A stretch of 64,000 bases of DNA from an uncultured Candidatus Micrarchaeota archaeon (GTDB taxonomy: Archaea > Micrarchaeota > Micrarchaeia > Burarchaeales > Fermentimicrarchaeaceae), in NCBI GenBank assembly GCA_963760615.1, contig CAVXDX010000003.1, positions 32,001 to 96,000 on the forward strand, written 5' to 3'. The position numbers and the translations under genes are program-made. This document shows, piece by piece, positions 1 through 64,000 of the stretch. The first letter of the stretch is position 1; each line of letters opens with the position of its first letter. Below the pieces are notes generated by a model. The model was not told the origin of the DNA. It did not search any database and saw only the letters and a list, made by a program, of their open reading frames with translations.

Positions 1-46
1 CAGAAGGTTCTTTTCGGCTCAATTAGGGATATACTGAAGTGATGCT

Positions 47-448
47 ATGAAAATAAAAGGAAGAGCAATTTCAAAAGGAAAAGCAGAGGGAGAAGCTCTT
101 GTCAGCAGGGAAGCAATAAGCTTCCTTGGAGAGCTTGACACGAAGACAGGGGTTGTGGTCAACTCAAAGCACCCCCTCTTCAACAAATGCATAGCGGGCA
201 AAATTCTGGTCTTCCCTAGGGGCAGGGGCTCAACTGTAGGTTCGTACGCAATGTACCAGCTCAAGAAAAATGGAAAGGCCCCCAAGGCAATCATCAATGA
301 AGAGGCCGAGGTGATTGTCGCAGTAGGTGCAATCATTTCTGAAATTCCCATGGTTGACAAGCTGGAGAGGAAAGGATTCAAGCTTATAAAGAATGGAAGC
401 AAAGTTGTTGTGGATGGAAATAAAGGTATTGTCGAGGTATCAAAATGA
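47..448 (+). CDS. DUF126 / aconitase X swivel-domain protein (phosphomevalonate dehydratase small subunit)
   Basis: G-A-G-ALVS...ISFLG-D-KTG and [13 protein letters not shown] motifs; overlaps ipk by 4 bp. Confidence 0.85.
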
Positions 449-1242
449 GCGAATTGGTGTTTGCCAAGCTCGGCGGAAGCCTCATAACTGACAAGACTAG
501 GCCTTTCACTGCAAGGATGGACGTCATAAAGAGGCTTTCAAAGGAGATTCACGAAGCAGAGGGAGAGGGAAAGCTCAAGCTCCTGGTTGGGCATGGCGGT
601 GGTTCATTCCCTCATGTCCCCGCCAAGAAATATCAGGTGCACAAGGGAGTCATAAACCCGGAAACCTACAGGGGCATCGCAGAGGTGCAGGATGCTGCAT
701 CAAAGCTGAACAGGATAGTTGTTGAAAGCCTGATTGAGGCTGGGGAGAATGCAGTTTCTGTGCAGCCCTCAGCCTGTGCACTTGCGAGCGAGGGCAGAAT
801 AGTCCATTTTGATGTGCGACCTCTGAAAAAAATGTTGTCTCAAAATCTCCTGCCAGTCCCTTACGGTGACGTTGTTGTGGATTTGAAGAGGGGCTGCTCA
901 ATACTATCCACAGAGATGATTTTCGACTACCTGGCAAGGAAGCTCAAGCCGAGCAGGATTATCCTTGCTGGCGTAACCGATGGTGTTTTCACCTCAGACC
1001 CGCAGCTTGACAAGAAGGCAGAGAGGATTCCTGAGATAACGCCTGCCAATTTTGATAGCATAAAAGCCTCTCTCACAGGCTCCCATGGCATAGATGTAAC
1101 TGGAGGGATGCTGCACAAGGTTGAGATACTTCTGGGGCTTGCCGAGCTTGGAATTCCCAGCAATATAATAAATGGACTGGAGGAAGGGAACCTGAGGAAT
1201 GCTCTGCTTGGAAAAAAAATCGGGACCTTTATCCACAAGTGA
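445..1242 (+). CDS. ipk: isopentenyl phosphate kinase (amino-acid kinase fold)
   Basis: [28 protein letters not shown] and DVTGGM-HK motifs; mevalonate gene context. Confidence 0.9.
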
Positions 1243-1275
1243 TGCTCTAAATTTATAAACCTGCTACAAATATAT

Positions 1276-2367
1276 ATGGCAAAATCCGCTATCCAGGATA
1301 GGAAATCTTCGCATATGAAGATATGCTCCACGGAGAGTGTTGAATTCAATGAAAAGACCACGGGCTTGGAAGATATAGATTTTGTGCACAAGGCGCTTCC
1401 GGAGTTGGACTTAAGGAAGATAGACATATCCTGCGACATGTTTGGGAAGAAGCTCTCTGCCCCTTTCCTCATTGAATCAATCACTGGGGGGTCTGCAGAG
1501 GCAAAGAAGATAAACCAGTCCCTGGCAAAAGCAGCAGAGCAGGCAGGAGTTGCCATGGGGCTTGGCTCTCTGCGAGCAATGATCGAAAACCCTTCTCTGA
1601 TGGATACATACTGGGTGAGGGATGTGGCGCCGGGCATATTCCTGCTTGGCAACATAGGTATAGCGCAGCTTATGGAGTATGATGTCAGCAGGATAGCTGA
1701 AGCCCTTATGCAGTTGAAAGCAGATGCACTCTTCGTACATCTCAATTCCCTTCAGGAGGCAATTCAGCCCGAGGGGAATAAGAATTTTGAGGGATGTCTT
1801 TCCCTCCTTGGAAAGCTCACATCCCAGCTCAAAATGCCTGTAATAATAAAAGAAACTGGCGCAGGCATCTCCAGGGAGGTCGCCATTGAACTCAAGAATG
1901 CAGGTGTGAAGGGAATAGACGTCGGAGGGGCAGGCGGAACCTCATGGGGTGGTGTTGAGCTTCTCAGGAATTCAAACGGCCATAAATCTTTCTGGGAGTG
2001 GGGCATCCCCACTGCGCTCTCTGTAGTCGAGGTGGCAAGCGTGTGCAAGCTTCCTCTCATTGCAAGCGGGGGAATCCGCTCCGGATGCGATGCTGCAAAG
2101 GCAATTGCACTGGGAGCAGACTACGCAGGGGCAGCACTTCCCTTCTTCAAGAGCGCCGAGAAGGGGGAGGATGCAGTTGCTGAGGAGTTGGGGAGATGGA
2201 AGGAGCAGCTCAAAACCTGCATGTTCCTGACAGGTTCCAAAAACCTGAAGGCATTGAAGAATGCTCAGCTCATAATAACTGGGCGGACTGCAGAGCTATT
2301 TAGATTAAGAGGGGTGAGCCCAGAGGGGTTTGCCAACAGGAGAGAGCATTCCAAAGCCATACTCTAG
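1276..2367 (+). CDS. fni: type 2 isopentenyl-diphosphate delta-isomerase (FMN)
   Basis: RK--H, ITGG, HLNSLQEAIQPEG, IKETGAG, GAGGTSW and ASGGIRSG motifs. Confidence 0.95.
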   Translation: MAKSAIQDRKSSHMKICSTESVEFNEKTTGLEDIDFVHKALPELDLRKIDISCDMFGKKLSAPFLIESITGGSAEAKKINQSLAKAAEQAGVAMGLGSLRAMIENPSLMDTYWVRDVAPGIFLLGNIGIAQLMEYDVSRIAEALMQLKADALFVHLNSLQEAIQPEGNKNFEGCLSLLGKLTSQLKMPVIIKETGAGISREVAIELKNAGVKGIDVGGAGGTSWGGVELLRNSNGHKSFWEWGIPTALSVVEVASVCKLPLIASGGIRSGCDAAKAIALGADYAGAALPFFKSAEKGEDAVAEELGRWKEQLKTCMFLTGSKNLKALKNAQLIITGRTAELFRLRGVSPEGFANRREHSKAIL

Positions 2368-2440
2368 AAATGTTTATATACACCCGATTACCTATACAAT
2401 ACCTAGTATATTTAAAAAATATTAAAAGGAGGCGGTATCT

Positions 2441-2998
2441 ATGGGTGGAAAAAGGATTTTGTATGCGTTGATATTGCTTGCACTCATTGGGATGGTGCAG
2501 GCAGACATCATAACATATTTGGGTCAGTATGTATACCCCACAAGTGGGACACAGTACGGTTCTGCCACTCCGACTTTTACATGCGATTACTTCTATTACT
2601 TAAATTCTACTCTCTCTCGTGTGCAAGGCGCATATGTACTGGTGATGTTAGATGGTATAAATCATACAGCAACTTACTCAGGCACTGGCTACAGCTTCTC
2701 AGGAGCGACTATCTCCGCAGGCGCTCATAACTGGTATTGCATTGCTTCCGCGCCAGGATACCCGTACAAGATAGGCCCAACTCAGACATACACAGTGCTG
2801 CAACAAACTGGCGGCGGCGGAGGTGGCGGAGGTGGCGGTCGCCACTACATGATGGAGCCAACAGAGCAGATAACCATGGGAAGCCCATGGGCTCTGGCAG
2901 TGGTGGCCATAGCAATAATAGGTATAGTTATTGGCTACTTCATCTTGAGGGAAGCACTAACAGTGGCTGTTGCAAAACCAAGGAAGAAAACAAAATAA
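2441..2998 (+). CDS. secreted membrane-anchored protein: signal peptide, beta-rich domain, Gly10 linker, C-terminal TM plus basic tail
   Basis: GGAGG RBS; hydrophobic N-terminus; GGN-codon run at 2810-2839; C-terminal anchor shared with 11055..13706. Confidence 0.8.
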   Translation: MGGKRILYALILLALIGMVQADIITYLGQYVYPTSGTQYGSATPTFTCDYFYYLNSTLSRVQGAYVLVMLDGINHTATYSGTGYSFSGATISAGAHNWYCIASAPGYPYKIGPTQTYTVLQQTGGGGGGGGGGRHYMMEPTEQITMGSPWALAVVAIAIIGIVIGYFILREALTVAVAKPRKKTK

Positions 2999-3000
2999 CA

Positions 3001-3519
3001 TCAGCCCAGGGCAAACTCCAGCTCAAGCTTGGGGTTTGCCACTATCCATTTATACAGAAGCGGGCTCAGGAAGTACGCCATAGGCAAATTCCCTAGCAGA
3101 TGATAGAGGGTAAAAGGGATCTGCCCAATCAATGTCACTTCCAAACTCTGGCCGAACTGCATTCCAAAAGCCAGCGCAGTCACGGCATCGTAGAATATGG
3201 TTGCAAAGAATGCAAATGCAAGGTAATCTTTTCCTTTTGCTTCCTTTTTATTTGACAGCCACCACCATGCAGCGTAGCCAACCACTCCGTATGCAACTGA
3301 AGTATACACAGTCCAGTAGCCCACTCTGCCAACAACAACATCCAGTGCAATGACTGAAAGAGCAGCAAATAGGAAGCCTGCATACCCGCCGAATTCCTTG
3401 GCAAATGGCATTGATGCAGTCATTACAGGCTCAACATTCGGAGGTCTTGGAAGGACCCTCACAAAAACACAGAAAATGAATGCCAGGATGCATTTTGCAG
3501 AGTTCCTGAGCTCTTTCAT
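3001..3519 (-). CDS. ECF transporter S component, probably for cobalamin
   Basis: R--P-PPNVEPV motif, multiple TM segments, FYD--T motif; overlaps the DUF4430 gene by 4 bp. Confidence 0.7.
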   Translation of the reverse strand: MKELRNSAKCILAFIFCVFVRVLPRPPNVEPVMTASMPFAKEFGGYAGFLFAALSVIALDVVVGRVGYWTVYTSVAYGVVGYAAWWWLSNKKEAKGKDYLAFAFFATIFYDAVTALAFGMQFGQSLEVTLIGQIPFTLYHLLGNLPMAYFLSPLLYKWIVANPKLELEFALG

Positions 3520-4334
3520 TCCATCACCCTCTGTATAAAATACAAAAGCAGCAGGACCAGAACCACACCTGCCCCGAGAATCTCAGGTGAAACTCCTGCA
3601 GCTGCCATCCCAACAGATGCGGGCTTCTCTTCTGAAGTAGCGGGACTCTCCAGCGAAACCTCAGCTGACTTCATAACATTTGTTACTCTGGGCAGGCTTA
3701 CGGAATATTTTGGAGAGCTGTAGCTGTAGACTCCCACTTCACTGGCGTTGAAGGTTGCCTCCCCGCTCTCATTTGTTACAAGTTCCTTCCTGCCTTTTGG
3801 AGAATCAACAATTATGCTCTCATAAGCCAGAGGGTTGCCATCCCCAGAAACCATCTTCACAATAACAGTCCCGCCTGCGGTTGTTGTATCTGGAGCGATA
3901 ATCTCAGCCTCCCCGCTCTTCTCATTGCACACCTCGCTGAAAGATTTAAGCGCTGGTTCATCTCCGTACGCCCCCCATCTGAAACCAAGAACGTCGCCAT
4001 CTCTAACGTAATACTTGCTCACACCAACAGGGGAATACGACCAACTGCCATTCTCAACATAATAGAAACCCCAGTAACTGGATTGGCAGAAGCAGTTATC
4101 CAAGTCGCAGCCAGTATCCTCCATTTTGCATAGGGCTGCCCCAAGAGTGCTTCCATAATCCTTTGTGACCACCTGCACTCCTGAACTTTTGAGGACATCC
4201 AATGCGCTGTTTCCGCTTTGGAATTCAACGCATTTCATTATAGAGCTTGAATTGCCGTACTGAATCACCACACCCGCTTTCTCAGCAAAAACAAGAGTGG
4301 ACAACACAAGAAATGCGAGAATGAATTTCCTCAA
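3516..4334 (-). CDS. DUF4430 (transcobalamin C-terminal-like) surface protein with Ig-like domain and C-terminal TM
   Basis: SALDVL...YG...C...YWGFY...WSYSPVGVS-Y-V-DGDVLGFRW; TTG start at 4334 after an AGGTGG RBS, shorter than the track ORF. Confidence 0.7.
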   Translation of the reverse strand: MRKFILAFLVLSTLVFAEKAGVVIQYGNSSSIMKCVEFQSGNSALDVLKSSGVQVVTKDYGSTLGAALCKMEDTGCDLDNCFCQSSYWGFYYVENGSWSYSPVGVSKYYVRDGDVLGFRWGAYGDEPALKSFSEVCNEKSGEAEIIAPDTTTAGGTVIVKMVSGDGNPLAYESIIVDSPKGRKELVTNESGEATFNASEVGVYSYSSPKYSVSLPRVTNVMKSAEVSLESPATSEEKPASVGMAAAGVSPEILGAGVVLVLLLLYFIQRVME

Positions 4335-4383
4335 GAGACCACCTTGCAAATATTGCTCAATACAACTATATATAAGTTGTGAG

Positions 4384-4794
4384 TCATCCAAGTCTCTCAA
4401 GTGGAATCAATGCGTTCTCGCAAATTTCTGAGATGTGAACTCTTCTCCTTCCGTTCCTGATGATATGTTTTGATGTCTTGGGCTTCATAAGCCTGCCGCT
4501 CAGGCCGGCCTTCAGCACTTCATCTTTTGTCATCTCCCCGCCATCCCACTTCTCAACATGTATATCTTCCGAAGTATAATCAACGAACTTCACTGCAACT
4601 TTGGAGCAGTCGAGCTTCTTCAGCGCATCGCACCTGCAGTGCCCATCCAGTATCACCATAGTGTTCCTGTCAACCACTATGGGTTTGATGAGCACCCCTC
4701 TCCTCCTCATGTCATCCTTAAGCTCTTCAACTCTGCTCTCAAGAGGCAGCTCATGAGCCCTCAGCTCAGAGAGAAGAATGATGCTGAATCTCAT
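4384..4794 (-). CDS. minimal SerK/SbnI-like free serine kinase (ParB/Srx fold)
   Basis: L--HE, KPIVV, ILDGH-R, DY---I-V-KW and TK-EV---G-----PKTSKH motifs; ATG at 4794 with a GAGGTGA RBS overlapping the trpB2 stop. Confidence 0.7.
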   Translation of the reverse strand: MRFSIILLSELRAHELPLESRVEELKDDMRRRGVLIKPIVVDRNTMVILDGHCRCDALKKLDCSKVAVKFVDYTSEDIHVEKWDGGEMTKDEVLKAGLSGRLMKPKTSKHIIRNGRRRVHISEICENALIPLERLG

Positions 4795-4799
4795 AGGCA

Positions 4800-6093
4800 T
4801 CACCTCTGGACTTCATAGCTGCTCAAGTCAAGCAGGCCGTGCCCCGAGAAGTTGAATGCAATTATCCTTTCCTCAGAGCACTTTCTTGCTTCATCTATAA
4901 CTGCCTTTATTGCATGCGCTGTCTCTGGCGCAGGCACAATACCCTCGGTTCTTACGAATATCCGCGCAGCATCAAAAACCTCTTCCTGCCCGTAGGCAAC
5001 GGAGCTTACAACTCCCTCTTTTATGAGCAGGCTGAGAGAAGGAGCCTTCCCGTGATACCTCAAACCAGCTGCATGTATCGGAGGCGGGATGAACTTGTGC
5101 CCAAGAGTATACATCTCAATGAGAGGAGTCATTTCTGCTGTATCTCCATAGTCATACCTGTACTGACCTTTGGTTGTTGATGGAACCGCGGTAGGCTCCA
5201 CGGCGAGAAACTTCGTTTCAATTTTTCCCTGCAACCTATCCCTCACAAACGGGTAGCAGAAGCCAGAGAAGTTGCTCCCACCCCCTATGCAGCCCACCAT
5301 GAGGTCAGGCACGACATCAATCTGCTTGAACTGCAGCATAGTCTCTTCCCCAATCACTGTTTGGTGGAGCAGCACATGGTTTAGAACACTTCCCAGAGAA
5401 TACTTGGTATTCTTTGATTTTAGTGTGAATTCAATCGCCTCGCTTATTGCAACCCCCAAGCTTCCAGGGTGGTCAGGCATCTCTTTTAGGCATGCCCTTC
5501 CGCTCTCAGTTATGCTACTAGGGGATGGATGCACCTTACCTCCAAAGAGTTGCATAAGCGTTTTTCTGTAAGGCTTGCTATCATAGCTGCTCCTTGTCAT
5601 GAAAACCTCGCATTCCAGACCAAATAGCATGCATGCATAGCTTAGAGCAGTGCCCCACTGCCCCGCGCCAGTCTCCGTAGCCAGCTTCTCCACCCCTTCC
5701 TTGGATGCATAATACGTCTGGGCTATTGCAGTATTCGGCTTGTGTGAGCCGCAGGGGTTGGTATCCTCCCTTTTATAGTAGATTCTCGCCTTTGTTTTCA
5801 GATATTTCTCAAGCCTCGTAGCCCTATACAGCGGTGTTGGCCTGCCCAGTCTAAGATACGCCTCCCTAACTTCCTCAGGAATCCTCACTCTCTCCTCCAT
5901 GCACATCTCCTGCCTCACTCCCTCCCTTGTGAAGATTCTCATCAGATCCTCTGGAGCTACAGGTTTCATGGTTGCAGGGTTAAGAGGCGGATTCAAAGGC
6001 CTTGGCAAAAAAGGCAGTATGTTGCAGTAATAGCGCGGCAGCTCTTCCTGCTCAAGAATCAGCTTTATCTCCCCAAAGACAATCCCTTTTCAT
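4800..6093 (-). CDS. trpB2: tryptophan synthase beta chain type 2 (TrpB2), interrupted by a +1 frame change near codon 6-7
   Basis: [11 protein letters not shown] (PLP lysine), [18 protein letters not shown] and GLRYHG motifs; conserved N-terminus [19 protein letters not shown] lies 5' of the track TTG (6008), in a frame closed by TGA at 6092-6090. Confidence 0.92.
6052..6093 (-). promoter_or_regulatory. leader [16 protein letters not shown] containing a candidate +1 shift site CUU-UGG-G (6078-6072)
   Basis: GAGGTG RBS 7 nt before ATG 6093; AGG GAT TGT CTT TGG G resembles prfB AGG GGG TAT CTT TGA C; the +1 frame is trpB2. Confidence 0.6.
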
Positions 6094-6167
6094 TTTTCAT
6101 CACCTCGCAAGTGGGAAGGATTGGAACAATACACACTTTTAAGCTTTTCTGAACAAAAATATACATT

Positions 6168-6668
6168 ATGTACAGAATGCTCGAGAAAGCCTTTGCCGAG
6201 TCTCCAGGGAAGAGAAAGGTTGTGGAAGCACTGTTGAGGTACGGTTTAAGGGTTGATGATAAAGGCAGAATATTCTGCTCAGAGATAGAGCTCTCCCCTG
6301 CCAAGATGGCCCGGGCTCTTGGAGTTGACAGGAGAGTGGTCATAGAAACTGGGAGGATGCTCGCACAGGATGACGAGCTTTATGGCATATTCTCACAGCT
6401 GCTTCCAACCGCGTTCATAGGAAAAGCAGCGCACAAGCTCGGCTTTGAGAGCATAGAGATAAGGGCTGAGCCTCATGAGAAAGGCATAGTTGCCAAGGTT
6501 GCAACTGTGGTATCAGAGAGAGGCATAGTTATACGGCAGATAGTGGCGGATGACCCTGACATATATCCTGAGCCAAAGCTCACTCTCATACTTGAGAAGA
6601 GGCTTGACGGTGCAACAATAGACAGACTGAGGAGAATAAAAGGAGTAAATGAAATTGTAATAAGATGA
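6168..6668 (+). CDS. ACT-domain regulator of amino-acid metabolism (COG2150-like)
   Basis: N-terminal HTH-like K-A-ALGVDRRVV and C-terminal ACT-like GI-A-V---S-GI-IRQI---DP; divergent from trpB2. Confidence 0.8.
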   Translation: MYRMLEKAFAESPGKRKVVEALLRYGLRVDDKGRIFCSEIELSPAKMARALGVDRRVVIETGRMLAQDDELYGIFSQLLPTAFIGKAAHKLGFESIEIRAEPHEKGIVAKVATVVSERGIVIRQIVADDPDIYPEPKLTLILEKRLDGATIDRLRRIKGVNEIVIR

Positions 6669-6683
6669 AATGATGGTGTGCAC

Positions 6684-7973
6684 ATGGAACTAGATTTCCT
6701 TTCCAGGCTTGTGGAGCTTGACACGAACTCTGACTCAAAAAGCAACTATAAAAGATGTACAGAACTTGTGAAAAGCAAGGCAGAATCCGTTGGGTTACAC
6801 GCAGAAATTTACAATGCGCCAGCAAAAGGAGAAAAACAGTACCCCAATGTTCTAATTGAGCTTGAAGCAGCTGCAGAGCAGACTCTGCTTCTTGCAACCC
6901 ACTATGACGTAGTCGCAGCAGGGGAGGGGTGGAAGCGCCAGCCCTTCAAACTTACAATTGAAGGAAACAGGGCATACGGAAGAGGTGCTGCAGATGACAA
7001 GGGAGGCATCATTTCTGCTCTCTCAGCAATGGAAACCCTCAAGAAAAAGAGCTCTTCGAAAGTGAATGTAAAGCTTCTTGTAACATGCGACGAGGAGGTT
7101 GGCGGTGAAAAGGGGCTCGGATTTCTTATGGCTATTAAAAAGCAAGGCAGTTTTCTCATTGACGGCGATGCAGCCGTACTGATTGACTCCGGCCCGAGAG
7201 TTCACATAGGCTCAAGCGGAAGGGCTGCCGGCAGAATACAAGCAACAGGCCCGCTCCCCGGGCTTATAACGCTTCTGTCCGGGGTAATAGACTACTCAAA
7301 AAACAGGGAGAAAGTCCTCTCAAACCTTACAAGCACATCAGCTGGAAGAAGAGTCTGGGGCAGGATTTCCGTGACAATGCTCGAGCTGAGCGGGGGTGCT
7401 GTTGAATACGCAAAAGCAGGAGTTAAGTCCAATGTAATACCGGGAGAATGCCGCTTAAAGCTGAAAGGAGAGGAGGAGAGGTTGATTCTTGGAAAGCAGG
7501 GCCATGCTGGCTATCCTCATCTTGTGAAGAATGCCATAAACCTGTCTCTGCCGTTGCTGAAGAAGGCCGCAGAGCTGTCCGATGCCAAAGGAAAATGCGA
7601 GTTAGTTTTTGACCTTAGGACAATCCCCGAGGAGAATCTCGATTCTGCCATTTCTGATTTTGAAAAGTACATACGGTTAATAAACCCAAAAATTGAGCTT
7701 AGAATAGAAGAGAGAACCGATGGATATGCTTTGCCCGAATCCGACCATTTTGTTAATATGATGAAGAATGCGACTGGGGAGAAACATGCTTACGGAGAGC
7801 TGGGAGGGACAGACGCCCAGTTTTTCGTCAGGAAGAACATACCTTCAATCTGCTTCGGACCAATTTCAGATAAGAGCAATATACACGGCAAGGATGAATT
7901 TGTTAGACTGGAGGATTTGGAGTTTGTCTCCACCTCACTTGTGAAATTGTGTGAGAATTGGAGGAATCTATAA
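6684..7973 (+). CDS. M20 family metallopeptidase/amidohydrolase
   Basis: THYDVV, YGRGAADDKG, DEEVGG, GGTDA and IHG-DE metal-binding motifs. Confidence 0.88.
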   Translation: MELDFLSRLVELDTNSDSKSNYKRCTELVKSKAESVGLHAEIYNAPAKGEKQYPNVLIELEAAAEQTLLLATHYDVVAAGEGWKRQPFKLTIEGNRAYGRGAADDKGGIISALSAMETLKKKSSSKVNVKLLVTCDEEVGGEKGLGFLMAIKKQGSFLIDGDAAVLIDSGPRVHIGSSGRAAGRIQATGPLPGLITLLSGVIDYSKNREKVLSNLTSTSAGRRVWGRISVTMLELSGGAVEYAKAGVKSNVIPGECRLKLKGEEERLILGKQGHAGYPHLVKNAINLSLPLLKKAAELSDAKGKCELVFDLRTIPEENLDSAISDFEKYIRLINPKIELRIEERTDGYALPESDHFVNMMKNATGEKHAYGELGGTDAQFFVRKNIPSICFGPISDKSNIHGKDEFVRLEDLEFVSTSLVKLCENWRNL

Positions 7974-7993
7974 TCTAAGAGGCGCGCAGGAGT

Positions 7994-8209
7994 CTATCGC
8001 TTCCTTTTTCTCCCCTTTACTTTGGCATTTATGTTCGCTGCTGCTTCCCCAGTTACAACATCGCGGTTCCTAGCCTCCTCCATAGCCTGTCTTGCAATAT
8101 TACTACTTATGCTCTCAGCAGCTATCACAGCAAATGACGAAAGACTCTCGATACTCCCTTCCTTTCCTTCGTGCAATCCCAACTCTCCCCTTCTCTGCCT
8201 CAATGCCAT
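7994..8209 (-). CDS. small hypothetical protein with basic C-terminus
   Basis: fills the gap between M20 and mvk; no recognisable motif. Confidence 0.35.
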   Translation of the reverse strand: MALRQRRGELGLHEGKEGSIESLSSFAVIAAESISSNIARQAMEEARNRDVVTGEAAANINAKVKGRKRKR

Positions 8210-8293
8210 GAAAACCGATTACTCTATGCCGTTCCGACTATATAAATATTCCCGCGCGTCATCAATATTAATATTCGTTGCATAATCTATCCC

Positions 8294-9283
8294 ATGGCAT
8301 CAGCTCCTGGTAGTCTGAAGCTTTTCGGGGAGCATGCAGTCGTCTACAACAGGCTGGGTCTCTCAGCAGCTTTCAGCAAGAGGGCATTCTCTGAAATAAA
8401 AAAGGCAGAGGACGGAATAGCTGTCAATCTACTCGATTTCGGAAAGAGGGAGAAATTCAGCTTCAAGGATATAACTTCCTCGCACCTAAAAATCAAGGAA
8501 ATGATCGGGAAGGGAGACATGGAAGGGCTCAGAAGGGAGAGGAAGGACATATTCTCTCCGTACAAGCTGATTCTTGGAGAGTTCTTCTCTGAGTTCGGCT
8601 TCTCTCCAGTTGAAATCTCAATACACTCAGAAGTGCCGCGCAACTCCGGGCTCGGCTCCAGCGCAGCAGTTTTCTGCTCCCTCGCAGGCGGGCTCAACAA
8701 CTTCTTCCAAACCGCGCTGAGCAAGAATCAAGTTGCAGAGCTAGCAAACCTCGGGGACAAGGTTGTCCATGGAAACCCCAGTGGGCTTGATGCCAGCACC
8801 TGCACCTTTGGAGGCTACATCTCCTTCAGGAGGAGCGAGGGAGTCAGGCTGCTGCAGATAAAAACAGAAGTCCCACTGCTTGTTGTGAATACAGGCTCTC
8901 AGAAGGATACCGGTGATATGATAAGCCGAGTTGCTGAAATGTACAAGAGCAAAAGAAAGAAGGTTGATGAAATCTTCGACAGGATGGAGGAAACTGCAGC
9001 TGAAGGCATAAAGGCTTTGAAAGAGTCAGATTTCCAAAAATTCGGGGAGAACATGAACATTGCGCAGAAATGCTTTGGCGAGCTAGGGCTGTCCACTCCA
9101 CAGATAGATGGAATAATCGATACTGCATTGAAAAATGGCGCTTTGGGGGCAAAGATAACTGGTGCAGGTGGAGGCGGTTGCATAACAATTCTCTCAAGAA
9201 AACCGAGAGAGTTGATTCCAATCTATAACAAGATGGGTTATGAATCTTTTGAGACAGTGCTTGGTGCCAAAGGAGTCGAATAA
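8294..9283 (+). CDS. mvk: mevalonate kinase (GHMP)
   Basis: APG-LKLFGEHAVVY, P-NSGLGSSAA, HGNPSGLD and GAKITGAGGGG motifs. Confidence 0.92.
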   Translation: MASAPGSLKLFGEHAVVYNRLGLSAAFSKRAFSEIKKAEDGIAVNLLDFGKREKFSFKDITSSHLKIKEMIGKGDMEGLRRERKDIFSPYKLILGEFFSEFGFSPVEISIHSEVPRNSGLGSSAAVFCSLAGGLNNFFQTALSKNQVAELANLGDKVVHGNPSGLDASTCTFGGYISFRRSEGVRLLQIKTEVPLLVVNTGSQKDTGDMISRVAEMYKSKRKKVDEIFDRMEETAAEGIKALKESDFQKFGENMNIAQKCFGELGLSTPQIDGIIDTALKNGALGAKITGAGGGGCITILSRKPRELIPIYNKMGYESFETVLGAKGVE

Positions 9284-9308
9284 TTAAATATGCGCAATTT
9301 GATGTATT

Positions 9309-11006
9309 ATGGGTGGAAAATTGGACGCTGAGAAGGTTGCATACAAATACGCGCTGAAGAATGCCTGCGAGTACGGCAGAGCCCAGCCCGGGGCAGTTGT
9401 GGGTAAGGTTATAGCTGAAGTCCCAGATGCAAAAAAGGACATGAAGGGCACAATGCAGCTCATAACAAATGTTGTCGAGAAAGTCAACAAAATGAAGAAG
9501 GAGCAGGTTGAGAAGGAGCTTTCCAAATTTACTTTTGAGGAGAAGAGGGAAGAGGAGAGAAAAATCACTCTTGAGGATGGAGAGAAGGGCAGGGTTGTCA
9601 CAAGATTCCTGCCCGAGCCGAACGGCTTCCTGCACCTGGGGCATGCCAAGGCTGCATTACTCTCATACGAGGCTGCCAGAGAATATGAAGGGAAATGCCT
9701 TCTGCGCTTCGATGACACAAATCCTGAGAAGGAGAGAGCAGAGTTTGTCAGCTCGATAAAAGAGGATTTGGGATGGCTTGGGATGAAGTTTGAGAAAGAG
9801 ATATACTCATCTGACAAGATGCCTGAGTTCTATAAATTTGCAAGGCAGCTCATCATGCAAGGAGATGCCTACATCTGCAACTGCGAGAAGGAGAAGGTGA
9901 ACGAGCTCAGGGCGAATGGCAAGGCGTGCGAGTGCAGGTCCAACGCAATTGAGAGCAGTCTGGATGCATGGGATGACATGCTTGCAGGCAAATGCAAGAA
10001 AGGGGATGCCATACTCAGGCTGATGGCAGAGCCTGATGCAGCCAATACAGTGATGCGCGACCCCACTCTTTTCAGAATAAACACCGCAGAGCACTACAGG
10101 CAGGGTAGGAAATATACTGTCTGGCCTACCTATGATTTTGAGGTGAGTATTGCAGACTCGCTTGATGGAGTGACGCATGCTTTGAGGAGCAAGGAGTATG
10201 AGCTGAGGGATGAGCTGTACTACAGGATAATAGAGAAGCTGGGGTTGAGGAAGCCCATTGTCTACGATTTCTCAAGGCTCACCCTGAAAGGCTTTCCTCT
10301 GAGCAAGAGGCTTCTGAAGCCTCTGATTGACGAGAAGAAAGTTTCTGGGTGGGATGACCCCAGAATGCCAACCATACAGGGTTTGAAGAGAAGAGGAATT
10401 CTGCCGGATGCAATAAGGAATTTCGTCCTCAGCTTTGGCTTGAGCAAGGTGGAGAGCGAGCCATCAATAGATGCGCTGCTCACCGAGAACAGGAAGCTGC
10501 TTGACCCGAAAGCTGCAAGGTATTTCTTTGTTGCCGAGCCTGTCGAACTTGTGGTTGATGGCGTGCCGAAAGGCGAGGTAAGGCTTAAAAAACACCCAAC
10601 TGAAAACCTCGGGGATAGGACTCTTGAAATAACCGGTAAGTTCTTCATAAGCAAATCCGATGCAGAGAAGCTGAAGAAGGGGGACAGCTTCCGACTGCTG
10701 GATTTTTGCAACGTCAAGCTCCTTGAGAAAGGTAAAATGCTCAAGGCTCAATTCACTGGCAACGAGGGCATGGAGGAGAAGAAGCTGCAGTGGGTGACAG
10801 ACAAACACGTTAAGGCGGAAGTGCTTGTTCCCTCGGAGCTGTTTATAAATGAAAAATTCAACAAGGAAAGCCTGAGAGTTGATGAGGGCTACTGTGAATC
10901 CGAATGCAAGAATCTGAAAAAAGGAGACATCATCCAGTTTGTCCGCTATGGCTTCTGCATACTTGACGATGAAAAAAAGATGCATTTCATCCTGACAAGC
11001 CAATGA
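9309..11006 (+). CDS. gltX: glutamyl-tRNA synthetase, archaeal type
   Basis: TRFLPEPNGFLHLGH, RFDDTNP, CNC/CEC zinc motif, WPTYDF, LSKR and WDDPRMPT motifs. Confidence 0.95.
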   Translation: MGGKLDAEKVAYKYALKNACEYGRAQPGAVVGKVIAEVPDAKKDMKGTMQLITNVVEKVNKMKKEQVEKELSKFTFEEKREEERKITLEDGEKGRVVTRFLPEPNGFLHLGHAKAALLSYEAAREYEGKCLLRFDDTNPEKERAEFVSSIKEDLGWLGMKFEKEIYSSDKMPEFYKFARQLIMQGDAYICNCEKEKVNELRANGKACECRSNAIESSLDAWDDMLAGKCKKGDAILRLMAEPDAANTVMRDPTLFRINTAEHYRQGRKYTVWPTYDFEVSIADSLDGVTHALRSKEYELRDELYYRIIEKLGLRKPIVYDFSRLTLKGFPLSKRLLKPLIDEKKVSGWDDPRMPTIQGLKRRGILPDAIRNFVLSFGLSKVESEPSIDALLTENRKLLDPKAARYFFVAEPVELVVDGVPKGEVRLKKHPTENLGDRTLEITGKFFISKSDAEKLKKGDSFRLLDFCNVKLLEKGKMLKAQFTGNEGMEEKKLQWVTDKHVKAEVLVPSELFINEKFNKESLRVDEGYCESECKNLKKGDIIQFVRYGFCILDDEKKMHFILTSQ

Positions 11007-11054
11007 ACCGATATATTCTAATACTCGGAACGGCATATTCTTTTGGTGGTTTTA

Positions 11055-13706
11055 ATGAACAAACTTGCTCTGCTGCTGGCAATTTTATTTGTCATCAACA
11101 TTGTCTCTGCCCTGCCCAACCCTGCTGCTGTTTACTGCACGCAGATGGGCTACACCTACAACATCATAAAAACACCCAAAGGTGAAAGTGGCCAGTGTGC
11201 GTTTCCTGATAACAGCAAGTGCGATGAGTGGGACTTCTTCAAGGGAAAGTGCGGAAATACTTACTCCTACTGCGTTAAAAACGGGTATGACATCAAAACA
11301 ATGAGTGATGGAAATAATTCTTATTCTCCTGAATATGCTGTCTGTGTTCCTAAAAAAAAGGGACAGGTGCAAATATCTGTTACTGATGTTTTAAAAAATA
11401 CAATGAATATCCGCGAAAATCTAACTATCAATGCTTCTGAAAATAAAACAATCTCCGTTAACAATCTAGTACCCAACACTGGTGGTGGAGGTATAAAAAT
11501 AAATATGATTACTTCTACAGGAACAGAAATATTTCAATCAGCCACTGGAATAGAAACTTGCTCAGACGCCTTTGAAGGCCAAACAATAACGCTTGCTTGC
11601 AGAAACGGTTATGTCATCACAAGAGTTTGGTACACACTATATCTTATCAATGAGAGCAGTACTACCTGCAACTACCCCTTTGCATCGAATCATGAGGATG
11701 GTTATGCGGATGGAAATGACTATCTAATTATAGGACATCAGAGGTCATGCACATATAATTATAATAGTAATTGTGTAGGCAGAAACTCATGCTCATTTAC
11801 AGCTAGCAATACCAATTGTGGCGGAGATCCGGACCCTAACAAGCCAAAAAGATTAGTTGCTATTTATGAATGTAGCTCTTCTCTTCTTCCTTCTACATTT
11901 GACTGGAGAAATGTCAATGCTTCCAACTGGATGACTCCTGTTAAAGATCAAGGAAAATGCGGGAGCTGTTGGGCATTTGCCGCTGTGGGAGCTGTGGAAG
12001 CACAGAAAAAAATAGAATATAACACTCCTACTACCAATTCAGACTTGTCTGAACAAGATCTTGTTTCTTGTAGCGGTCCCTATATTGGTGATTGTAACGG
12101 CGGATTTCCAGAATATGCATTAGATTATATGGAAGGACCTGGTGTGGTAGATGAGGCTTGTTTTCCTTATACTGGATGTAAAAACTATACATACGACAAT
12201 TCTACAAAATATTATAACTGTAATGAGGAATACGCCTGTGCCAGATGCTCTGGCTGGCAAAACAAACTGCAAAAAATTGGCGGATATAATGCTAGTCCAT
12301 ATCCTTATTATGTTGTTATTTCTGAAAATGACCCTAACATTAATTATACTTACAAAGGAATAGTACTCTTTTCTCCGAATCCAGAAAAGTATATATCAGA
12401 AAACGGCCCTGTGTTAGCATTAATTGATATGAGGAGTGGTCATTTTGTTAACGGAGTTTATACCGGGTGCGATTATAGCGGTTATGATCATGCAGTAGTG
12501 CTTGTAGGCTATAACCGTACAGGCAATTACTGGATAGCAAAAAACAGCTGGGGCAGCACTTGGAATGGTGATGGCTACTTTAAAATAGATTATAACGCCC
12601 AGGGTTCTTGCTGGCTCTTCCCGGTTTTTAATATTTATGCAAAACCTGATACTTGTGTAGACACTAATCCATACGCAAACACTCCAGGGTGGAGTGCGAC
12701 ACTAGTAAAGTCAAATATAAGTGGATTGCTGCATGAAGCTCCATATTTCTATTCTGATTACTGTCTTAATTCTACAACTGTAATAGATTATTGGTGTAAT
12801 TGGTACGCTTATGTGTTTTTCCCCGGACAACTTTCTATTGGCACGTCGACTTATGATTGTACATATCTTGGTTCCTTTTCTTGTTCAGATGGAGCATGCA
12901 GACCGCAACCTGCGGCAGCTCTCAAAGGAGGCCCAAATGGTCAGCTATACGTTCCAAACTTGACCGCCGGCCTAGCTCCCTATGAGTACCTTTCATACAA
13001 CTATTATCTCAAGGTAGATTTATGGTGCAACATGAGCGATACAAACTGCCAATCCGGGAAATGCGGTTGCACCCGTATGTGGTGCGACCAGGCAGGAGGT
13101 AAAAGCCCCTACCCAACAATAAAATTCTGGCCTGATGGGAACGTGGATGGGACAGACAGCATCCTCATAAACCGCAAGTTTGGAACATGGGAGGGAAGCA
13201 CAGGATGGGATTACATGGCAGACTGCGTTCTGGACAGGAATGTTGACGGAACGGATGGTATCACGGCAGCCAGAAATTTCGGGCAGGGTCCATTCAACTA
13301 TTCAACTGATTTGGCAAACATCAACGTATTATTCGATACTGGCGATGTCGGCTACCCGGATGCAAATGGCTACATAAAAATTCCTTCAGAATCAATGAAT
13401 TTAGGCCTAGCAGAGAACTTCACTGTCTACAACGGCTCCAAGCCTGTAATGGCGCTGGTGACATTCTACAACAGCTCAATCTTATACCAACTCGCACCTG
13501 CAACCAAACCAAGCACTCAAGTCCAGACAACAGCTCTTATGGCACCAACCGTTGAGATGCCGGTAGGAAACACATGGACGATGGCAGTGGTTCTCATAGC
13601 AATAATAGGCTTGGTAATTGGCTACTTCGTTGTAAGGGAAGCAATGTTCTCAACTGCAACAAGAAAATCAAAGAAGAAGCAGCTTAACAATCGGCCAAGA
13701 CCATAA
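11055..13706 (+). CDS. multidomain papain-family (C1A) cysteine protease: DUF333-like repeats, SUEL-type lectin-like domain, catalytic domain, dockerin-like repeat, C-terminal TM
   Basis: PNPAAVYC; CVGRNSCS...GDPDPNKPKRL-A-YEC; QGKCGSCWAF, DHAVVLVGY and WIAKNSWG catalytic motifs; duplicated D--VDGTD----R-FG; ATG at 11055 after GGTGG. Confidence 0.9.
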   Translation: MNKLALLLAILFVINIVSALPNPAAVYCTQMGYTYNIIKTPKGESGQCAFPDNSKCDEWDFFKGKCGNTYSYCVKNGYDIKTMSDGNNSYSPEYAVCVPKKKGQVQISVTDVLKNTMNIRENLTINASENKTISVNNLVPNTGGGGIKINMITSTGTEIFQSATGIETCSDAFEGQTITLACRNGYVITRVWYTLYLINESSTTCNYPFASNHEDGYADGNDYLIIGHQRSCTYNYNSNCVGRNSCSFTASNTNCGGDPDPNKPKRLVAIYECSSSLLPSTFDWRNVNASNWMTPVKDQGKCGSCWAFAAVGAVEAQKKIEYNTPTTNSDLSEQDLVSCSGPYIGDCNGGFPEYALDYMEGPGVVDEACFPYTGCKNYTYDNSTKYYNCNEEYACARCSGWQNKLQKIGGYNASPYPYYVVISENDPNINYTYKGIVLFSPNPEKYISENGPVLALIDMRSGHFVNGVYTGCDYSGYDHAVVLVGYNRTGNYWIAKNSWGSTWNGDGYFKIDYNAQGSCWLFPVFNIYAKPDTCVDTNPYANTPGWSATLVKSNISGLLHEAPYFYSDYCLNSTTVIDYWCNWYAYVFFPGQLSIGTSTYDCTYLGSFSCSDGACRPQPAAALKGGPNGQLYVPNLTAGLAPYEYLSYNYYLKVDLWCNMSDTNCQSGKCGCTRMWCDQAGGKSPYPTIKFWPDGNVDGTDSILINRKFGTWEGSTGWDYMADCVLDRNVDGTDGITAARNFGQGPFNYSTDLANINVLFDTGDVGYPDANGYIKIPSESMNLGLAENFTVYNGSKPVMALVTFYNSSILYQLAPATKPSTQVQTTALMAPTVEMPVGNTWTMAVVLIAIIGLVIGYFVVREAMFSTATRKSKKKQLNNRPRP

Positions 13707-13717
13707 GCCTTTGCTGC

Positions 13718-16156
13718 TCACCCTACCTTCTCCCTGCTTGCCTTACCAGAGAGCTCAAGCTCAACCTGTAAAGAGCCTTCCTTGCTTGCAGTAACCTTTC
13801 TCTGTTCACTCCTAAACCCCTTCTTTGAAACCTTGAGCTCGTACTCCTCTCCATCCATTGCATCAACATAGGCATTTCCAGCAATACCCGGCTCAAGCTT
13901 GCCGCTTACATAATTAATGCCATCCAGTGTCTCGCCAAAGCTCAGAGTAGTGCCGCAGAGCAACAGCTCCACATTTGCATTGGGAATTCCTCTTCCATCC
14001 TCCTTTGAAATCACCCTCACCTTCAACTTCACCTTACCCGGCATTGAAATTCCACTCTTTACCATGTACCTCTCAACCCTCTTCTCTATCTCCTTTTCGC
14101 TCAGGTTCTCATCCTCGTGATGGATGGTTTTTATAAAGAACGGGCCAACCTCAATCCTCTCGCCTTTCTCAATATGCACTGTTCTGCACGCAGCGACACC
14201 TGTGGGAAGAGAGAGTAGCTTGGCAGATGCGCCCATCCACAACTTCTCCTCACTTGGGTTGAACTTCAAGTCCTTCAATGCACTTTCAAGGGATTCTGAA
14301 TCCTGCTTGAAGTAGAAATGCGTTTGGGCGTGCCTCCTCACAACCTCGCTGAGCTGATCCGCAAAATGTGTTATGAGCATCATTCCCACTCCTCTCTTGC
14401 CAAACATGCCCAGCTTCCTCTCCAAATCTGCAGTTGCTGTTGCCTCAATATTCACTCCTTCCCTGCCCTGCCTCCTGAATATCATGTGCGCCTCCTCAAG
14501 GACAAGCAGGAAGCGCAGCTCCTTGTCGCCTTTCTCATCAAAGTTGCTCAGTACATAGCTGTACACCTGAGCAAGGATGAATGCATATAACAAAGCTCTC
14601 TCAAGCTCGCTGCAGCCGCTCAGGTCAAAAACAGCACCGTCTCTTATACAATCCTCAACTCTTATCCCTTCCTTCACTCGGAACTGCTCCTTGAGCATTA
14701 TCTGCCTGAGGTTCTCCAGAGAGGCACGGATGTTCTGCCCGAACTTTCCGAAGCTCTTTCCCTCCTCATTGGAGTAGAACTCCACAATAGAGGAGTGCAC
14801 TCCATCATAGATGTCAGTTATGCCTGGCTCTTTATTCCTTGCGTATAGTGAGGTGAATGAATTGAGCATGACATTCCTTATGGGGTTGGTGTAAGGGCCT
14901 GCTCCCATCGCATTTGCAAGCAGCAGCGCAAGGTTCTGGTAGAACTGCTCCTTTCTCACTCCACGAGGACACCTCACTAAGTTGAAGGGCACCCTCTCCG
15001 AAAGTTTTACCACAAGCATCTCCTTTCTTGCTCTGGCAAGCGAGGACCACTCGGAGCTTGGCGAGAAGACAATCACCCCAGCTCCTTCGCTTGCGGCATG
15101 CCTTGCGATGTTCTTGGCAAGAAGAGTCTTGCCCATTCTCTGCTGCCCAACAATCAGCATGTTGGTGTTATAGCTCATCTTATCTAGGTACAGTTTTCTA
15201 TGCTTCTTCACCCCTTTCAGAAGCTCCTCCCCCACTTCGATGCTTGCTCCTCCCCCTGAGAGGAACTCCCTGGGAACCTCGCCTATGTCAAGGGCTGTTT
15301 CCTCCCTAGCAAACTCCGGAGCAAAATTAACAAATAGAGAGGCATACTCGCCGCTCAGTATCTCCCCTCCTGCAACTGGCATGCAGCTCTTGAGCTCATC
15401 ACTTGCCTTGACCCTTTCGTAAATGCCCCAGTACTTCCCCCTCAGATGCTGCCTGAGGAGCTCCGCCTTCTCCCCCCACCCAATAAGGCTAACGCTGTAT
15501 ACCGCATCGCTGTGCAGCAATGCATTATTACACATGGCGAGCAGCTCTGCTGCAACCATGGCAACATCTGTTTCCTCATAGTTGGTCCTCTCGCTGAAAT
15601 GACTGCGCTGCATCCCCTCATAGCCCTGGAGTGAAACGCCTTCCCTGCTGACAGGAGTCAGTTTGCTGAGCTCCTTCTCCCACTGTCTCTTCACCTCGTT
15701 AAGTGCCTCCCTCTTCTCTGGGACAAAGGAGACGAGCATGTAGCAGTCGCTATCCCTGAAAGCCATAGGCAGGTCAGCAAGCAGGCTCTTCTCCGCCTTC
15801 ATTGGATCCTCTCTGTGCGTTGCGAATGGCTCATGGACTGTTGCCGTCTGCTTGAATGGAATTCCGTCATAGCGGAAGGAATTCTTGAACTCGCCAAAGG
15901 TTACTCCATCCTCCAACTTTCTGAACTCCAAGCCTGCCACGCTCGCAGCTATGGACTCAACAAGCCCTTCAGGGAAATCAACTGTTATAAGCAACAGTCT
16001 CATTTTTTTGAAATCATAGAGAATTGAGAAAGCCAGCCCCTTCAGCTTCTTAATAAAAAGTGAGTGGTTGTCAAACTCCTCGCTGGGTATGCTTTTGAGT
16101 TCCCACACCTCGCACTTGCTGCCCCTCCTTAATAAAAAGCCCAATCTCCCAAACAC
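13718..16156 (-). CDS. HerA/FtsK/VirB4-superfamily ATPase (DUF87-like) with a C-terminal beta-sandwich (carboxypeptidase-regulatory/PEGA-like)
   Basis: Walker A GQQRMGKT, Walker B LVLEEAH, ITHF--Q motif; C-terminal IPNANVEL...YELKVSKKGFRS. Confidence 0.8.
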   Translation of the reverse strand: MFGRLGFLLRRGSKCEVWELKSIPSEEFDNHSLFIKKLKGLAFSILYDFKKMRLLLITVDFPEGLVESIAASVAGLEFRKLEDGVTFGEFKNSFRYDGIPFKQTATVHEPFATHREDPMKAEKSLLADLPMAFRDSDCYMLVSFVPEKREALNEVKRQWEKELSKLTPVSREGVSLQGYEGMQRSHFSERTNYEETDVAMVAAELLAMCNNALLHSDAVYSVSLIGWGEKAELLRQHLRGKYWGIYERVKASDELKSCMPVAGGEILSGEYASLFVNFAPEFAREETALDIGEVPREFLSGGGASIEVGEELLKGVKKHRKLYLDKMSYNTNMLIVGQQRMGKTLLAKNIARHAASEGAGVIVFSPSSEWSSLARARKEMLVVKLSERVPFNLVRCPRGVRKEQFYQNLALLLANAMGAGPYTNPIRNVMLNSFTSLYARNKEPGITDIYDGVHSSIVEFYSNEEGKSFGKFGQNIRASLENLRQIMLKEQFRVKEGIRVEDCIRDGAVFDLSGCSELERALLYAFILAQVYSYVLSNFDEKGDKELRFLLVLEEAHMIFRRQGREGVNIEATATADLERKLGMFGKRGVGMMLITHFADQLSEVVRRHAQTHFYFKQDSESLESALKDLKFNPSEEKLWMGASAKLLSLPTGVAACRTVHIEKGERIEVGPFFIKTIHHEDENLSEKEIEKRVERYMVKSGISMPGKVKLKVRVISKEDGRGIPNANVELLLCGTTLSFGETLDGINYVSGKLEPGIAGNAYVDAMDGEEYELKVSKKGFRSEQRKVTASKEGSLQVELELSGKASREKVG

Positions 16157-16263
16157 AGCTCCACCACCCAGTAAATATTTAGGAAAAAGGATATTTAATT
16201 ATGTCTGTCCAGAACCAGCCGTGCTATCTCTTCCTGCCTTATACAACATCAGCTTTACATATA

Positions 16264-16962
16264 CTATTTTGTTATGTAAAGCTTCCCATCCTTCACTTCA
16301 AGGGCAACCTCATCCCCTTTCTCAAGCTTTCCCCTCATGCTCTCGGGTATACGGATCCAAAAGCGAGCCCCACCCTCTCTCTCAAATTTCGTAATTTTTG
16401 CGATATTGCGCGTCCCTCCCACTTCCAGCCAGAGTGATTTATTGAGCCCGTCATCCTCGAATGTCCAGAACCCATACTGCCCCGGCTCAAGATGCGCTTT
16501 CTCAGTTATTTCTGCTGGAATCTTGGTCCCTGCCACGATACCTCTTTCGCCAATCCACTGGATTTTCCTTGCGTACGGCCCAGCCCCCTCGGATTTCCTG
16601 ACTGACAGCCGCCCTCCCTCCTCCTCCTTCCACCGCGCATAGTCGCCAACCTTCAGCCCGCCGGCAAGCAACATATTCGCGGGAATCCCAACTATCAACG
16701 AAGCATATTGTGGTGAGGTACGGCTAAGCCGAATTTTCATCGGCATTTCTGTTTCCTTGAGAGGAGCCAGCGTCAAAGAGTTCCCCTCCCAGTTAAGCTT
16801 GCATGACATTCCGCCTTCCAACCCCATAAAACTGGCTATCCTTACGGGAATAGTTATGGACCACTCATCTGTGATTTTCCCAAAATGAGATTCTTCACCC
16901 ATCATGCGCCTGAAGAACTCCCACCCTCTATCCCCCATCTCGCCCTCAAGCGTCTTATGCAT
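16264..16962 (-). CDS. protein with four tandem AbrB/MazE-type swapped-hairpin modules
   Basis: four repeats of the I-IP------GL--G----W pattern. Confidence 0.65.
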   Translation of the reverse strand: MHKTLEGEMGDRGWEFFRRMMGEESHFGKITDEWSITIPVRIASFMGLEGGMSCKLNWEGNSLTLAPLKETEMPMKIRLSRTSPQYASLIVGIPANMLLAGGLKVGDYARWKEEEGGRLSVRKSEGAGPYARKIQWIGERGIVAGTKIPAEITEKAHLEPGQYGFWTFEDDGLNKSLWLEVGGTRNIAKITKFEREGGARFWIRIPESMRGKLEKGDEVALEVKDGKLYITK

Positions 16963-17010
16963 ACTTAAATTAGCTCATTTTCAATATTTAAGCTTGCTTT
17001 GACTCGAGAG

Positions 17011-17592
17011 CTACTTCCCCAGGAGCTTTGATACTTTCCTCCTCACCCACTCGGGGCATCTTTTCAGATATCGGCCCATCTTCTCCTCATCCATCCTCCT
17101 CTTAATTTCCCTGAGGGTTGACTCATCAAGCGGCTCATTGAAATACGCGAAGTCCACCAGCGTCTTCTCGACATCGGAAACCGATATCCATACATCATGA
17201 TACCTGATGCTCTCAAACCCGAAGAACATGCCTCTTCCTATCCTCCTGACAAGAACATTGCCGCCGAGCATCGTTCTCATCCCGCTCCGCACCCTCCGAG
17301 GGGTTATGATTATGGTGTTCGTCTCCTGCTCCCATAGGTTATGCAGGGAGAGCGCATCCTGCAGCCCGTGATAGGAGGGAGAAAATGCAAAGCCAGCGAG
17401 CATCGGGTCCTCCCTGAAGGTGTAGACTCCTCTCTTCAATTTCTTTATTCTCCCGCTCCTGAGCAGGTTCGTTATGAGCATGTAGACATATCCCTGGCTG
17501 GCGCCGCGCGCTGTCAGGAAAAGCCTCGCATCGGAAATCGTGAATACCGGAAAGGAGGAGAAATGTTCAATGAGATTTTTCATGTATTTCAT
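17011..17592 (-). CDS. type IV toxin-antitoxin antitoxin AbiEi-like (wHTH)
   Basis: F-VFT--DA, G-IKKLKRGVY, SY-GL--ALS-HNL and SDVEKTLVD motifs; overlaps the toxin gene. Confidence 0.85.
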   Translation of the reverse strand: MKYMKNLIEHFSSFPVFTISDARLFLTARGASQGYVYMLITNLLRSGRIKKLKRGVYTFREDPMLAGFAFSPSYHGLQDALSLHNLWEQETNTIIITPRRVRSGMRTMLGGNVLVRRIGRGMFFGFESIRYHDVWISVSDVEKTLVDFAYFNEPLDESTLREIKRRMDEEKMGRYLKRCPEWVRRKVSKLLGK

Positions 17593-18230
17593 TGGGAAAA
17601 CCTCGAGGAAAGAACTTCGACCATCTGCCTGAATGAGGGCGCAACCCCACTGTATACGACTGCTCTGAGGTTCTTCTCGTCAAGAGGCGGCGTCATTCTC
17701 TGCAGGAATTCCCTCATGCCCAGCACATTTGCAGCATGCCTGCTCAGGTGGTATATGTCGTAAATGTCCCTGATAAGCCTCCTCCCCCTGTAGGCTGCCA
17801 TCTTCTCTTCAATGAGGGCTTCAGGGGAGAGTGTGTAAATATCCATTCTGCTCCCGTCGACCTTCTCGTACTCGCCAACAACTTTTTCAACTCTCTTTCT
17901 GATGTTTATCTCAAGCCTGACCTCAACCGAGCCGTTTGAAACCTTTGTGAAGACCAGGTTTGCAGTCTGCTTGTATTTTGTCACCTCAAGGCTTCTTGCT
18001 GCTGCTTCCCTTAAGAACAGCTCCCTGAAACCCTTCCCTGTATTTGCATAGAAATCCAAATCCTCCGAGAACCTGTTCCCCTGGTAGCACCTCCAGATTG
18101 CGGTTCCGCCATGGAGCACCGGCTTTTCCTGCTGGAATGCGCCGTACAGCATCTCCACCAGCTCATCCTGCAGCAGGGCGACCTCCCGGTGGGTTCTCTT
18201 CCTGAGCCTTTTCGAGAGCGGTATTTCCAT
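17589..18230 (-). CDS. AbiEii/AbiGii nucleotidyltransferase toxin
   Basis: LHGGTAIWRCY--NRFSEDLDF, EK--A and RDIYDIY motifs. Confidence 0.9.
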   Translation of the reverse strand: MEIPLSKRLRKRTHREVALLQDELVEMLYGAFQQEKPVLHGGTAIWRCYQGNRFSEDLDFYANTGKGFRELFLREAAARSLEVTKYKQTANLVFTKVSNGSVEVRLEINIRKRVEKVVGEYEKVDGSRMDIYTLSPEALIEEKMAAYRGRRLIRDIYDIYHLSRHAANVLGMREFLQRMTPPLDEKNLRAVVYSGVAPSFRQMVEVLSSRFSQ

Positions 18231-18250
18231 GTTTTATATTAATGAACGTA

Positions 18251-18270
18251 ACATATAAAAAAGTATATGT
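18251..18270. promoter_or_regulatory. inverted repeat ACATATA-N6-TATATGT, candidate AbiEi operator
   Basis: perfect 7-bp arms 21-40 nt upstream of the TA operon start. Confidence 0.5.
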
Positions 18271-18287
18271 TTGGTTAATTATATGGG

Positions 18288-18392
18288 TTAATCACTACGC
18301 CAGGTCTTTGTAACCATAGTTACATACTCTCCAAAGCTGCGTTTCTGCTCCTCTGCTGGTTGCTCAACTGGTTTTTTCTGCTTTTCCGGCAT
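18288..18392 (-). CDS. 34-aa small ORF MPEKQKKPVEQPAEEQKRSFGEYVTMVTKTWRSD
   Basis: ATG preceded by GAGG and an upstream TTTAAATA box; below the track cutoff. Confidence 0.35.
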   Translation of the reverse strand: MPEKQKKPVEQPAEEQKRSFGEYVTMVTKTWRSD

Positions 18393-18488
18393 GGTTAAAT
18401 TATGCCTCTTTCGATATTTAAACCCTTAAGAAACCGAGTCTTTTCCATCTTGTAAACTTTTGGGAAAACTTTAATCAAAAACAACAGC

Positions 18489-19208
18489 TTATCTCTTCCT
18501 GCCTTTCCTCTTAACTTTCCTCATTTTCCTTTTTACCGGCCTTTTCTTCATAACTCTCCTTGCCTTCCTTTTTATCAGTCTCTTCTTGATTTTCCTTGCA
18601 GCTACTTTTGCTTTCTTCCTTGGCTTCCTCTTCCCCACCTTTTTCTTTTGCTTCTTTGCAATTTTTTTCTTAGGTTTCTTCTTTGCAACTTTTTTGGGTT
18701 TCTTCATATCACTAATTCTTTTCGTGAGATTCTCAATTTTCTTCGTGAGTTTCTCAATATCCTTCATCGCCCTGTCCTTCTCCTTCAAGACGAGCTTCAT
18801 CTTCTTTTCAGCAGCATTAAGAGATTCTTTTCCGCTCTTTTCCATGCTCTCAATCTTCTCAGCCATCACCTTGATTTTATTCTCCAGTATCCTGACATTG
18901 CCTTCTAGCTCCTTCCCAATCTTGCTGGCCTTTCTCTCGCTGTTCTTCAGCATCTCATAAGCTTTGACTTTCTCCTCGTTTATCTTGGAGAGCTCCCCGG
19001 ACAGATTGCTGGCATCGTTCTCAAGCTTCCTATTCTGCCTGTTGAGTTCCGCAACCTGCTCCTCCAGCTCCCTTATCATGGCGTTCTTCTCAGCCTCAAC
19101 CCTGGCAACATATGTTCTCTCATCCTTCAATGTCCTCTGGAGCTTGTCAAACTCTCTCTCAGTAACATAACCGACGCCCTTCATTATACCTTCAAACATT
19201 GTAAACAC
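18489..19208 (-). CDS. coiled-coil protein with a long Lys/Arg-rich C-terminal tail
   Basis: heptad-like E/K/L stretch; about 70-aa tail dominated by K/R (KKPKKVAKKKPKKK...RKGRKR). Confidence 0.75.
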   Translation of the reverse strand: MFTMFEGIMKGVGYVTEREFDKLQRTLKDERTYVARVEAEKNAMIRELEEQVAELNRQNRKLENDASNLSGELSKINEEKVKAYEMLKNSERKASKIGKELEGNVRILENKIKVMAEKIESMEKSGKESLNAAEKKMKLVLKEKDRAMKDIEKLTKKIENLTKRISDMKKPKKVAKKKPKKKIAKKQKKKVGKRKPRKKAKVAARKIKKRLIKRKARRVMKKRPVKRKMRKVKRKGRKR

Positions 19209-19249
19209 CCATCACTCTATTGCTTTTCTCTCTTATAAATTTATCCCTT

Positions 19250-19289
19250 GTGACATGCTCCACCCCTAAAGGGTGTGGGTTTCCCGCTC
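19250..19289 (-). mobile_element. IS200/IS605-family right-end-like hairpin, copy A
   Basis: minus strand AGCGGGAAACCCACACCCTTTAGGGGTGGAGCATGTCAC; homologous to 24215-24255 and 40292-40333. Confidence 0.7.
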
Positions 19290-19364
19290 ACCATGTTAAC
19301 TTAGAGATATCTTTATAAACACTGAAATTACATCTCATTCAAAGGTGAACTTTGAGGTGGTAGA

Positions 19365-19787
19365 ATGGATTTTAAGAAGATAATTACTGCAGCAATGATA
19401 CCGACAATTGTGCTGATTGTCCTGGGAGTGATAAATGCTTTGCTGAACTTCGTCATAACAAAGTATCTGCCGTTACTATGCTTCCTACCAGCGCTTCTGA
19501 CTCTCCCGATATACGTTATCGATCTCGTAGTGCTGGGTTACGCAGGATACTCTGCAGCTAAAAAATACCAGCTCGATTTGGTTGGTGCAGCTCTGACAGG
19601 CGCTTTGGCAGGATTTATGTCCAGCGTGATATCCCAAATAGTGTCAGTAGTGCTCGCAGCAGCTACTGGAACTCTGAACATCCTGGGATGGGTCATCGTG
19701 TCAGTAGTTCTAGTTGTTGCAGCTGTAATGTTCGGGTTACTGCTAGGCGCAATAGGTGGGTTCCTAGGCCAGGGCAAGAAGAAGTGA
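19365..19787 (+). CDS. four-helix integral membrane protein
   Basis: GAGGTGG RBS; four hydrophobic Gly/Ala-rich segments; basic tail. Confidence 0.75.
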   Translation: MDFKKIITAAMIPTIVLIVLGVINALLNFVITKYLPLLCFLPALLTLPIYVIDLVVLGYAGYSAAKKYQLDLVGAALTGALAGFMSSVISQIVSVVLAAATGTLNILGWVIVSVVLVVAAVMFGLLLGAIGGFLGQGKKK

Positions 19788-19788
19788 A

Positions 19789-19884
19789 TTACATCCCTTT
19801 TTTCCAATTTTTTTTCTTCGCTAGCATATTTTCAGTTATCTCGCACTGATAGCTGTAGATAGCCATTAGCGTTCTCTCATCCAT
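19789..19884 (-). CDS. 31-aa small ORF MDERTLMAIYSYQCEITENMLAKKKNWKKGM
   Basis: upstream TTTAAATA box and GAGG; fills the intergenic gap. Confidence 0.3.
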   Translation of the reverse strand: MDERTLMAIYSYQCEITENMLAKKKNWKKGM

Positions 19885-19931
19885 ACCGGTCGCCTCTTTC
19901 TAAGGACTCAAGAACTTGGAATAACTTATAT

Positions 19932-20612
19932 TTAAACATTACGTTTGGTTGGCGACACCCTAAAAACTACGACTATGCGAATAGGGTAAAAAGATGGAAT
20001 GCCCGATACCTTCTCAATTCTAAGCTCCTTTGGAGTAATCCTCTTCAGCATCTCAAGGCTGAACGAGTGAAGATGCCAGTCCTGCTTCTCGGGAACAGTG
20101 GGCAGGAGAAAACTGAACAAACCGATGCTCATAGCTGAGGCTTTCACGCTCTCAATGTTCCTCTCATTGGGAACAGTGACAACAACCTTCCCACCAGGCT
20201 TGGTGACCCTTGCTGCCTCTTTCAATATCTTTCCAGGCTCGGGGTTATGCTCAATTACTTCAGAGCATACTGCCGCATCAAACGAGCTGTCCCTGAAGGG
20301 AAGTTTCTGCGCGTCTCCAAGCACAAGCTTTGCCCGTGGCAGCCTGCCCCTTGCCTTCCTCAATGCCTCTTTTGAGAGATCCAGACCCACCGCTCTGTCT
20401 GCTCCAATCTTCTCAAGAATCACACCCTCACCGCAACCTATGTCGAGCACCTTCCTCTCTGAGGCAACCTCAGCGACTACCTGCCTCGCCCTCTCATTCT
20501 CGATCCAAGCTATAAAGGGGTTGGGATTGTAGTAAGCCTTCTCATTGCCGAATCTTAGGAACATGGTCTCATTCCAGTCCCTGAATTCTTTTCGCGAGGA
20601 AAATTTTCTCAT
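19932..20612 (-). CDS. class I SAM-dependent methyltransferase
   Basis: VLDIGCGEG, GLDLS, GDAQKLPF-D-SFDAAVCSEVIEH; likely ATG at 20612. Confidence 0.88.
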   Translation of the reverse strand: MRKFSSRKEFRDWNETMFLRFGNEKAYYNPNPFIAWIENERARQVVAEVASERKVLDIGCGEGVILEKIGADRAVGLDLSKEALRKARGRLPRAKLVLGDAQKLPFRDSSFDAAVCSEVIEHNPEPGKILKEAARVTKPGGKVVVTVPNERNIESVKASAMSIGLFSFLLPTVPEKQDWHLHSFSLEMLKRITPKELRIEKVSGIPSFYPIRIVVVFRVSPTKRNV

Positions 20613-20679
20613 TGTCCCCTTTCTCCTAACCATCTGAAGTGTCATGATAAAGAAAAGCTTTCAGTTTGATTAATCTCAT

Positions 20680-21147
20680 CTAAGCTTTTCGGGATGAGCC
20701 GCTTAACCTCCTCACCCTCTCAGTATACTTCTTATAGGAACTTGTTATAAGCTCTCTGTCCTCGTCCTTCAGCTCTCTCACAACCTTTGCTGGAGTTCCA
20801 AGCACGAGAGTGTTTGGTTTTATCTTCATCCCCGGGGTAACAACCGCTCCCGCCCCTACTATAACCCAATCTCCTATTTCAGCTTCATCCAATATTATGG
20901 AGCCTATCCCAACCAGCGCATTGCTTCCAATCTTCGCTCCATGCACAACTGATGAATGCCCCAGAGTGACATTATCGCCAATCTCAACTCCCTCACCATG
21001 CAACACGCAGTGCTCCTGTATGTTAGTATTCCTTCCAATGCTTATCCTTCCCTCATCCCCTCTTATTACTGCAAAAGCCCATACGGATGAATTCTCACCC
21101 ATGGAAATATCCCCTACAACTTCCGCTTTCGGGTGGATGTATTTCAT
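20680..21147 (-). CDS. gamma-carbonic anhydrase-like hexapeptide-repeat protein
   Basis: IRGD, TNIQEHCVLH, TLGHSSVVHG (three His), LVLGTPAKVVR. Confidence 0.9.
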   Translation of the reverse strand: MKYIHPKAEVVGDISMGENSSVWAFAVIRGDEGRISIGRNTNIQEHCVLHGEGVEIGDNVTLGHSSVVHGAKIGSNALVGIGSIILDEAEIGDWVIVGAGAVVTPGMKIKPNTLVLGTPAKVVRELKDEDRELITSSYKKYTERVRRLSGSSRKA

Positions 21148-21161
21148 AAAACCAACTCCCT

Positions 21162-22385
21162 CTATTTGATAAAGCCAAGTACGGAATCCATTTTCATAAG
21201 AGTTTCAAGTGCTTTCTCAGCATTTTTCTTTCCAAACTTTTTCTTCTTTATAAGCTCCTGCAACGAGCAGACAAAGTAGCAGAACATCTCAGCTGCTTCA
21301 GGTATCTGAAAATCATCCTCAACATATCTTCTGAACTTGGAGAGGGTTTCTCTGCAAAGCTCATCCGCCTCGGAGTTCTCCTCCCAGAATTTTCTGTGGC
21401 ACAAAACCTTCGCGCAGTTCTTGCACCTTCTTATCTCAATGGCCGTCCTCCGCAGACTACTGAATGTGAAGTTGAGCCTCTTCCTGTAGTGCTCCTTCAG
21501 GAGGTGCGCCCGTATAACGTCATAGCCGTAACCCATCTTATGTATGTCATCCACAGTGTAAAAATTCCCAAGGGACTTGCTCATCTTCCTACCCTCTATA
21601 ATCAGGTGCCTCACGTAAAACCAGTAGTTTGCAGGCATCCTGCCCGTTGCTCCCTCGCTCTGAGCTATCTCATTCTCATGATGGGCGAATATGTTGTCAA
21701 TTCCTCCCATGTGTATATCAAACGGAATACCGAGGTATTCTGAGCTCATCGCACTGCACTCTATATGCCACCCTGGCCTCCCCCTCCCAAGCTCGGTGTC
21801 CCAGTAAACATCCCCATCGCAGCTTTTCCATGCTTTCCATAGCAGGAAATCCCCCGCCTCCCTCTGATAGTAGTCATCCTTGTAGACTCTCCTGTCCAAT
21901 GAATTCTTGAATTTCGAGCGGGACAACCTCCCATACTCGGGGAAGCGCGAGACATCAAAGAAGATGTTGCCTTCTCCGTCTTTGTAAGCCCATCCCCTCC
22001 TTATAATCCTCTTTATCATTGCAACCATTGCAGGTATGTTCTCAGATGCTCGGGGGTAACAATCCGCAGGAAGCATGTTAAGCTCGTGTGAATTCTTCAT
22101 GAATATCTCTTCATTTCTCCTTGTTATGTTTCTCAGCCTTCTCATATTCCCTGCGGCAGCTTTCACCGCCTTGTCCTCAACATCAGTTATATTCATCACA
22201 TGCTTCACTCTGTAGCCTTCAAACAGCAGGACTCTCTTCACAACATCCTCAAACACATATGTGCGGAAGTTGCCCAGGTGTGGCTGGGAGTATACGCTGG
22301 GACCGCAGGTGTAAAGCCTGACCACTCTGCCTATTGGTTTAAACTCCTCCTTTTTCCTAGTAAGAGTGTTGAAGACCTTCAGCAT
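21162..22385 (-). CDS. cysS: cysteinyl-tRNA synthetase-like protein lacking the C-terminal anticodon-binding domain
   Basis: YTCGPSVY--PHLGN, MNITDVEDK, GRPGWHIECSAM, HHENE and KMSKSLGNF motifs; ends just after the helical DALR-like domain. Confidence 0.85.
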   Translation of the reverse strand: MLKVFNTLTRKKEEFKPIGRVVRLYTCGPSVYSQPHLGNFRTYVFEDVVKRVLLFEGYRVKHVMNITDVEDKAVKAAAGNMRRLRNITRRNEEIFMKNSHELNMLPADCYPRASENIPAMVAMIKRIIRRGWAYKDGEGNIFFDVSRFPEYGRLSRSKFKNSLDRRVYKDDYYQREAGDFLLWKAWKSCDGDVYWDTELGRGRPGWHIECSAMSSEYLGIPFDIHMGGIDNIFAHHENEIAQSEGATGRMPANYWFYVRHLIIEGRKMSKSLGNFYTVDDIHKMGYGYDVIRAHLLKEHYRKRLNFTFSSLRRTAIEIRRCKNCAKVLCHRKFWEENSEADELCRETLSKFRRYVEDDFQIPEAAEMFCYFVCSLQELIKKKKFGKKNAEKALETLMKMDSVLGFIK

Positions 22386-22389
22386 AGAC

Positions 22390-23160
22390 TCACTTTGATT
22401 GCTGCATTCTGCCAAAGCTTATCGTCCCAATCCACATCATTATAACTGAGAAAGCTATGAGGACTGAAAAATCCTTCAACGTTGAAAATTCCTGAACTCC
22501 AAGTATGGCGCCTCTGAGCAAATCTACTCCATAGGTTAGAGGATTTATCTGCGTAATTATCAACAGCCATGAGGGCAGGTTTGACACTGGGAAAAGAGCT
22601 CCGCTGAAAAAGAAGAGCGGCCATACCACGAAATTCATAACCAACCCGAATGCTTCCTGGTTGGTTAGGTTTGAACCCATTACGAGGCCTAGGCTTACCA
22701 TTGCCACAGAAATTACAAATAATATCAGCAAGGAATACAGGAATACCAGAGGCGTTATCGGCATGCCTATCAGAATTCCCAGTATGAGCAGAATTATAGA
22801 CTGCAGCATAACATCTGTGCAGCCCCCAAGCATCTTACCAAGAAAGACGCTTGACCTGGAAACGGGAGCAACTAGAACCTCCTTGAGGAAATCCAGCTTC
22901 CTATCCCAAATTATGTAGACTCCGTAGAAAATTGAAGTCATGAGAAGGGACATGCTAAGCACGCCGGGATAGATGAAAGCCTGGTAGCCAATACCCTTGT
23001 AAATCGGATCCTGGAGGGATACGCTCGCCCCAACTCCTGAGCCGAATGCAACCAGCCAGAGTATTGGGGATATGAAGGAAGAGATGACCCTCTCCTTTTC
23101 CCTCAGGTAAACCTTAAATTCCCTCAGCCACACTGCGTATACCGCTTCAAGCTCGCTCAT
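22390..23160 (-). CDS. ABC-2 type transporter permease
   Basis: YPGVL-MSLL-TSIF-G--IIWDR---FLKE-LVAPVSR and FFSGALFP...INPLTYGVD motifs. Confidence 0.9.
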   Translation of the reverse strand: MSELEAVYAVWLREFKVYLREKERVISSFISPILWLVAFGSGVGASVSLQDPIYKGIGYQAFIYPGVLSMSLLMTSIFYGVYIIWDRKLDFLKEVLVAPVSRSSVFLGKMLGGCTDVMLQSIILLILGILIGMPITPLVFLYSLLILFVISVAMVSLGLVMGSNLTNQEAFGLVMNFVVWPLFFFSGALFPVSNLPSWLLIITQINPLTYGVDLLRGAILGVQEFSTLKDFSVLIAFSVIMMWIGTISFGRMQQSK

Positions 23161-24125
23161 CTGCTCACCGATGACTGCATCATCCTCTCCCAGAAGCCGC
23201 CTTCCTCCTCATCGCTCCTTATCTCCTTGCCCGTATAATGCAGGAAAACATCATTCAAGCTCACTGGTCTCACCTCAACAGAGCTTATCTTGCCCACCTC
23301 GCAGAGCAGTTTCTGGAGATTCTTGTTCACATCTTTAATAACAACCTGCACATCGCCATCCTTCAGCTCGGCACTTTTCACAAAGTTCAGCTTCCTGATT
23401 TTTTCAAGATTGGGCTTATCCATCTTAATCACGACTATGTCCCCGCCGACTCTCTTTTTCAGGTTTGATGAATTGTCCATAACAACAATCTTGCCAGCAT
23501 CCATTATTGCAATTCTCTTGCAGAGCATATCCGCCTCTTCCATGTAGTGAGTTGTGAGCACCATTGTCATCTCCTCTTCCCTTGAAAGCTTCTTTATGTA
23601 TTCCCAGATATGCTCCCTTGTCTGCGGGTCCAATCCGAGAGTCGGCTCATCCAGGAAAAGCACCTTGGGGTGATGCATGAGGCCTCGCGCCAGCTCCAGC
23701 CTCCTTCTCATTCCACCAGAGTAAACTTTGGTTATGTCGTTTTCCCTATCCTCTAAACCAACTAAATGAATAACTTCGTCAATTCTTTTTTTCCTTATCT
23801 CTTTTGGTATCCCATACAGCATTGCATGCATCTCTAGATTTTCTCTCCCAGTAAGCAGGTCATCAACGCTGGGCTCCTGGAAAACTATCCCAATTGACGA
23901 GCGGACATTGCTTGGCTGTGCCCTGATATCGAATCCATTCACCTTTGCTGTCCCGGAGGTTGGCTTCAAGATGGTGCAAAGCATGGAAATGGTTGTAGTC
24001 TTGCCAGCCCCGTTCGGCCCGAGAAGGCCGAACACCTCCCCCTCCTCGATATCAATTGAGAGGTTGTCCACTGCGGTTAACTTGCCATAGCACTTCGTGA
24101 GATTCTTTGTGCTAATAATAGCCAT
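23157..24125 (-). CDS. ABC transporter ATP-binding protein (DrrA-like)
   Basis: GPNGAGKTT, YSGGMRRRLE, FLDEPTLGLD and TTHYMEEA motifs. Confidence 0.93.
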   Translation of the reverse strand: MAIISTKNLTKCYGKLTAVDNLSIDIEEGEVFGLLGPNGAGKTTTISMLCTILKPTSGTAKVNGFDIRAQPSNVRSSIGIVFQEPSVDDLLTGRENLEMHAMLYGIPKEIRKKRIDEVIHLVGLEDRENDITKVYSGGMRRRLELARGLMHHPKVLFLDEPTLGLDPQTREHIWEYIKKLSREEEMTMVLTTHYMEEADMLCKRIAIMDAGKIVVMDNSSNLKKRVGGDIVVIKMDKPNLEKIRKLNFVKSAELKDGDVQVVIKDVNKNLQKLLCEVGKISSVEVRPVSLNDVFLHYTGKEIRSDEEEGGFWERMMQSSVSR

Positions 24126-24170
24126 GGAAATACATTGAATATGAAACTTTATAATCCTTGACTCACTGAG

Positions 24171-24255
24171 GCTTTGCGCATAAATTCACTTTCACTGGAA
24201 AGTTACCACAATATAGCGGGAAAGTCCACACCATTTATGGGTGGGAGCATGTCAC
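24171..24255 (+). mobile_element. about 85-bp miniature IS200/IS605-like element: repeat X hairpin plus right-end hairpin, copy C
   Basis: 24175-24207 matches 51588-51621 (reverse complement) at 32 of 34 positions; 24215-24255 AGCGGGAAAGTCCACACCATTTATGGGTGGGAGCATGTCAC matches copies A and B. Confidence 0.6.
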
Positions 24256-24977
24256 ATTATTGAAGTGAGTATTAAAATTAGAACGATACCCAGTGCCATC
24301 GAAAGATTCATTTTCCATGGATCATGCTTGCGTGTTTCCGGCAATAGGTTAGCCGCCCCGAGGTATATAAACTCCCCTACAAATGCTGCCAGTATCAAGG
24401 CGAGAATCATCTGGCTTATGCTGACTAAAGTTGCAAACAAGACCCCCAGAACAGGAGCTACTGCATCCATAAGTAAAAACAATTCCGCATTTTTAACAGG
24501 GTGCTTGTTCTTTAACATTAACGTAACCGTGTTCGCCCCATCTGTAAAATCATGAAATATAACTGCCAAGGCAACTATCAAACCAGTTGAGGAATTAACC
24601 TGGTATGCAGTTCCTATAGCGACCCCATCCAAGAAGCTGTGCACAACCAACCCCCCTGCTCCCACAGGACCCATAATATGTCCGTGCTCCCTTCCTTCAT
24701 CTTCGTGGTAGTGGTGGGTCAAGAAGTATTTTTCAAGAAGGCTGTAAAAGAAAAATGATGCCACGGCAGTTATCATCACATACTTTACTGGCAAATCGAT
24801 TGATTTTGAAATCTCCAAGCTCTCCGGCAATATGTCAAAGAACGATACTGCAATCAAGCTTCCCGAAGCAAATGCGAAAAAGTACGGTAGAACCTTTCTG
24901 AACCTTATGGTGACTGCACCGCCCATAAGTGTTGACAGGAACGTTACAAAGGCCATGCCTACAATGACAGGATTCAT
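24252..24977 (-). CDS. ZIP family metal transporter
   Basis: His-rich loop HHYHEDEGREHGH, HSFLDGVAIG and IFHDFTDG motifs. Confidence 0.9.
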   Translation of the reverse strand: MNPVIVGMAFVTFLSTLMGGAVTIRFRKVLPYFFAFASGSLIAVSFFDILPESLEISKSIDLPVKYVMITAVASFFFYSLLEKYFLTHHYHEDEGREHGHIMGPVGAGGLVVHSFLDGVAIGTAYQVNSSTGLIVALAVIFHDFTDGANTVTLMLKNKHPVKNAELFLLMDAVAPVLGVLFATLVSISQMILALILAAFVGEFIYLGAANLLPETRKHDPWKMNLSMALGIVLILILTSIM

Positions 24978-25014
24978 AACTCCACCAGTCTAGACTTTCT
25001 AGACAGAAGCACCA

Positions 25015-25087
25015 CGCCCTGGCCGGGATTTGAACCCGGGTCACGGACTCGACAGGCCCGGATGCTGGACCACTACACTACCAGGGC
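25015..25087 (-). tRNA. tRNA-Asp(GTC)
   Basis: GCCCTGG/CCAGGGC acceptor stem, CT-GTC-GA loop, GGTTCAAATCCC T arm; CCA not encoded. Confidence 0.95.
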
Positions 25088-25089
25088 AA

Positions 25090-25192
25090 TCCCGCCAGGG
25101 TGATTTGAACACCCAACCATCCGGTTTCTGCTGGAAGAAAACCAGCAAAGCAAGCTACAGCCGGATGCTCTACCAAATTGAGCTATGGCGGG
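25090..25192 (-). tRNA. tRNA-Tyr(GTA) with a 29-nt intron (25126-25154) at position 37/38
   Basis: CCCGCCA/TGGCGGG acceptor stem (C1-G72), TCCGG/CCGGA anticodon stem split by a hairpin-forming intron, GTTCAAATC T loop. Confidence 0.92.
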
Positions 25193-25747
25193 AGCGCATA
25201 TCTTTTTCACATTCATACATTTAAAAGTATTTGGGTTCGGATTAGAAGTGTTTGTAAACTCAATAGATTTTTACTGGATCCTTCTCAAACTTCTCGAAAT
25301 TCTTTTTTCTTCTTCATCATTCAAGATGTTCTGCCCTAACTCCTTTGACGCTTCTCCTCTTCTCGCTGTGTCTTCTGCTGATTCTTCTATGAGCCCTCTC
25401 TTATATCCAAAGCAACGACCTAACCTGCACCGCCTCACCATTATCTAGCAACTATCGTCTAAAATTGCCCTCTATTCTCGTCTGCATATCAAATAATTCT
25501 TACCTAGTTGTCTTTTAAACGCAATATTCAGTCCTGTGGTTCTATATGCCAAACCAACTTTCCAATTGATATCAAACCAATTTTTCCATATAATTTTGAA
25601 TTGTTTCAAAAATGCCCAAATTCTCAGACGTTATAAATTTTAAAAATTCCCTACTCATTTTCAAGCAATACACTTTATAAATCTTTGCTTACTAATCATA
25701 ATCAGTCATTAGTCTATAATTTAGGGGTGGATGTAAGAGGTGAACTT

Positions 25748-26884
25748 GTGCGCATAGCAATGCTAGGATGGGAATTCCCCCCTTTCAAGAGCGGGGGGCT
25801 TGGAGTCCACTGTTATGAGCTCACAAGCGCCTTCGCACGTAAGGGCATTGAAGTAGACTTTTACATGCCGCGCACAGAGTTCGAGATGAAAGGAACTACA
25901 CCGAGACTGATTCAGGTTATGCCAGTCCACTTTGGCCCGTATACGGCGAGAGAGGCTTATGGTTTCGATTTCATGGGCCGCGTGCTGCAATACAACATGA
26001 GGTGCGCTGAGGAAGTGGAGAAGAACAACAGAGAGAAGCCCTATGATTTGATTCACAACCATGACTGGCTCACTGTGAGAGCGGCAGTGCTTGCAAAACA
26101 GAAGATAAGGAAACCGCATGTTTTCACCGTGCACTCCACAGAGTACGACCGTTCAGGCATGGGCCCGAACCAGCAGATTCTCGAAGTAGAGAGAATGGGA
26201 GTGCATTCTGCGGACAGGGTCATAACAGTCAGCCATATGATGAAGAAACAACTTACTGATAAATTCGGCGTGGATTGCAGCAAGATAAGAGTTATTTACA
26301 ATGGAGTTGACCCTGACAAATTCAAGAAGAAGTGGGAGGTAAAGAAATACTCAAAAGAGAGGGTGGTGCTTTTCCTCGGTAGGATGGCAGAGCAGAAAGG
26401 GCCTGTGCAATTCCTCCAGGCAGCCCAGAAGGTTCTCTCGGTTGTGAAGAATGCGAGGTTCGTCATGGCAGGCGGAGGGGACATGCTTCCCTACCTTATA
26501 AACTACTCAATACAACTTGGCATAAGCGACAGGGTTACCTTCCTCGGTTACCTTCCTGAAAGCCAGCTTCATGAAGCATACGCAAAGAGCGATGTCTATG
26601 TTCTGCCAAGCGTCTCTGAGCCATTCGGCATAACTGCCCTTGAGGCAATGGCAAGCGGCACCCCTATAATACTCTCAAAGACATCCGGTGTGAGTGAGAT
26701 AACTCCTCATTGTTTGAAGGTTGATTTCTGGGATGTGAACAAGATGGCAGAGTACATCATAGCGTTGCTCAAGTACAGGGTGCTCAACCATGAAATGGGA
26801 ATGAATGAGGTTGAGGATGCAAGGAAATTCAGCTGGGACAGGGCAGCAGATGAAACTCTAGGTGTTTACAGGGAGCTGGTTTAA
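25748..26884 (+). CDS. GT4 glycosyltransferase (glycogen-synthase-like)
   Basis: GWEFPPFKSGGLG, HNHDWLT, HSTEYDR and PSVSEPFGITALEAMA motifs; GTG start after GAGGTG. Confidence 0.9.
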   Translation: MRIAMLGWEFPPFKSGGLGVHCYELTSAFARKGIEVDFYMPRTEFEMKGTTPRLIQVMPVHFGPYTAREAYGFDFMGRVLQYNMRCAEEVEKNNREKPYDLIHNHDWLTVRAAVLAKQKIRKPHVFTVHSTEYDRSGMGPNQQILEVERMGVHSADRVITVSHMMKKQLTDKFGVDCSKIRVIYNGVDPDKFKKKWEVKKYSKERVVLFLGRMAEQKGPVQFLQAAQKVLSVVKNARFVMAGGGDMLPYLINYSIQLGISDRVTFLGYLPESQLHEAYAKSDVYVLPSVSEPFGITALEAMASGTPIILSKTSGVSEITPHCLKVDFWDVNKMAEYIIALLKYRVLNHEMGMNEVEDARKFSWDRAADETLGVYRELV

Positions 26885-28093
26885 ATGCCGTCAATATGTT
26901 TTTACTTCCAGGTGCACCAGCCTCTCAGGATGAGGCGCTTCTCTATTTTTGAGGATAACAATGGCGATGCATACAAGCTGTACTTCAACGATAAGCTGAA
27001 CAGGGAAGTGTTTGAGAAGGTTGCCAGGAAATGCTACCTGCCTACAAATTCAATCATGCTTGATCTGATAAACAGGTTCGATGGAAAATTCAGGATATCC
27101 TACAGCCTCACAGGAGTTTTCCTAGACCAGTGCAACGAGTTCAATCCAAAGGTGCTGGAGTCATTCGAGGAGCTGGCAAAGACTGGATGTGTTGATTTTC
27201 TCGATGAGACCTACAACCACTCGCTTTGCAGTCTGTTCCAGGATAAGACAGAATTCAAGGAACAGGTTGAGTTGCACACAAAAGCGCTTAAAACATATCT
27301 CAAATGCAGACCGGTTGTTTTCAGAAACACAGAGGCTCTTTTCACAAACGATATAGCGAAGCTTGTGGAGGGCATGGGATACAAGGGTATGGTCACTGAG
27401 GGGTTTGAAAGAATCCTTGGCTGGAGGAGCCCCAACTACCTCTACAGGGTGAAGGGATGCAGCTCAATCAAGGCATTCCTCAGGAATTACAGGTTGAGTG
27501 ATGATGTCGCCTACAGGTTCTCAGCCCGCTGGTGGAGCGAGTACCCACTCAAGGCAGATAAGTATGCGGCATGGCTAAGCAGATCTGAAGGTCCTCTTGT
27601 GAACATATTCATGGATTACGAAACATTTGGTGAGCACCAGTGGGAAGACACTGGCATATTTGAATTCCTGAAGAGGATGCCCGAGGAAATACTGAGGTAC
27701 GGTAACCTGAATTTCAAAACCCCCAGCGAACTGGTTGCCCTTGAGCCTGTAGGTGAAATTGACGTGCCAACCCCGCTTTCATGGGCGGATATGGAGCGGG
27801 ATGCTTCAGCCTGGCTTGGCAACGAGATGCAGAGGGTCTGCTTCAGGATGCTTGAGGGACTGGAGCCCATGGTGAGGGAAGCAAAGGATGATGAGCTCAT
27901 GAGAATCTGGAGGATGCTGCAGAACAGTGACCAGCTGTACTACCTCTGCACGAAATCATGGGCAGATGGGGACGTGCACAAGTACTTCTCCCCATTTGAT
28001 ACACCCTATGACGGTTTTATAAATTTCATGAATGTGCTTCAGGACCTGAGACATAGACTGAAGCAAAAATTAAAGATGGAGGATATGAGGTGA
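26885..28093 (+). CDS. GH57 alpha-amylase family protein
   Basis: YFQVHQP, ETYNHSL, FRNTE and FMDYETFGEHQW motifs. Confidence 0.92.
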   Translation: MPSICFYFQVHQPLRMRRFSIFEDNNGDAYKLYFNDKLNREVFEKVARKCYLPTNSIMLDLINRFDGKFRISYSLTGVFLDQCNEFNPKVLESFEELAKTGCVDFLDETYNHSLCSLFQDKTEFKEQVELHTKALKTYLKCRPVVFRNTEALFTNDIAKLVEGMGYKGMVTEGFERILGWRSPNYLYRVKGCSSIKAFLRNYRLSDDVAYRFSARWWSEYPLKADKYAAWLSRSEGPLVNIFMDYETFGEHQWEDTGIFEFLKRMPEEILRYGNLNFKTPSELVALEPVGEIDVPTPLSWADMERDASAWLGNEMQRVCFRMLEGLEPMVREAKDDELMRIWRMLQNSDQLYYLCTKSWADGDVHKYFSPFDTPYDGFINFMNVLQDLRHRLKQKLKMEDMR

Positions 28094-28097
28094 GTGA

Positions 28098-28382
28098 ATG
28101 GCGAGATACAAACCTAAGCCATACTCCACTGCGCCCTGTCCGCCCGGCAGCGAGTTCATATTCAGAATGCCGGATGGGAGGGAGGTGGGGAAGGCAAAGA
28201 GCGTGGCGGATTTTGTGAGGATAGTGAAAATAGCTCCGCTTTCCTCTGTGCTCAACCACGCAAACGGCGGGCATCTCTCCCCATGGCTTGAGATGATGGG
28301 CGAGAAAGAGCTTGCGGATAGAATAAGGGGTATAAAAGGGAATGACGAATCTGTGAGAAAAAAGATTGTGCAGGCGTTGTGA
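28098..28382 (+). CDS. DUF5752-like protein of glycogen clusters
   Basis: F-F----G---G-A-S---F--------SV--H---GH-S-WL pattern. Confidence 0.7.
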   Translation: MARYKPKPYSTAPCPPGSEFIFRMPDGREVGKAKSVADFVRIVKIAPLSSVLNHANGGHLSPWLEMMGEKELADRIRGIKGNDESVRKKIVQAL

Positions 28383-28940
28383 TCATACAAGGGAGCGTCC
28401 TAAGTATGCCAGCGCAACGCACTTCAATATCTTGCCTGCAAGGCATGCGAGTAGAAACTTCCATGCAGGGTATTCCAATGCTCCAGCGGCAAGTCCTGCA
28501 ACATCAAAGAATGGATTCGGGATAGCTGCGAATATGAAGATTGTCAGAAAGCCATTCCTCCTCATCCATCTTTTTACAGTTTTGTAAATTCTTGTTTTAT
28601 TTTTTTCAATTGCTAGCCTACCGCCGCAGCCTGCAAAATAACCGCTGAGCTCGCCCAGCGCGCTTCCTATACCTGCTACAATTCCAACACGGAGAGGGTT
28701 GAGGAACATGCCTGCAATTGGAACTCCGACAAGCCCAGGAGCGGGCAGGAGAATTGTGGCGCTTGAGATGAACATCAGGAGAAAAACTCCGAGGTAACCC
28801 AGCGTATACAGCCTTTTCATTAAAAACTCTGTTGGGTTTGCTACATAAATCAGAGCTATTAGAACTATGGCAAGTACCGAAGCGACCAGCTCCCACCTGA
28901 AAACTTTTTTCTCAGTTTTTTTCAAACTACCACTTATCAC
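28383..28940 (-). CDS. DedA/VTT-domain membrane protein
   Basis: GSALGELSGYFAG, FAAIPNPFFDVAGLAAG and GKILK motifs; start codon uncertain. Confidence 0.85.
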   Translation of the reverse strand: MISGSLKKTEKKVFRWELVASVLAIVLIALIYVANPTEFLMKRLYTLGYLGVFLLMFISSATILLPAPGLVGVPIAGMFLNPLRVGIVAGIGSALGELSGYFAGCGGRLAIEKNKTRIYKTVKRWMRRNGFLTIFIFAAIPNPFFDVAGLAAGALEYPAWKFLLACLAGKILKCVALAYLGRSLV

Positions 28941-28993
28941 TAAGACAACTACAACTATTTATATAAGACCTATTAATTATTATTACTGGTTTC

Positions 28994-31804
28994 ATGCCCA
29001 CGAAAATGCTTGAGAAGGAAACTCCCAAGGAAGTTGTCAAGGGCGACCTTGAGTCTTTGCTGAGCAAGCTGACCGAGGAAACGAAGAAGACGACCAAACT
29101 CAAATCCCTCAAGGACCTCAGATTAAAGGCAGCTCTCAAGGAAGTTGAGGCGAATACCGCATTCGCGAATGCACTGCTAGTCATGGCAGGCTGTCTCTTC
29201 CTGCTCATTACGTTCCCACTCTACCCAATCTGGCTCATCCCGTTCATAGTCATCCTAGTCGGCTTCGTAGCATACCACCACGCTCCTCTTGGGACAATGA
29301 TGAGCACATTCGTCGCATTCCCGGCAGTTGCGTACCAGTCGCCGCTCTTCGCCTGGTTCTTCACAATGGTAATATCGATAACTCTCATAGCGTCATTCAC
29401 CTACTGGCAGGTCATCTGCCTGCTGTTCATAACAGTGTTTGCACCCTTCAACTCGCTCGGGTTCTTCATTCCAACACTCCTGACATTCGCAGCCCTCTAC
29501 CTTGGCTCTAAGAGGGGTTCCGTAATAACCCTCATAACAGTTCTGCTTGTCCTCATAATATCCATAATGTGGGGCGTGAACGAAACAGGCACTGTCAACA
29601 GCGCGTTCATCATCTACAACCCCCAAAAGCTTTCAGAGCTGTACACGCGAGGAGGGGGGGAGTTCTCCGCACTTTCAAAGCATACGCCCGCACCAGATGT
29701 GTCTCTGCTTGGGGATGATATCATAGCGGCTTTTGCGAACCTCTACAAATGGGATAGCATGCAGTATGTGGGCACCTCAATAAATGCAATACTGGATGCG
29801 CTGCTCATACTCTTCATATCAGATTCGGCATCCATCCAGCTAATCTGCTGGATTGTTGCGGCATTCCTCACAGGCTCCATAGCTGGTGTGCTCAACAGCA
29901 GATACAAAAGCTCAGTTGCCGCCTTCTCTTTCCTTATTATTCCCATAGGCTACTGGCTTTCATGCGCGATATCCAGCCAGCCATTCAACCCGTTCATCTT
30001 TCCAAGCGTGCTGCTGGGAGTAGCAATGGTCTTCTTCCTCGAACAAAATGGAATAGACATCTCAAGGGAGGTTACTGTAACAAAGATGGAGAAGGCTGGC
30101 AAGTTCAGGAAGTTCGGAATCCAGGATCTGAGCCTTGCGCCAGGAGTCGAATCCCTTGATGATATAGGCGATTACGAAGAGACTAAAAAGGAGCTTGTGG
30201 AGGCAATCCTCTGGCCGCTCACCAAGAAGGAGCTCTCCACTGCCTACGGGCTAAAGCCCCCGAGAGGTATACTGCTCTTTGGACCGCCGGGTACAGGCAA
30301 AACCATGATAATGCGGGCCATGTCACGGGAGATGAAGATAGGCTTCTATTACGTGAAGTGCAGCGACCTGCTCTCCGAGTGGTACGGGGAAAGCGAGAGG
30401 AATCTGAGCGAGCTTTTCAGGATAGCGAGGTCATCGGCCCCCTGCGTGCTTTTCTTTGATGAGATAGACTCCATAGGCAGAAAGAGGGAGAAATATTCAT
30501 CAGATGACGTTGCCCCTAGGCTTTTGGCGCTGTTCCTCTCTGAGCTGGATGGGTTCAAATCGACAAAGAACGTAATAATCGTAGGTGCAACAAACGTGCC
30601 GGAGGAGCTGGACAAGGCGCTGCTGAGGCCTGGGAGGTTCGACAAGATAATATACATGCCACTCCCGGACAAGGCAGGCAGGAAGCAGATATTCAAGCTG
30701 CACACAAGAAACTTTCCCCTTGCAGATGATGTTGACTTTGACAGGCTGGCCGAGAAGACGGAGAGGTACTCGGGAGCCGACATACAGAATATATGCATGG
30801 AGGCAGCAAGGAAGGTCGCCAAGATGGCAAGCGAGACAAATGAGGTTATACCAGTCTCCGTGGAACATTTCCTATCGGTTCTTGAGACTGTCAAGCCCAG
30901 CGTATCAATCGCAGACCTGCAGGATTATGAGAAGTTCAGGCTGGACTTCGAGAGGCGCACAGCTACGCCAAAGGTGAGGAATAAGGCAGAAAAGACCAGG
31001 TGGGAGGATGTTGTGGGGCTTGACGATGTGCGCCAGCTCCTCATTGAAGCTGTGGAGCTACCACTACTGCACGAGGATTTGCTGAAAGAATACAATGTGA
31101 CCCCAATCAAAGGTATACTGCTCTTTGGACCGCCAGGATGCGGGAAGACAATGATAGTCAAAGCTGCTTCCAATGAACTCAATGTAGCGTTCATACACAT
31201 AAGTGGTGCGGATCTCACGAAAGCAGGCTATATGGGGGCTGTGAACATCATAAAGGAGAGCTTCAACAGGGCAAGGGAGCGAGCACCTGCATTGATTTTC
31301 ATAGATGAGATAGATGCCATCGCCCCGAGCAGGGATCATTACTCATCCCCAGAGAACGAGAAGCTTGTGGCCCAGCTCCTTGATGAAATGGACGGGGTAA
31401 GCGATCTGAGGCAGGTCATGTTTGTGGCAGCAACAAACAAGCCTGAGAGGATAGACCCTGCGCTGCTGAGGCCCGGAAGGCTTGACAAGATAATACTTGT
31501 GCCGCCTCCTCTATTTGAGAACAGGAAGAGCATCTTCCAGCTCAACCTCGCAGGAATTCCTCTTGACAAGGACTTCAACTTCGAAACACTTGCGGCCAGA
31601 ACAGAGGGTTTCACAGGTGCAGATATAGCCTCAGTTTGCCAGGAAGCGAAGATGGAGCTTGTGAGGAAGAGGATAGGCGGAAAGAGAACAACGCTTTCCA
31701 TGGATGCAATGGACAGGATACTTTCAAAGAGAAGGCCGTCTGTTACGCTGCAGCATCTCCAAGTGTACATAAAGTTCCTGGAAGAGTATGGAGAAAGGAA
31801 GTAG
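28994..31804 (+). CDS. CDC48/VCP-like double AAA+ ATPase with a polytopic N-terminal membrane domain
   Basis: two AAA cassettes (GPPGTGKT/FFDEID/LLRPGRFD and GPPGCGKT/FIDEID/LLRPGRLD); about 290-aa highly hydrophobic N-terminal region. Confidence 0.9.
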   Translation: MPTKMLEKETPKEVVKGDLESLLSKLTEETKKTTKLKSLKDLRLKAALKEVEANTAFANALLVMAGCLFLLITFPLYPIWLIPFIVILVGFVAYHHAPLGTMMSTFVAFPAVAYQSPLFAWFFTMVISITLIASFTYWQVICLLFITVFAPFNSLGFFIPTLLTFAALYLGSKRGSVITLITVLLVLIISIMWGVNETGTVNSAFIIYNPQKLSELYTRGGGEFSALSKHTPAPDVSLLGDDIIAAFANLYKWDSMQYVGTSINAILDALLILFISDSASIQLICWIVAAFLTGSIAGVLNSRYKSSVAAFSFLIIPIGYWLSCAISSQPFNPFIFPSVLLGVAMVFFLEQNGIDISREVTVTKMEKAGKFRKFGIQDLSLAPGVESLDDIGDYEETKKELVEAILWPLTKKELSTAYGLKPPRGILLFGPPGTGKTMIMRAMSREMKIGFYYVKCSDLLSEWYGESERNLSELFRIARSSAPCVLFFDEIDSIGRKREKYSSDDVAPRLLALFLSELDGFKSTKNVIIVGATNVPEELDKALLRPGRFDKIIYMPLPDKAGRKQIFKLHTRNFPLADDVDFDRLAEKTERYSGADIQNICMEAARKVAKMASETNEVIPVSVEHFLSVLETVKPSVSIADLQDYEKFRLDFERRTATPKVRNKAEKTRWEDVVGLDDVRQLLIEAVELPLLHEDLLKEYNVTPIKGILLFGPPGCGKTMIVKAASNELNVAFIHISGADLTKAGYMGAVNIIKESFNRARERAPALIFIDEIDAIAPSRDHYSSPENEKLVAQLLDEMDGVSDLRQVMFVAATNKPERIDPALLRPGRLDKIILVPPPLFENRKSIFQLNLAGIPLDKDFNFETLAARTEGFTGADIASVCQEAKMELVRKRIGGKRTTLSMDAMDRILSKRRPSVTLQHLQVYIKFLEEYGERK

Positions 31805-31983
31805 AACCGCCGTCGTAAAATCGAAGTCTGTATTAGACAGATGACGTAACTTAATATTTAATTTATAAATTAAAATTGCTATATATCCGAAACCTTTAAA
31901 TAGCCTATAAAGTTAATCAACTATGATCACCATTATTGATGTGTGCCGAGTAGGCTCTTGGCAGCATATGAGATAAGGGTGTG

Positions 31984-32039
31984 TGGGCAAGTGTCGCCGG
32001 TAATCCTTGTATGAGTATGCCCAAAGTACGAGGCGACAT
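31984..32039 (+). promoter_or_regulatory. structured 5' leader of the S-layer mRNA (interleaved stems)
   Basis: TGGGCA(31984-89)/TGCCCA(32018-23) and GTGTCGCC(31991-98)/GGCGACAT(32032-39), just before the GAGGTGA RBS. Confidence 0.4.
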
Positions 32040-32056
32040 AAAAACGAGGTGAGAAA

Positions 32057-34780
32057 TTGAAAGGATTGAATGTGAAAAGGATTGCGGCCTTAGCTGCTGG
32101 TGCAGCTATACTGGGAGCAACTCTTGCGTATGCAGGGGCTGTGACCTATAGCAATACACCCATCATAAGTGCAGATGGGGCACCACAGGTTAAGGTTGTG
32201 GTCGGAACGAATGCAGCAGCATCCGACGGTGTTGCAGCAGCCAACATAGCTGCGTTGATTGGGAACTTGGCTTTCAAGTCCCAGACAATAACGCCAACTG
32301 TTGGTGGACTTACCAACCTAGGGTGCACAGTGAGTGGCGCTGGAGGAACTGGAACATGTGCCGTGAGCAACCAGAAGGTCACATTGGATGTGACTGTCCC
32401 TGGTACAGTAGGCGGCGTGTATCCGTTCAACATATACATAAACGACTGGATTGACAAGAAGCTCGAGAACAGACTGGTTGTCGGAGCGGACGACGTCTAC
32501 AACACACAGGTTGCCTGGTCGCCGTTTGTCTATGACCCAGCATCTGCCAATCAGATATCGGGTCAGTGGTCCTCCTTCAGGAGGGTAACCGCAACCGACT
32601 TCCCGACGCTTCAGTCGCCGTCTGTAACAGACCCCTACGCAAACAAGCAATACACCGAGGAGCAGACCCTGTGGTTCCAGGGCCATGGCAAGTACGACTC
32701 TTCAAGCAACAAGAAAGCCCTTGTAGCTGAGAAAGTAAAGGGTGCGTACCAGATTGAGTTCACGCAGGACCAGGCCGGAATTCCGACTGGAACATGCGAT
32801 GCAACATCAGTAACAAATCTGGATACCCAATTCTCGAACAACACCAACAACCAGGGTAACTACAACCTATGCCCTGACAGCGATAAGACGGACAGGCACA
32901 GAGTGTCTGTAGGCTTCCTTGGAGACACGTACATAATAAGCCAGATGACTCCACCAGCATACCCATACGCAGCAGATTCAACCTGCTCCGGAGTTGCCTT
33001 AATAAATGGCAGTGGATACCCATTGGTATCCAGTACAAGTGAGTGCACTGGTGGTTCAATAGCACTGGCAAAGGAGAGCGCATATGGACATGTGCATGTA
33101 GGTGAGAACCTCTCAGCCGGCGCATACACATTGAAGCTGGTTGATATTGAGGCACCACTAGGAGGCGGAGCAGAGTCCGCAGCTTCAATTGCCATATACG
33201 ACTCTACCGGGGCGCTGTTGCAAGAGGACAAGGTCCAACCCAACGAGCACTATACATGGACGGCCCCAGATGGATCCAAGGTAAGGATCAGGGTCTACAA
33301 GACAAACCCAGGTTACTACGCCTATGCAAAGTGGGCTGAGATGGCTGTATATTCCCAGGAGTTCACCATGAACGATGGGCAGCAGCTGAACACTGACAAC
33401 CAGAACTGGCAGGTTAGGCTTGTTTGGAGAAACAACCAACCAACCTACCTAAGCAAGGGCGCTGATGCACTGAGGAAGATAATAATATACGACAACCACT
33501 TCCCGCAAACGGCGGACGAGCTGATGTCTGGTGATACATACAACGTAATAACATCACCAGTCGCATTCCAGCTGCAGTTCGGCGGTCTAACGCTAGGAAC
33601 CTCAGACTACGACACTCTGAGCTTTCAGATATCGCAGAACTCTGGGTTCACAATACAGACAAACTACGATGCGCAATGCACAGGAACGGGAAGCAGCGTC
33701 GGTTACCTCTCGGGTAACTTCCTTGAGGTGCACAGCAATGTAGCTGGCGCATTCCAGCTGAGTGGCTCAGAAACATACCAGGTCAGTGACTTCTACATCT
33801 ACATGGGCAACGGCACTGCAGATAGCAGCAACGCATTAGTGGCTGTTGATGGAAACGTACTCTTCCAGAAGCCATCAGCAAGCTGCTACTACACGATGGC
33901 AACACAGCCAATAATCTCGTACCTGGCAGGGGATGCAACAGCAGACGACTCCCTTGTGCAATACACCAACCACACCAACTACACTGCTGGTGGTACGGCA
34001 TACATGTTGCTCAGGGAATCGGCGTCATCCTCATCCGGAATTACGGATAGGTGGCTAGTGCCGATATACCTAGACACAACCGACAACAAGGACAAGTTCC
34101 TGCTGACCACATCAGCAACAAAAGAGATATACTACCTAGGAGTGAGCGGTGGGTCGTATATAGACACCAACCTAGCAATAGGCACCACTACAGCCGAGGA
34201 AGGCTACTACTCTGAGAGGGGCTCTCAGTTTGCCAGCATGGATACAGGCTCCGTTGTATTCAACAGAGCGAGGAAGCTGGGCGAGCTGAAGTTCTTCGTG
34301 AAGAGCCAGGGTGCAAACACAACCACAGCAACCACAATTGGACCTCTTGGTGTGAATGAGACAGCCAACGTCGGTGGTGGAGTGACCATAAAGGTCGACA
34401 GCATCACCTCGACAGTTGGAACCTGCACAGCAGGTCCAAACGCACAGTGCACAGTGACAGGCCAGAATGGTTTGACAGTGACTGGAGTCCCGGCAACTGC
34501 TGACACAAGAGTTGCCCTACCCATCACAACGGACCCACTGGTACTGCTTGACAGTCAGGCATCATCCTCTGCTACTTTGATAGTAGTTGGAGGGCCGGTT
34601 GTCAACACAGTGGCCGACGATGTGATGAAGAACACTCCAGGGCTGACACTGGCAAATCCAGGTGACTACATAGCACAAGCAGTCGGCAACAACAGAATCC
34701 TGGTTGCAGGATTCAATGGAGTCGACACAACGACCGCTGCCAACAAATTCATGGCTGACTTGATTGCCGCAGCGCACTAA
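32057..34780 (+). CDS. S-layer protein (S_layer_N/S_layer_C type)
   Basis: MKGLNVKRIAALAAGAA-LGAT leader; VVVG-NAAASDGVAAANIAA; C-terminal LIVVGGPVVN and ILVAG---DT--AA; TTG start with strong RBS; T-rich terminator. Confidence 0.88.
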   Translation: MKGLNVKRIAALAAGAAILGATLAYAGAVTYSNTPIISADGAPQVKVVVGTNAAASDGVAAANIAALIGNLAFKSQTITPTVGGLTNLGCTVSGAGGTGTCAVSNQKVTLDVTVPGTVGGVYPFNIYINDWIDKKLENRLVVGADDVYNTQVAWSPFVYDPASANQISGQWSSFRRVTATDFPTLQSPSVTDPYANKQYTEEQTLWFQGHGKYDSSSNKKALVAEKVKGAYQIEFTQDQAGIPTGTCDATSVTNLDTQFSNNTNNQGNYNLCPDSDKTDRHRVSVGFLGDTYIISQMTPPAYPYAADSTCSGVALINGSGYPLVSSTSECTGGSIALAKESAYGHVHVGENLSAGAYTLKLVDIEAPLGGGAESAASIAIYDSTGALLQEDKVQPNEHYTWTAPDGSKVRIRVYKTNPGYYAYAKWAEMAVYSQEFTMNDGQQLNTDNQNWQVRLVWRNNQPTYLSKGADALRKIIIYDNHFPQTADELMSGDTYNVITSPVAFQLQFGGLTLGTSDYDTLSFQISQNSGFTIQTNYDAQCTGTGSSVGYLSGNFLEVHSNVAGAFQLSGSETYQVSDFYIYMGNGTADSSNALVAVDGNVLFQKPSASCYYTMATQPIISYLAGDATADDSLVQYTNHTNYTAGGTAYMLLRESASSSSGITDRWLVPIYLDTTDNKDKFLLTTSATKEIYYLGVSGGSYIDTNLAIGTTTAEEGYYSERGSQFASMDTGSVVFNRARKLGELKFFVKSQGANTTTATTIGPLGVNETANVGGGVTIKVDSITSTVGTCTAGPNAQCTVTGQNGLTVTGVPATADTRVALPITTDPLVLLDSQASSSATLIVVGGPVVNTVADDVMKNTPGLTLANPGDYIAQAVGNNRILVAGFNGVDTTTAANKFMADLIAAAH

Positions 34781-34906
34781 GTAGTCTGAAAGGGCGCAAG
34801 CCCTTTTTTCCTTCTTTTTTATTTTCATAAATACCAGCTTAGGCTTTGCCCTTATCACAATTAAGTTTATATATTGGTCTTCCCAATTTCTTAGCGAGGC
34901 GATCAG

Positions 34907-37006
34907 ATGAGAAAGGGAATCTTACTTCTGTCTCTGCTATTGGTAATTTCAATCTCCAAAGCCCAAAACATGACAGACTTCATCACTCCATATCTATATC
35001 ATGGCGAGAACTATTCAAAAGATGTGCGAGTAGTGAATATAGCTCTGTCCTATGGAAACTACTCCCTTGTAACAATAAACAACACATCCACCTTCCTGCT
35101 TAATATGAGCGGGGTTGTATCATTTATCGAAGACCAGGCGCAGGTGTCCTCAATACTCAATGACTACTACAGAGTTTCAGTCTACCCAACAAAAGCTGAA
35201 CTGGATGACCTGAACTTCTCCTTCAACTCATTTCTCTCAAGCAGAGGTTCTCTTGAGCTCGAATGCAGGGTACTAACCGGGTTGTCAACCCCCGATGGTT
35301 TCCCCCAACAAACATGCACAACAGCTAACAGCTGTGAGTCCTGCCGCACAGTTCCGGTCTGCCATGACTACCTGGTCCATACCGTGACATCGCCAGACAT
35401 CATGTCCAGCCCGCTCGCGCAATCAATTATGGCGATGGAATCCGATTTTGAAATAATAGACAACAACACATTGAACTTTAAAGCGAGCATGGCAAATATG
35501 AACTCCGATGTCTCATCCTCCTTAACTGCCATGCAGGGCAGCCTCAGCTCCATTAAGTCCGCTGTGACTGACCTGGGCGTGCCTCCAGCCTCAAGAATCT
35601 TTGAACAGTATGCTGTAACCCACAGCAATGATGCCCTGGAGTTCTGTAGGGACTTCTATTCGCCATACAATATCACTGCTCTCAATGATGCAGCTAGCAA
35701 GGCAGCTGCCCTGAGCTCTCGGGTCCCCACTCAGAGCATGATAGCTGGCCAGATTGCATCGGTTATAAACAAAACTGCAGAGAGGAAGCTCAACAGAACC
35801 GTCAGGGAGCAGAGAGAGGCGTTTGATGCCAAATATGCGGTCTGGCTTGTCATAAGGGACAACATTACTGAGAAGGCGAGTGAGCTGCTCCCGCACGTGC
35901 GGGATAACCAGACATCCACTAAACTTGCCGAACTTGATAACCTGCTCTCACAAATAAGGCAGCTTGGCGATGCACGGCAGTATAGCCAAGCAGACCTGCT
36001 CGCCCAGAACTTCTCCCAGAGCGCAAATGCAACAGATTCATACATCTCAGGGCTCCTTACATCCTATGATTCTCTTGTAACGGCCAACAGCTCTGCTTCG
36101 GATGCGCTTTTCGAGGCGCGCCTGTATGTAGAGCCAGACGACTTTGTTACCCTTGATAAGCTGGAAGGGTTCTACACTCGGAAAGCATCTCTTGAATTCA
36201 CAGTATACAACGAATCTCCAATGCCCATCTCAGAGGTTAACAATATCACTGACCAGCTTAACAGCATACGGCTGAACGCCAATTCAATAAGAGATGAGAG
36301 GGCAAGTGCCAGTTCCCAGCAGGTGGATAACCTCGTGGCAATCATAGCAAAGCCTGCGGTCTCTTTCTCTCTCAATGTTATAAACTCCTTCCTGCCGCTC
36401 TCCTATGCAGACAAGGAGAAGGATGCGACTGCAGTAATTGGCGTGCTGCTTGTCGTAGGAGACATCATAATATTCCTCGCAGTCCTGGCGGCATTCTTCT
36501 TCCTTGTGCGCTCAAGAAGGATAGAGCTGCATAGATTGGCTAAAATGCTGTGGGCATTCATATTCGCTTTCTTCCTGCTGCTCCTGGTGCTTGGCTCGCT
36601 CACCATCTACAGCGTGGCGGACATGCAGTCCCACCCAACAACCTTCGGCCCGTTCCTCTCGGAGTTCAGGAACTCTGCCAGAGTCGGCGTGGTTGCCGAG
36701 CTGACAAACCTCAACGGGACGATGAGGGAGAGCATGATAAACTGCTCATCAAAAATTGCATCAAAAATGGAGTCCCTCAAAAAGAGCGTAATATACTATA
36801 AATTTGATAATGACAGCTGCATTACAGATAACAACACCATGAGCCTATCCACCTGCCAGAATTCCCTCGATGCCAACCCAATAGTGATACTGCGAAGCGG
36901 AGCGGAGAATAAGGCGACGTTCAACGTGTTCTACACAAAAAAGGCAGTTTTTGAAGGTGATGAGGAATTCTTCAGGGAATGCGCCATAACAAAGGTGCTC
37001 AGCTAG
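34907..37006 (+). CDS. large secreted/membrane protein: Cys cluster, long helical region, two TMs, C-terminal four-Cys domain
   Basis: signal peptide; CTTANSCESCRTVPVC; many N-x-S/T sequons; C-terminal domain paralogous to 37014..37466. Confidence 0.8.
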   Translation: MRKGILLLSLLLVISISKAQNMTDFITPYLYHGENYSKDVRVVNIALSYGNYSLVTINNTSTFLLNMSGVVSFIEDQAQVSSILNDYYRVSVYPTKAELDDLNFSFNSFLSSRGSLELECRVLTGLSTPDGFPQQTCTTANSCESCRTVPVCHDYLVHTVTSPDIMSSPLAQSIMAMESDFEIIDNNTLNFKASMANMNSDVSSSLTAMQGSLSSIKSAVTDLGVPPASRIFEQYAVTHSNDALEFCRDFYSPYNITALNDAASKAAALSSRVPTQSMIAGQIASVINKTAERKLNRTVREQREAFDAKYAVWLVIRDNITEKASELLPHVRDNQTSTKLAELDNLLSQIRQLGDARQYSQADLLAQNFSQSANATDSYISGLLTSYDSLVTANSSASDALFEARLYVEPDDFVTLDKLEGFYTRKASLEFTVYNESPMPISEVNNITDQLNSIRLNANSIRDERASASSQQVDNLVAIIAKPAVSFSLNVINSFLPLSYADKEKDATAVIGVLLVVGDIIIFLAVLAAFFFLVRSRRIELHRLAKMLWAFIFAFFLLLLVLGSLTIYSVADMQSHPTTFGPFLSEFRNSARVGVVAELTNLNGTMRESMINCSSKIASKMESLKKSVIYYKFDNDSCITDNNTMSLSTCQNSLDANPIVILRSGAENKATFNVFYTKKAVFEGDEEFFRECAITKVLS

Positions 37007-37013
37007 TGGTTCA

Positions 37014-37466
37014 ATGAAAAAATACATACTTCTTGTATTGCTTCTGCTTGTTGTCGCAGCGGGCGTATACCTCCACTTCCAAGGCGAGCAGCCCATAAGC
37101 CTGAACGATTTCAAAAAACAGCTCAACGAAAGCGAGAACATCTCGGTTGTGACTGATACTCGCTCATCCCCTGCCTCAGGCATCGTTATAAACTGCGGGC
37201 TTGCAGTGGTGACAAGGGTAAGCGGTATGGGCAAGAGCCCTAGATTTTTTGCCTATGAGGGAGAGCTATGCTTCTACTCAGAACCAGGGTCCAGCGCAAT
37301 CATAAACTCGTCAATAAAGGACTGTGAATCCCTCATTTCAAACTCAACTGTGTTCTATATACGCTATAACTCTGCAAAAAATTCAACAACTTTCTATAAA
37401 TCGAGAGCTGTAATGGAAGGAGATGATGACTTCCTGGCGGACTGCCCAATCTCAAAGATAATCTGA
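37014..37466 (+). CDS. membrane-anchored single-domain paralogue of the preceding protein's C-terminal domain
   Basis: N-terminal TM; shared INC...C...C...FY-KRAV-EGD--F---C-I-K pattern. Confidence 0.75.
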   Translation: MKKYILLVLLLLVVAAGVYLHFQGEQPISLNDFKKQLNESENISVVTDTRSSPASGIVINCGLAVVTRVSGMGKSPRFFAYEGELCFYSEPGSSAIINSSIKDCESLISNSTVFYIRYNSAKNSTTFYKSRAVMEGDDDFLADCPISKII

Positions 37467-38663
37467 CTATTTGTACCTCAAAAATGCCCCTATCCCCCTG
37501 AACCCCTGCAGGAACTGGCTCCCTTCTGCAGTGTCGGTCGATATCATCTCAACCTTGACATTCTTCGACTCGGCGAGCTCTATGAGCTCATCGGCCAGCT
37601 CCCTTTTCTCAACAACCCTCATCTTTCCCCCGCAGGAGCAGTTCTTTGGCTCACCCACTATGCCTGATTCTCTTCTTCCGCAGTTTGAGCACTCTGCAGT
37701 GGACCTCCTCACATCAAGCCCCTCCGAGAGCAGCAGCGTTTCCACCTTATTGCCCTCAAGAGCAGCCCTCACTTCCTTCTCTCCGTAGGTGGCCAGCCCA
37801 TCCTTCACTACTTCCTTCAGGAACCTGTCAACCAGCAGCTTCTCCTTAACTGCCTCCTGCTCTTCAATGAAGGGCTCGGCTTTATCCATCAGCTCCTTTA
37901 TGCCATACTCCTCGGTATAGCCGGTGTCAACCACCCCCAGCACTTTGAGCTGGTAGTTGAATGGGCTCATTTTCATGAAGTCCTCCTTTGCAGGGCCCGG
38001 ACCGCCAACTATTATTCCCTTTAGATTCTTAATGTTTACAAACACCTCATCCATTGCCTCCCCAATCCTCTTGTAGTACTTCTCTATGCTCTCCTCTATG
38101 AGTCGCTCATACCGACGAGCGCTCTGCCCTCCCTTTCCATGCAGTTTGGAATGCGCAGTCGAGTTCAGCTTCCTCACTATCCTAGTCTGCTTGCCCTTAA
38201 GGACTGCAATTGTGGCTTCCCGCCCGTCCATCACAACAAGTCCGTAGGTGTCCTTTGCTTCCAGCATTTCCTCAAGAGGCTCCAGGAAGAAGCTGGAATC
38301 GCACCTGTAGAGCTGCACGTGTATCTGTTCAGGTGGCGATATGGAATACAGCTGTATGTCAGGTCTGCCCTGCTCCTTTGAAACATTCCCGCAGAATATG
38401 GCAATCCCGTTCTCTGGCGGTTCTCTGAATATCTTGAGGTAGTTGATTATCTTCTCAAGTGCGTCAAGCACGTTCTTTCTTGTGCTTTTTGATTTTATGT
38501 TAGCCGCTTGTCCGTACTCTGCCTTGAGTTTGTTGCTTACATCAGCTATGGGGTATTTCGGGGGAATGTAAACAGAGATGAGCTCGGTTCCACTACCCGC
38601 AACGTTTCTCAGCTCCCTGAGCTTCTTCTTCATCTCATACATTGCTTTGCTCTTCTCCCCCAT
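37467..38663 (-). CDS. prf1: peptide chain release factor aRF1
   Basis: GTELISVYIP, AANIKSK, KGGQSARRYER and C-terminal GIGAFLRY motifs. Confidence 0.97.
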   Translation of the reverse strand: MGEKSKAMYEMKKKLRELRNVAGSGTELISVYIPPKYPIADVSNKLKAEYGQAANIKSKSTRKNVLDALEKIINYLKIFREPPENGIAIFCGNVSKEQGRPDIQLYSISPPEQIHVQLYRCDSSFFLEPLEEMLEAKDTYGLVVMDGREATIAVLKGKQTRIVRKLNSTAHSKLHGKGGQSARRYERLIEESIEKYYKRIGEAMDEVFVNIKNLKGIIVGGPGPAKEDFMKMSPFNYQLKVLGVVDTGYTEEYGIKELMDKAEPFIEEQEAVKEKLLVDRFLKEVVKDGLATYGEKEVRAALEGNKVETLLLSEGLDVRRSTAECSNCGRRESGIVGEPKNCSCGGKMRVVEKRELADELIELAESKNVKVEMISTDTAEGSQFLQGFRGIGAFLRYK

Positions 38664-38729
38664 GCGAATACCCTTATTAATCGGAATAGTCTCCCGTGCC
38701 TCTATAACAAATTTAATCCTAAGATACGT

Positions 38730-40259
38730 CTAAGCGAACTTCACCTCATCCTCAATTCTGACCCTTTTCCTAACTTCAGCAGGCCAGTTCTTCTCCTCAA
38801 GACCTTTCTGGGCGAGCAATGCGCATATCCACCTCTCGAAGCTGCCTCCGCCGCACCCGCTCCACAGCTCACCCTTGCTTGATTTCACGCTGAACGCTTT
38901 GGGGTACTTCTCTCCAATCACGCTGATATTCTGGATTTCAAGCCACTCGCTCTTGCCCCTTTCCCCCCTGTATGGAAGGTATGCTTCAAAATCCACAGTT
39001 CCGACACCCTCACCTGCCTTGTCCGCCAGCTTCTTATCACCTTCCTGTGCCATCCACCAGGGCACAACAGAATACTTCTTAGTTTCAAGCTCGAGCAGCT
39101 CATCAAGTATGAAGGTGAGCTTGTCTTCCACCTCTTTCTCTATGCTCCTTACCTGTTCAGGCGAGCCTATGAAGAGCGTCTCAGCCCTGTGGAACTCCTC
39201 AACTCTAGAAATTCCATGGGTGCCGCCAGCCTCATTCCTGTAGGTAGGCCCGCTCCAGTCATACAGCTTCAAAGGAAGGGACTCTTCCTTCACAACTTTG
39301 CCCTCGAGGAACTGCCAGAATGGCGGGCATTGGGCGTAGGAGAGAATTCCCACAGGCTCAACCTTCTTCATTATGCCCTCCTTATGAATTTCGCCTGTTA
39401 TCCGGAAGTAGTCCATTGTATCCTCCCACTCCTTTGGGCTGCTCACCTTCGGCACCATAACATAATATGCATCAGGGTATATGCTCTTTGCATGGCCTGA
39501 CTTCTTCGGCACATCCCACGGCTCAAACTTGGGGAATATCATCTCCCTGAAGCCCAAAGGCTCGTACAAGTTCTCCAGCAAAATTCCTCTCAGTGCATTC
39601 ACAAGCGAAGTGAAATTTCTGCCGTAGACGAACTGTCCCTTAGAGTGCGTTCTCCTTATCCAGCTGATGCTCTCAAGCTCTGAGCTGGGGTCTTTGTCAA
39701 AGAACATCTTTCTGGGCTTGCTCTCCCAGAGAAGCTTCTTTATCTCCGCCTTGCCCTCGTACTCCTGCCTCTCAGCCTTTTCCGCAACAAGCTCGATTAT
39801 CCTGTCAACCCCGCCAGCCTCCACAACATCTATTGGCAGCAAGGGGCTGAACCTGATGTCTGCCTTGTCACCTTTAACCTCTATGCTGTCGACATAAAAT
39901 GCAATTCTGATTGGCGCTTTCGGCTCCCTGCCAAGCTCAACTCCCTTCACTTCCAGCCTTTTAACATCAATTTTCCTCACCCCAGCCTTTATTTTTGCCC
40001 CCAGGAGATTGAGCTGATTCCTCAGCCTGAGAAGTGCGTCTGTTGCCCTGACATACCTGCCGCTCGCTATGGACACATTCAACACTTTTCCTTTAACGCT
40101 CCATCCCTTGAGCTGTGAAGCCTCGCTCTCCTTGCCCTTGGGAGCGCCTCTCTTGAAAAGCTCCTTATCCGCGTTAACCAAAACTTCTTCTATCTCTTTC
40201 TTTTTGCTTTCGATTTCATTGCTGAACTCAACAGCAGCTTCAAGCTCGAACAACATCAT
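38730..40259 (-). CDS. serS: seryl-tRNA synthetase, methanogen (rare) type
   Basis: N-terminal SGRYVRATDALLRLRN domain; YAQCPPFW, YRNEAGG--GI-RVEEFHR and GC-G-SFERW motifs. Confidence 0.88.
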   Translation of the reverse strand: MMLFELEAAVEFSNEIESKKKEIEEVLVNADKELFKRGAPKGKESEASQLKGWSVKGKVLNVSIASGRYVRATDALLRLRNQLNLLGAKIKAGVRKIDVKRLEVKGVELGREPKAPIRIAFYVDSIEVKGDKADIRFSPLLPIDVVEAGGVDRIIELVAEKAERQEYEGKAEIKKLLWESKPRKMFFDKDPSSELESISWIRRTHSKGQFVYGRNFTSLVNALRGILLENLYEPLGFREMIFPKFEPWDVPKKSGHAKSIYPDAYYVMVPKVSSPKEWEDTMDYFRITGEIHKEGIMKKVEPVGILSYAQCPPFWQFLEGKVVKEESLPLKLYDWSGPTYRNEAGGTHGISRVEEFHRAETLFIGSPEQVRSIEKEVEDKLTFILDELLELETKKYSVVPWWMAQEGDKKLADKAGEGVGTVDFEAYLPYRGERGKSEWLEIQNISVIGEKYPKAFSVKSSKGELWSGCGGGSFERWICALLAQKGLEEKNWPAEVRKRVRIEDEVKFA

Positions 40260-40291
40260 AACACCTCTTCGAATTCTTTTTTACACAAGGC

Positions 40292-40333
40292 GTGACATGC
40301 TCCCATCTCTGAAGAGCGTGGGGTTCCCCGCTC
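40292..40333 (-). mobile_element. IS200/IS605-family right-end-like hairpin, copy B
   Basis: minus strand AGCGGGGAACCCCACGCTCTTCAGAGATGGGAGCATGTCAC. Confidence 0.7.
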
Positions 40334-40340
40334 GCTTCTG

Positions 40341-40898
40341 CTAATGCCTCAGTATCTCGCTTCTAGCCTGCTCCACCTGCATCCTCGCAACATCCTGTTT
40401 TCTCCTGAAATTTGGGATAAGGGAGTTTGAAAACCTAATCGGCAGCAGCATTTCATAAAGCTCATCCATCCTTGAGAAGTAGTAATCCGCTTTCTTCCTT
40501 TCCCCTCTCTTGAGCTCTTCCAGCATTTCTCTCCTCAGCTCGCCCACGCAGTCAAGCAGGCCAAGCAGATAAGCCTTGAATGGAACCCCCAACTCCTCGT
40601 AGGTTGGGATGTCCTTCCTTGCAATTATTGAGAGCAGCACCTTTGCCTCGCAGTACTCCTGGTATGCCTGCAGTGCTATGTTGTCAAAGCCCTTCCTGTC
40701 TGCCATTTTTTCAACCAGCTTTTCAACAATACCAATCTGCCTCTCGCCTTCCTTCAGCTCCTTGGAGTGGATGCATTTTATGGCAACCGAGCATCCTCTC
40801 ACAATCTCCCTGGATATTCTGAGAAGGTCATCCTGCTCCCTTTCCTCATTTTCAAGAATCTTCACAATCTTCTCTATACTGCTTTCCAGTTTTTTCAT
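40341..40898 (-). CDS. translin/TRAX (C3PO) family protein
   Basis: SREIVRGCS-AIKCIH, QEYCEA, YLLGL-DCVGELRR and RRKQDVAR motifs. Confidence 0.85.
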   Translation of the reverse strand: MKKLESSIEKIVKILENEEREQDDLLRISREIVRGCSVAIKCIHSKELKEGERQIGIVEKLVEKMADRKGFDNIALQAYQEYCEAKVLLSIIARKDIPTYEELGVPFKAYLLGLLDCVGELRREMLEELKRGERKKADYYFSRMDELYEMLLPIRFSNSLIPNFRRKQDVARMQVEQARSEILRH

Positions 40899-40943
40899 GA
40901 GTAAGTTATATTTATAAAGCTTTTAATATTATACGGTGATCGC

Positions 40944-41624
40944 TTGAAGATAGTCCTCTCAGTCGGTGGCAGTCTGCTGAATCCAGGCAAACCTGATTTT
41001 GATTTCATAAAAAAGCTTGCCTCACTTCTCAAGAAACTTAAAACTAAATATCATTTCGCTGTTGTCTGTGGAGGTGGTGTCCCAGCAAGGGAGCAGGCAT
41101 CCCACATAAGGAAGCTTGGGGGCAGCGAGTTTCTTGCAGATGAGACGGCAATTCTATGCACAAGGATGAATGCGCTTCTGCTGATGGCTTCGTTGGGAGA
41201 CGATGCTCACCCCTCTGTAACTGAGAGTTTCAGGGAAGCGGCTGGTGCTATGAACTCAGGCAGGATAGTTCTCATGGGGGGCACAATACCCGGGATAACC
41301 ACGGATACTGATGCTGCCCTCCTTGCAGAATGCACTGGGGCGGTGAGGGTAGTCAATCTCAGCAACGTGGATGGAATCTACACTGCAGACCCAAGAAAGG
41401 ACAAGGGGGCCAGGAAGCTGAGCCACATGGGTTTCAGCCAGCTTGTCGAACTCGCGTCTAAGCATGATGAGAGAAAGGCAGGTACGCGGTTCATATTTGA
41501 CGTTATAGCATGCAAGCTTATTGCCCGTTCTGGGATAGAGACACATTTTGTCTATGGAAAGAACTTCCATGATGTGCAGAGCGCAATTGAGGGAAAAAGG
41601 CATTCTGGTACTGTTGTGAAATAA
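40944..41624 (+). CDS. pyrH: UMP kinase
   Basis: SVGGSL, CGGG-PAR, GG--PG-TTD and NVDGIYTADP motifs; TTG start. Confidence 0.93.
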   Translation: MKIVLSVGGSLLNPGKPDFDFIKKLASLLKKLKTKYHFAVVCGGGVPAREQASHIRKLGGSEFLADETAILCTRMNALLLMASLGDDAHPSVTESFREAAGAMNSGRIVLMGGTIPGITTDTDAALLAECTGAVRVVNLSNVDGIYTADPRKDKGARKLSHMGFSQLVELASKHDERKAGTRFIFDVIACKLIARSGIETHFVYGKNFHDVQSAIEGKRHSGTVVK

Positions 41625-41717
41625 ATGCTTTTAGAGGTGAAAAAGGGAAAGATTTAAAAAGGGGGGCTGAAAATAGATTATATCAACAGGTATGTTAACA
41701 TCAAGAGGTGATTTTGA

Positions 41718-42257
41718 ATGAGAATGAGAAAGGGTCAAACAGCCATGGAGTACCTTATGACCTACGGGTGGGCAATCTTGATCATAATGGTAGTTCTGGC
41801 AGTGCTTTTCTATCTGGGAGTTCTTAACCCACCAATACCGGAGCAGTGTGTATTCCCCGCGGGTATCACATGCATTAGCAGCAAGCTTAATACCACAGGT
41901 GGCCTAACTCTCATCATAGGACAGGGAACAGGACATCCAATTCAGGTGACAGGAGTTAACTGCACAATGAACAGCTCAGCTGCGTGGGCGACGGATAATT
42001 CTGCTAGCCTCGTCTACAACCCAAATACACTCAATACCCCGGTTAACATCACATCAGGAGGCCAGGCGACTGTTGCTCAGATAGCCGGTACAGGAGGCAT
42101 TGGCTCCGTGGCATGCAAGGATGCAAACGGTAACGTAATTGCAGGAGTTGCCGCAGGCTCTGCCTTCAACGGTAAGATATACATAAAATACACTGAAACA
42201 GATACCTCAATAACCAGAACCGTAGTGGGCACATTCGCAAAGAGGTATGAGATCTAG
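41718..42257 (+). CDS. type IV pilin-like protein with class III signal peptide, copy 1
   Basis: RKG/QTAMEYLMTYGWAILII cleavage motif followed by a hydrophobic helix. Confidence 0.88.
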   Translation: MRMRKGQTAMEYLMTYGWAILIIMVVLAVLFYLGVLNPPIPEQCVFPAGITCISSKLNTTGGLTLIIGQGTGHPIQVTGVNCTMNSSAAWATDNSASLVYNPNTLNTPVNITSGGQATVAQIAGTGGIGSVACKDANGNVIAGVAAGSAFNGKIYIKYTETDTSITRTVVGTFAKRYEI

Positions 42258-42981
42258 TCCTTTATTTTTTTAAATTTATTTTTTTATTTTTCTTACCTCT
42301 AGCATTGGTCTTATCTTATTTTATCTGCAACCGTCGTATTCACAAAACTTTAAAAATAAGAGTATGCTGAATACTAGTGCATATCTAAAAGTTTACTAAA
42401 AGGGGTGGTTCTGAATGAGAAAGGGTCAAACAGCCATGGAGTACCTTATGACCTACGGGTGGGCAATCTTGATCATAATGGTAGTTCTGGCAGTGCTTTT
42501 CTATCTGGGAGTTCTTAACCCACCAATACCGGAGCAGTGTGTATTCCCCGCGGGTATCACATGCATTAGCAGCAAGCTTAATACCACAGGTGGCCTAACT
42601 CTCATCATAGGACAGGGAACAGGACATCCAATTCAGGTGACAGGAGTTAACTGCACAATGAACAGCTCAGCTGCGTGGGCGACGGATAATTCTGCTAGCC
42701 TCGTCTACAACCCAAATACACTCAATACCCCGGTTAACATCACATCAGGAGGCCAGGCGACTGTTGCTCAGATAGCCGGTACAGGAGGCATTGGCTCCGT
42801 GGCATGCAAGAATGCAAACGGTGGCGCAGCTTCAGGAGCCGCAGGCTCTGCCTTCAACGGTAAGATATACATAAAATACACTGAAACAGATACCTCAATA
42901 ACCAGAACCGTAGTGGGCACATTCGCAAAGAGGTATGAGATCTAGTCCTTTATTTTTTTAAATTTATTTTTTTATTTTTCT
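41722..42981 (+). repeat. tandem direct repeat of about 570 bp (41722-42293 and 42413-42981)
   Basis: direct base-by-base comparison. Confidence 0.95.
42415..42945 (+). CDS. type IV pilin-like protein with class III signal peptide, copy 2
   Basis: nucleotide-identical to copy 1 except 42811 and 42823-42837. Confidence 0.88.
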   Translation: MRKGQTAMEYLMTYGWAILIIMVVLAVLFYLGVLNPPIPEQCVFPAGITCISSKLNTTGGLTLIIGQGTGHPIQVTGVNCTMNSSAAWATDNSASLVYNPNTLNTPVNITSGGQATVAQIAGTGGIGSVACKNANGGAASGAAGSAFNGKIYIKYTETDTSITRTVVGTFAKRYEI

Positions 42982-43860
42982 AACTTCTTCAGCATCTAGA
43001 ATAGGCTTTCTCAGCCTATCATAATCCTCAACTATCCTGGGGCAGGCGGTATTCACAAAACAATCAACTTCTAGGAAGTTGTTGAGGGATTCGTAATTCA
43101 CTTCGTTGCATACCAATATCTGCGCATTCCTGCCTTCTGCTTCAAGCATTTTCTTTATGGAAAGCGCTTTTTTGAAATTGAACTGCCCCGGCTTGGTGCT
43201 GCATACAATGCCAAACTTCCTAGCCCCAATGGCAGCCAGCAGCGCCCCCTTGCGCCTTCTGAGCTCCTTTCTTCTTTCCTCTCCCATCCACCCAATCTTT
43301 CCCGTGAACGGGTCCACGGCAAGAAACGGCTTTTCGGTTGCAAGCGCTCCTCCAAGCGGGTGGAACACCCCGCCCCCGAAATAGAGAAAGCAGTCAACAT
43401 CTCTCTCTATGTTCCTTATGCTTCCCAAGTCGCAACCAAGAATCTGGCCGTCATACTTTGCTCTCTTTCCATGCCTGCCAACAAAAACTCTCTTTCCATT
43501 GCTTTCAAGGAATCGTCTTATATCGTCAAGCTGCCCAATATGCTGCACAGTGGTCACCAGCCCGACCCTACTGAAATCCTTAAGCTCCTTTAACGCTCTG
43601 CCAACCAACTTCTTGAATTTCACAGGAGTTCGGTATTCAACGAACTCAACAGGCATGCTGCTTCCCACCACAAAGGCGGAGTGTCCGTACTGTATTATTC
43701 TGTCTGCTCCGCATCTTTTTGCTTCCTCCAGCGCAACATCGCATGCCCCATAGCAGGGAGAGCATGAGATGACCACTTCCTTGCCCTCCCTCTCCAGTTT
43801 TTCAGCTAGCTTGAACGTTTTGTCTTTCAATCCCTCTGGAAGCTGGAGGAGAACTCTCAC
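42964..43860 (-). CDS. dph2: 2-(3-amino-3-carboxypropyl)histidine synthase (diphthamide biosynthesis)
   Basis: LQLPEGLK, CYGACD, QILGC and NTACPRI (three Fe-S cysteines). Confidence 0.93.
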   Translation of the reverse strand: MRVLLQLPEGLKDKTFKLAEKLEREGKEVVISCSPCYGACDVALEEAKRCGADRIIQYGHSAFVVGSSMPVEFVEYRTPVKFKKLVGRALKELKDFSRVGLVTTVQHIGQLDDIRRFLESNGKRVFVGRHGKRAKYDGQILGCDLGSIRNIERDVDCFLYFGGGVFHPLGGALATEKPFLAVDPFTGKIGWMGEERRKELRRRKGALLAAIGARKFGIVCSTKPGQFNFKKALSIKKMLEAEGRNAQILVCNEVNYESLNNFLEVDCFVNTACPRIVEDYDRLRKPILDAEEVRKIKK

Positions 43861-43904
43861 GGCAAACCCTTCGTTTCAGGTTTATATGAAGAAAATTTAA
43901 AAAA

Positions 43905-46244
43905 TCAGAACGTGAACCCCTCGTCCTTCTCAGTGAGCGCTATGAGCTTCTTCAGCATCAGCTTCTTTTCAGCGCTTGCAACGTTCTTTCTGGTCACATC
44001 CACCATGTCCGGGTTCACTGAGATGCTGTTTATGCCAAATTCAACAAGCTTCTCCGCATACTCTGGGTATACGCTGGGAGCCTGCCCGCATATGGAAGTT
44101 GTAACTCCGTTCTTGTTGCAAACTTTTATCACATGCTTTAATGCCTTGAGCACTGCCTCGTTCCTCTCATCAAACTTGGAAGCAAGGGTTGAGTTGTCCC
44201 TGTCGCATGCAAGGGTGAACTGAGTCAGGTCGTTGCTACCTATCGATATACCATCTATCCCCACATCGCAGAATTCCTGTGCCAAGAATATCGTGCTTGG
44301 AACCTCAACCATTATCCACAGCTTGAAGTCATTATTCTGTTTCAAGCCAAATTGCTCGAGAAGCTTCTTTACATCTTTCAGCTCCTCAACAGTTCTGACA
44401 ACTGGTATCATGAGCCACAGATTCTTGAGTCCGTATACTTCCCTCACTTTTCTTATTGCATCCACTTCAAGCTTGAAGGCATCAGGCTCTGAAGTATACC
44501 TAGCGCAACCCCTATAACCCATCATTGGGTTCTCCTCTTTTGGCTCGTACTTCTCTCCCCCCTGAAGGTTCCTGTACTCATTTGTTTTGAAGTCTGTCGC
44601 CCTATAGACAACAGGCCTCGGGTAAAAAGCCGCGCATATCTGCCTCATTCCCTCCGCAAGCTTATCTGTGTACTCCTTTTCCTTGTGCTCCTCAATTGCC
44701 TTCCTCGGGTGAAGGCCTATGCCTGCAATCATGAACTCTGCTCGGAAGAGGCCCACCCCATCCACCGCGAGGGCGGCTGTCTTCTCAGCAAGCTCAGGCT
44801 CGCCAAGGTTCACGTATATCTTCGTGCCCGTGACAACTGGAGCAGAGACCATCATCCCTCCTGCCCCTGCCTCGGGTTTCTTTGCAACAGCTATATCCAC
44901 TTTTCCCTTGTAAACAACACCCATCTTAGCATCAACTGTAATCAAATCCCCGTTGTGGAGAACCTGCGTCGCATTCTTAGTTCCAACTATGCAGGGCACT
45001 CCAAGCTCCCTGCTGACTATTGCCGCATGGCATGTAGCGCCGCCAGAGTTTGTGACGATGGCAGCGGCTTTCTTCATGGCTGGGACATAGTCCGGCGAAG
45101 TCATATCAGTAACAAGTATCTCTCCCTTTTCCATCTTGTCAATGTCCTTTGCTGTCGGAATCAGCTTCACCTTCCCCACAGCAACACCAGGGCTTGCGCC
45201 CGAGCCTCTCAGAATTATCTCCGCGTTGGCAACAGCAGTTGCCGCCTCTACCACAGTCTCACCCCCCCCTTTCTTTAAAGTTGTAATTGGCCTGCTCTGG
45301 ACGATGTAAATCTGCCCCTTGGAAACTGCCCACTCGATATCCTGGGGCCACCCGTAATGATTCTCAATTTCCTTCCCATATTTTGCAAGCTCAACAACCT
45401 CCTTGTCGCTCAGCTTCTGCTTCTCCTGCATCTCCGGCTTGATATTCACGTGCTCATTCTTCCCATTTATTTTGGTTATCATCCAAGTCTGCTTTGCAAA
45501 ATTTTTCTCAAGGATTTCAAGCGTATCCTTCTTTACAGCATACCAGTCTGGTGTGATGGAGCCTGAAACTACAATCTCCCCCAGCCCGTACGCTGCCTCA
45601 ATGCCTATCCTGTTCGGGTCATTCGTTATTGGGTCGCTCGTGAACATGACTCCGGCTTTCTCAGACTGCACCATCTCCTGGACTACCGCAGCCAGCCCCA
45701 CCTTGAGATGGTCAAACCCCCTCTCTTGCCTGTAGTATATGGCTCTGCTCCCAAAAAGCGAGGCCCAGCACATCTGAACAGCCTTGACTACGTTCTCCGC
45801 ACCCTTTATGTTAAGGTATGTTTCCTGCTGCCCTGCAAAGCTCGCCTCCGGTAAATCTTCAGCTGTTGCTGAGCTCCTGACCGCCACGTATTTCTCCTCG
45901 GATTCGCTGGGCATCACATCGACGCCGCAGAGTTTGTTGTATGCCTTTATTATATCGCTCCTTATGGCATCGGGAACTCTCGCAGACAGAATAAGAGCCT
46001 TTATCTCATCGCTTGCAGCATTAAGTTTATCTGTTTGCTGCACGTCAAGGTTCTGCGTGATTCTTGCGATTGCCTTGTCAATTCCGTTTGCTTTGATGAA
46101 TGTAAAATACGCCTCGCTGGTCGTGCAGAACCCATTCGGCACAGGGAATCCCGCCCCCGCCATCTCGCCCAGGTTGGCCCCCTTTCCGCCCACTCTCCCT
46201 ACATCTTCCTTGCCTATCTGAGAAAACCAAAGCACATTCTCCAT
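43905..46244 (-). CDS. ppsA: phosphoenolpyruvate synthase (pyruvate, water dikinase)
   Basis: VGGKGANLGEM, VRSSATAEDL--ASFAGQQET, TCHAAIVSRELG and SIGSNDLTQ motifs. Confidence 0.96.
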   Translation of the reverse strand: MENVLWFSQIGKEDVGRVGGKGANLGEMAGAGFPVPNGFCTTSEAYFTFIKANGIDKAIARITQNLDVQQTDKLNAASDEIKALILSARVPDAIRSDIIKAYNKLCGVDVMPSESEEKYVAVRSSATAEDLPEASFAGQQETYLNIKGAENVVKAVQMCWASLFGSRAIYYRQERGFDHLKVGLAAVVQEMVQSEKAGVMFTSDPITNDPNRIGIEAAYGLGEIVVSGSITPDWYAVKKDTLEILEKNFAKQTWMITKINGKNEHVNIKPEMQEKQKLSDKEVVELAKYGKEIENHYGWPQDIEWAVSKGQIYIVQSRPITTLKKGGGETVVEAATAVANAEIILRGSGASPGVAVGKVKLIPTAKDIDKMEKGEILVTDMTSPDYVPAMKKAAAIVTNSGGATCHAAIVSRELGVPCIVGTKNATQVLHNGDLITVDAKMGVVYKGKVDIAVAKKPEAGAGGMMVSAPVVTGTKIYVNLGEPELAEKTAALAVDGVGLFRAEFMIAGIGLHPRKAIEEHKEKEYTDKLAEGMRQICAAFYPRPVVYRATDFKTNEYRNLQGGEKYEPKEENPMMGYRGCARYTSEPDAFKLEVDAIRKVREVYGLKNLWLMIPVVRTVEELKDVKKLLEQFGLKQNNDFKLWIMVEVPSTIFLAQEFCDVGIDGISIGSNDLTQFTLACDRDNSTLASKFDERNEAVLKALKHVIKVCNKNGVTTSICGQAPSVYPEYAEKLVEFGINSISVNPDMVDVTRKNVASAEKKLMLKKLIALTEKDEGFTF

Positions 46245-46268
46245 TCGTACACCTCCAAACAGAAGTAA

Positions 46269-46793
46269 TCAATTGAGCGCAAGTGTATTTATATGATACA
46301 GACCCGAGAGCTTTGATGTAGCCCTCCTCATGGCATCCTTCACAATTTCAAAATCTTTCCTCATGAACCTAATCGTAAATATTTTCTGTTTTGCCCTAAT
46401 CCTTGCAGCCCTGTCGCTCGGCCTGCCGAAGGATTTTCTCATTCCCTTCTGCAGCCTATCCGCCCCCGCCCCCACTATCATTTTATTTTCTCTTATGACA
46501 TTGTGGGGGAATATGAGAACCCTGAAGTAATAATTGCCGAGTATCTGCTTCTCAAGGTATTTATTCGCTGCCTGCCTCGCTGCTTCTATGGCGTTGTCCC
46601 TTATCTGAATTGCCCCGCCGGATATAAGCTCCATCTCCATCTCATAAGCCTTTCCGGCATCCCCCATATTGAAGAGCTGGACTGCATTGTGCGGCAATGC
46701 CTTTACGAATGACTTCCTAGGTCTCTTCTTTGAGAACCTTGTCCAGGAAACTTTCCCAACATCTCTGCACGTATGCGCAGGCCTCAAGCCCAT
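46269..46793 (-). CDS. rpl10e: 50S ribosomal protein uL16 (L10e)
   Basis: IEAARQAANKYL, RENKM--GAGADRLQKGMR-SFGRP. Confidence 0.95.
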   Translation of the reverse strand: MGLRPAHTCRDVGKVSWTRFSKKRPRKSFVKALPHNAVQLFNMGDAGKAYEMEMELISGGAIQIRDNAIEAARQAANKYLEKQILGNYYFRVLIFPHNVIRENKMIVGAGADRLQKGMRKSFGRPSDRAARIRAKQKIFTIRFMRKDFEIVKDAMRRATSKLSGLYHINTLALN

Positions 46794-46872
46794 TTTGACA
46801 CCTTAAAGTCGGAATAAAAATTTAGAAGTGATAGTTTAAAAGCATTTGCCCTTTTCACTTCTCAAAATTTAA

Positions 46873-47793
46873 TTACTTCAATTCTTTCATCATCTGGCAC
46901 CTCATGCATACTTCCTTGGAGCCCAGCTCTCCGCACTCCTTGCATTTCATCGGAGTTTCACCTGTATTAAACTTTTCTCCGAGAACATCTCTCACGCTCA
47001 TGAAGCTGTTGAAAACCCTGAATTTCGTGCCTGGAAACTTCTCCTCAAGCTCATTGAGGAAAACTCTAGTATCATTCCTGAATGCCTCCTGCGCATAGGG
47101 GCATCTCCCAAACTTGATACCCATCCCTTTTATTATCGAATAAACAGCAACCTCCCTCTCAGGAATCCTTATCAGAGGCTTTATCCTGTCAACAAATAAC
47201 TCACTCTCCACTATGCCGCCAACAGGCCCGAATCTTGCAAGCCTGAAAGGCTCATTTCTCAGGAAATTCATCAGAACAGTCTGCGCTGCATCATCCAAAT
47301 TATGCCCAACAGCAAGCTTGTTCAATCCCATCTCCCTTGCAGCTTTGTTGAGGACCCACCTCCTGAACACGCCGCAGTAGCTGCACGTCCCCATCCTCTC
47401 CTTTTTCTTGGCAATCTTGTCAACAGTGATGCCAACCTCCTTTCTGAATGTGAGTATCCTATGCTCCACTCCCAGCTTCTTGCAGTTCTCCTTTGCAACA
47501 CTGATAGTTTTTTCCCTGTAACCTGCTATCCCTTCATCTACTGAAATGGCAACCAGCGGTACTCTCATGCTATCACATATGTCCTTCAGCAGATAGAGCA
47601 AAGATACGCTATCTTTGCCACCTGATAATGCAACTCCGACTCTGTCCCCTTTCTCGATCATTTTGAATTCCCGCACTGTCCTACGCACCCTCTTCTCAAA
47701 GCTCTCAACAAAGTGCTTCCTGCATAAGTTCTCATTCCCATAGGGTACGTAAACCACTGCGCTTCCGTTGCATTTTGAGCAATTAACCACCAT
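46873..47793 (-). CDS. ttuA: tRNA 2-thiolation protein TtuA/NcsA
   Basis: N- and C-terminal zinc fingers, SGGKDS PP-loop, CSYCGVFRR and GHNLDD; ATG at 47793. Confidence 0.92.
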   Translation of the reverse strand: MVVNCSKCNGSAVVYVPYGNENLCRKHFVESFEKRVRRTVREFKMIEKGDRVGVALSGGKDSVSLLYLLKDICDSMRVPLVAISVDEGIAGYREKTISVAKENCKKLGVEHRILTFRKEVGITVDKIAKKKERMGTCSYCGVFRRWVLNKAAREMGLNKLAVGHNLDDAAQTVLMNFLRNEPFRLARFGPVGGIVESELFVDRIKPLIRIPEREVAVYSIIKGMGIKFGRCPYAQEAFRNDTRVFLNELEEKFPGTKFRVFNSFMSVRDVLGEKFNTGETPMKCKECGELGSKEVCMRCQMMKELK

Positions 47794-47986
47794 AGACCAC
47801 ACCGAATATCTCAATTCTGTCCTTCCTGCCAACTTCCTCCAGCTCTGAAACCAGCTCACCATTTTTCCTTGCCAGGTGCGTCTCCCTGTTAACGCCAAGC
47901 TGATGCATCACATCAAGCACATTCATTCCTCTTTCCAGCTTCACTTTCACGTATTTACCGTTTAGTTTCAATTTAAAAGAGTCCAT
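47783..47986 (-). CDS. ubiquitin-like sulfur carrier (ThiS/MoaD/SAMP, TtuB-like)
   Basis: 67 aa beta-grasp pattern ending in GG; overlaps ttuA. Confidence 0.85.
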   Translation of the reverse strand: MDSFKLKLNGKYVKVKLERGMNVLDVMHQLGVNRETHLARKNGELVSELEEVGRKDRIEIFGVVYGG

Positions 47987-48045
47987 GCATTAATTTAAAT
48001 ATATAATTCTTTAAAAGGATACAAGGAGGTTTTTGAGGGATACTT

Positions 48046-48552
48046 ATGGGATTCTACAAGCTTGTGAAAAAGACATTCGAAAGGGAGCATAGGGAGCGCT
48101 CACCTATATACAAAGCAAGGCTCATTGAGTGGAGAAAGGCGGGGGTCGTCGAGAGAGTTAACAAGCCAACCAACATAGCAAGGGCGAGGGAACTCGGCTA
48201 TAAGGCGAAGCAAGGTTTTGTAGTCGCCCGAGTGAAGGTGAGAAGGGGAAGAAGGAAGAGGCCCAAGCCAGACCTGGGGAGGAAACCCTCCAAGTCCGGC
48301 AGATTCTTCTCTCCTGGGAAGTCCCTCCAGAGAATTGCGGAGGAGAAAGCATCCACCAAGTTCCCAAATTTAGAGGTTCTAAACTCCTACTGGGTTGGGG
48401 AGGATGGGAGCTTCAAATACTTTGAGGTTCTGCTTTTTGATGTCAGCCACCCTGTGATAAAAAACGATAGTTCGATTTCGCCAATGATTGAGAGGGGCAG
48501 AGCCTACAGGGGTCTCACGAGCGCTGGCAAGAAAGGCAGAGCATACAGTTGA
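48046..48552 (+). CDS. rpl15e: 50S ribosomal protein eL15
   Basis: PTNI-RAR-LGYKAKQG, LEVLNSYWVGEDG--KYFEV and YRGLTSAG motifs. Confidence 0.95.
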   Translation: MGFYKLVKKTFEREHRERSPIYKARLIEWRKAGVVERVNKPTNIARARELGYKAKQGFVVARVKVRRGRRKRPKPDLGRKPSKSGRFFSPGKSLQRIAEEKASTKFPNLEVLNSYWVGEDGSFKYFEVLLFDVSHPVIKNDSSISPMIERGRAYRGLTSAGKKGRAYS

Positions 48553-48584
48553 AAATTTGCGGCTGTGCTGCAGGAGGTATCGGC

Positions 48585-49490
48585 ATGTGGGTGAGCAAAA
48601 GGAGAAGAATAATTGATTTGGCGACTAAGGAAGTTATAACCACCGCTCCAAGCACCACAATCAAAGCCCTCTGCGACCTCATGATGAGGACGGGAAAGAG
48701 GAAAATACCAATAGTTGATTCGCTGGTTCACCTAAAAGGCATAGTGACCAGCACCGACCTCCTAAACTATTTCGGGGGAGGAGAAAAGTACTTCATAATA
48801 GAGAGGGATTACAAGGAAAACTTCCTCAGCGGCATAAACGCCCCAACTTCAAAAATTATGACTAATGAAGTTTTCTTCGTGAATGAGGACGAGCCAGTGC
48901 CATCTGTTGCGGATAAGATGCTCAACCAATACTTTGGAGGGTTGCCCATCCTAGACAAAGATGCGAAGGTTGTTGGCATCGTGACCGAGCAGGACTTCAT
49001 AAGCCCGCTTGCAGGAGAGAAGCTCAACTTTCCAGCGAGAAATGCCATGAGTAAGAAAGTCATAACGGTGACTCCGAACACGGCAATAAAGGATGTGACA
49101 AGAATAATGTGCGCCAACCAGCTCAGAAGGCTTCCCGTTGTCAGCGAGCACAAGATTTTAGGCATGGTGCGGTCATACGAAATACTGAAGTTCATAAGCG
49201 ATGCCGAGTTCGCCAAGTTCCATACCTCCAAGGCAGAGGTCATACTCGGAGAAGTAGCGAGCAATGTCATGAGCAAAGACATATACACAATTGATGAGGA
49301 GCTTGACCTGGGGGAAGTCATACACCTTTTCAGGAAGAAGAGGGTTGGTGGGTTCCCGATTGTGAAGGGCGATAAGCTCATAGGGATAATCACCGAGAGG
49401 GATATCTTCAGGGCTGTGTACTCAACTCTCAGGATGCAGTTCCCGAAGAAATTCAATGAGATAGTCTTCACGCTCTTCCACGAGAAGTAA
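48585..49490 (+). CDS. four-CBS-domain protein
   Basis: repeated CBS motifs (IPIVD--LKGIVT-TD, LPILD---VVGIVTEQD, LPVV, FPIV-GDKLIGIITERD); ATG after GGAGG. Confidence 0.88.
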   Translation: MWVSKRRRIIDLATKEVITTAPSTTIKALCDLMMRTGKRKIPIVDSLVHLKGIVTSTDLLNYFGGGEKYFIIERDYKENFLSGINAPTSKIMTNEVFFVNEDEPVPSVADKMLNQYFGGLPILDKDAKVVGIVTEQDFISPLAGEKLNFPARNAMSKKVITVTPNTAIKDVTRIMCANQLRRLPVVSEHKILGMVRSYEILKFISDAEFAKFHTSKAEVILGEVASNVMSKDIYTIDEELDLGEVIHLFRKKRVGGFPIVKGDKLIGIITERDIFRAVYSTLRMQFPKKFNEIVFTLFHEK

Positions 49491-49610
49491 GCTTGACTGA
49501 AGTCCATGCAAGTTGTCTGTCTATTTACATATAGTTTCACGTATTACATGATGATGTCAAGTAATTGACAACAGGGAATGTTTAAATACAGCAAAAGAAA
49601 ATAAGTATTT

Positions 49611-49964
49611 ATGGGCAAACCAGAACTCCCGATTCTTGAGAAATTCAGGCTTAACGCAATCAGTGACCCTTACGAATTGTTAGAGGTAGCTTCCTCCCAT
49701 GAGAATGAAAAAGTCAGCAAGGCAGCTTTGGAAAAGCTCCTGAATCTGAAAGGAGTGATGGATGAGAGAAAGATAATCCTGGTGTGCTGCGTAGTGAAAG
49801 ACACCAAGTATGAGTCTGTTGCCAAGTATGCGTTCAAATATTGCTCAGCAGCGCATATCCCGGATGAAGTGAAAGCCCATATTCTAAAATGCTGGCTCAG
49901 CAAGATAAGGTTCGAGTCTGTAAGAAAGGAAATGAAGAAATGGCTAAAGGAGCACGGGTATTAA
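49611..49964 (+). CDS. hypothetical alpha-helical protein
   Basis: own TATA box (TTTAAATA); no recognised motif. Confidence 0.65.
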   Translation: MGKPELPILEKFRLNAISDPYELLEVASSHENEKVSKAALEKLLNLKGVMDERKIILVCCVVKDTKYESVAKYAFKYCSAAHIPDEVKAHILKCWLSKIRFESVRKEMKKWLKEHGY

Positions 49965-50370
49965 ACTTCTCTTTTCATCAACTCCGACGCACCAATAACG
50001 TTAAATAAAACAAAATCGCAGTTTAAAGAATTTTCAGGGCGTTTTTTTGGACCGAAAGAAACTAAGTTGAGAATCACCCAAAATAATTCACTGAATATTC
50101 CGTGTGAAAATTTAACTTTTTTTGGGGCCGTACTATTTGATATGTGGGGTGAAAAAGATTTATGTACTTGGGACGGAACATGCAGCATTTATTCTTTGCC
50201 ATCCGAAAATGTAAACTTCAGTAACTACTTCCCCATGATATTATACCTTCACCCTAATACTACAACTCCGGGTAATGAGCATCTAAAACCCATATACCTA
50301 CTAATTAATAATCAATAGTTGTCATTTAATTGACTTCCCCCCACCACAAATGCATCCAAAACCGCCAGGT

Positions 50371-50415
50371 CCGGGCAACCAGCCCCGGGTTGTCAGCTGG
50401 TTGACAACTGCCCGG
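50371..50415. other. GC-rich self-complementary element of unknown function
   Basis: CCGGGCA/TGCCCGG, GTTGTCA/TGACAAC and ACCAGC/GCTGGT pairings in an AT-rich intergenic region. Confidence 0.45.
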
Positions 50416-50459
50416 CACATTTCAAAACCATTAAATAAAGCAAAATGCACAGTTAAAAC

Positions 50460-51008
50460 ATGCCCGAATACTATGACTTGGATGTGCGGTTCTGGGAGGC
50501 AGGCTTGGAGAGTTATGCAAACTCCCTTGGTTTCAGAAGCATATGCAGCTTTTCCCCTCAGGGTAATGGCATGGAGATACGGGCTGGGAGGGACGAGGAC
50601 ATAAGGTTCAAAAAGGAGGGAAAAATTATTCTTGTTTCTTCAGATGACCCCGAGCTTCTGAAAAAAGCATGCAGGATAGATGTTGACATGCTGCTCTTCC
50701 CGAGGTTCACTGCCGAAGTTGGATTGGTGAGAGCCGCTGCCGAGAACAGGAAACCATTCGAAATTCCGCTCTCGCTTCTTTTGGTGAGAAGGGGTGCCGA
50801 AAGGGCGTTCCTCATGTCAAGGATACGCATCTTCCTAAAACTTTGCAACAAACATGGAGCTGACTTCATACTCACCAGTGGAGCTTCAGGCAGGCCTTTC
50901 ATGAAGTCTCCAGGCGAGCTCACCGCAGTTGGAGAAGCGCTCGGCCTGTCCCATGACCAGGCGGTGAAATCAATATCAATGGTTCCGGAGTATATCTTCA
51001 AGGGATGA
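50460..51008 (+). CDS. rnp3: RNase P protein subunit Rpp30
   Basis: PHP-like fold pattern, FEIPLS, FILTSGA...KSP-EL; next to pop5 in the superoperon. Confidence 0.85.
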   Translation: MPEYYDLDVRFWEAGLESYANSLGFRSICSFSPQGNGMEIRAGRDEDIRFKKEGKIILVSSDDPELLKKACRIDVDMLLFPRFTAEVGLVRAAAENRKPFEIPLSLLLVRRGAERAFLMSRIRIFLKLCNKHGADFILTSGASGRPFMKSPGELTAVGEALGLSHDQAVKSISMVPEYIFKG

Positions 51009-51012
51009 TGCT

Positions 51013-51318
51013 ATGATCCCCACAATGAGAGAAAAAAGAAGGTACATCCACCTCAGGTTTGAGTGCAGCCGTGCGCTCAGCGAAAGCGAGGCGAGGGATG
51101 AGCTCTACAATGCAATTCTCTCTTTCCTTGGTGAGATGGGCTTCTCAAAAGTCAGCCCAAAGCTTGTGGAATTCAACGACAACTCCGGCATCCTCATGTG
51201 CTCAAACCAAGAGCTTCAGAATGTCAAGGCTGCTTTGGCGCTTGTAAGCAAAATAAAAGGCGAGGATGGCTGCATACGAGTTCTGAAAGTTTCCGGGATG
51301 ATAAACAAACTCCAGTAA
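51013..51318 (+). CDS. rnp2: RNase P protein subunit Pop5/Rpp14
   Basis: PTMREKRRYI, FLGE-G and VLKVSG-INK motifs. Confidence 0.92.
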   Translation: MIPTMREKRRYIHLRFECSRALSESEARDELYNAILSFLGEMGFSKVSPKLVEFNDNSGILMCSNQELQNVKAALALVSKIKGEDGCIRVLKVSGMINKLQ

Positions 51319-51347
51319 GGAGATATGATTGAAAATGGGTAAGTATT

Positions 51348-51549
51348 GTGACATGCCCTTCATAAGCTTTTTGACCTCATGGGCTTCTTCCTTCAACGGC
51401 AACCTGCGGTGTCTCCAGAAGCGTTCATTCGGGAGTGCCCCTCCCTACTGCATCCCCCTGGTTATTCCCCAGCCGGCTTTGCGGAATGCAGGGGAAATGC
51501 CAGAAGCCATGCGTATTCCGACCCTCTTCGCCTACAGGTAGATGCAGTA
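51348..51549 (-). ncRNA. orphan TnpB omega/reRNA-like RNA with an extra 5' structured domain
   Basis: GAACG-CTTC-TGGAG...TTGAAG-GAAG-AAGCCC...hairpin...ATGTCAC core; TACTGCATCT/GGATGCAGTA closing stem; TTTATATA box at 51576-51569; no tnpB ORF. Confidence 0.65.
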
Positions 51550-51587
51550 AATAACCTCTGGAAGGACGTATATAAACCTTTTGGAGG

Positions 51588-51643
51588 GGTAACTTTCCAG
51601 TGAAAAGTGAATTTATGTGCAGACCCTAATTTGTGTGCAAAGC
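51588..51643 (-). repeat. repeat X (candidate IS200/IS605 left end) with an internal partial duplication
   Basis: TGCACATAAATTCACTTTTCACTGGAAAGTTACC versus 24175-24207; ACTTT(T)C-ACTG-GAAAGT hairpin. Confidence 0.6.
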
Positions 51644-51720
51644 CCCCCCAGGTGCAAGTATTTTAAACCTTAGATGCGAATTAATACCCGTAGTGTGTAG
51701 AGAGAAGAAGAGGTGAATTA

Positions 51721-52431
51721 ATGTATCCGGTTTCTCCGCAGGCATACGACCGAGCTATAACGGTATTCAGCCCAGATGGAAGGCTCTTTCAAGTAGAATA
51801 CGCAAAAGAGGCTGTCAGACGAGGAGCCACTGCAATGGGAGTTGTGTGCGCAGATGGGGTAATCCTTGTAGCGCACAAGAACATAGTCTCAAACCTGCTC
51901 GTGTTTGAATCAATGAAGAAGATATTCAAGATAGACAACCACATAGCTGCGACTGCATCAGGTCTTGTTGCGGATGCCAGGAGGCTTGTCGATATGGCAA
52001 GGCTCGAGGCGCAGAGACATAGGCTCATGTACAACGAACCCATGAGCGTCGAGTCCGTCTCAAGGCATCTCTGCGACGCCATGCAGAGTTACACGCAGTA
52101 TGGAGGGGTAAGGCCTTTTGGAGTTTCACTTCTCATAGCGGGAGTTGACGATGAGCCCAAGCTATACGAGGCCGAGCCAAGCGGCGCTCTGACTGGTTTC
52201 AAGGCAGATGCCATAGGGAGCGGTAAGAAGGAGGTTGATGAGTTCTTCGAGAAGGAGTACAAGGAAGGGCTCAGCATAGAAGATGGCATAAGCCTTGCCA
52301 TGAAAGCTCTTAAGAAGACAACCGACGCGAAGCTGAAGGCTGAGAATGTAGACATAGCAGAGATAGCGAAGGGTAAGAAACTCAAGGTGCTCTCCGACGA
52401 GGAAGTGAGCAAGTACCTCTCCAAGGCCTAG
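51721..52431 (+). CDS. psmA: proteasome subunit alpha
   Basis: YDRAITVFSPDGRLFQVEYA and RPFGVSLLIAG motifs. Confidence 0.98.
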   Translation: MYPVSPQAYDRAITVFSPDGRLFQVEYAKEAVRRGATAMGVVCADGVILVAHKNIVSNLLVFESMKKIFKIDNHIAATASGLVADARRLVDMARLEAQRHRLMYNEPMSVESVSRHLCDAMQSYTQYGGVRPFGVSLLIAGVDDEPKLYEAEPSGALTGFKADAIGSGKKEVDEFFEKEYKEGLSIEDGISLAMKALKKTTDAKLKAENVDIAEIAKGKKLKVLSDEEVSKYLSKA

Positions 52432-52443
52432 TTGTGTGTTTTT

Positions 52444-53136
52444 ATGGTAAGTTTAGACAAGGCCATAATAGCCCGCCTGGAGACGCATGGGGAGAAGTTT
52501 GAACTTCTGGTTGATCCAGATATGGCTTACCTATTCAAAACCGGGAGCAAGAAGGACAGTCTCAATATGCTGGTTGTTGAGGAAATATTCACTGATGCCA
52601 GAAAGGCGGAGAGGCCCACTGCAGAGGTGCTGAAAAAAGCATTTGGAACTACTGAAGTCATGAAGATAGCCGAAACGATACTAAGAAAGGGGGATGTTCA
52701 GCTCACTACTGAGCAGAGAAAGAAGATGACGGAGGAAAAGAGGAAGAAGATTGTGGCAATACTCGCAAGAGAGTGCATAGACCCGAGGACTGGCGCACCG
52801 CACCCCCCTCAGCGAATTGAGAAAGCTCTGGAGGAAAGCAGGGTGCACATCGACCCATTCAAGGATGCCGAGGCGCAGCTGGACGAGGTTGTTGATGCGC
52901 TGAGGCTCATCCTGCCAATGAAGTTTGAGAAGGTGAGGATTGCCGTGAGAGTGCCCGCGGAGTACGCTCCCAGGGCATATGGCACGCTCAAGGAATACAG
53001 CATTCAGAGAGAGGAATGGCAGTCCAACGGGAATCTGATAGTTGTTGTTGAGATGCCCGCTGGATTGCAGGGTGAGTTTTACGATAAGATAAACAAAATA
53101 ACTTCCGGAAGTGTTGAGACAAAAATTTTGAAATGA
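52444..53136 (+). CDS. ribosome maturation protein SBDS/Sdo1
   Basis: GEKFELLVDP, QLTTEQR and DPRTGAPHPPQRIE motifs. Confidence 0.95.
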   Translation: MVSLDKAIIARLETHGEKFELLVDPDMAYLFKTGSKKDSLNMLVVEEIFTDARKAERPTAEVLKKAFGTTEVMKIAETILRKGDVQLTTEQRKKMTEEKRKKIVAILARECIDPRTGAPHPPQRIEKALEESRVHIDPFKDAEAQLDEVVDALRLILPMKFEKVRIAVRVPAEYAPRAYGTLKEYSIQREEWQSNGNLIVVVEMPAGLQGEFYDKINKITSGSVETKILK

Positions 53137-53149
53137 AGTGGTGAGAGAG

Positions 53150-53755
53150 ATGACTAGAATAGTTGTGCCTGGCGAGCTGCTTGCAAGCTCTTTACAGAGA
53201 ATTGATTTCGCATTCGTTGAGAATGGCAAGACGTACTCTTCAGTACTGGGGCTCTTTGATGAGGCAAACCCAAGGGTGATACCTCTGGAGGGCCCGTATA
53301 TGCCCACCCAGTACGACATAATTGTGGGCATTGTGGATGAGGTAAAGTTTGCGGGCTATAACGTTGATATAAACTCCCCTTACAGGGGGTTCCTTTCTGC
53401 CAAGGATTCCAGGTTCGAATACAAGCTCGGCGATGTCCTATCGGCAAAGATAGTGCAGGTTGACGAGGTCAAGAATGTCGACCTTGAGGGCGCCAGGGCT
53501 CTGAGGGATGGGGAGATTATAGAGATAAGCCCTGCCAAGATTCCCAGAGTGATAGGAAAAAAGAATTCCATGCTTGACATGATTAGGGAGGCAACAAAGA
53601 GTGAAATTTTTGTTGGCAAGAATGGCAGAATCTGGATAAAAGGGGGGAACTCCGCCCTTGCAGCGAGGACGATTCTGAAGGTTGAGAAGGAAGCGCATAC
53701 GACAGGTCTTACTGAAAGGATAAGCGCTTTCCTGAGAGAGGAAATCAGCAAATAA
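53150..53755 (+). CDS. rrp4: exosome RNA-binding subunit Rrp4
   Basis: VVPGE, VIPLEGPY-P---D--VG and PRVIGK--SM KH motif, HTTGLTE. Confidence 0.93.
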   Translation: MTRIVVPGELLASSLQRIDFAFVENGKTYSSVLGLFDEANPRVIPLEGPYMPTQYDIIVGIVDEVKFAGYNVDINSPYRGFLSAKDSRFEYKLGDVLSAKIVQVDEVKNVDLEGARALRDGEIIEISPAKIPRVIGKKNSMLDMIREATKSEIFVGKNGRIWIKGGNSALAARTILKVEKEAHTTGLTERISAFLREEISK

Positions 53756-53766
53756 TTGGTGGTGAT

Positions 53767-54495
53767 ATGGAGAAACCAAAATTGCTTATTGACGGAAAAC
53801 GAATTGACGGAAGGACTCTGGATGAGATGAGACCTTTGAAGATTCAGGCAGGCGTTCTGAACAAGGCTGACGGCTCTGCCTATGTGGAATGGGGCGGCAA
53901 CAAGGTGCTTGCAGCAGTATACGGGCCACGTGAGTGCATCCCAAGGCATGATGCCAGCCCATACAGGGCGGTCATACACTGCAGATACCTCATGGCCCCC
54001 TTCTCAACTCTGGATGAGCACGGCAGGAGCGGGCCAAACAGGAGGTCTATAGAAGTGTCAAAGGTGATAAAGGAAGTTTTTGAGAATGTTGTTATGACTG
54101 AGAAGTTCCCAAAGACCGCAATTGACATCTTCATAGAAGTACTGCAGGCTGATGGGGGGACCAGATGCGCGGGCATAACTGCTGCGGCGGTTGCGCTTGC
54201 GGATGCAGGAATCCCCATGAAGGACCTGCCCTGTGCCATTGCCGTTGGCAAGATAGAGAATGAAGTAGCTGTGGACTTTGGCAAGCTGGAGGATAACTAT
54301 GGTGATGGTGACATGCCCATTGCCGTAGCCCCGAGGAATAACGAGTTGTTGCTGCTTCAGATGGACGGAATGTTCACCAAGGATGAGCTCAGGAAGGCTC
54401 TCGAACTTGCATATGCTGCGTTCCCGAAGATAAACGCCCTTCAGGTAGAGGCTTTGAGGGCGCACTATGCAGTGAAAAAGGATGAAATTGGTTAG
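53767..54495 (+). CDS. rrp41: exosome exonuclease Rrp41
   Basis: RIDGR--DEMRP, ADGSAYVEWG, RRSIE-SK and QADGGTR motifs. Confidence 0.96.
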   Translation: MEKPKLLIDGKRIDGRTLDEMRPLKIQAGVLNKADGSAYVEWGGNKVLAAVYGPRECIPRHDASPYRAVIHCRYLMAPFSTLDEHGRSGPNRRSIEVSKVIKEVFENVVMTEKFPKTAIDIFIEVLQADGGTRCAGITAAAVALADAGIPMKDLPCAIAVGKIENEVAVDFGKLEDNYGDGDMPIAVAPRNNELLLLQMDGMFTKDELRKALELAYAAFPKINALQVEALRAHYAVKKDEIG

Positions 54496-54506
54496 AGGGG
54501 ATCGAA

Positions 54507-55280
54507 ATGGATATACTTGATGAAATAAAAAAGGATTATGTGATAGACCTGATGAAAAATGGCAAGAGGCCTGACGACAGGGGCTTTCTTGACTATAGAC
54601 CATGCACCGTAGAGAAAGGTATATTCGAATCTGCTGAGGGAAGCGCCCGCGTGAAGCTTGGTAAAACGCAGGTTGTTGCGGGAGTAAAGATAGATGTTGG
54701 AACTCCTTTCAAGGACAGGCCTGATGAGGGAGTGCTCTCAACAACCGCCGAGCTGCTTCCGCTGGCATCACCGACATTTGAGCCTGGCCCTCCTGATGAG
54801 AATGCAATCGAACTTGCGAGAATCGTTGACAGAGGAATACGAAGCAGCAACTCAGTGGATTTGAATTCGCTGTTCATAGAGAAGGACAAGGTTCTCATGG
54901 TGTTTGTCGACATATACGTGCTGGACCATGATGGCAACCTCATAGATGCATCAGCTTTGGCTGCCATGGCAGCACTGCTAAATGCAAAACTTCCAAAGTA
55001 CGAGGATGGCAAGCTCATAAGGACAGAGCGAAATGAAAATCTGAAGATTGGCCCGAAGGTTGTAACGTGTACTTTCTCGAAGATAGATTCTCACATAGTT
55101 CTTGACCCGGGTCTTGATGAGGAGAAAGCAATGAGCGCCAGGCTTACGCTGGCGACAACTCCTGAGCACGTATGCGCCATGCAGAAAGGCGGGAGTGGCG
55201 CTTTCGCAAGAGATGAGCTCATGAATCTAATAGATGTGTCATTTGAGAAGGGAAATGAGCTGAGGAAGCTTCTTGACTGA
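54507..55280 (+). CDS. rrp42: exosome subunit Rrp42
   Basis: GKRPDDR---DYR, AEGSARVKLG, PGPPDENAIELAR-VDRG and DHDGNLIDA motifs. Confidence 0.96.
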   Translation: MDILDEIKKDYVIDLMKNGKRPDDRGFLDYRPCTVEKGIFESAEGSARVKLGKTQVVAGVKIDVGTPFKDRPDEGVLSTTAELLPLASPTFEPGPPDENAIELARIVDRGIRSSNSVDLNSLFIEKDKVLMVFVDIYVLDHDGNLIDASALAAMAALLNAKLPKYEDGKLIRTERNENLKIGPKVVTCTFSKIDSHIVLDPGLDEEKAMSARLTLATTPEHVCAMQKGGSGAFARDELMNLIDVSFEKGNELRKLLD

Positions 55281-55293
55281 TGGAGGTGAGCGT

Positions 55294-55533
55294 GTGGCCA
55301 AAGCACAGGTTAGATACGGAGCAGAGATGAGGAAGAGAGCTGATGCCGTTGACAGGCAGAGAGTTGCCAAATACGTATGCCCGAAATGCGGCAAGAAAAA
55401 GGTTAAAAGAGAAGGCCATGCAGTCTGGAAATGCAGGTCATGCGGTGCCACATTCGCTGGCGGTGCCTACTCGCTGACAACAGCAGTCGGGGAGACAGGA
55501 AGAAGAATAATTGCAGATGTGAAAAAGAGGTAG
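55294..55533 (+). CDS. rpl37ae: 50S ribosomal protein eL43 (L37ae)
   Basis: RYG---RK, CPKCGK...WKCRSCGATFAGGAY; GTG start after GGAGGTG. Confidence 0.93.
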   Translation: MAKAQVRYGAEMRKRADAVDRQRVAKYVCPKCGKKKVKREGHAVWKCRSCGATFAGGAYSLTTAVGETGRRIIADVKKR

Positions 55534-55538
55534 TTGAT

Positions 55539-55670
55539 ATGTACACCTGTTGGAAATGTAAAAAATCCGTGAAAGAATTGGATGAATCTTTTGTGAGATG
55601 CCCCTACTGCGGGTGCAGGGCGCTTTTCAAGGAGAGACAACCCATAGCAAAGGATGTGAAGGCTGAATGA
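55539..55670 (+). CDS. rpo12: RNA polymerase subunit Rpo12 (P)
   Basis: MYTCWKCKK...RCPYCG-R-LFKER. Confidence 0.92.
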   Translation: MYTCWKCKKSVKELDESFVRCPYCGCRALFKERQPIAKDVKAE

Positions 55671-56129
55671 ATGTCAGTTTACATAACGACGAGCAAGAAT
55701 CCTTCAACAAAAACGAAGACTCTCTGCGAGGCGCTCTCACTGGTGCTGCCTGGCTCCGCCAATGAGTTGAGGGGTAAAAAAAGCATAGAGCAGATATTCA
55801 GAAGGGCGAAACTGCTCGGCAAAAGAAGGGTGGTGCTCATATACGAAAAGAATGGAATTCCTTCCAAGATATGCCTGATGAGTGTGAAAGCCCATTCGTG
55901 GGACTGGATGGGTGAAGAAATCGCAATCTCAAATTTTCATGTTTATAAACTCCCAAAAGAGCTTCCTAATGAGCTCCTGATAACTGGAGATAAGAAAGAT
56001 GAGTTTGAGGAGCTTCTTGATTTTGAGAGAGCAGAAGGAGATGACTTCATCGAGCTGAATTGCGGGAAGGACCAACTCTCATTCTCGCATGTGGGCAAAC
56101 CCCTCCTTCAGCTGGAGCTGGTCTCATGA
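55671..56129 (+). CDS. Brix/Imp4-domain ribosome biogenesis protein
   Basis: YITTSKNPS--TK, RGKKS, VLIYEKNG-P; conserved superoperon position. Confidence 0.85.
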   Translation: MSVYITTSKNPSTKTKTLCEALSLVLPGSANELRGKKSIEQIFRRAKLLGKRRVVLIYEKNGIPSKICLMSVKAHSWDWMGEEIAISNFHVYKLPKELPNELLITGDKKDEFEELLDFERAEGDDFIELNCGKDQLSFSHVGKPLLQLELVS

Positions 56130-56395
56130 AAGCGACGCTTGAAATAGCATTTGCCAATCCGACACAGGCAAAGAAGGCATTCAACTCGCTGAAACAGGAA
56201 GTGAGCTTCAAGAGAAAGAGCAATGCGGATATAAATGTTAAGAACAACCTCCTGCTTATCAGGATAGATGCGAAGGAGTTTCCTGCACTGAGGGCAACTG
56301 TTCATTCTTACCTAAGGCTTTTAAATGTGGTATTCGCTGTTTTAAAACTGACAGAAAAGGAGGGAGAGCATGGTAGATATGCCAAAGGAGCTTGA
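56126..56395 (+). CDS. pcc1: KEOPS subunit Pcc1
   Basis: ATLEI-F...I-A-----LRA--HSYLRL pattern; ATG overlaps the preceding stop. Confidence 0.8.
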   Translation: MKATLEIAFANPTQAKKAFNSLKQEVSFKRKSNADINVKNNLLLIRIDAKEFPALRATVHSYLRLLNVVFAVLKLTEKEGEHGRYAKGA

Positions 56396-56717
56396 ACATG
56401 ACATAAATGAGTTCCAGACTGCGCAGAATCAGCTCCAGATGATCGTCATTCAGAAGCAGCAGGTGAAGATGCAGCTTGAGGAGATTGACGATGCGCTTGA
56501 GGAGCTCAAGGGAAAGAGCGGTAAGGTTTTCAAGTCAATCGGCTCTGTGCTTGTCGAATCAAAGGCTGACGATGTTGTCAAGGAGCTCAATGAGAACAAG
56601 GAGACGATGAAAGTGCGGATTGGAGTTTTGGGGAAGCAGGAGGAGAAGCTCAGGGGAAGACTTGTTGAACTCAGATCCAAGATAGAGAAAGCCGCCGGGG
56701 CGATGGGAGCTGCATGA
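56370..56717 (+). CDS. pfdB: prefoldin beta subunit
   Basis: coiled coils flanking VFKSIGSVLVE. Confidence 0.92.
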   Translation: MVDMPKELEHDINEFQTAQNQLQMIVIQKQQVKMQLEEIDDALEELKGKSGKVFKSIGSVLVESKADDVVKELNENKETMKVRIGVLGKQEEKLRGRLVELRSKIEKAAGAMGAA

Positions 56718-57706
56718 AAGCAATGCTCAATTTCCTCAAATCTTCGAGGGAGAAGAAAGCCCTAATTCTCATCCACTCCCTTGCCGATTTGGATGCAGTT
56801 GGAAGTGCTGTAGCCCTCCAATTGTACCTCAAAAATTCCTCCATAATCGCTTCTGATTTGCCCACTGCAAAAGCGAGGAACCTGCTCAGGTTTGTTAAAT
56901 CTGAAGTTAATACTGGTGGGAAGCTCAGCTCTGATATGCTGCTAATTTTGGATACCAATTCATACGATATGCTCGGCGAGCTTGCCGAAGGAGTGAGAAA
57001 CTTCAAGGGTGAGAAAGCTGTGATAGACCACCACTCCATCCACCCGGATTCAATAAAAGCAAATCATCTGCTTGTTGACAACCGCTACCTGTCCACCTCA
57101 GAGCTCATCTACGAACTGCTGAAGGAGTTGAAATGTAAAATTTCTGAGAGGGAGGCCGTATGCCTGCTGTGCGGCATTATAGACGATTCCGCAGGCTTCA
57201 AGAATGCCAACAGGAAGACATTCAGCGATATAGCCCAGCTGCTTGGGAAAACAAAACTGAGATATGAAGAGATTCTGAGGTTTACTGAAACAAATTTAGA
57301 TATATCCCAGAGAATTGCTCTCCTAACAGCGTGTAAACGAGCAGATATACTGATGGTTGGAGGTTACCTCATAGCAAAATCCAATGTTGGTTCGTTTGAA
57401 GCCAAAGCAGCAGAGGCTCTTATAGACTTGGGAGCGGATTTCTCATTTGTAGGCTCAAGTGGAAAGAAGGAGGTGAGGATATCCGCAAGGGTGAGGGGTG
57501 ATGCGTGCAACGAGCTCGGCATCAACATTGCAACGCAGGTTATGGAAAAAGTTGGAAAGACTCTGAAAGGCAGCGGAGGAGGACATGCATGTGCTGCGGG
57601 AGCAGATGGACCCAATGTTGATGCATTTGATGATGCAATGGATGAATGCGTTAAGCTCACCAGGGAAATTCTAGAGAGGAAAACCAATGCTAAAGCCAGA
57701 AGTTGA
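56714..57706 (+). CDS. DHH/DHHA1 phosphoesterase
   Basis: H--AD-DAVGSA, ILDT, VIDHH and GSGGGH--AAG motifs. Confidence 0.9.
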   Translation: MKAMLNFLKSSREKKALILIHSLADLDAVGSAVALQLYLKNSSIIASDLPTAKARNLLRFVKSEVNTGGKLSSDMLLILDTNSYDMLGELAEGVRNFKGEKAVIDHHSIHPDSIKANHLLVDNRYLSTSELIYELLKELKCKISEREAVCLLCGIIDDSAGFKNANRKTFSDIAQLLGKTKLRYEEILRFTETNLDISQRIALLTACKRADILMVGGYLIAKSNVGSFEAKAAEALIDLGADFSFVGSSGKKEVRISARVRGDACNELGINIATQVMEKVGKTLKGSGGGHACAAGADGPNVDAFDDAMDECVKLTREILERKTNAKARS

Positions 57707-57986
57707 GAAAAAGGTTCTGTTATTTCTCAAGAAGATACCACGGAGTAGAGTCGCAACATACAAAAGCATAGGCAAAAAATTCAAGCTGCACCCAAGAGTT
57801 GTCGGGCTGATTATGGGGAGGAACAAGCATCCCGAGCTATACCCCTGCTTCAAGGTTGTGAAGTCAAATGGAGGTCTGGGAGGATACTCGGGAGTTGGCG
57901 GTGTTAAAAAGAAAATATGGCTTCTCAGAAAAAATGGAGTTGAATTCGAAAAGCGAATAGATTTGAGTAAATATCAGTGGAGCTAG
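57687..57986 (+). CDS. O6-methylguanine-DNA methyltransferase family protein
   Basis: KKIP--RVATY--I, HPRVVG, PCFKVV (active-site Cys) and LGGYSG motifs. Confidence 0.88.
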   Translation: MLKPEVEKKVLLFLKKIPRSRVATYKSIGKKFKLHPRVVGLIMGRNKHPELYPCFKVVKSNGGLGGYSGVGGVKKKIWLLRKNGVEFEKRIDLSKYQWS

Positions 57987-59185
57987 ATCTCCAGAATCCT
58001 TTTCAGCGTCTTTTCAGCGCTGCCCTTCCCCTCCTCGCTGAGCAATGAGTATAATGTCTCAACATCTATATCCGATTTGAAACCGTACTGCTTCAGTTTG
58101 TTCTTGAGAGTCTCTATTCCCATATCCCTTACAGACATCTTACTCTCCCTCAGACTCCTGAGCTTATCTATCTTCTCTTTCAGTGTCTCAGACTCAAGGC
58201 TTTTATCCACCTCCACAATTGCCCTGTCTTCAAACTCCCTTGCGATTGAACTCACATCGACATTTGACTGGTTGAGACCTTTTGCCAATGTGCCCTTCAG
58301 CTTGAGTTTTATCACTGGCTTAGTTTTGCTTTTGTTTTCCAGGAGCTTCTCCACGCTCTTCCTCGCCCTGGCGAGCACTTCCTCAAGCCCTGCCTGCTCG
58401 AACTCCAGCTCCTCGTAGAAGAATGGCCTGCTCTCTATATCATAGAAGACAGCCTCTTTGCTTTTCGTGTCAAAAACGAAGAATCCCTTGCCCCCCGCAT
58501 CCTCCTTCCTCATCTGCGTTATCACGGTGCTTCCAGGGATTATAAAATAGGCTCCGCTTTCAAGTTTCTGAACTATCTTTGAGTGCATATGCCCGCAGAG
58601 ATACAAATCAAAACCTTTCGGAAGATCCTCCATGCCCATCAAACTCTCCCCAGGAAGGAATTCCTTCATGCTCTGGTGGAATAAGAATATATTGAAAGCT
58701 CCGTCTACTGGTTTCAGGGAGAGTGCCTCCAGCGCACTCTTTGCATACTCCTCTGGGATGCCCCCCATCCCCTGCAGGGCAACCTTCTCCCCATCTTTTT
58801 CGAAAACCGCTGTAGCAGCATGCACATTCACAAGAAACCCCGCCTTCTCAAGCAGCTCAACTGGGTTGACCAGCTCTTTAGTCCTTCTCTCATGGGTTCC
58901 GTGAATTGCCACAACTGGCACTTCCGCATAATTCTCCCTTCCATCTCTGCTTTCATAGCTGACGAGCTTTGCTTCCCACTTCTTCCCTATGGCAATTCTA
59001 AAAAGTTTGAAGGATCTTGCCAGAATCTCCTGCTTGGGAACTCTGGAATCAAATATATCGCCGAGCAGCACTACCAAATCCGCCTCATTGCATGCTCTGG
59101 AAAAAGCCCTTTCCGCCTGTTCAAAAGAGTCCTCTAGGAACCTTGCATACCCCAAATGGAAATCCGCAAGCACTGCAATTTTCAA
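57983..59185 (-). CDS. mre11: Mre11 DNA repair nuclease
   Basis: ADFHLG, LGDIFD, IHGTHE, FHQS and LCGHMH motifs; TTG start at 59185. Confidence 0.9.
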   Translation of the reverse strand: MKIAVLADFHLGYARFLEDSFEQAERAFSRACNEADLVVLLGDIFDSRVPKQEILARSFKLFRIAIGKKWEAKLVSYESRDGRENYAEVPVVAIHGTHERRTKELVNPVELLEKAGFLVNVHAATAVFEKDGEKVALQGMGGIPEEYAKSALEALSLKPVDGAFNIFLFHQSMKEFLPGESLMGMEDLPKGFDLYLCGHMHSKIVQKLESGAYFIIPGSTVITQMRKEDAGGKGFFVFDTKSKEAVFYDIESRPFFYEELEFEQAGLEEVLARARKSVEKLLENKSKTKPVIKLKLKGTLAKGLNQSNVDVSSIAREFEDRAIVEVDKSLESETLKEKIDKLRSLRESKMSVRDMGIETLKNKLKQYGFKSDIDVETLYSLLSEEGKGSAEKTLKRILEI

Positions 59186-59256
59186 GCAATCACCGTATAC
59201 CCATGTCATGCTTCACAGATGCATAAATTATTAAAAACAAAGTATAAAATCCCTAT

Positions 59257-59343
59257 ATGACAGCCAGCACAATCTTCACCCTTTTCACTGCTCTGGTAAT
59301 GGTTATAGTCACCATAATATTCATATACATCATCACCCGGTGA
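59257..59343 (+). CDS. 28-aa single-TM peptide MTASTIFTLFTALVMVIVTIIFIYIITR
   Basis: entirely hydrophobic ORF after AT-rich TATA-like boxes, ending 4 nt before the DMT gene. Confidence 0.4.
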   Translation: MTASTIFTLFTALVMVIVTIIFIYIITR

Positions 59344-59347
59344 GCTT

Positions 59348-59773
59348 ATGGACTGGAGAATAGCGGCCATTTTAACAATGCTTGCGCTTGGAGTCTACAA
59401 TATCCTAGTTCAACAGTTTGTTAACGTTAAGAAAATCGACTGGCGGGTTATGATACCAATAGCGTTTGTCGTTTCTCTTGCGCTCCTGATCTACTTCCTG
59501 ACATCATATTCATCATTCATTGATGATATAACTCCCGGTTCAATACTCTTCTCATTCGCGCTGGCTTTCGTGTTTAGTGTATCGACAGTGTTCACCTACG
59601 TAACCTTCAAAGAGGGAGCCCCGCCGGGTCTTGCCGCTGTGGTATTCACCCTAAGTGCCCTTGTCACACTTCTCATATCAGCATTTTTACTAAAAACCGA
59701 TACTCTGGACTTTCAGAAAATTCTCGGCATAGTCTTCAGCATCATTGGGATAATACTGCTTCTCTATAAGTAA
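59348..59773 (+). CDS. EamA/DMT-type membrane protein
   Basis: five TM segments; C-terminal ILGI-FS--GIILL. Confidence 0.75.
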   Translation: MDWRIAAILTMLALGVYNILVQQFVNVKKIDWRVMIPIAFVVSLALLIYFLTSYSSFIDDITPGSILFSFALAFVFSVSTVFTYVTFKEGAPPGLAAVVFTLSALVTLLISAFLLKTDTLDFQKILGIVFSIIGIILLLYK

Positions 59774-59842
59774 CTCAACTACCTCAACAGATTTATATAA
59801 CCATTATTCTATAACCATTAAAATGAATCAAAAGGTGGTCGA

Positions 59843-60367
59843 ATGGACTTGCTTAATGACTTAAAATCTGGCCCGAATGTGCCTGATGAGATATATGTTG
59901 TGGTTGAAATTCCTAAAGGTAGCAGACATAAATACGAATATAAGGATGGTGCTTTCTTTCTGGATAGAGTTTTGTACTCAACATTGGTTCCAATGGGAGA
60001 CTATGGTTTAGTTCCCAGAACTCTCACTGGCGATGGTGACCCGTTGGATGTAGCAGTTCTGGTTGATCAGCCTTCATTTCCAGGTTGCGTTATAACCGCC
60101 AGGCCAATAGGCGTAATTATAACGCAGGATGAGAAAGGGGTCGATGACAAACTAATTGCGGTTCCAAGAGACGACCCTAGATACGCAGAAATCAAAAAGA
60201 TTGAGGATTTGCCCAAACACATACCAAAAGAGCTAGTGTTTTTCTTCCAGGAATATAAGAAATTGGAGCCGGGAAAATTCGTTAAGGTTGATAGAATTGG
60301 AGATGTGGAGGAAGCGAAAAAACTAGTCTTAGAGAGCATAAAAACATACGAGAATGCTAAAAAGTGA
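59843..60367 (+). CDS. ppa: family I inorganic pyrophosphatase
   Basis: VEIPKGS--KYE, LDRVLY, DYG--PRTL--DGDPLD, DDK and FF-EYKKLE motifs. Confidence 0.97.
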   Translation: MDLLNDLKSGPNVPDEIYVVVEIPKGSRHKYEYKDGAFFLDRVLYSTLVPMGDYGLVPRTLTGDGDPLDVAVLVDQPSFPGCVITARPIGVIITQDEKGVDDKLIAVPRDDPRYAEIKKIEDLPKHIPKELVFFFQEYKKLEPGKFVKVDRIGDVEEAKKLVLESIKTYENAKK

Positions 60368-60461
60368 AATTCTGCTCCTCTACAGCTAAATTGTATATTA
60401 GACAGGTAACGAATAACTTTATAAACAATTCAGTAGCATATTATACCACGGAGGGAGAAAA

Positions 60462-62207
60462 ATGGACGCAGAATTTCATGACCTTGTTAAAGCAAATGAA
60501 AAAAACCTTAGACTGAAACCGAACATGGATGACTACGATAAGGTTTACAAAAACTTTAAATGGGATGACGTAAAGAAAGAAGTTGTTTGGTTTGATGGAG
60601 GTAAAGTAAACATCGCCTACAATGCAATTGATAGGCATAGGGACACGTGGAGAAGGAATAAGGTGGCTCTCTACTGGGAAGGTGAGGATGGAAGGAGCGA
60701 GAAGTATACTTTTCTTGAACTTTCGAACCTCTCAAACAAATTTGCAAATGTTTTGAAGAAATACGGGCTTAAGAGGGGGGATAGGGCATTCATATTCCTC
60801 TCAAGAATCCCCCAAACTTACATTGCTTTTCTCGGAATATTAAAAGCGGGCGGAGTTGCGGGAACTCTTTTTGCTGCCTTTGGTCCTGATGCTTTGAAGG
60901 ATAGGTTGCTCAACAGCGAGGCAACATTTCTGATAACAAATGAGACCCTAAGGGAAAGGGTTGAGAAGGTCAGGAGCGAGCTTCCAGCATTGAAAAACAT
61001 CATAATTGTTGGAGGAAAGAACTTGAAGGAGGGAGAGATAAGCTACGAGGATGAGATGGCAAAAGCATCAAGGAATTTTGAAGTTGAGAAGATGGACCCC
61101 AATGAGCTTGCATTCATGCTTTACACCTCAGGTTCTACCGGCAAGCCTAAAGGAGTGATGCACACTCATGGAGGAATAATCCAGCAGCACATAACTGCAA
61201 AATGGGTTCTTGACTTGAAGGATGAAGATATCTACTGGTGCACATCAGACCCTGGCTGGATTACTGGAATCTCCTACAGCATAATCGGGAACTGGTCCAA
61301 TGGAGTTTCGACAGTTGTTTATGATGGTAGATTCGACCCAGACAAGTGGTATTCGCTGATTGAGAAATACCAAGTGAGCGTCTGGTACACCGCTCCAACT
61401 GCCTTGAGAATGCTCATGTCTGCCGGCGAAGAAGTTCCAAAGAAATATGACTTGAGCAGCCTGCGTTACATCTGCAGCGTTGGCGAGCCGCTAAACCCCG
61501 AGCCGATAAGGTGGGGCCACAAGGCATTCGGTCTGTGGATTCATGATACGTGGTGGCAGACAGAAACTGGAAGCATGTTGATATGCAACTACCCCAAAAT
61601 GGATATACATATTGGCTACATGGGAAAGCCCTTCCCAGGAATAGTTGCAGGGATAGTTGATGATAATGGAAACGAGTTAAAAGCAGGTGAGGAGGGAAAC
61701 CTTTCTCTAAGGCCTGGCTGGCCATCTCACTTCGTTGGAGTATGGAAGAATGATGAGAAATACAAATCATACTTCAAAAATGGCTGGTACATAACTGGCG
61801 ATACTGCAAAAATGGACCCGGACGGCTACTTCATATATGTTGGAAGAGCCGATGATGTAATCAAAACAGCTGGGGAGAGGGTAGGGCCGTTCGAGATTGA
61901 AAGCGCTCTGGTTGACCATCCAGCAGTTGCAGAGGCAGGAGTGATAGGCAAGCCAGACCCAGAAGGGATAAGGGGAGAGATAATAAAAGCATTCATAGTT
62001 CTTAGAAAGGGCCACACACCTTCAAAAGAGCTTGAGGATGACATAAGGAAATTCATAAAGGGCAAGCTTGCAGGCCACATGTATCCCAAGGAGATACAGT
62101 TCACTGACACCCTTCCAAGGACGCAGAGCGGAAAGATAATGAGAAGGGTGCTGAGAGCGCAGGAGCTCGGCCTTCCGACAGGGGACTTGTCAACAATAGA
62201 GAAATAA
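60462..62207 (+). CDS. acsA: acetyl-CoA synthetase (AMP-forming)
   Basis: YTSGSTGKPKG, SVGEPLNP, DTWWQTETG, GRADDVI and PRTQSGKIMRR motifs. Confidence 0.95.
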   Translation: MDAEFHDLVKANEKNLRLKPNMDDYDKVYKNFKWDDVKKEVVWFDGGKVNIAYNAIDRHRDTWRRNKVALYWEGEDGRSEKYTFLELSNLSNKFANVLKKYGLKRGDRAFIFLSRIPQTYIAFLGILKAGGVAGTLFAAFGPDALKDRLLNSEATFLITNETLRERVEKVRSELPALKNIIIVGGKNLKEGEISYEDEMAKASRNFEVEKMDPNELAFMLYTSGSTGKPKGVMHTHGGIIQQHITAKWVLDLKDEDIYWCTSDPGWITGISYSIIGNWSNGVSTVVYDGRFDPDKWYSLIEKYQVSVWYTAPTALRMLMSAGEEVPKKYDLSSLRYICSVGEPLNPEPIRWGHKAFGLWIHDTWWQTETGSMLICNYPKMDIHIGYMGKPFPGIVAGIVDDNGNELKAGEEGNLSLRPGWPSHFVGVWKNDEKYKSYFKNGWYITGDTAKMDPDGYFIYVGRADDVIKTAGERVGPFEIESALVDHPAVAEAGVIGKPDPEGIRGEIIKAFIVLRKGHTPSKELEDDIRKFIKGKLAGHMYPKEIQFTDTLPRTQSGKIMRRVLRAQELGLPTGDLSTIEK

Positions 62208-62215
62208 GTTTTTTA

Positions 62216-63586
62216 CTATTTTTTATTCATAAATTTTGAGTAGTCCACAAGCTCCCTAAGTGCCTTAATTGCAGATGATGTTGACGTGTAGGTTGGTAAG
62301 CCGCAGTTTTCCAGTATCCTGCTATGGACCTCAGCATATTCCCCGCCAGGGCATACCACCAGTATTGGCTTCTTCTTCAGGTTTGATGCCTCCACGAGCA
62401 TGCTGACAACTCTTGAGTCAATGCTTTCTGTCTGGAATAGCACCCCAACCAGAATGGAATCCACATTCGGGTCACCAAGCATGGCCTCCATGGCAATTTC
62501 AAACCGGTCTGCGCCAGCATCCCCGCTCAAATCAAGCGGATTCTTAACGTTCACATACGCAGGGACTTTCTCGCTTATTGCTGCCTTGCTTCCTTCGCTC
62601 AGTTCAGCAATCTTTAACCCGTTTTCCTCAACGCTGTCTGCTGCAATCACTGCCAAACCTCCCCCGTTCGTTATTACACCAACTCTCTCACCGCTGCAGA
62701 ATGGCTGGGATTCAAACAGCTTTGAGAAATTGAATATTTCATCCAGATTCTTTGCCTCGGTTGCCCTGCACTGCTCGAACACCGCCTCGTAGACAGCAGC
62801 ATTGCCTGCTAGGGAGCCTGTGTGGGATTTTGTTGCAACTGCGCCCACAGTGGTTTTCCCCCCCTTCAGCACAACTACCGGCTTTTTTTTGGTGACTTCC
62901 TTCAATGTCTCAAAGAACTCCCTCCCCCTTTTCACCCCCTCTATGTAAAGCACTATTATCCTAGTCCTCTCGTCATCTGCTATGTACCTCAACAGGTCAG
63001 TCTCATCAAGTGCAGCAGCATTGCCGTAGGAAACGAATTTTGACATTCCAAACCCCTGCCTTGCCATCAAATCAAGCACCGCGCCTCCAATAGCGCCGCT
63101 CTGGCTTATGAAGCTCACTCCTCCAAGCTTCGGCCTGCCCATCTTGTATGTTGGTATGAAAACACTGTCAACTCTTGTCAACGGGTTTATCACTCCCATG
63201 CAGTTTGGCCCAAGGCATGCAATATTGTACTTGATAGCTATCTCCCTCAGCTCGTTCTCAAGTGCAATGTTCCCAACCTCCGCGAATCCCCCGCTTATAA
63301 CTATCGCACCCTTGACCCCTTTCTCACCGCACTCTCTCAGCGCATCCGGCACAAGTTTTGCAGGTATGGATATGACTGCAAGATCAACCTTTTCCTTTAT
63401 TTTCCCCACGCTGGGATAGCACTTCAAGCCCAGAATCTCTTCGCTCTTCGGGTTTACCGGGTATATCTTACCCCTAAAACCCCCTTCTATGAAATTCCTG
63501 AGCAGCACATGCCCTATTTTGCCTGGGTCTCTGGAAGCCCCTATTATTGCAACGCTGCTTGGGTTGAAAAGCACATCTACATTCAA
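62216..63586 (-). CDS. acdA: acetate-CoA ligase (ADP-forming) alpha subunit
   Basis: F-P-SVAIIGAS, GPNCMG, SQSG and SHTGSLAG (phospho-His) motifs; TTG overlaps the acdB stop. Confidence 0.93.
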   Translation of the reverse strand: MNVDVLFNPSSVAIIGASRDPGKIGHVLLRNFIEGGFRGKIYPVNPKSEEILGLKCYPSVGKIKEKVDLAVISIPAKLVPDALRECGEKGVKGAIVISGGFAEVGNIALENELREIAIKYNIACLGPNCMGVINPLTRVDSVFIPTYKMGRPKLGGVSFISQSGAIGGAVLDLMARQGFGMSKFVSYGNAAALDETDLLRYIADDERTRIIVLYIEGVKRGREFFETLKEVTKKKPVVVLKGGKTTVGAVATKSHTGSLAGNAAVYEAVFEQCRATEAKNLDEIFNFSKLFESQPFCSGERVGVITNGGGLAVIAADSVEENGLKIAELSEGSKAAISEKVPAYVNVKNPLDLSGDAGADRFEIAMEAMLGDPNVDSILVGVLFQTESIDSRVVSMLVEASNLKKKPILVVCPGGEYAEVHSRILENCGLPTYTSTSSAIKALRELVDYSKFMNKK

Positions 63587-63999
63587 GGCAACACCCTCAC
63601 ATCCACTACGCAATAGCCGTCTTTGTAAGCTATCACGGGGTTCAAATCCATCTCATCTACCCCAGCATTCTCAGTGAGGAGCTTTGAAACTTTCTGCAGC
63701 AGAGAGGCAATCGCATCGATATCGACAGGTTCTGTGCCTCTTGCTCCCGTAAGCAGCTGATATGCCCTCATCTCCCTTATCATTTCCAATGCATCGTTTC
63801 CATCTATGGGGCAGACTCTCAGCGAGAAATCCCTGAAAGCCTCAACAAATATCCCCCCAAGCCCGAAGAGAATGACCGGTCCGAACTGTTCATCCCTTCT
63901 TCCTCCGATAATTAGCTCCACACCAGGTCTCGTCATCCTCTGGACAATGACTCCCTCAACCTTCACCCCCCCTGCGTTTGAGAGGATTTCCGCATAAGC
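63583..63999 (-). CDS. acdB: acetate-CoA ligase (ADP-forming) beta subunit, 3' part (runs off the window)
   Basis: VQRM, ELIIG--RD-QFGPVILFGLGGIFVE and EMDLNPV ATP-grasp motifs. Confidence 0.9.
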   Translation of the reverse strand, partial: AYAEILSNAGGVKVEGVIVQRMTRPGVELIIGGRRDEQFGPVILFGLGGIFVEAFRDFSLRVCPIDGNDALEMIREMRAYQLLTGARGTEPVDIDAIASLLQKVSKLLTENAGVDEMDLNPVIAYKDGYCVVDVRVLP

Positions 64000-64000
64000 C

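Follow-up and report, generated by a model that had tools for sequence, protein, structure and literature searches.

A candidate tryptophan-sensing +1 frameshift at the 5′ end of trpB2 in a Micrarchaeota archaeon, with cysteine and histidine parallels

The trpB2 gene of an uncultured Candidatus Micrarchaeota archaeon begins with two overlapping ORFs, of which the short one has a good start and the long one, in the +1 frame, has none of its own. Full-length TrpB2 is apparently made only when ribosomes that have initiated out of frame slip forward at a tryptophan codon. From comparison of related genes, it is moderately probable that trpB2 is expressed through a programmed +1 frameshift resembling those of prfB and Ty1, in which UGG in the A site would report the level of charged tRNA-Trp. 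The locus belongs to a stretch of 64,000 nucleotides (the window, from contig CAVXDX010000003.1), and its features are listed below in the direction of transcription.

6137..6142, minus strand: TTAAAA, a TATA-like box, putative by its position, inside a 74-nt divergent intergenic region.
6101..6106, minus strand: Shine-Dalgarno (SD) sequence GAGGTG, part of an 8-nt match (GAGGTGAT) to what we take to be the archaeal anti-SD consensus.
6091..6093, minus strand: leader start ATG, 7 nt past the SD and in frame −1 with respect to trpB2.
6090..6092, minus strand: TGA closing the TrpB2 frame, overlapping the leader start as ATGA.
6082..6087, minus strand: AGGGAT, a purine-rich SD-like internal element upstream of the shift site and a possible stimulator.
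6073..6081, minus strand: TGT CTT TGG, which at the proposed +1 shift would occupy the E, P (CUU to UUU) and A (UGG, Trp) sites.
6052..6054, minus strand: TGA, stop of the 13-codon leader, where non-shifting ribosomes would terminate.
6033..6044, minus strand: GAGCTGCCGCGC, Glu-Leu-Pro-Arg codons, the longest stretch of trpB2 without nucleotide variation.
4800..6074, minus strand: TrpB2 body in frame 0 after the shift, from GGG 6074-6072 to TGA 4802-4800 (424 codons).
4384..4803, minus strand: SerK-like downstream ORF of 139 codons, opened by a GTG that shares bases with the trpB2 stop (GTGA).

The leader reads ATG AAA AGG GAT TGT CTT(6078-6076) TGG(6075-6073) GGA GAT AAA GCT GAT TCT TGA(6054-6052), and the preliminary description of it as a 13-codon ORF opened by GAGGTG-N7-ATG(6093) is borne out, with the SD at 6106-6101 and 7 nt before the ATG at 6093-6091. 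Its start spacing had been likened to that of other starts; GAGGTG before long-ORF starts of the genome peaks at 5-6 nt, and since 7 nt is also found, the spacing of the leader ATG is plausible. The TrpB2 frame reads TGA(6092-6090) AAA GGG ATT GTC TTT GGG GAG onward. A second reading of the sequence agrees that this frame is closed by TGA, the most frequent stop codon of the genome, and contains no ATG, GTG or TTG ahead of TTG 6008, its first canonical start, which would give a protein of 402 aa. A slip at CTT-T does yield the 430-residue enzyme originally proposed, MKRDCL-GEIKL..., made of 6 leader residues and the 424 codons of the body. AGGGAT ends 3 nt ahead of CTT, while its AGG core ends 6 nt and AGGG 5 nt ahead. 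TTAAAA is identical in all 13 close relatives and would direct transcription to begin just upstream of the SD.

According to the proposed mechanism, ribosomes would bind GAGGTG, initiate at ATG 6093, which is offset by one base from the TrpB2 frame, and read M-K-R-D-C-L, leaving peptidyl-tRNA-Leu on CUU (6078-6076) in the P site while the ribosome waits for Trp-tRNA at UGG (6075-6073). With plentiful charged tRNA-Trp, UGG would be read and translation would stop seven codons on at TGA 6054-6052, so that only a 13-residue peptide is released. With scarce charged tRNA-Trp, the A site would remain empty and tRNA-Leu could re-pair from CUU to UUU; GGG would then enter the A site, and the 430-residue protein would be made together with the coupled SerK-like protein. 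The TrpB2 product would close a feedback loop, as RF2 does at prfB. Re-pairing from CUU to UUU is proposed by analogy with prfB and Ty1, and CTT T at 6078-6075 is invariant in the 13 relatives and in two further families, f10 and f15. We infer the exact position of the slip site, the identity of the slipping tRNA, the stimulation by AGGGAT and the response to Trp.

Comparison with 13 close relatives, taken from independent assemblies (NCBI, JGI, ENA and Logan), provides the first line of evidence. These genomes diverge to a dS of 1.7, and their trpB2 genes evolve with a dN/dS of about 0.056-0.06. A check of related trpB2 5′ ends revealed the out-of-frame start and CTT TGG in every one of the 13: the start lies in the −1 frame at SD + 6-7 nt and is ATG in 11 and GTG in 2 genomes, conserved within a spacer that shows at least nine variants. 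GGTGAT of the SD region does not vary in this set, and AGGGAT is kept in 12 of the 13, with AGGTGGA in the remaining one (G006). TGT CTT TGG (9 nt) is likewise unchanged throughout and is exceeded in length by only two other invariant runs of the alignment, although TTT-GGN in frame 0 by itself dictates a UGG in the leader frame. Ordinary trpB2 genes of sister families have an in-frame ATG at the same SD + 6 nt position. No usable in-frame start is present in 10 of the 13 relatives; the other three have one well-placed ATG, one distant GTG and one doubtful TTG that lies within the SD or before it. In-frame options of this kind are ATG TGG AAA GGG in G003 and a GTG 2-3 codons ahead of TTT in G006 and in G138 of family f10, and in these genomes the shift may not be obligatory.

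The same alignment bears on the most trivial readings of the offset, an extra A introduced by sequencing or assembly, read-through of TGA 6092-6090, or a −1 shift after ATG 6100, which together are hardly credible. An extra A in the A4 run, a suspicion raised at the outset and natural for a run at so critical a spot, is contradicted by contigs of three other public runs, which span 6028-6106 and contain neither an indel nor an AAA variant. All runs listed for the locus are DNA contigs that share at most 0.40 of the sampled words, and so represent relatives rather than the source sample. Furthermore, the frame offset is identical in 13 assemblies, including that of the same-genus genome G002, where the run is broken (ATG AGA AGG) and the offset kept. 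Read-through of TGA, or its decoding as Trp, could draw on the codon at 6092-6090, which is TGA in nine relatives and TGG in four, but L133 and L129 carry a frame-0 TAA directly before it, upstream starts are absent from L055 and TGA is the main stop codon; the TGA/TGG variation fits the first base of leader codon 2 rather than a translated frame-0 codon. As for a −1 slip from ATG 6100, also entertained earlier, this ATG abuts the SD with zero spacing and is missing in six relatives (L131, L133, L002, L129, L128 and L004). Transcriptional slippage was rejected in addition, the longest runs being A5 and G4 and the A run being interrupted in G002.

The N-terminal segment is demonstrably translated in frame 0. 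This frame has no canonical start for 28 codons, and the stretch is nonetheless under purifying selection, with dN 0.058 and dS 0.62 for codons 6-40. Gene callers assign products of 380-402 aa to the clade, as expected if translation began at TTG 6008 or Met 5968, but such a truncation is very improbable in view of the strong frame-0 selection on codons 6-40 and their coverage by the family profile, the NCBIfam match beginning at TrpB2 residue 8. The same low probability applies to a decaying pseudogene, against which stand an intact body and a dN/dS of 0.056 at dS >1.5. Toward its 5′ end, trpB2 shows suppressed synonymous variation: among 290 codons with an invariant residue, 33 are codon-invariant and 7 of these, including GTC and TTT, fall within the first 19 codons, although extra constraint is common in 5′ coding regions and some of this conservation may be ordinary. 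GTC (18%) and TTT (38%) are minor codons, yet both are constant in the 13 relatives. Elsewhere in the gene, GAGCTGCCGCGC contains its sole codon-invariant Leu (1/37), Pro (1/28) and Arg (1/13); no covarying structure was seen at this run, which is not kept in families f10 and f15.

A frame-0 start at a near-cognate codon, ATT 6083-6081 or ATA 6068-6066, with the 13-codon ORF acting as an overlapping regulatory uORF, is decidedly unlikely. This alternative, whose start codons the preliminary description lists, places initiation at ATT 17 nt from the SD, compared with the 5-7 nt used in the genome, and it would have the wrong regulatory sign, since a ribosome stalled at UGG would cover ATT. The codon ATT is found in 12 of 13 close relatives, but G006 has GAT at this position. 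Similarly, codon 6068 is GTG in seven relatives and is used there by gene callers, but it is GTA in L131, the closest relative. In family f10, no in-frame start, whether canonical or near-cognate, precedes the conserved region of the G078 gene. A hairpin was seen in the window sequence alone; relatives that carry GTG at 6068 have lost it. A classical transcription attenuator was rejected, as RNAalifold, run on the 13 sequences, returned neither a conserved or covarying fold nor a terminator or anti-terminator. A possible pairing of GCGAGGUG with UGCCGCGC would sequester the SD and has no covariation support. Termination-reinitiation past the leader was also discarded, no start codon being present near the leader stops of the window, G078 or G322.

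The layout expected for the +1 shift at CUU is also present in two further Micrarchaeia families with 60-66% identity, f10 (G081, G138 and G078) and f15 (G156 and G144). Their order is an SD, an ATG or TTG overlapping the frame-0 stop, 4-6 codons and CTT TGG, and AGG, GGC or GGT lies 4-7 nt ahead of CTT. The frame-0 codon before TTT is GTC, CAC, TTC or TAC; its residue thus varies (V/H/F/Y) while its third base is always C, which indicates that CTT-TGG itself is the conserved unit. The position of the leader stop differs by clade, from 2 to >40 codons past TGG. In a TrpB2 tree built by a quick method, the CTT-TGG genes form three separate clades among normal-start genes, and the motif is absent from about 110 other classifiable TrpB2 5′ ends. 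With 13 relatives from independent assemblies and two other families, the pattern is far beyond chance. Within the genome of the window (G000), genome-wide scans returned no convincing second gene with such a layout; trpB2 stands alone, and the assembly is therefore not riddled with start-proximal frameshifts. CTT-TGG occurs 41 times in the genome against about 74-80 expected, yet all NNT-TGG pairs are depleted (ratio 0.67), which makes the codon-pair test uninformative.

Start-less genes for other amino acids, found in the same class (Micrarchaeia), extend the comparison. A cysteine synthase gene in G114 is preceded by the leader ATG GGG TAT TTA CTT TGC AAG TAA, and those of G322 and G324 by a leader with AGG TGG TTG GCC TGC; in the cysK leaders with GCC, AGGTGG lies exactly 3 nt before the P-site codon. 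For histidine, hisF of G217 has the leader ATG GAA AAG GAT ATA CTT CAC AAA AAT TAG, with an AAGGAT element inside. In each case, the A-site codon specifies the amino acid of the controlled pathway, namely TGG for trpB2 (three clades), TGC for cysteine synthase (two leader types) and CAC for hisF (G217). In a class-wide search, G217 was the sole clear His case, the genes behind the His-ended mini-ORFs of G356 and G166 also having in-frame starts; in the order to which the genome of the window belongs, hisA and hisF of 29 genomes all have ordinary starts, and the His version is thus not general. The chances slightly favour a general and portable recoding cassette used by Micrarchaeia (DPANN) as a sensor of Trp, Cys or His shortage. 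Its parts would be an SD, an out-of-frame start, 4-6 codons among which lies a purine-rich element, then a slip codon, in most cases CUU, and a single cognate codon, and shortage of the amino acid would cause a +1 shift into the matching biosynthetic or salvage gene.

The cognate A-site codons also weigh on the strongest competing explanation, a +1 ‘savior’ shift that is needed but constitutive, proceeding at fixed efficiency independently of Trp and compensating an old 1-nt insertion. Such a shift is rather unlikely, since a cognate A-site rule for three amino acids (UGG, UGC with two different P-site codons, and CAC) is hard to explain otherwise. In addition, the layout arose or persisted in three TrpB2 clades, and TTT is the Phe codon in every one of the 13 relatives even though TTC is preferred (62%) and would still permit the CUU slip. 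On the other side, an ancestral N-terminus of the form x-V-F-G could have contained the site by chance, which then rescued an upstream frameshift mutation, and corrective frameshifting is a described class (PMC5009743).

The Trp-responsive shift proposed here has precedents in several recoding systems, none of which matches it fully. At prfB, an SD-like element lies 3 nt before CUU and the stop codon in the A site reads RF2, while in the yeast element Ty1 the slipping tRNA is tRNA-Leu(UAG). Bacterial prfB, encoding release factor 2, is autoregulated by a +1 frameshift at AGG GGG UAU CUU UGA C (PMC5009743). Likeness to prfB had been claimed at the start and holds in part: the shift would occur early, after a short zero-frame ORF, the site allows a P-site CUU to re-pair on UUU, a purine-rich SD-like element lies upstream and the functional protein is almost wholly in the new frame, but AGG is 5-6 nt from CUU rather than 3 nt. 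Moreover, the host is archaeal, the product is an enzyme instead of a decoding factor, and the sense codon UGG would read charged tRNA-Trp where the prfB stop codon reads RF2. The +1 frameshift of Ty1 (CUU AGG C), with Ty3 as a companion case, has CUU in the P site and a ‘hungry’ sense codon in the A site, and the slip of peptidyl-tRNA-Leu requires no downstream structure (PMC5009743). This combination is shared by the trpB2 site, and tRNA-Leu(UAG) is found in this genome too; in contrast, the hungry codon of Ty1 is slow owing to an always-rare tRNA, which sets a fixed ratio that has no tie to a metabolic product of the gene.

With attenuation at trpL, hisL and pheL, the proposed switch shares a short leader ORF containing codons of the pathway’s own amino acid, in which ribosome speed reports charged tRNA and sets enzyme output. 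Attenuation differs in relying on hairpins and transcription termination and usually on tandem cognate codons, whereas here a single codon at the slip site would act through the choice of frame. ‘Hungry codon’ frameshifting is known from E. coli, where shortage of one aminoacyl-tRNA leads to single-base shifts at its codon (PMC5009743), and Trp depletion is reported to provoke frameshifting in human cells (PMC13751296). These starvation-induced shifts are adventitious errors, unlike the conserved arrangement at trpB2. In Archaea, fucA1 of Saccharolobus solfataricus undergoes a −1 frameshift at A-AAA-AAT (PMC8211752); it resembles trpB2 as a cellular archaeal gene requiring recoding for its full product but shifts in the opposite direction and in mid-gene, with no known sensing role.

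Regulatory frameshifting senses release factor 2 in the case of prfB and polyamines in the case of antizyme. We know of no case in which it senses an amino acid through its own codon, and no description of an amino-acid-sensing frameshift switch of this kind was found in the literature; how Archaea tune amino-acid pathways to the level of charged tRNAs is, to our knowledge, poorly understood. A 2016 review states, on functional trans-frame proteins specific to starvation, that ‘no examples are known’ (PMC5009743). For cellular genes of Archaea, a programmed +1 shift has yet to be demonstrated (PMC8211752). If true, the mechanism would be the first natural instance of regulation by ‘hungry-codon’ frameshifting, would establish +1 programmed frameshifting for a cellular archaeal gene for the first time and would functionally replace attenuation. 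As a cassette of 20-30 nt that requires neither protein nor RNA structure, it would suit genome-reduced symbionts. Gene callers shorten such genes by 30-50 residues or choose arbitrary start codons, and, if the mechanism holds, the miscalled starts affect pathway inventories of DPANN genomes.

The tRNA inventory concerns the slipping and the sensed tRNA. In the assembly, which is 91% complete and contains about 38 detected tRNAs, neither tRNA-Trp nor tRNA-Leu(GAG) was found, and at this completeness the missing tRNAs allow no conclusion. At the outset, tRNA-Leu(GAG) had been named as the slipping tRNA of prfB; the only readers of CUN codons found here are tRNA-Leu UAG and CAG, which makes this point of the comparison weaker than first stated. 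A predicted ‘tRNA(aatt)’ looks like an intron-bearing tRNA rather than a quadruplet decoder.

Assignment of the gene to TrpB2 is secure by profile scores, with 657.6 bits for NF009057 (cut-off 366) and 653 bits for TIGR01415 (cut-off 518.85), compared with 170 bits, below its cut-off, for the canonical trpB profile TIGR00263. From its family membership, the enzyme would form tryptophan by condensing indole with either serine or O-phosphoserine. The genome, 91% complete, yielded neither TrpE nor IGPS, and TrpB2 is the only trp-pathway enzyme found, for which reason it probably salvages indole. The downstream ORF has a partial SerK match of 47.6 bits, far under the cut-off of 380; it is probably translationally coupled to trpB2 and would then be gated by the same switch. 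TrpB2 itself contains a single Trp in 429 residues, against about 1% genome-wide.

The 5′ end of trpB2 (minus strand, body 4800..6074) carries a short leader ORF one base out of frame with the enzyme, and re-reading of the minus strand matched the preliminary description of this region exactly:

6106-6101, minus strand: Shine–Dalgarno (SD) sequence GAGGTG, followed by 7 nt and then the leader ATG
6093-6091, minus strand: leader start ATG, from sequence reading
ending at 6052, minus strand: leader ATG AAA AGG GAT TGT CTT TGG GGA GAT AAA GCT GAT TCT TGA
6092-6090, minus strand: TGA closing the long-ORF frame and overlapping the leader ATG (ATGA); the long ORF is in the frame one base downstream

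After this TGA, the long-ORF frame (frame 0) continues AAA GGG ATT GTC TTT GGG GAG ATA AAG..., and sequence reading finds no ATG, GTG or TTG in it before TTG 6008. A shift at CTT-T would yield 6 + 424 = 430 residues. Across the window's own genome (G000), starts that open a long ORF after GAGGTG peak at a spacing of 5-6 nt and are also found at 7 nt; TGA is its commonest stop codon. Profile searches assign the long ORF to the TrpB2-type enzymes (NF009057, 657.6 bits; TIGR01415, 653 bits; each above cut-off), and since the profile alignment begins at residue 8, the 28 start-less codons are part of the TrpB2 protein.

The trpB2 5′ ends of 13 close relatives were collected from NCBI genomes, JGI and ENA metagenomes and Logan assemblies. 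All 13 have a homologous out-of-frame start codon 6-7 nt past the SD (ATG in 11, GTG in two); the spacer around it exists in nine or more sequence variants and includes one indel. The leader of G002 opens ATG AGA AGG, so that the frame offset is independent of the A4 run, in which a 1-nt error had been considered, and contigs from three further runs show zero indels across 6028-6106. These observations, together with the offset in 13/13 relatives, exclude an assembly error as its cause. The frame-0 codon over the leader start is TGA in nine relatives and TGG in four, a variation that makes sense if the changing base is the first of leader codon 2 (AAA, GAA, AGA). A TAA just before this codon in loci L133 and L129 rules out read-through from a start further upstream. 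A well-placed in-frame ATG is present in G003 alone; in G006 a GTG lies in frame at 13 nt from the SD, and L128 has an ATG with TGA directly after. Over the whole gene dN/dS is ~0.056, with dS up to 1.7 relative to the window. In codons 6-40, upstream of every canonical start in the window, dN is 0.058 versus a dS of 0.62, which shows that this segment is translated in frame 0. In the sister families of the window's clade, the in-frame ATG stands exactly at SD + 6 nt; this identifies the out-of-frame start as the homologue of a normal start.

The proposed shift site is under additional constraint. Among the 13 sequences, 33 of the 290 residue-identical codons are also codon-invariant; seven of these 33, GTC and TTT among them, lie in codons 1-19. 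Both GTC and TTT are minor codons in G000 (18% and 38%, respectively). With TTC in place of TTT, the CUU slip would still be possible but the UGG codon would be lost. The third longest invariant run in the alignment of the relatives is TGTCTTTGG; the longest lies downstream:

6044-6033, minus strand: GAGCTGCCGCGC, longest nucleotide run invariant in 13/13 close relatives

Of all the Leu, Pro and Arg codons in the gene, only those within this run are invariant. Structure prediction over the 13 relatives gave no covarying fold here, and the run itself is not kept in f10 and f15, two other Micrarchaeia families. An imperfect pairing of the run with GCGAGGUG at the SD would be possible, but has no covariation support. 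In G000 coding regions, T-ending codons show a general avoidance before TGG, with NNT-TGG pairs overall at an observed/expected ratio of 0.67.

A set of TrpB2 5′ ends from 61 same-class genomes shows the layout again in f10 (G081, G138, G078) and f15 (G156, G144), at 60-66% identity: an SD, a start (ATG or TTG) that overlaps a frame-0 stop, 4-6 codons and CTT TGG. The leaders read MRGGSLWRR..., MSKSGFLWQK..., MKPGELLWR*, MKGELLWRK... and MKGESLWRK.... The frame-0 codon ahead of TTT is GTC, CAC, TTC or TAC; the third base is thus always C, whereas the residue can be V, H, F or Y, so that the conserved item is the leader-frame CTT. TrpB2 could instead start at ATT in frame 0, but in G078 canonical and near-cognate starts are absent before the conserved region, which removes this as a general explanation. 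In a quick maximum-likelihood tree, the CTT TGG genes form three separate clades amid ordinary-start genes, and its well-supported branches cannot be reconciled with fewer than three changes. The motif is absent from the other TrpB2 5′ ends that could be classified, ~110 from archaea and bacteria.

Cognate codons occupy the same slot before genes of two other pathways. In a survey of 30 cysteine synthase loci, that of G114 has an SD followed by ATG GGG TAT TTA CTT TGC AAG TAA, with a start-less enzyme frame. Those of G322 and G324 have GAGGTG, 5 nt and ATG ... AGG TGG TTG GCC TGC; here ATGA closes the enzyme frame and AGGTGG stands exactly 3 nt ahead of the P-site codon. The hisF leader of G217 reads ATG GAA AAG GAT ATA CTT CAC AAA AAT TAG; the hisF ORF itself offers no canonical in-frame start until 158 codons in. 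That three pathways should each have their cognate codon in this slot by chance is very unlikely, and it is mainly for this reason that the Trp codon as sensor is taken as the best reading of the sequences. Because hisA and hisF are ordinary in all 29 genomes of the window's own order and genome-wide scans found no second such case in G000, the cassette is sporadic, not universal.

Other arrangements were seen at related loci. The L232 cysteine synthase (G022:C2, 7600-8490) has no canonical start past its upstream stop, and the upstream ORF continues ~12 codons into it in the -1 frame, ending CCT TGA, possibly a further case of recoding or coupling. In two his operons, mini-ORFs whose last sense codons are for His overlap a hisH-like start (MNVQLGRHH*; L259, G356) and a hisB-like start (MHENFHH*; L260, G166), an in-frame start being present as well in each.

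The entire case for trpB2 frameshifting is one of comparative sequence evidence. This shows the layout and how it is conserved, that the N-terminal segment is translated in frame 0, and that the codon in the slot follows a cognate rule. For the slip itself, analogy with prfB, the bacterial release factor 2 gene, and the yeast element Ty1 (PMC5009743) suggests that peptidyl-tRNA-Leu would move from CUU to UUU while the A-site UGG is empty, that the purine-rich AGGGAT (AGGTGGA in G006) may aid through base-pairing to the 3′ end of the 16S rRNA, and that ribosomes without a shift would terminate at 6054-6052. CTT-T is the only slip point common to all clades; AGG-G, kept in 12/13 relatives, and AAA-A, found in the window only, are possible slip points in the window's clade. 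ARAGORN and Rfam detected only ~38 tRNA genes in G000, many with introns. This incomplete set includes Leu(UAG), and tRNA-Trp, tRNA-Ile and Leu(GAG) were not found in it. A 93-nt tRNA at C8:81446-81538 was called with a 4-base anticodon, 'aatt', probably through a misplaced intron.

The closest known system is prfB, which has the slip codon in common with trpB2 and, likewise, a shift early in the gene, a sensor-effector logic and an SD-like element upstream, but is bacterial and senses a stop codon and RF2. Ty1 likewise combines CUU with a hungry sense codon, but at a fixed ratio. Leader-peptide attenuation follows the same cognate-codon logic but acts via transcription terminators; no terminator-type structure was found at the trpB2 leader. 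A review of archaeal recoding gives one demonstrated -1 shift and zero demonstrated cellular +1 shifts (PMC8211752), and a general review states, for starvation-specific functional products of hungry codons, that 'no examples are known' (PMC5009743). Literature searches found nothing relevant on frameshifting in DPANN/Micrarchaeota or in TrpB2. The putative trpB2 switch is classed as regulatory +1 frameshifting, an already known kind, in new form.

In G000 (1.14 Mb, 16 contigs, 91% complete), TrpE-type and IGPS genes were not found, and the TrpA and TrpD family matches proved to be partial matches within other proteins; TrpB2 therefore stands alone, with indole salvage as its most likely role. 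Presence of the gene varies within the genus: three of five same-genus genomes (G001, G004, G005; 91-96% complete) have no TrpB2 match. It is followed by another ORF:

4384-4803, minus strand: 139-codon ORF whose GTG overlaps the trpB2 stop (GTGA)

Its match to the archaeal serine kinase SerK is partial (47.6 bits, residues 8-86, far below the cut-off of 380); an ORF of 136-154 residues is kept 3′ of trpB2 in most relatives' contigs. On the other side, the 74-nt spacer between the trpB2 leader and a divergent gene (ATG 6168, plus strand) is highly conserved:

6137-6167 region, divergent spacer: two TATA-like boxes

The ATG of the divergent gene lies ~23 nt past the TTTTAAGC box, and this gene therefore looks leaderless from its sequence.

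Follow-up and report, generated by a model that had tools for sequence, protein, structure and literature searches.

A promoter-driven omega-RNA-like cassette, probably derived from TnpB-only elements, at the pop5-psmA junction of a Micrarchaeota archaeon

Introduction

What fills the 402-bp gap between Pop5 and PsmA in a conserved archaeal superoperon? The question is raised by a window of 64,000 nucleotides (the whole stretch of DNA analysed, G000:C3:32001-96000) from an uncultured Candidatus Micrarchaeota archaeon whose genome comprises 1.14 Mb in 16 contigs. A preliminary description, made from the sequence alone, placed on the minus strand of this gap an orphan TnpB omega-RNA-like locus that has its own promoter and an additional 5' domain and lies antisense inside a proteasome/exosome superoperon. 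Comparison with relatives points to a cassette that descends from TnpB-only IS200/IS605-type elements of the same genome and has lost their protein gene. It carries a stand-alone omega-RNA that is expected to act in trans, a reading to which a probability of roughly 0.78 is assigned.

The pop5-psmA junction

The superoperon setting is confirmed by the genes for Rpp30, Pop5, PsmA, SBDS and Rrp4, all of which lie on the plus strand. The gap is occupied by inserted DNA that contains no protein gene: neither tnpB nor tnpA lies inside the element, and no tnpB adjoins it. The main features of the setting are the following (window coordinates, as throughout unless a contig is named):

50460-51008, plus strand: Rpp30, the gene upstream of Pop5
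51013-51318, plus strand: Pop5, bordering the 402-bp gap
51662-51348, minus strand: the cassette, about 315 bp of inserted DNA
51721-52431, plus strand: PsmA, on the far side of the gap, followed by SBDS and Rrp4

Comparison of this junction among relatives, as the preliminary description proposed, finds it empty in the closest ones (G001, G003 and G002) and filled in the window. On the element strand, the empty site of G001 reads GGTTTAA-AATACTTACCAATTTTCC, and the window reads GGTTTAA-AATACTT-(308 bp)-AATACTTACCCATTTTC. The filled junction is longer by approximately 315 bp, a 7-nt direct repeat included. The insertion is recent, as the nearest relatives do not carry it. The minus-strand location given in the preliminary description is correct, but the antisense position within the superoperon is incidental, the cassette being a species-specific insertion. 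This recent and probably neutral insertion accounts for the 400-bp gap in the conserved superoperon.

Several other observations concern the surroundings. Across the genus, the stretch of ~94 nt before the psmA start (51627-51720) shows 86-95% identity, above the neighbouring coding sequence, and probably represents the psmA promoter (TATTTTAAAC) with a conserved leader. Directly after the exosome genes, an 89-aa plus-strand frame gives a weak, sub-threshold match to the TnpB zinc-ribbon domain (21 bits, 55306-55452); the frame probably encodes an unrelated zinc-ribbon protein belonging to the superoperon. Two neighbouring tRNA genes lie on the minus strand at 25015-25192, the second of which spans 103 nt and so probably contains an intron.

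A family of stand-alone RNAs

The gap was searched by BLAST against the genome and 40 relatives, which uncovered paralogs of its central ~225 nt, and a covariance model (R1) was built from six paralogs. R1 identifies 13 full-length copies at 12 unrelated sites (159-223 bits) in four species of one genus. Four of these lie in the window's own genome, including C8:7710-7908 and C8:167346-167550. Metagenome contigs hold four more copies, all promoter-driven and without tnpB, and the motif was not matched in the viral contigs searched. The subfamily that includes the window copy is divergent: this copy shares 79% identity with the copy G001_C5 and 52-65% with the rest. In the covariance-model check suggested in the preliminary description, the custom model matches the locus and no Rfam family does so in the gap, either at gathering score or at E-values up to 10. 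The omega-RNA link consequently rests on the model built here.

The locus adjoins RNase P protein genes, and its antisense frames are almost free of stop codons, so that a different RNA class (a reduced RNase P RNA, SRP RNA or riboswitch) or a small plus-strand protein gene might be considered. A better match to RNase P or SRP RNA had indeed been named as an outcome that would speak against the omega-RNA. However, RNase P RNA is found at C12:33575-33816 and SRP RNA at C8:193692-193992, and identity with either was rejected, as both are located elsewhere and the gap has no Rfam match even at E = 10. A multi-copy RNA of variable location is also unlike a housekeeping RNA. The short plus-strand ORFs, of 70 and 74 aa (51329-51541 and 51379-51603), are rejected because indels between copies are not multiples of three, and the compensatory pair changes described below argue against a protein gene as well. 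This alternative is considered extremely improbable. On the antisense strand of most of the 13 copies, two frames contain 0-1 stop codons over ~200 nt, which is probably a compositional effect of the purine-rich RNA strand.

Structure and covariation of the scaffold

All minus-strand features of the preliminary description (repeat X, BRE/TATA, the 5' domain, the stems, the hairpin and the terminus) are present in the cassette. In the direction of transcription, all on the minus strand, they are:

51569-51602, minus strand: predicted element-borne archaeal promoter (CACTGGAAAGTTACCCCTCC..TTTATA, "repeat X"), a motif match
51582-51577, minus strand: BRE-like AAAAGG, part of the promoter
51576-51569, minus strand: TATA box TTTATATA, part of the promoter
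51348-51552, minus strand: omega-RNA-like scaffold of ~205 nt, 191.6 bits with R1
51448-51547, minus strand: multi-helix 5' domain of about 89-100 nt, closed by CUGCAUC/GAUGCAG, with helices 1-7 covarying
51431-51445, minus strand: stem GGGAG/CUCCC with a conserved GGGCA loop, 5/5 pairs with double compensatory changes
51383-51430, minus strand: linker GAAUGAAC and nested helices 9 and 10 (CUUCU...AGGAAG), helix 9 covarying
51384-51355, minus strand: terminal hairpin, conserved in all copies
51356-51348, minus strand: right-end terminus GCAUGUCAC (GCATGTCAC), kept in all copies, which diverge directly after it

The RNA would start near 51546, as judged from the distance to the TATA box. Folded as a single sequence, it is no better than its shuffles (z = -0.54, not significant), and since Rfam also has no match, the case rests on comparing copies. 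In an alignment of the six paralogs made with MAFFT, RNAalifold predicts 49 pairs, 20 of which show compensatory changes. Across the 13 full-length copies, aligned by fitting to the covariance model, 93.8% of cells can pair, whereas slid controls reach 36-46%. Double changes affect 20 pairs, compared with 5-10 in the same controls. None of 500 shuffles reached the observed pairing values. The independent MAFFT alignment gives the same pairs as the model-fitted one. This covariation is a mark of selection on the family and not proof of activity in the window copy.

All five pairs of the GGGAG/CTCCC stem change on both sides. For the inner TTCCCC/GGGGAA pairing, the CC/GG core is kept in the family and the remainder is not. 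The CUUC/GAAG pairing, originally taken for the pseudoknot of the ISDra2 RNA, is a real covarying helix (helix 9), but its positional counterpart is ISDra2 stem 2. The ISDra2 pseudoknot itself pairs positions -5 to -3 with -105 to -103 (PMC10097598). By inspection, no convincing pseudoknot partner for the cassette terminus was found; the terminus is invariant, which makes pseudoknot covariation impossible.

Homology to the omega-RNAs of tnpB genes

The genome encodes at least six intact tnpB-like ORFs, and the 3' ends of four tnpB genes give weaker but significant R1 matches. Throughout the genus, 26 tnpB genes have a same-strand R1 match of 23-49 bits directly adjoining the part that encodes the TNB domain, which identifies the RNA as a homolog of the lineage's TnpB omega-RNA. 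The tnpB-linked RNAs have the same stem-loop in the form CCCCU-GGGCA-AGGGG, and both kinds of RNA share the outer helix GCCUG...CAGGAAGC, the terminal hairpin and an identical terminus, GCAUGUCAC. The inner stem is ~20 nt longer in the tnpB-linked RNAs than in the stand-alone copies. The clade-1 tnpB products have 381-400 aa, and tnpB ORFs of 381-383 aa stop 15-17 nt before the GTCAC terminus, so that the tnpB-linked RNA is embedded in coding sequence. A frame of the cassette reading AVGRGTPE* had been likened to a TnpB tail; this resemblance does not hold, as the tnpB frame reads ...ATPGQGGSNAC... through the homologous stretch.

The proteins of these genes appear suited to be partners of the RNA. 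Pfam assigns PF01385, PF07282 and PF12323 to the tnpB product, which matches ISDra2 TnpB (8bf8/8exa) with E = 5.6e-39. Aligned to 9yyg, a designed member of this nuclease family, the product has conserved acidic residues in its three RuvC motifs (GIDLG, LEKL and DRDLNAARNI) and a conserved CxxC..CxxC zinc finger. The tnpB genes of the genome thus look catalytically intact. Genes of a second tnpB clade encode 351-360 aa; their 3' scaffold is different, ends in GGTATGTCAG and gives no R1 match. One member (L030 775-1851, G000:C3:134942-136018) encodes 358 aa and agrees with the window cassette in promoter and left-end type.

The promoter provides a further link between the cassette and tnpB. Repeat X recurs at no fewer than 10 sites in the genome, before tnpB genes and sister RNAs. 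This motif of 30-35 nt lies ~27 nt upstream of the ATG in five tnpB genes of the genome and ~24 nt upstream of 11 of the 13 stand-alone RNAs, and the version common to the cassette and the five tnpB genes is GGAAAG(C/T)TACCCCTCC..TTTATA. The claim of a promoter-driven locus is supported to the extent that its promoter motif is that of the genome's tnpB genes. Taken together, the R1 link to 26 tnpB genes, the shared promoter, the shared terminus and the lack of tnpB indicate that the locus was correctly described as an orphan, promoter-driven omega-RNA-like locus with an extra 5' domain. At a sister cassette near G000:C8:~7908 (L002 1757-1790), the guide extends, in sense orientation, into the start codon of a downstream gene for a MarR-HTH and CTP-dependent riboflavin kinase protein, into which the promoter of this cassette could read.

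The 5' domain

The extra 5' domain is real in that it covaries and occurs only in stand-alone copies. In helix 1, for instance, CUGCAUC/GAUGCAG covaries with CACCGCC/GGCGG in paralogs. R1 alignments show this domain deleted in all tnpB-linked homologs, and a search of tnpB elements for similarity to it (the last 400 nt and whole elements, on both strands) gave nothing above shuffles. A covariance model of the domain (R2), searched against 151 genomes of the class, matches the 13 stand-alone copies and one site inside a gatE-like ORF; the latter match was judged spurious. No tnpB-linked long form with the 5' domain was found among 61 relatives, the 151 class genomes and four metagenome contigs. 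As the RNA no longer has to be excised from a tnpB mRNA, the domain may help to stabilise or process it.

Ends, insertion sites and mobility

The ends of the cassette and its flanks comprise the following features:

51663-51667, minus strand: candidate transposon-adjacent motif (TAM) TTTAA, directly 5' of the element left end
51656-51662, minus strand: left copy of the AATACTT repeat, of which the G001 empty site has a single copy (GGTTTAAAATACTTACC...)
51603-51655, minus strand: left-end remnant, with the motif TGCACA(C/T)AAATT duplicated
51341-51347, minus strand: right copy of the AATACTT repeat, equal to the first 7 nt of the guide position
51332-51347, minus strand: putative guide position AAUACUUACCCAUUUU, flank-derived, the 16 nt after the terminus
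51335-51332, minus strand: run of four T, which may terminate transcription

TTTAA or TTAA(C/A/T) occupies the equivalent place before the left ends of sister cassettes, tnpB elements and stubs, which makes TTTAA the likely TAM. At its left end, the window copy shares GGCTTTGCACATAAAT with two tnpB elements (C3:134703 and C7:56533) and the cassette G001_C20. However, the left-end hairpin GAGCGGGAAA-CCCAC...GGTGGG, present in the copy at C8:7658 and in tnpB elements, is absent from the window copy, and the right-end hairpin of the window copy differs in sequence from that of full-length elements. IS200/IS605 insertion generates no flanking direct repeat such as the 7-nt AATACTT. TTTAA precedes the left end as expected of target-motif insertion without duplication, yet this repeat flanks the insert. 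With this repeat, the sequence immediately before the psmA TATA box is re-established, and one may speculate that the recreated psmA-proximal sequence was selected. In six genomes of the genus, no Y1 transposase TnpA (PF01797) was found.

Other sites record related events. On the minus strand at 19250-19319, a TTTATAAA box is followed by TTAAC and a fused-end element of ~45 nt, in which a single hairpin connects the start of a left end (GAGCGGGAAACCCAC) with the right-end terminus GAGCATGTCAC; the genome contains seven or more stubs of this type. The pop5-psmA junctions of G005 (L010) and G004 (L011) carry a different insert of ~80-100 bp that starts after TTTAAAATACTTA and includes a left-end-like motif (GGCTTTGCACATAAATT) and no omega-RNA. 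At yet another location, one syntenic site is filled both in G000:C8:167346-167550 (L037) and in G002:C1:715320-715518 (L046). The two copies are alike in promoter and RNA and unrelated in their left-end regions. Their RNAs are not mutual closest relatives (76% identity, compared with 82-89% to other copies), which suggests recurrent insertion or conversion and weakens their interpretation as an orthologous pair (G000_C8b, G002_C1) under selection. Together with the G004/G005 insert, this site hints at recurrent use of the same sites.

The missing left-end hairpin and the lack of TnpA in the six genomes, along with the many decayed derivatives in the genome (including the stubs of roughly 45 nt) and the placement of the window copy in a divergent subfamily, could indicate an inert relic. 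The cassette would then be a decayed miniature element with an inactive RNA, and its structural signal would reflect only past selection on an active master copy. This is regarded as unlikely. The window copy scores 191.6 bits with R1 and has kept its promoter, every helix and the terminus intact, and its insertion is recent, absent as it is from the nearest relatives. Compensatory changes moreover separate the subfamily of the window copy and G001_C5 from the rest, showing that structure was maintained on that branch too.

The putative guide and a proposed mode of action

The 16 nt after the terminus would serve as the guide. They match the G001 empty site at 15 of 16 positions, beside TTTAA. 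No second guide target (with three or fewer mismatches next to TTTAA) was found in the genome, and three other guides of the genome match only themselves. The absence of a second target fits a flank-defined homing guide, not a domesticated regulator.

Domestication as an antisense or TldR-type RNA had nevertheless been suggested. The RNA could guide a repressor-type TnpB in trans, or the cassette could regulate pop5 or psmA as an antisense or promoter element. Its position on the psmA promoter, with transcription pointing into the 3' end of pop5, would suit such a role, as would the AATACTT repeat next to the psmA TATA box and the other site, where two species have retained promoter and RNA despite a diverged left end. 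However, the two copies at that site are not mutual closest relatives, the closest relatives of the window's species have no insertion at the pop5-psmA junction, and the 13 copies are spread over 12 unrelated sites. In addition to the missing second target, the tnpB genes keep their RuvC residues, so that no dead TnpB is evident. A domesticated role is therefore judged quite improbable, and the suggestion is not upheld.

The favoured reading, a protein-less TnpB-element derivative with a trans-acting guide RNA, implies the following sequence of events. About 315 bp were inserted just 3' of TTTAA at the pop5-psmA junction. The tnpB-type promoter would drive minus-strand transcription of the ~205-nt scaffold together with a guide read from the flank (AAUACUUACCCAUUUU). 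Because the 3' ~100 nt of the scaffold are homologous to the omega-RNA embedded in clade-1 tnpB, loading in trans by those nucleases is expected. The complex of TnpB and RNA would recognise TTTAA followed by a guide match (TTTAA-AATACTTACCCATTTT), i.e., the unoccupied junction, and cut it. Cutting of the empty junction would favour retention or homing of the cassette, as in the published TnpB homing model. The occupied allele, in which only the 7 nt after TTTAA match the guide, should be immune.

A more far-reaching proposal is that the stand-alone RNAs, instead of being debris of deletions, form an independently evolving guide-RNA lineage which left the tnpB frame, shortened its stem, gained a 5' module and became an RNA-only selfish element homing via TnpB. 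This proposal is tentative and somewhat doubtful at present. If true, a lineage without detectable TnpA in its genus would persist and re-occupy the same sites purely by borrowing TnpB. The family offers a natural, compact case of a guide RNA uncoupled from the nuclease ORF, with its own promoter, a conserved extra domain and a trimmed stem. It could reveal the requirements of a TnpB guide RNA that has ceased to be processed from a tnpB mRNA, and could test whether guide-directed homing alone maintains a transposase-free element.

Comparison with known systems

One counterpart of the scaffold is the omega-RNA (reRNA) of ISDra2 from Deinococcus radiodurans (PDB 8bf8, 8exa, 8h1j). Both RNAs place the scaffold at the right end with a 3' guide and several stems, both have a core of ~100-130 nt and a 5' extension, and their partner proteins belong to the same family. 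In ISDra2, the 5' region (-231 to -117) is disordered and dispensable (PMC10097598), whereas the 5' domain of the cassette, compared by position, is structured and conserved. The ISDra2 RNA also overlaps the tnpB ORF, and its TAM is TTGAT, unlike the TTTAA proposed here. In Haloquadratum walsbyi, core-deleted PATEs of IS1341/IS605-type elements consist of end-hairpin stubs only. The cassette resembles them as a non-autonomous archaeal derivative of a tnpB element that retains its ends, and stubs likewise occur in its genome; unlike them, it still has a promoter and the complete guide-RNA scaffold.

In TldR systems, the guide RNA lies beside a dead TnpB and its guide matches a host promoter at another locus (10.1101/2023.11.30.569447). 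The cassette RNA is similar in being a TnpB-type guide that does not simply serve an adjacent active nuclease. It differs in that there is no TnpB next to it and no second target, and the TnpBs checked keep their catalytic residues. The "orphan" passages of the TldR preprint were considered as a parallel, but they concern oppA genes and are not relevant here.

The closest parallels are the stand-alone omega-RNAs of OMEGA systems and the PATEs that carry omega-RNAs. In the account of Altae-Tran et al. (2021) given in PMC10691335, stand-alone omega-RNAs are mobilised, lack an effector and act in trans, and their biological role is described there as unknown. PATEs of Geobacillus stearothermophilus "often encode omega-RNAs" that need TnpB in trans (Meers et al., 10.1101/2023.03.14.532601). 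The cassette is likewise a protein-less IS200/IS605 derivative with a guide RNA at its right end, it co-occurs with effector-carrying copies, and trans action is expected here as well. Subterminal hairpins at both ends like those of full-length elements, as expected of a PATE, are not found in the window copy, which has no left-end hairpin and is flanked by a 7-nt repeat. It further differs from these systems in that it belongs to an archaeal (DPANN) lineage in whose genus no TnpA was found, in that its RNA is joined directly to the tnpB promoter, and in that this RNA has a conserved, covarying 5' domain and a shortened internal stem. Since stand-alone and PATE-borne omega-RNAs have already been described, the cassette is of a known kind; it stands out as a variant by its promoter fusion, its shortened stem, the conservation of its 5' module and the apparent lack of TnpA in the genus.
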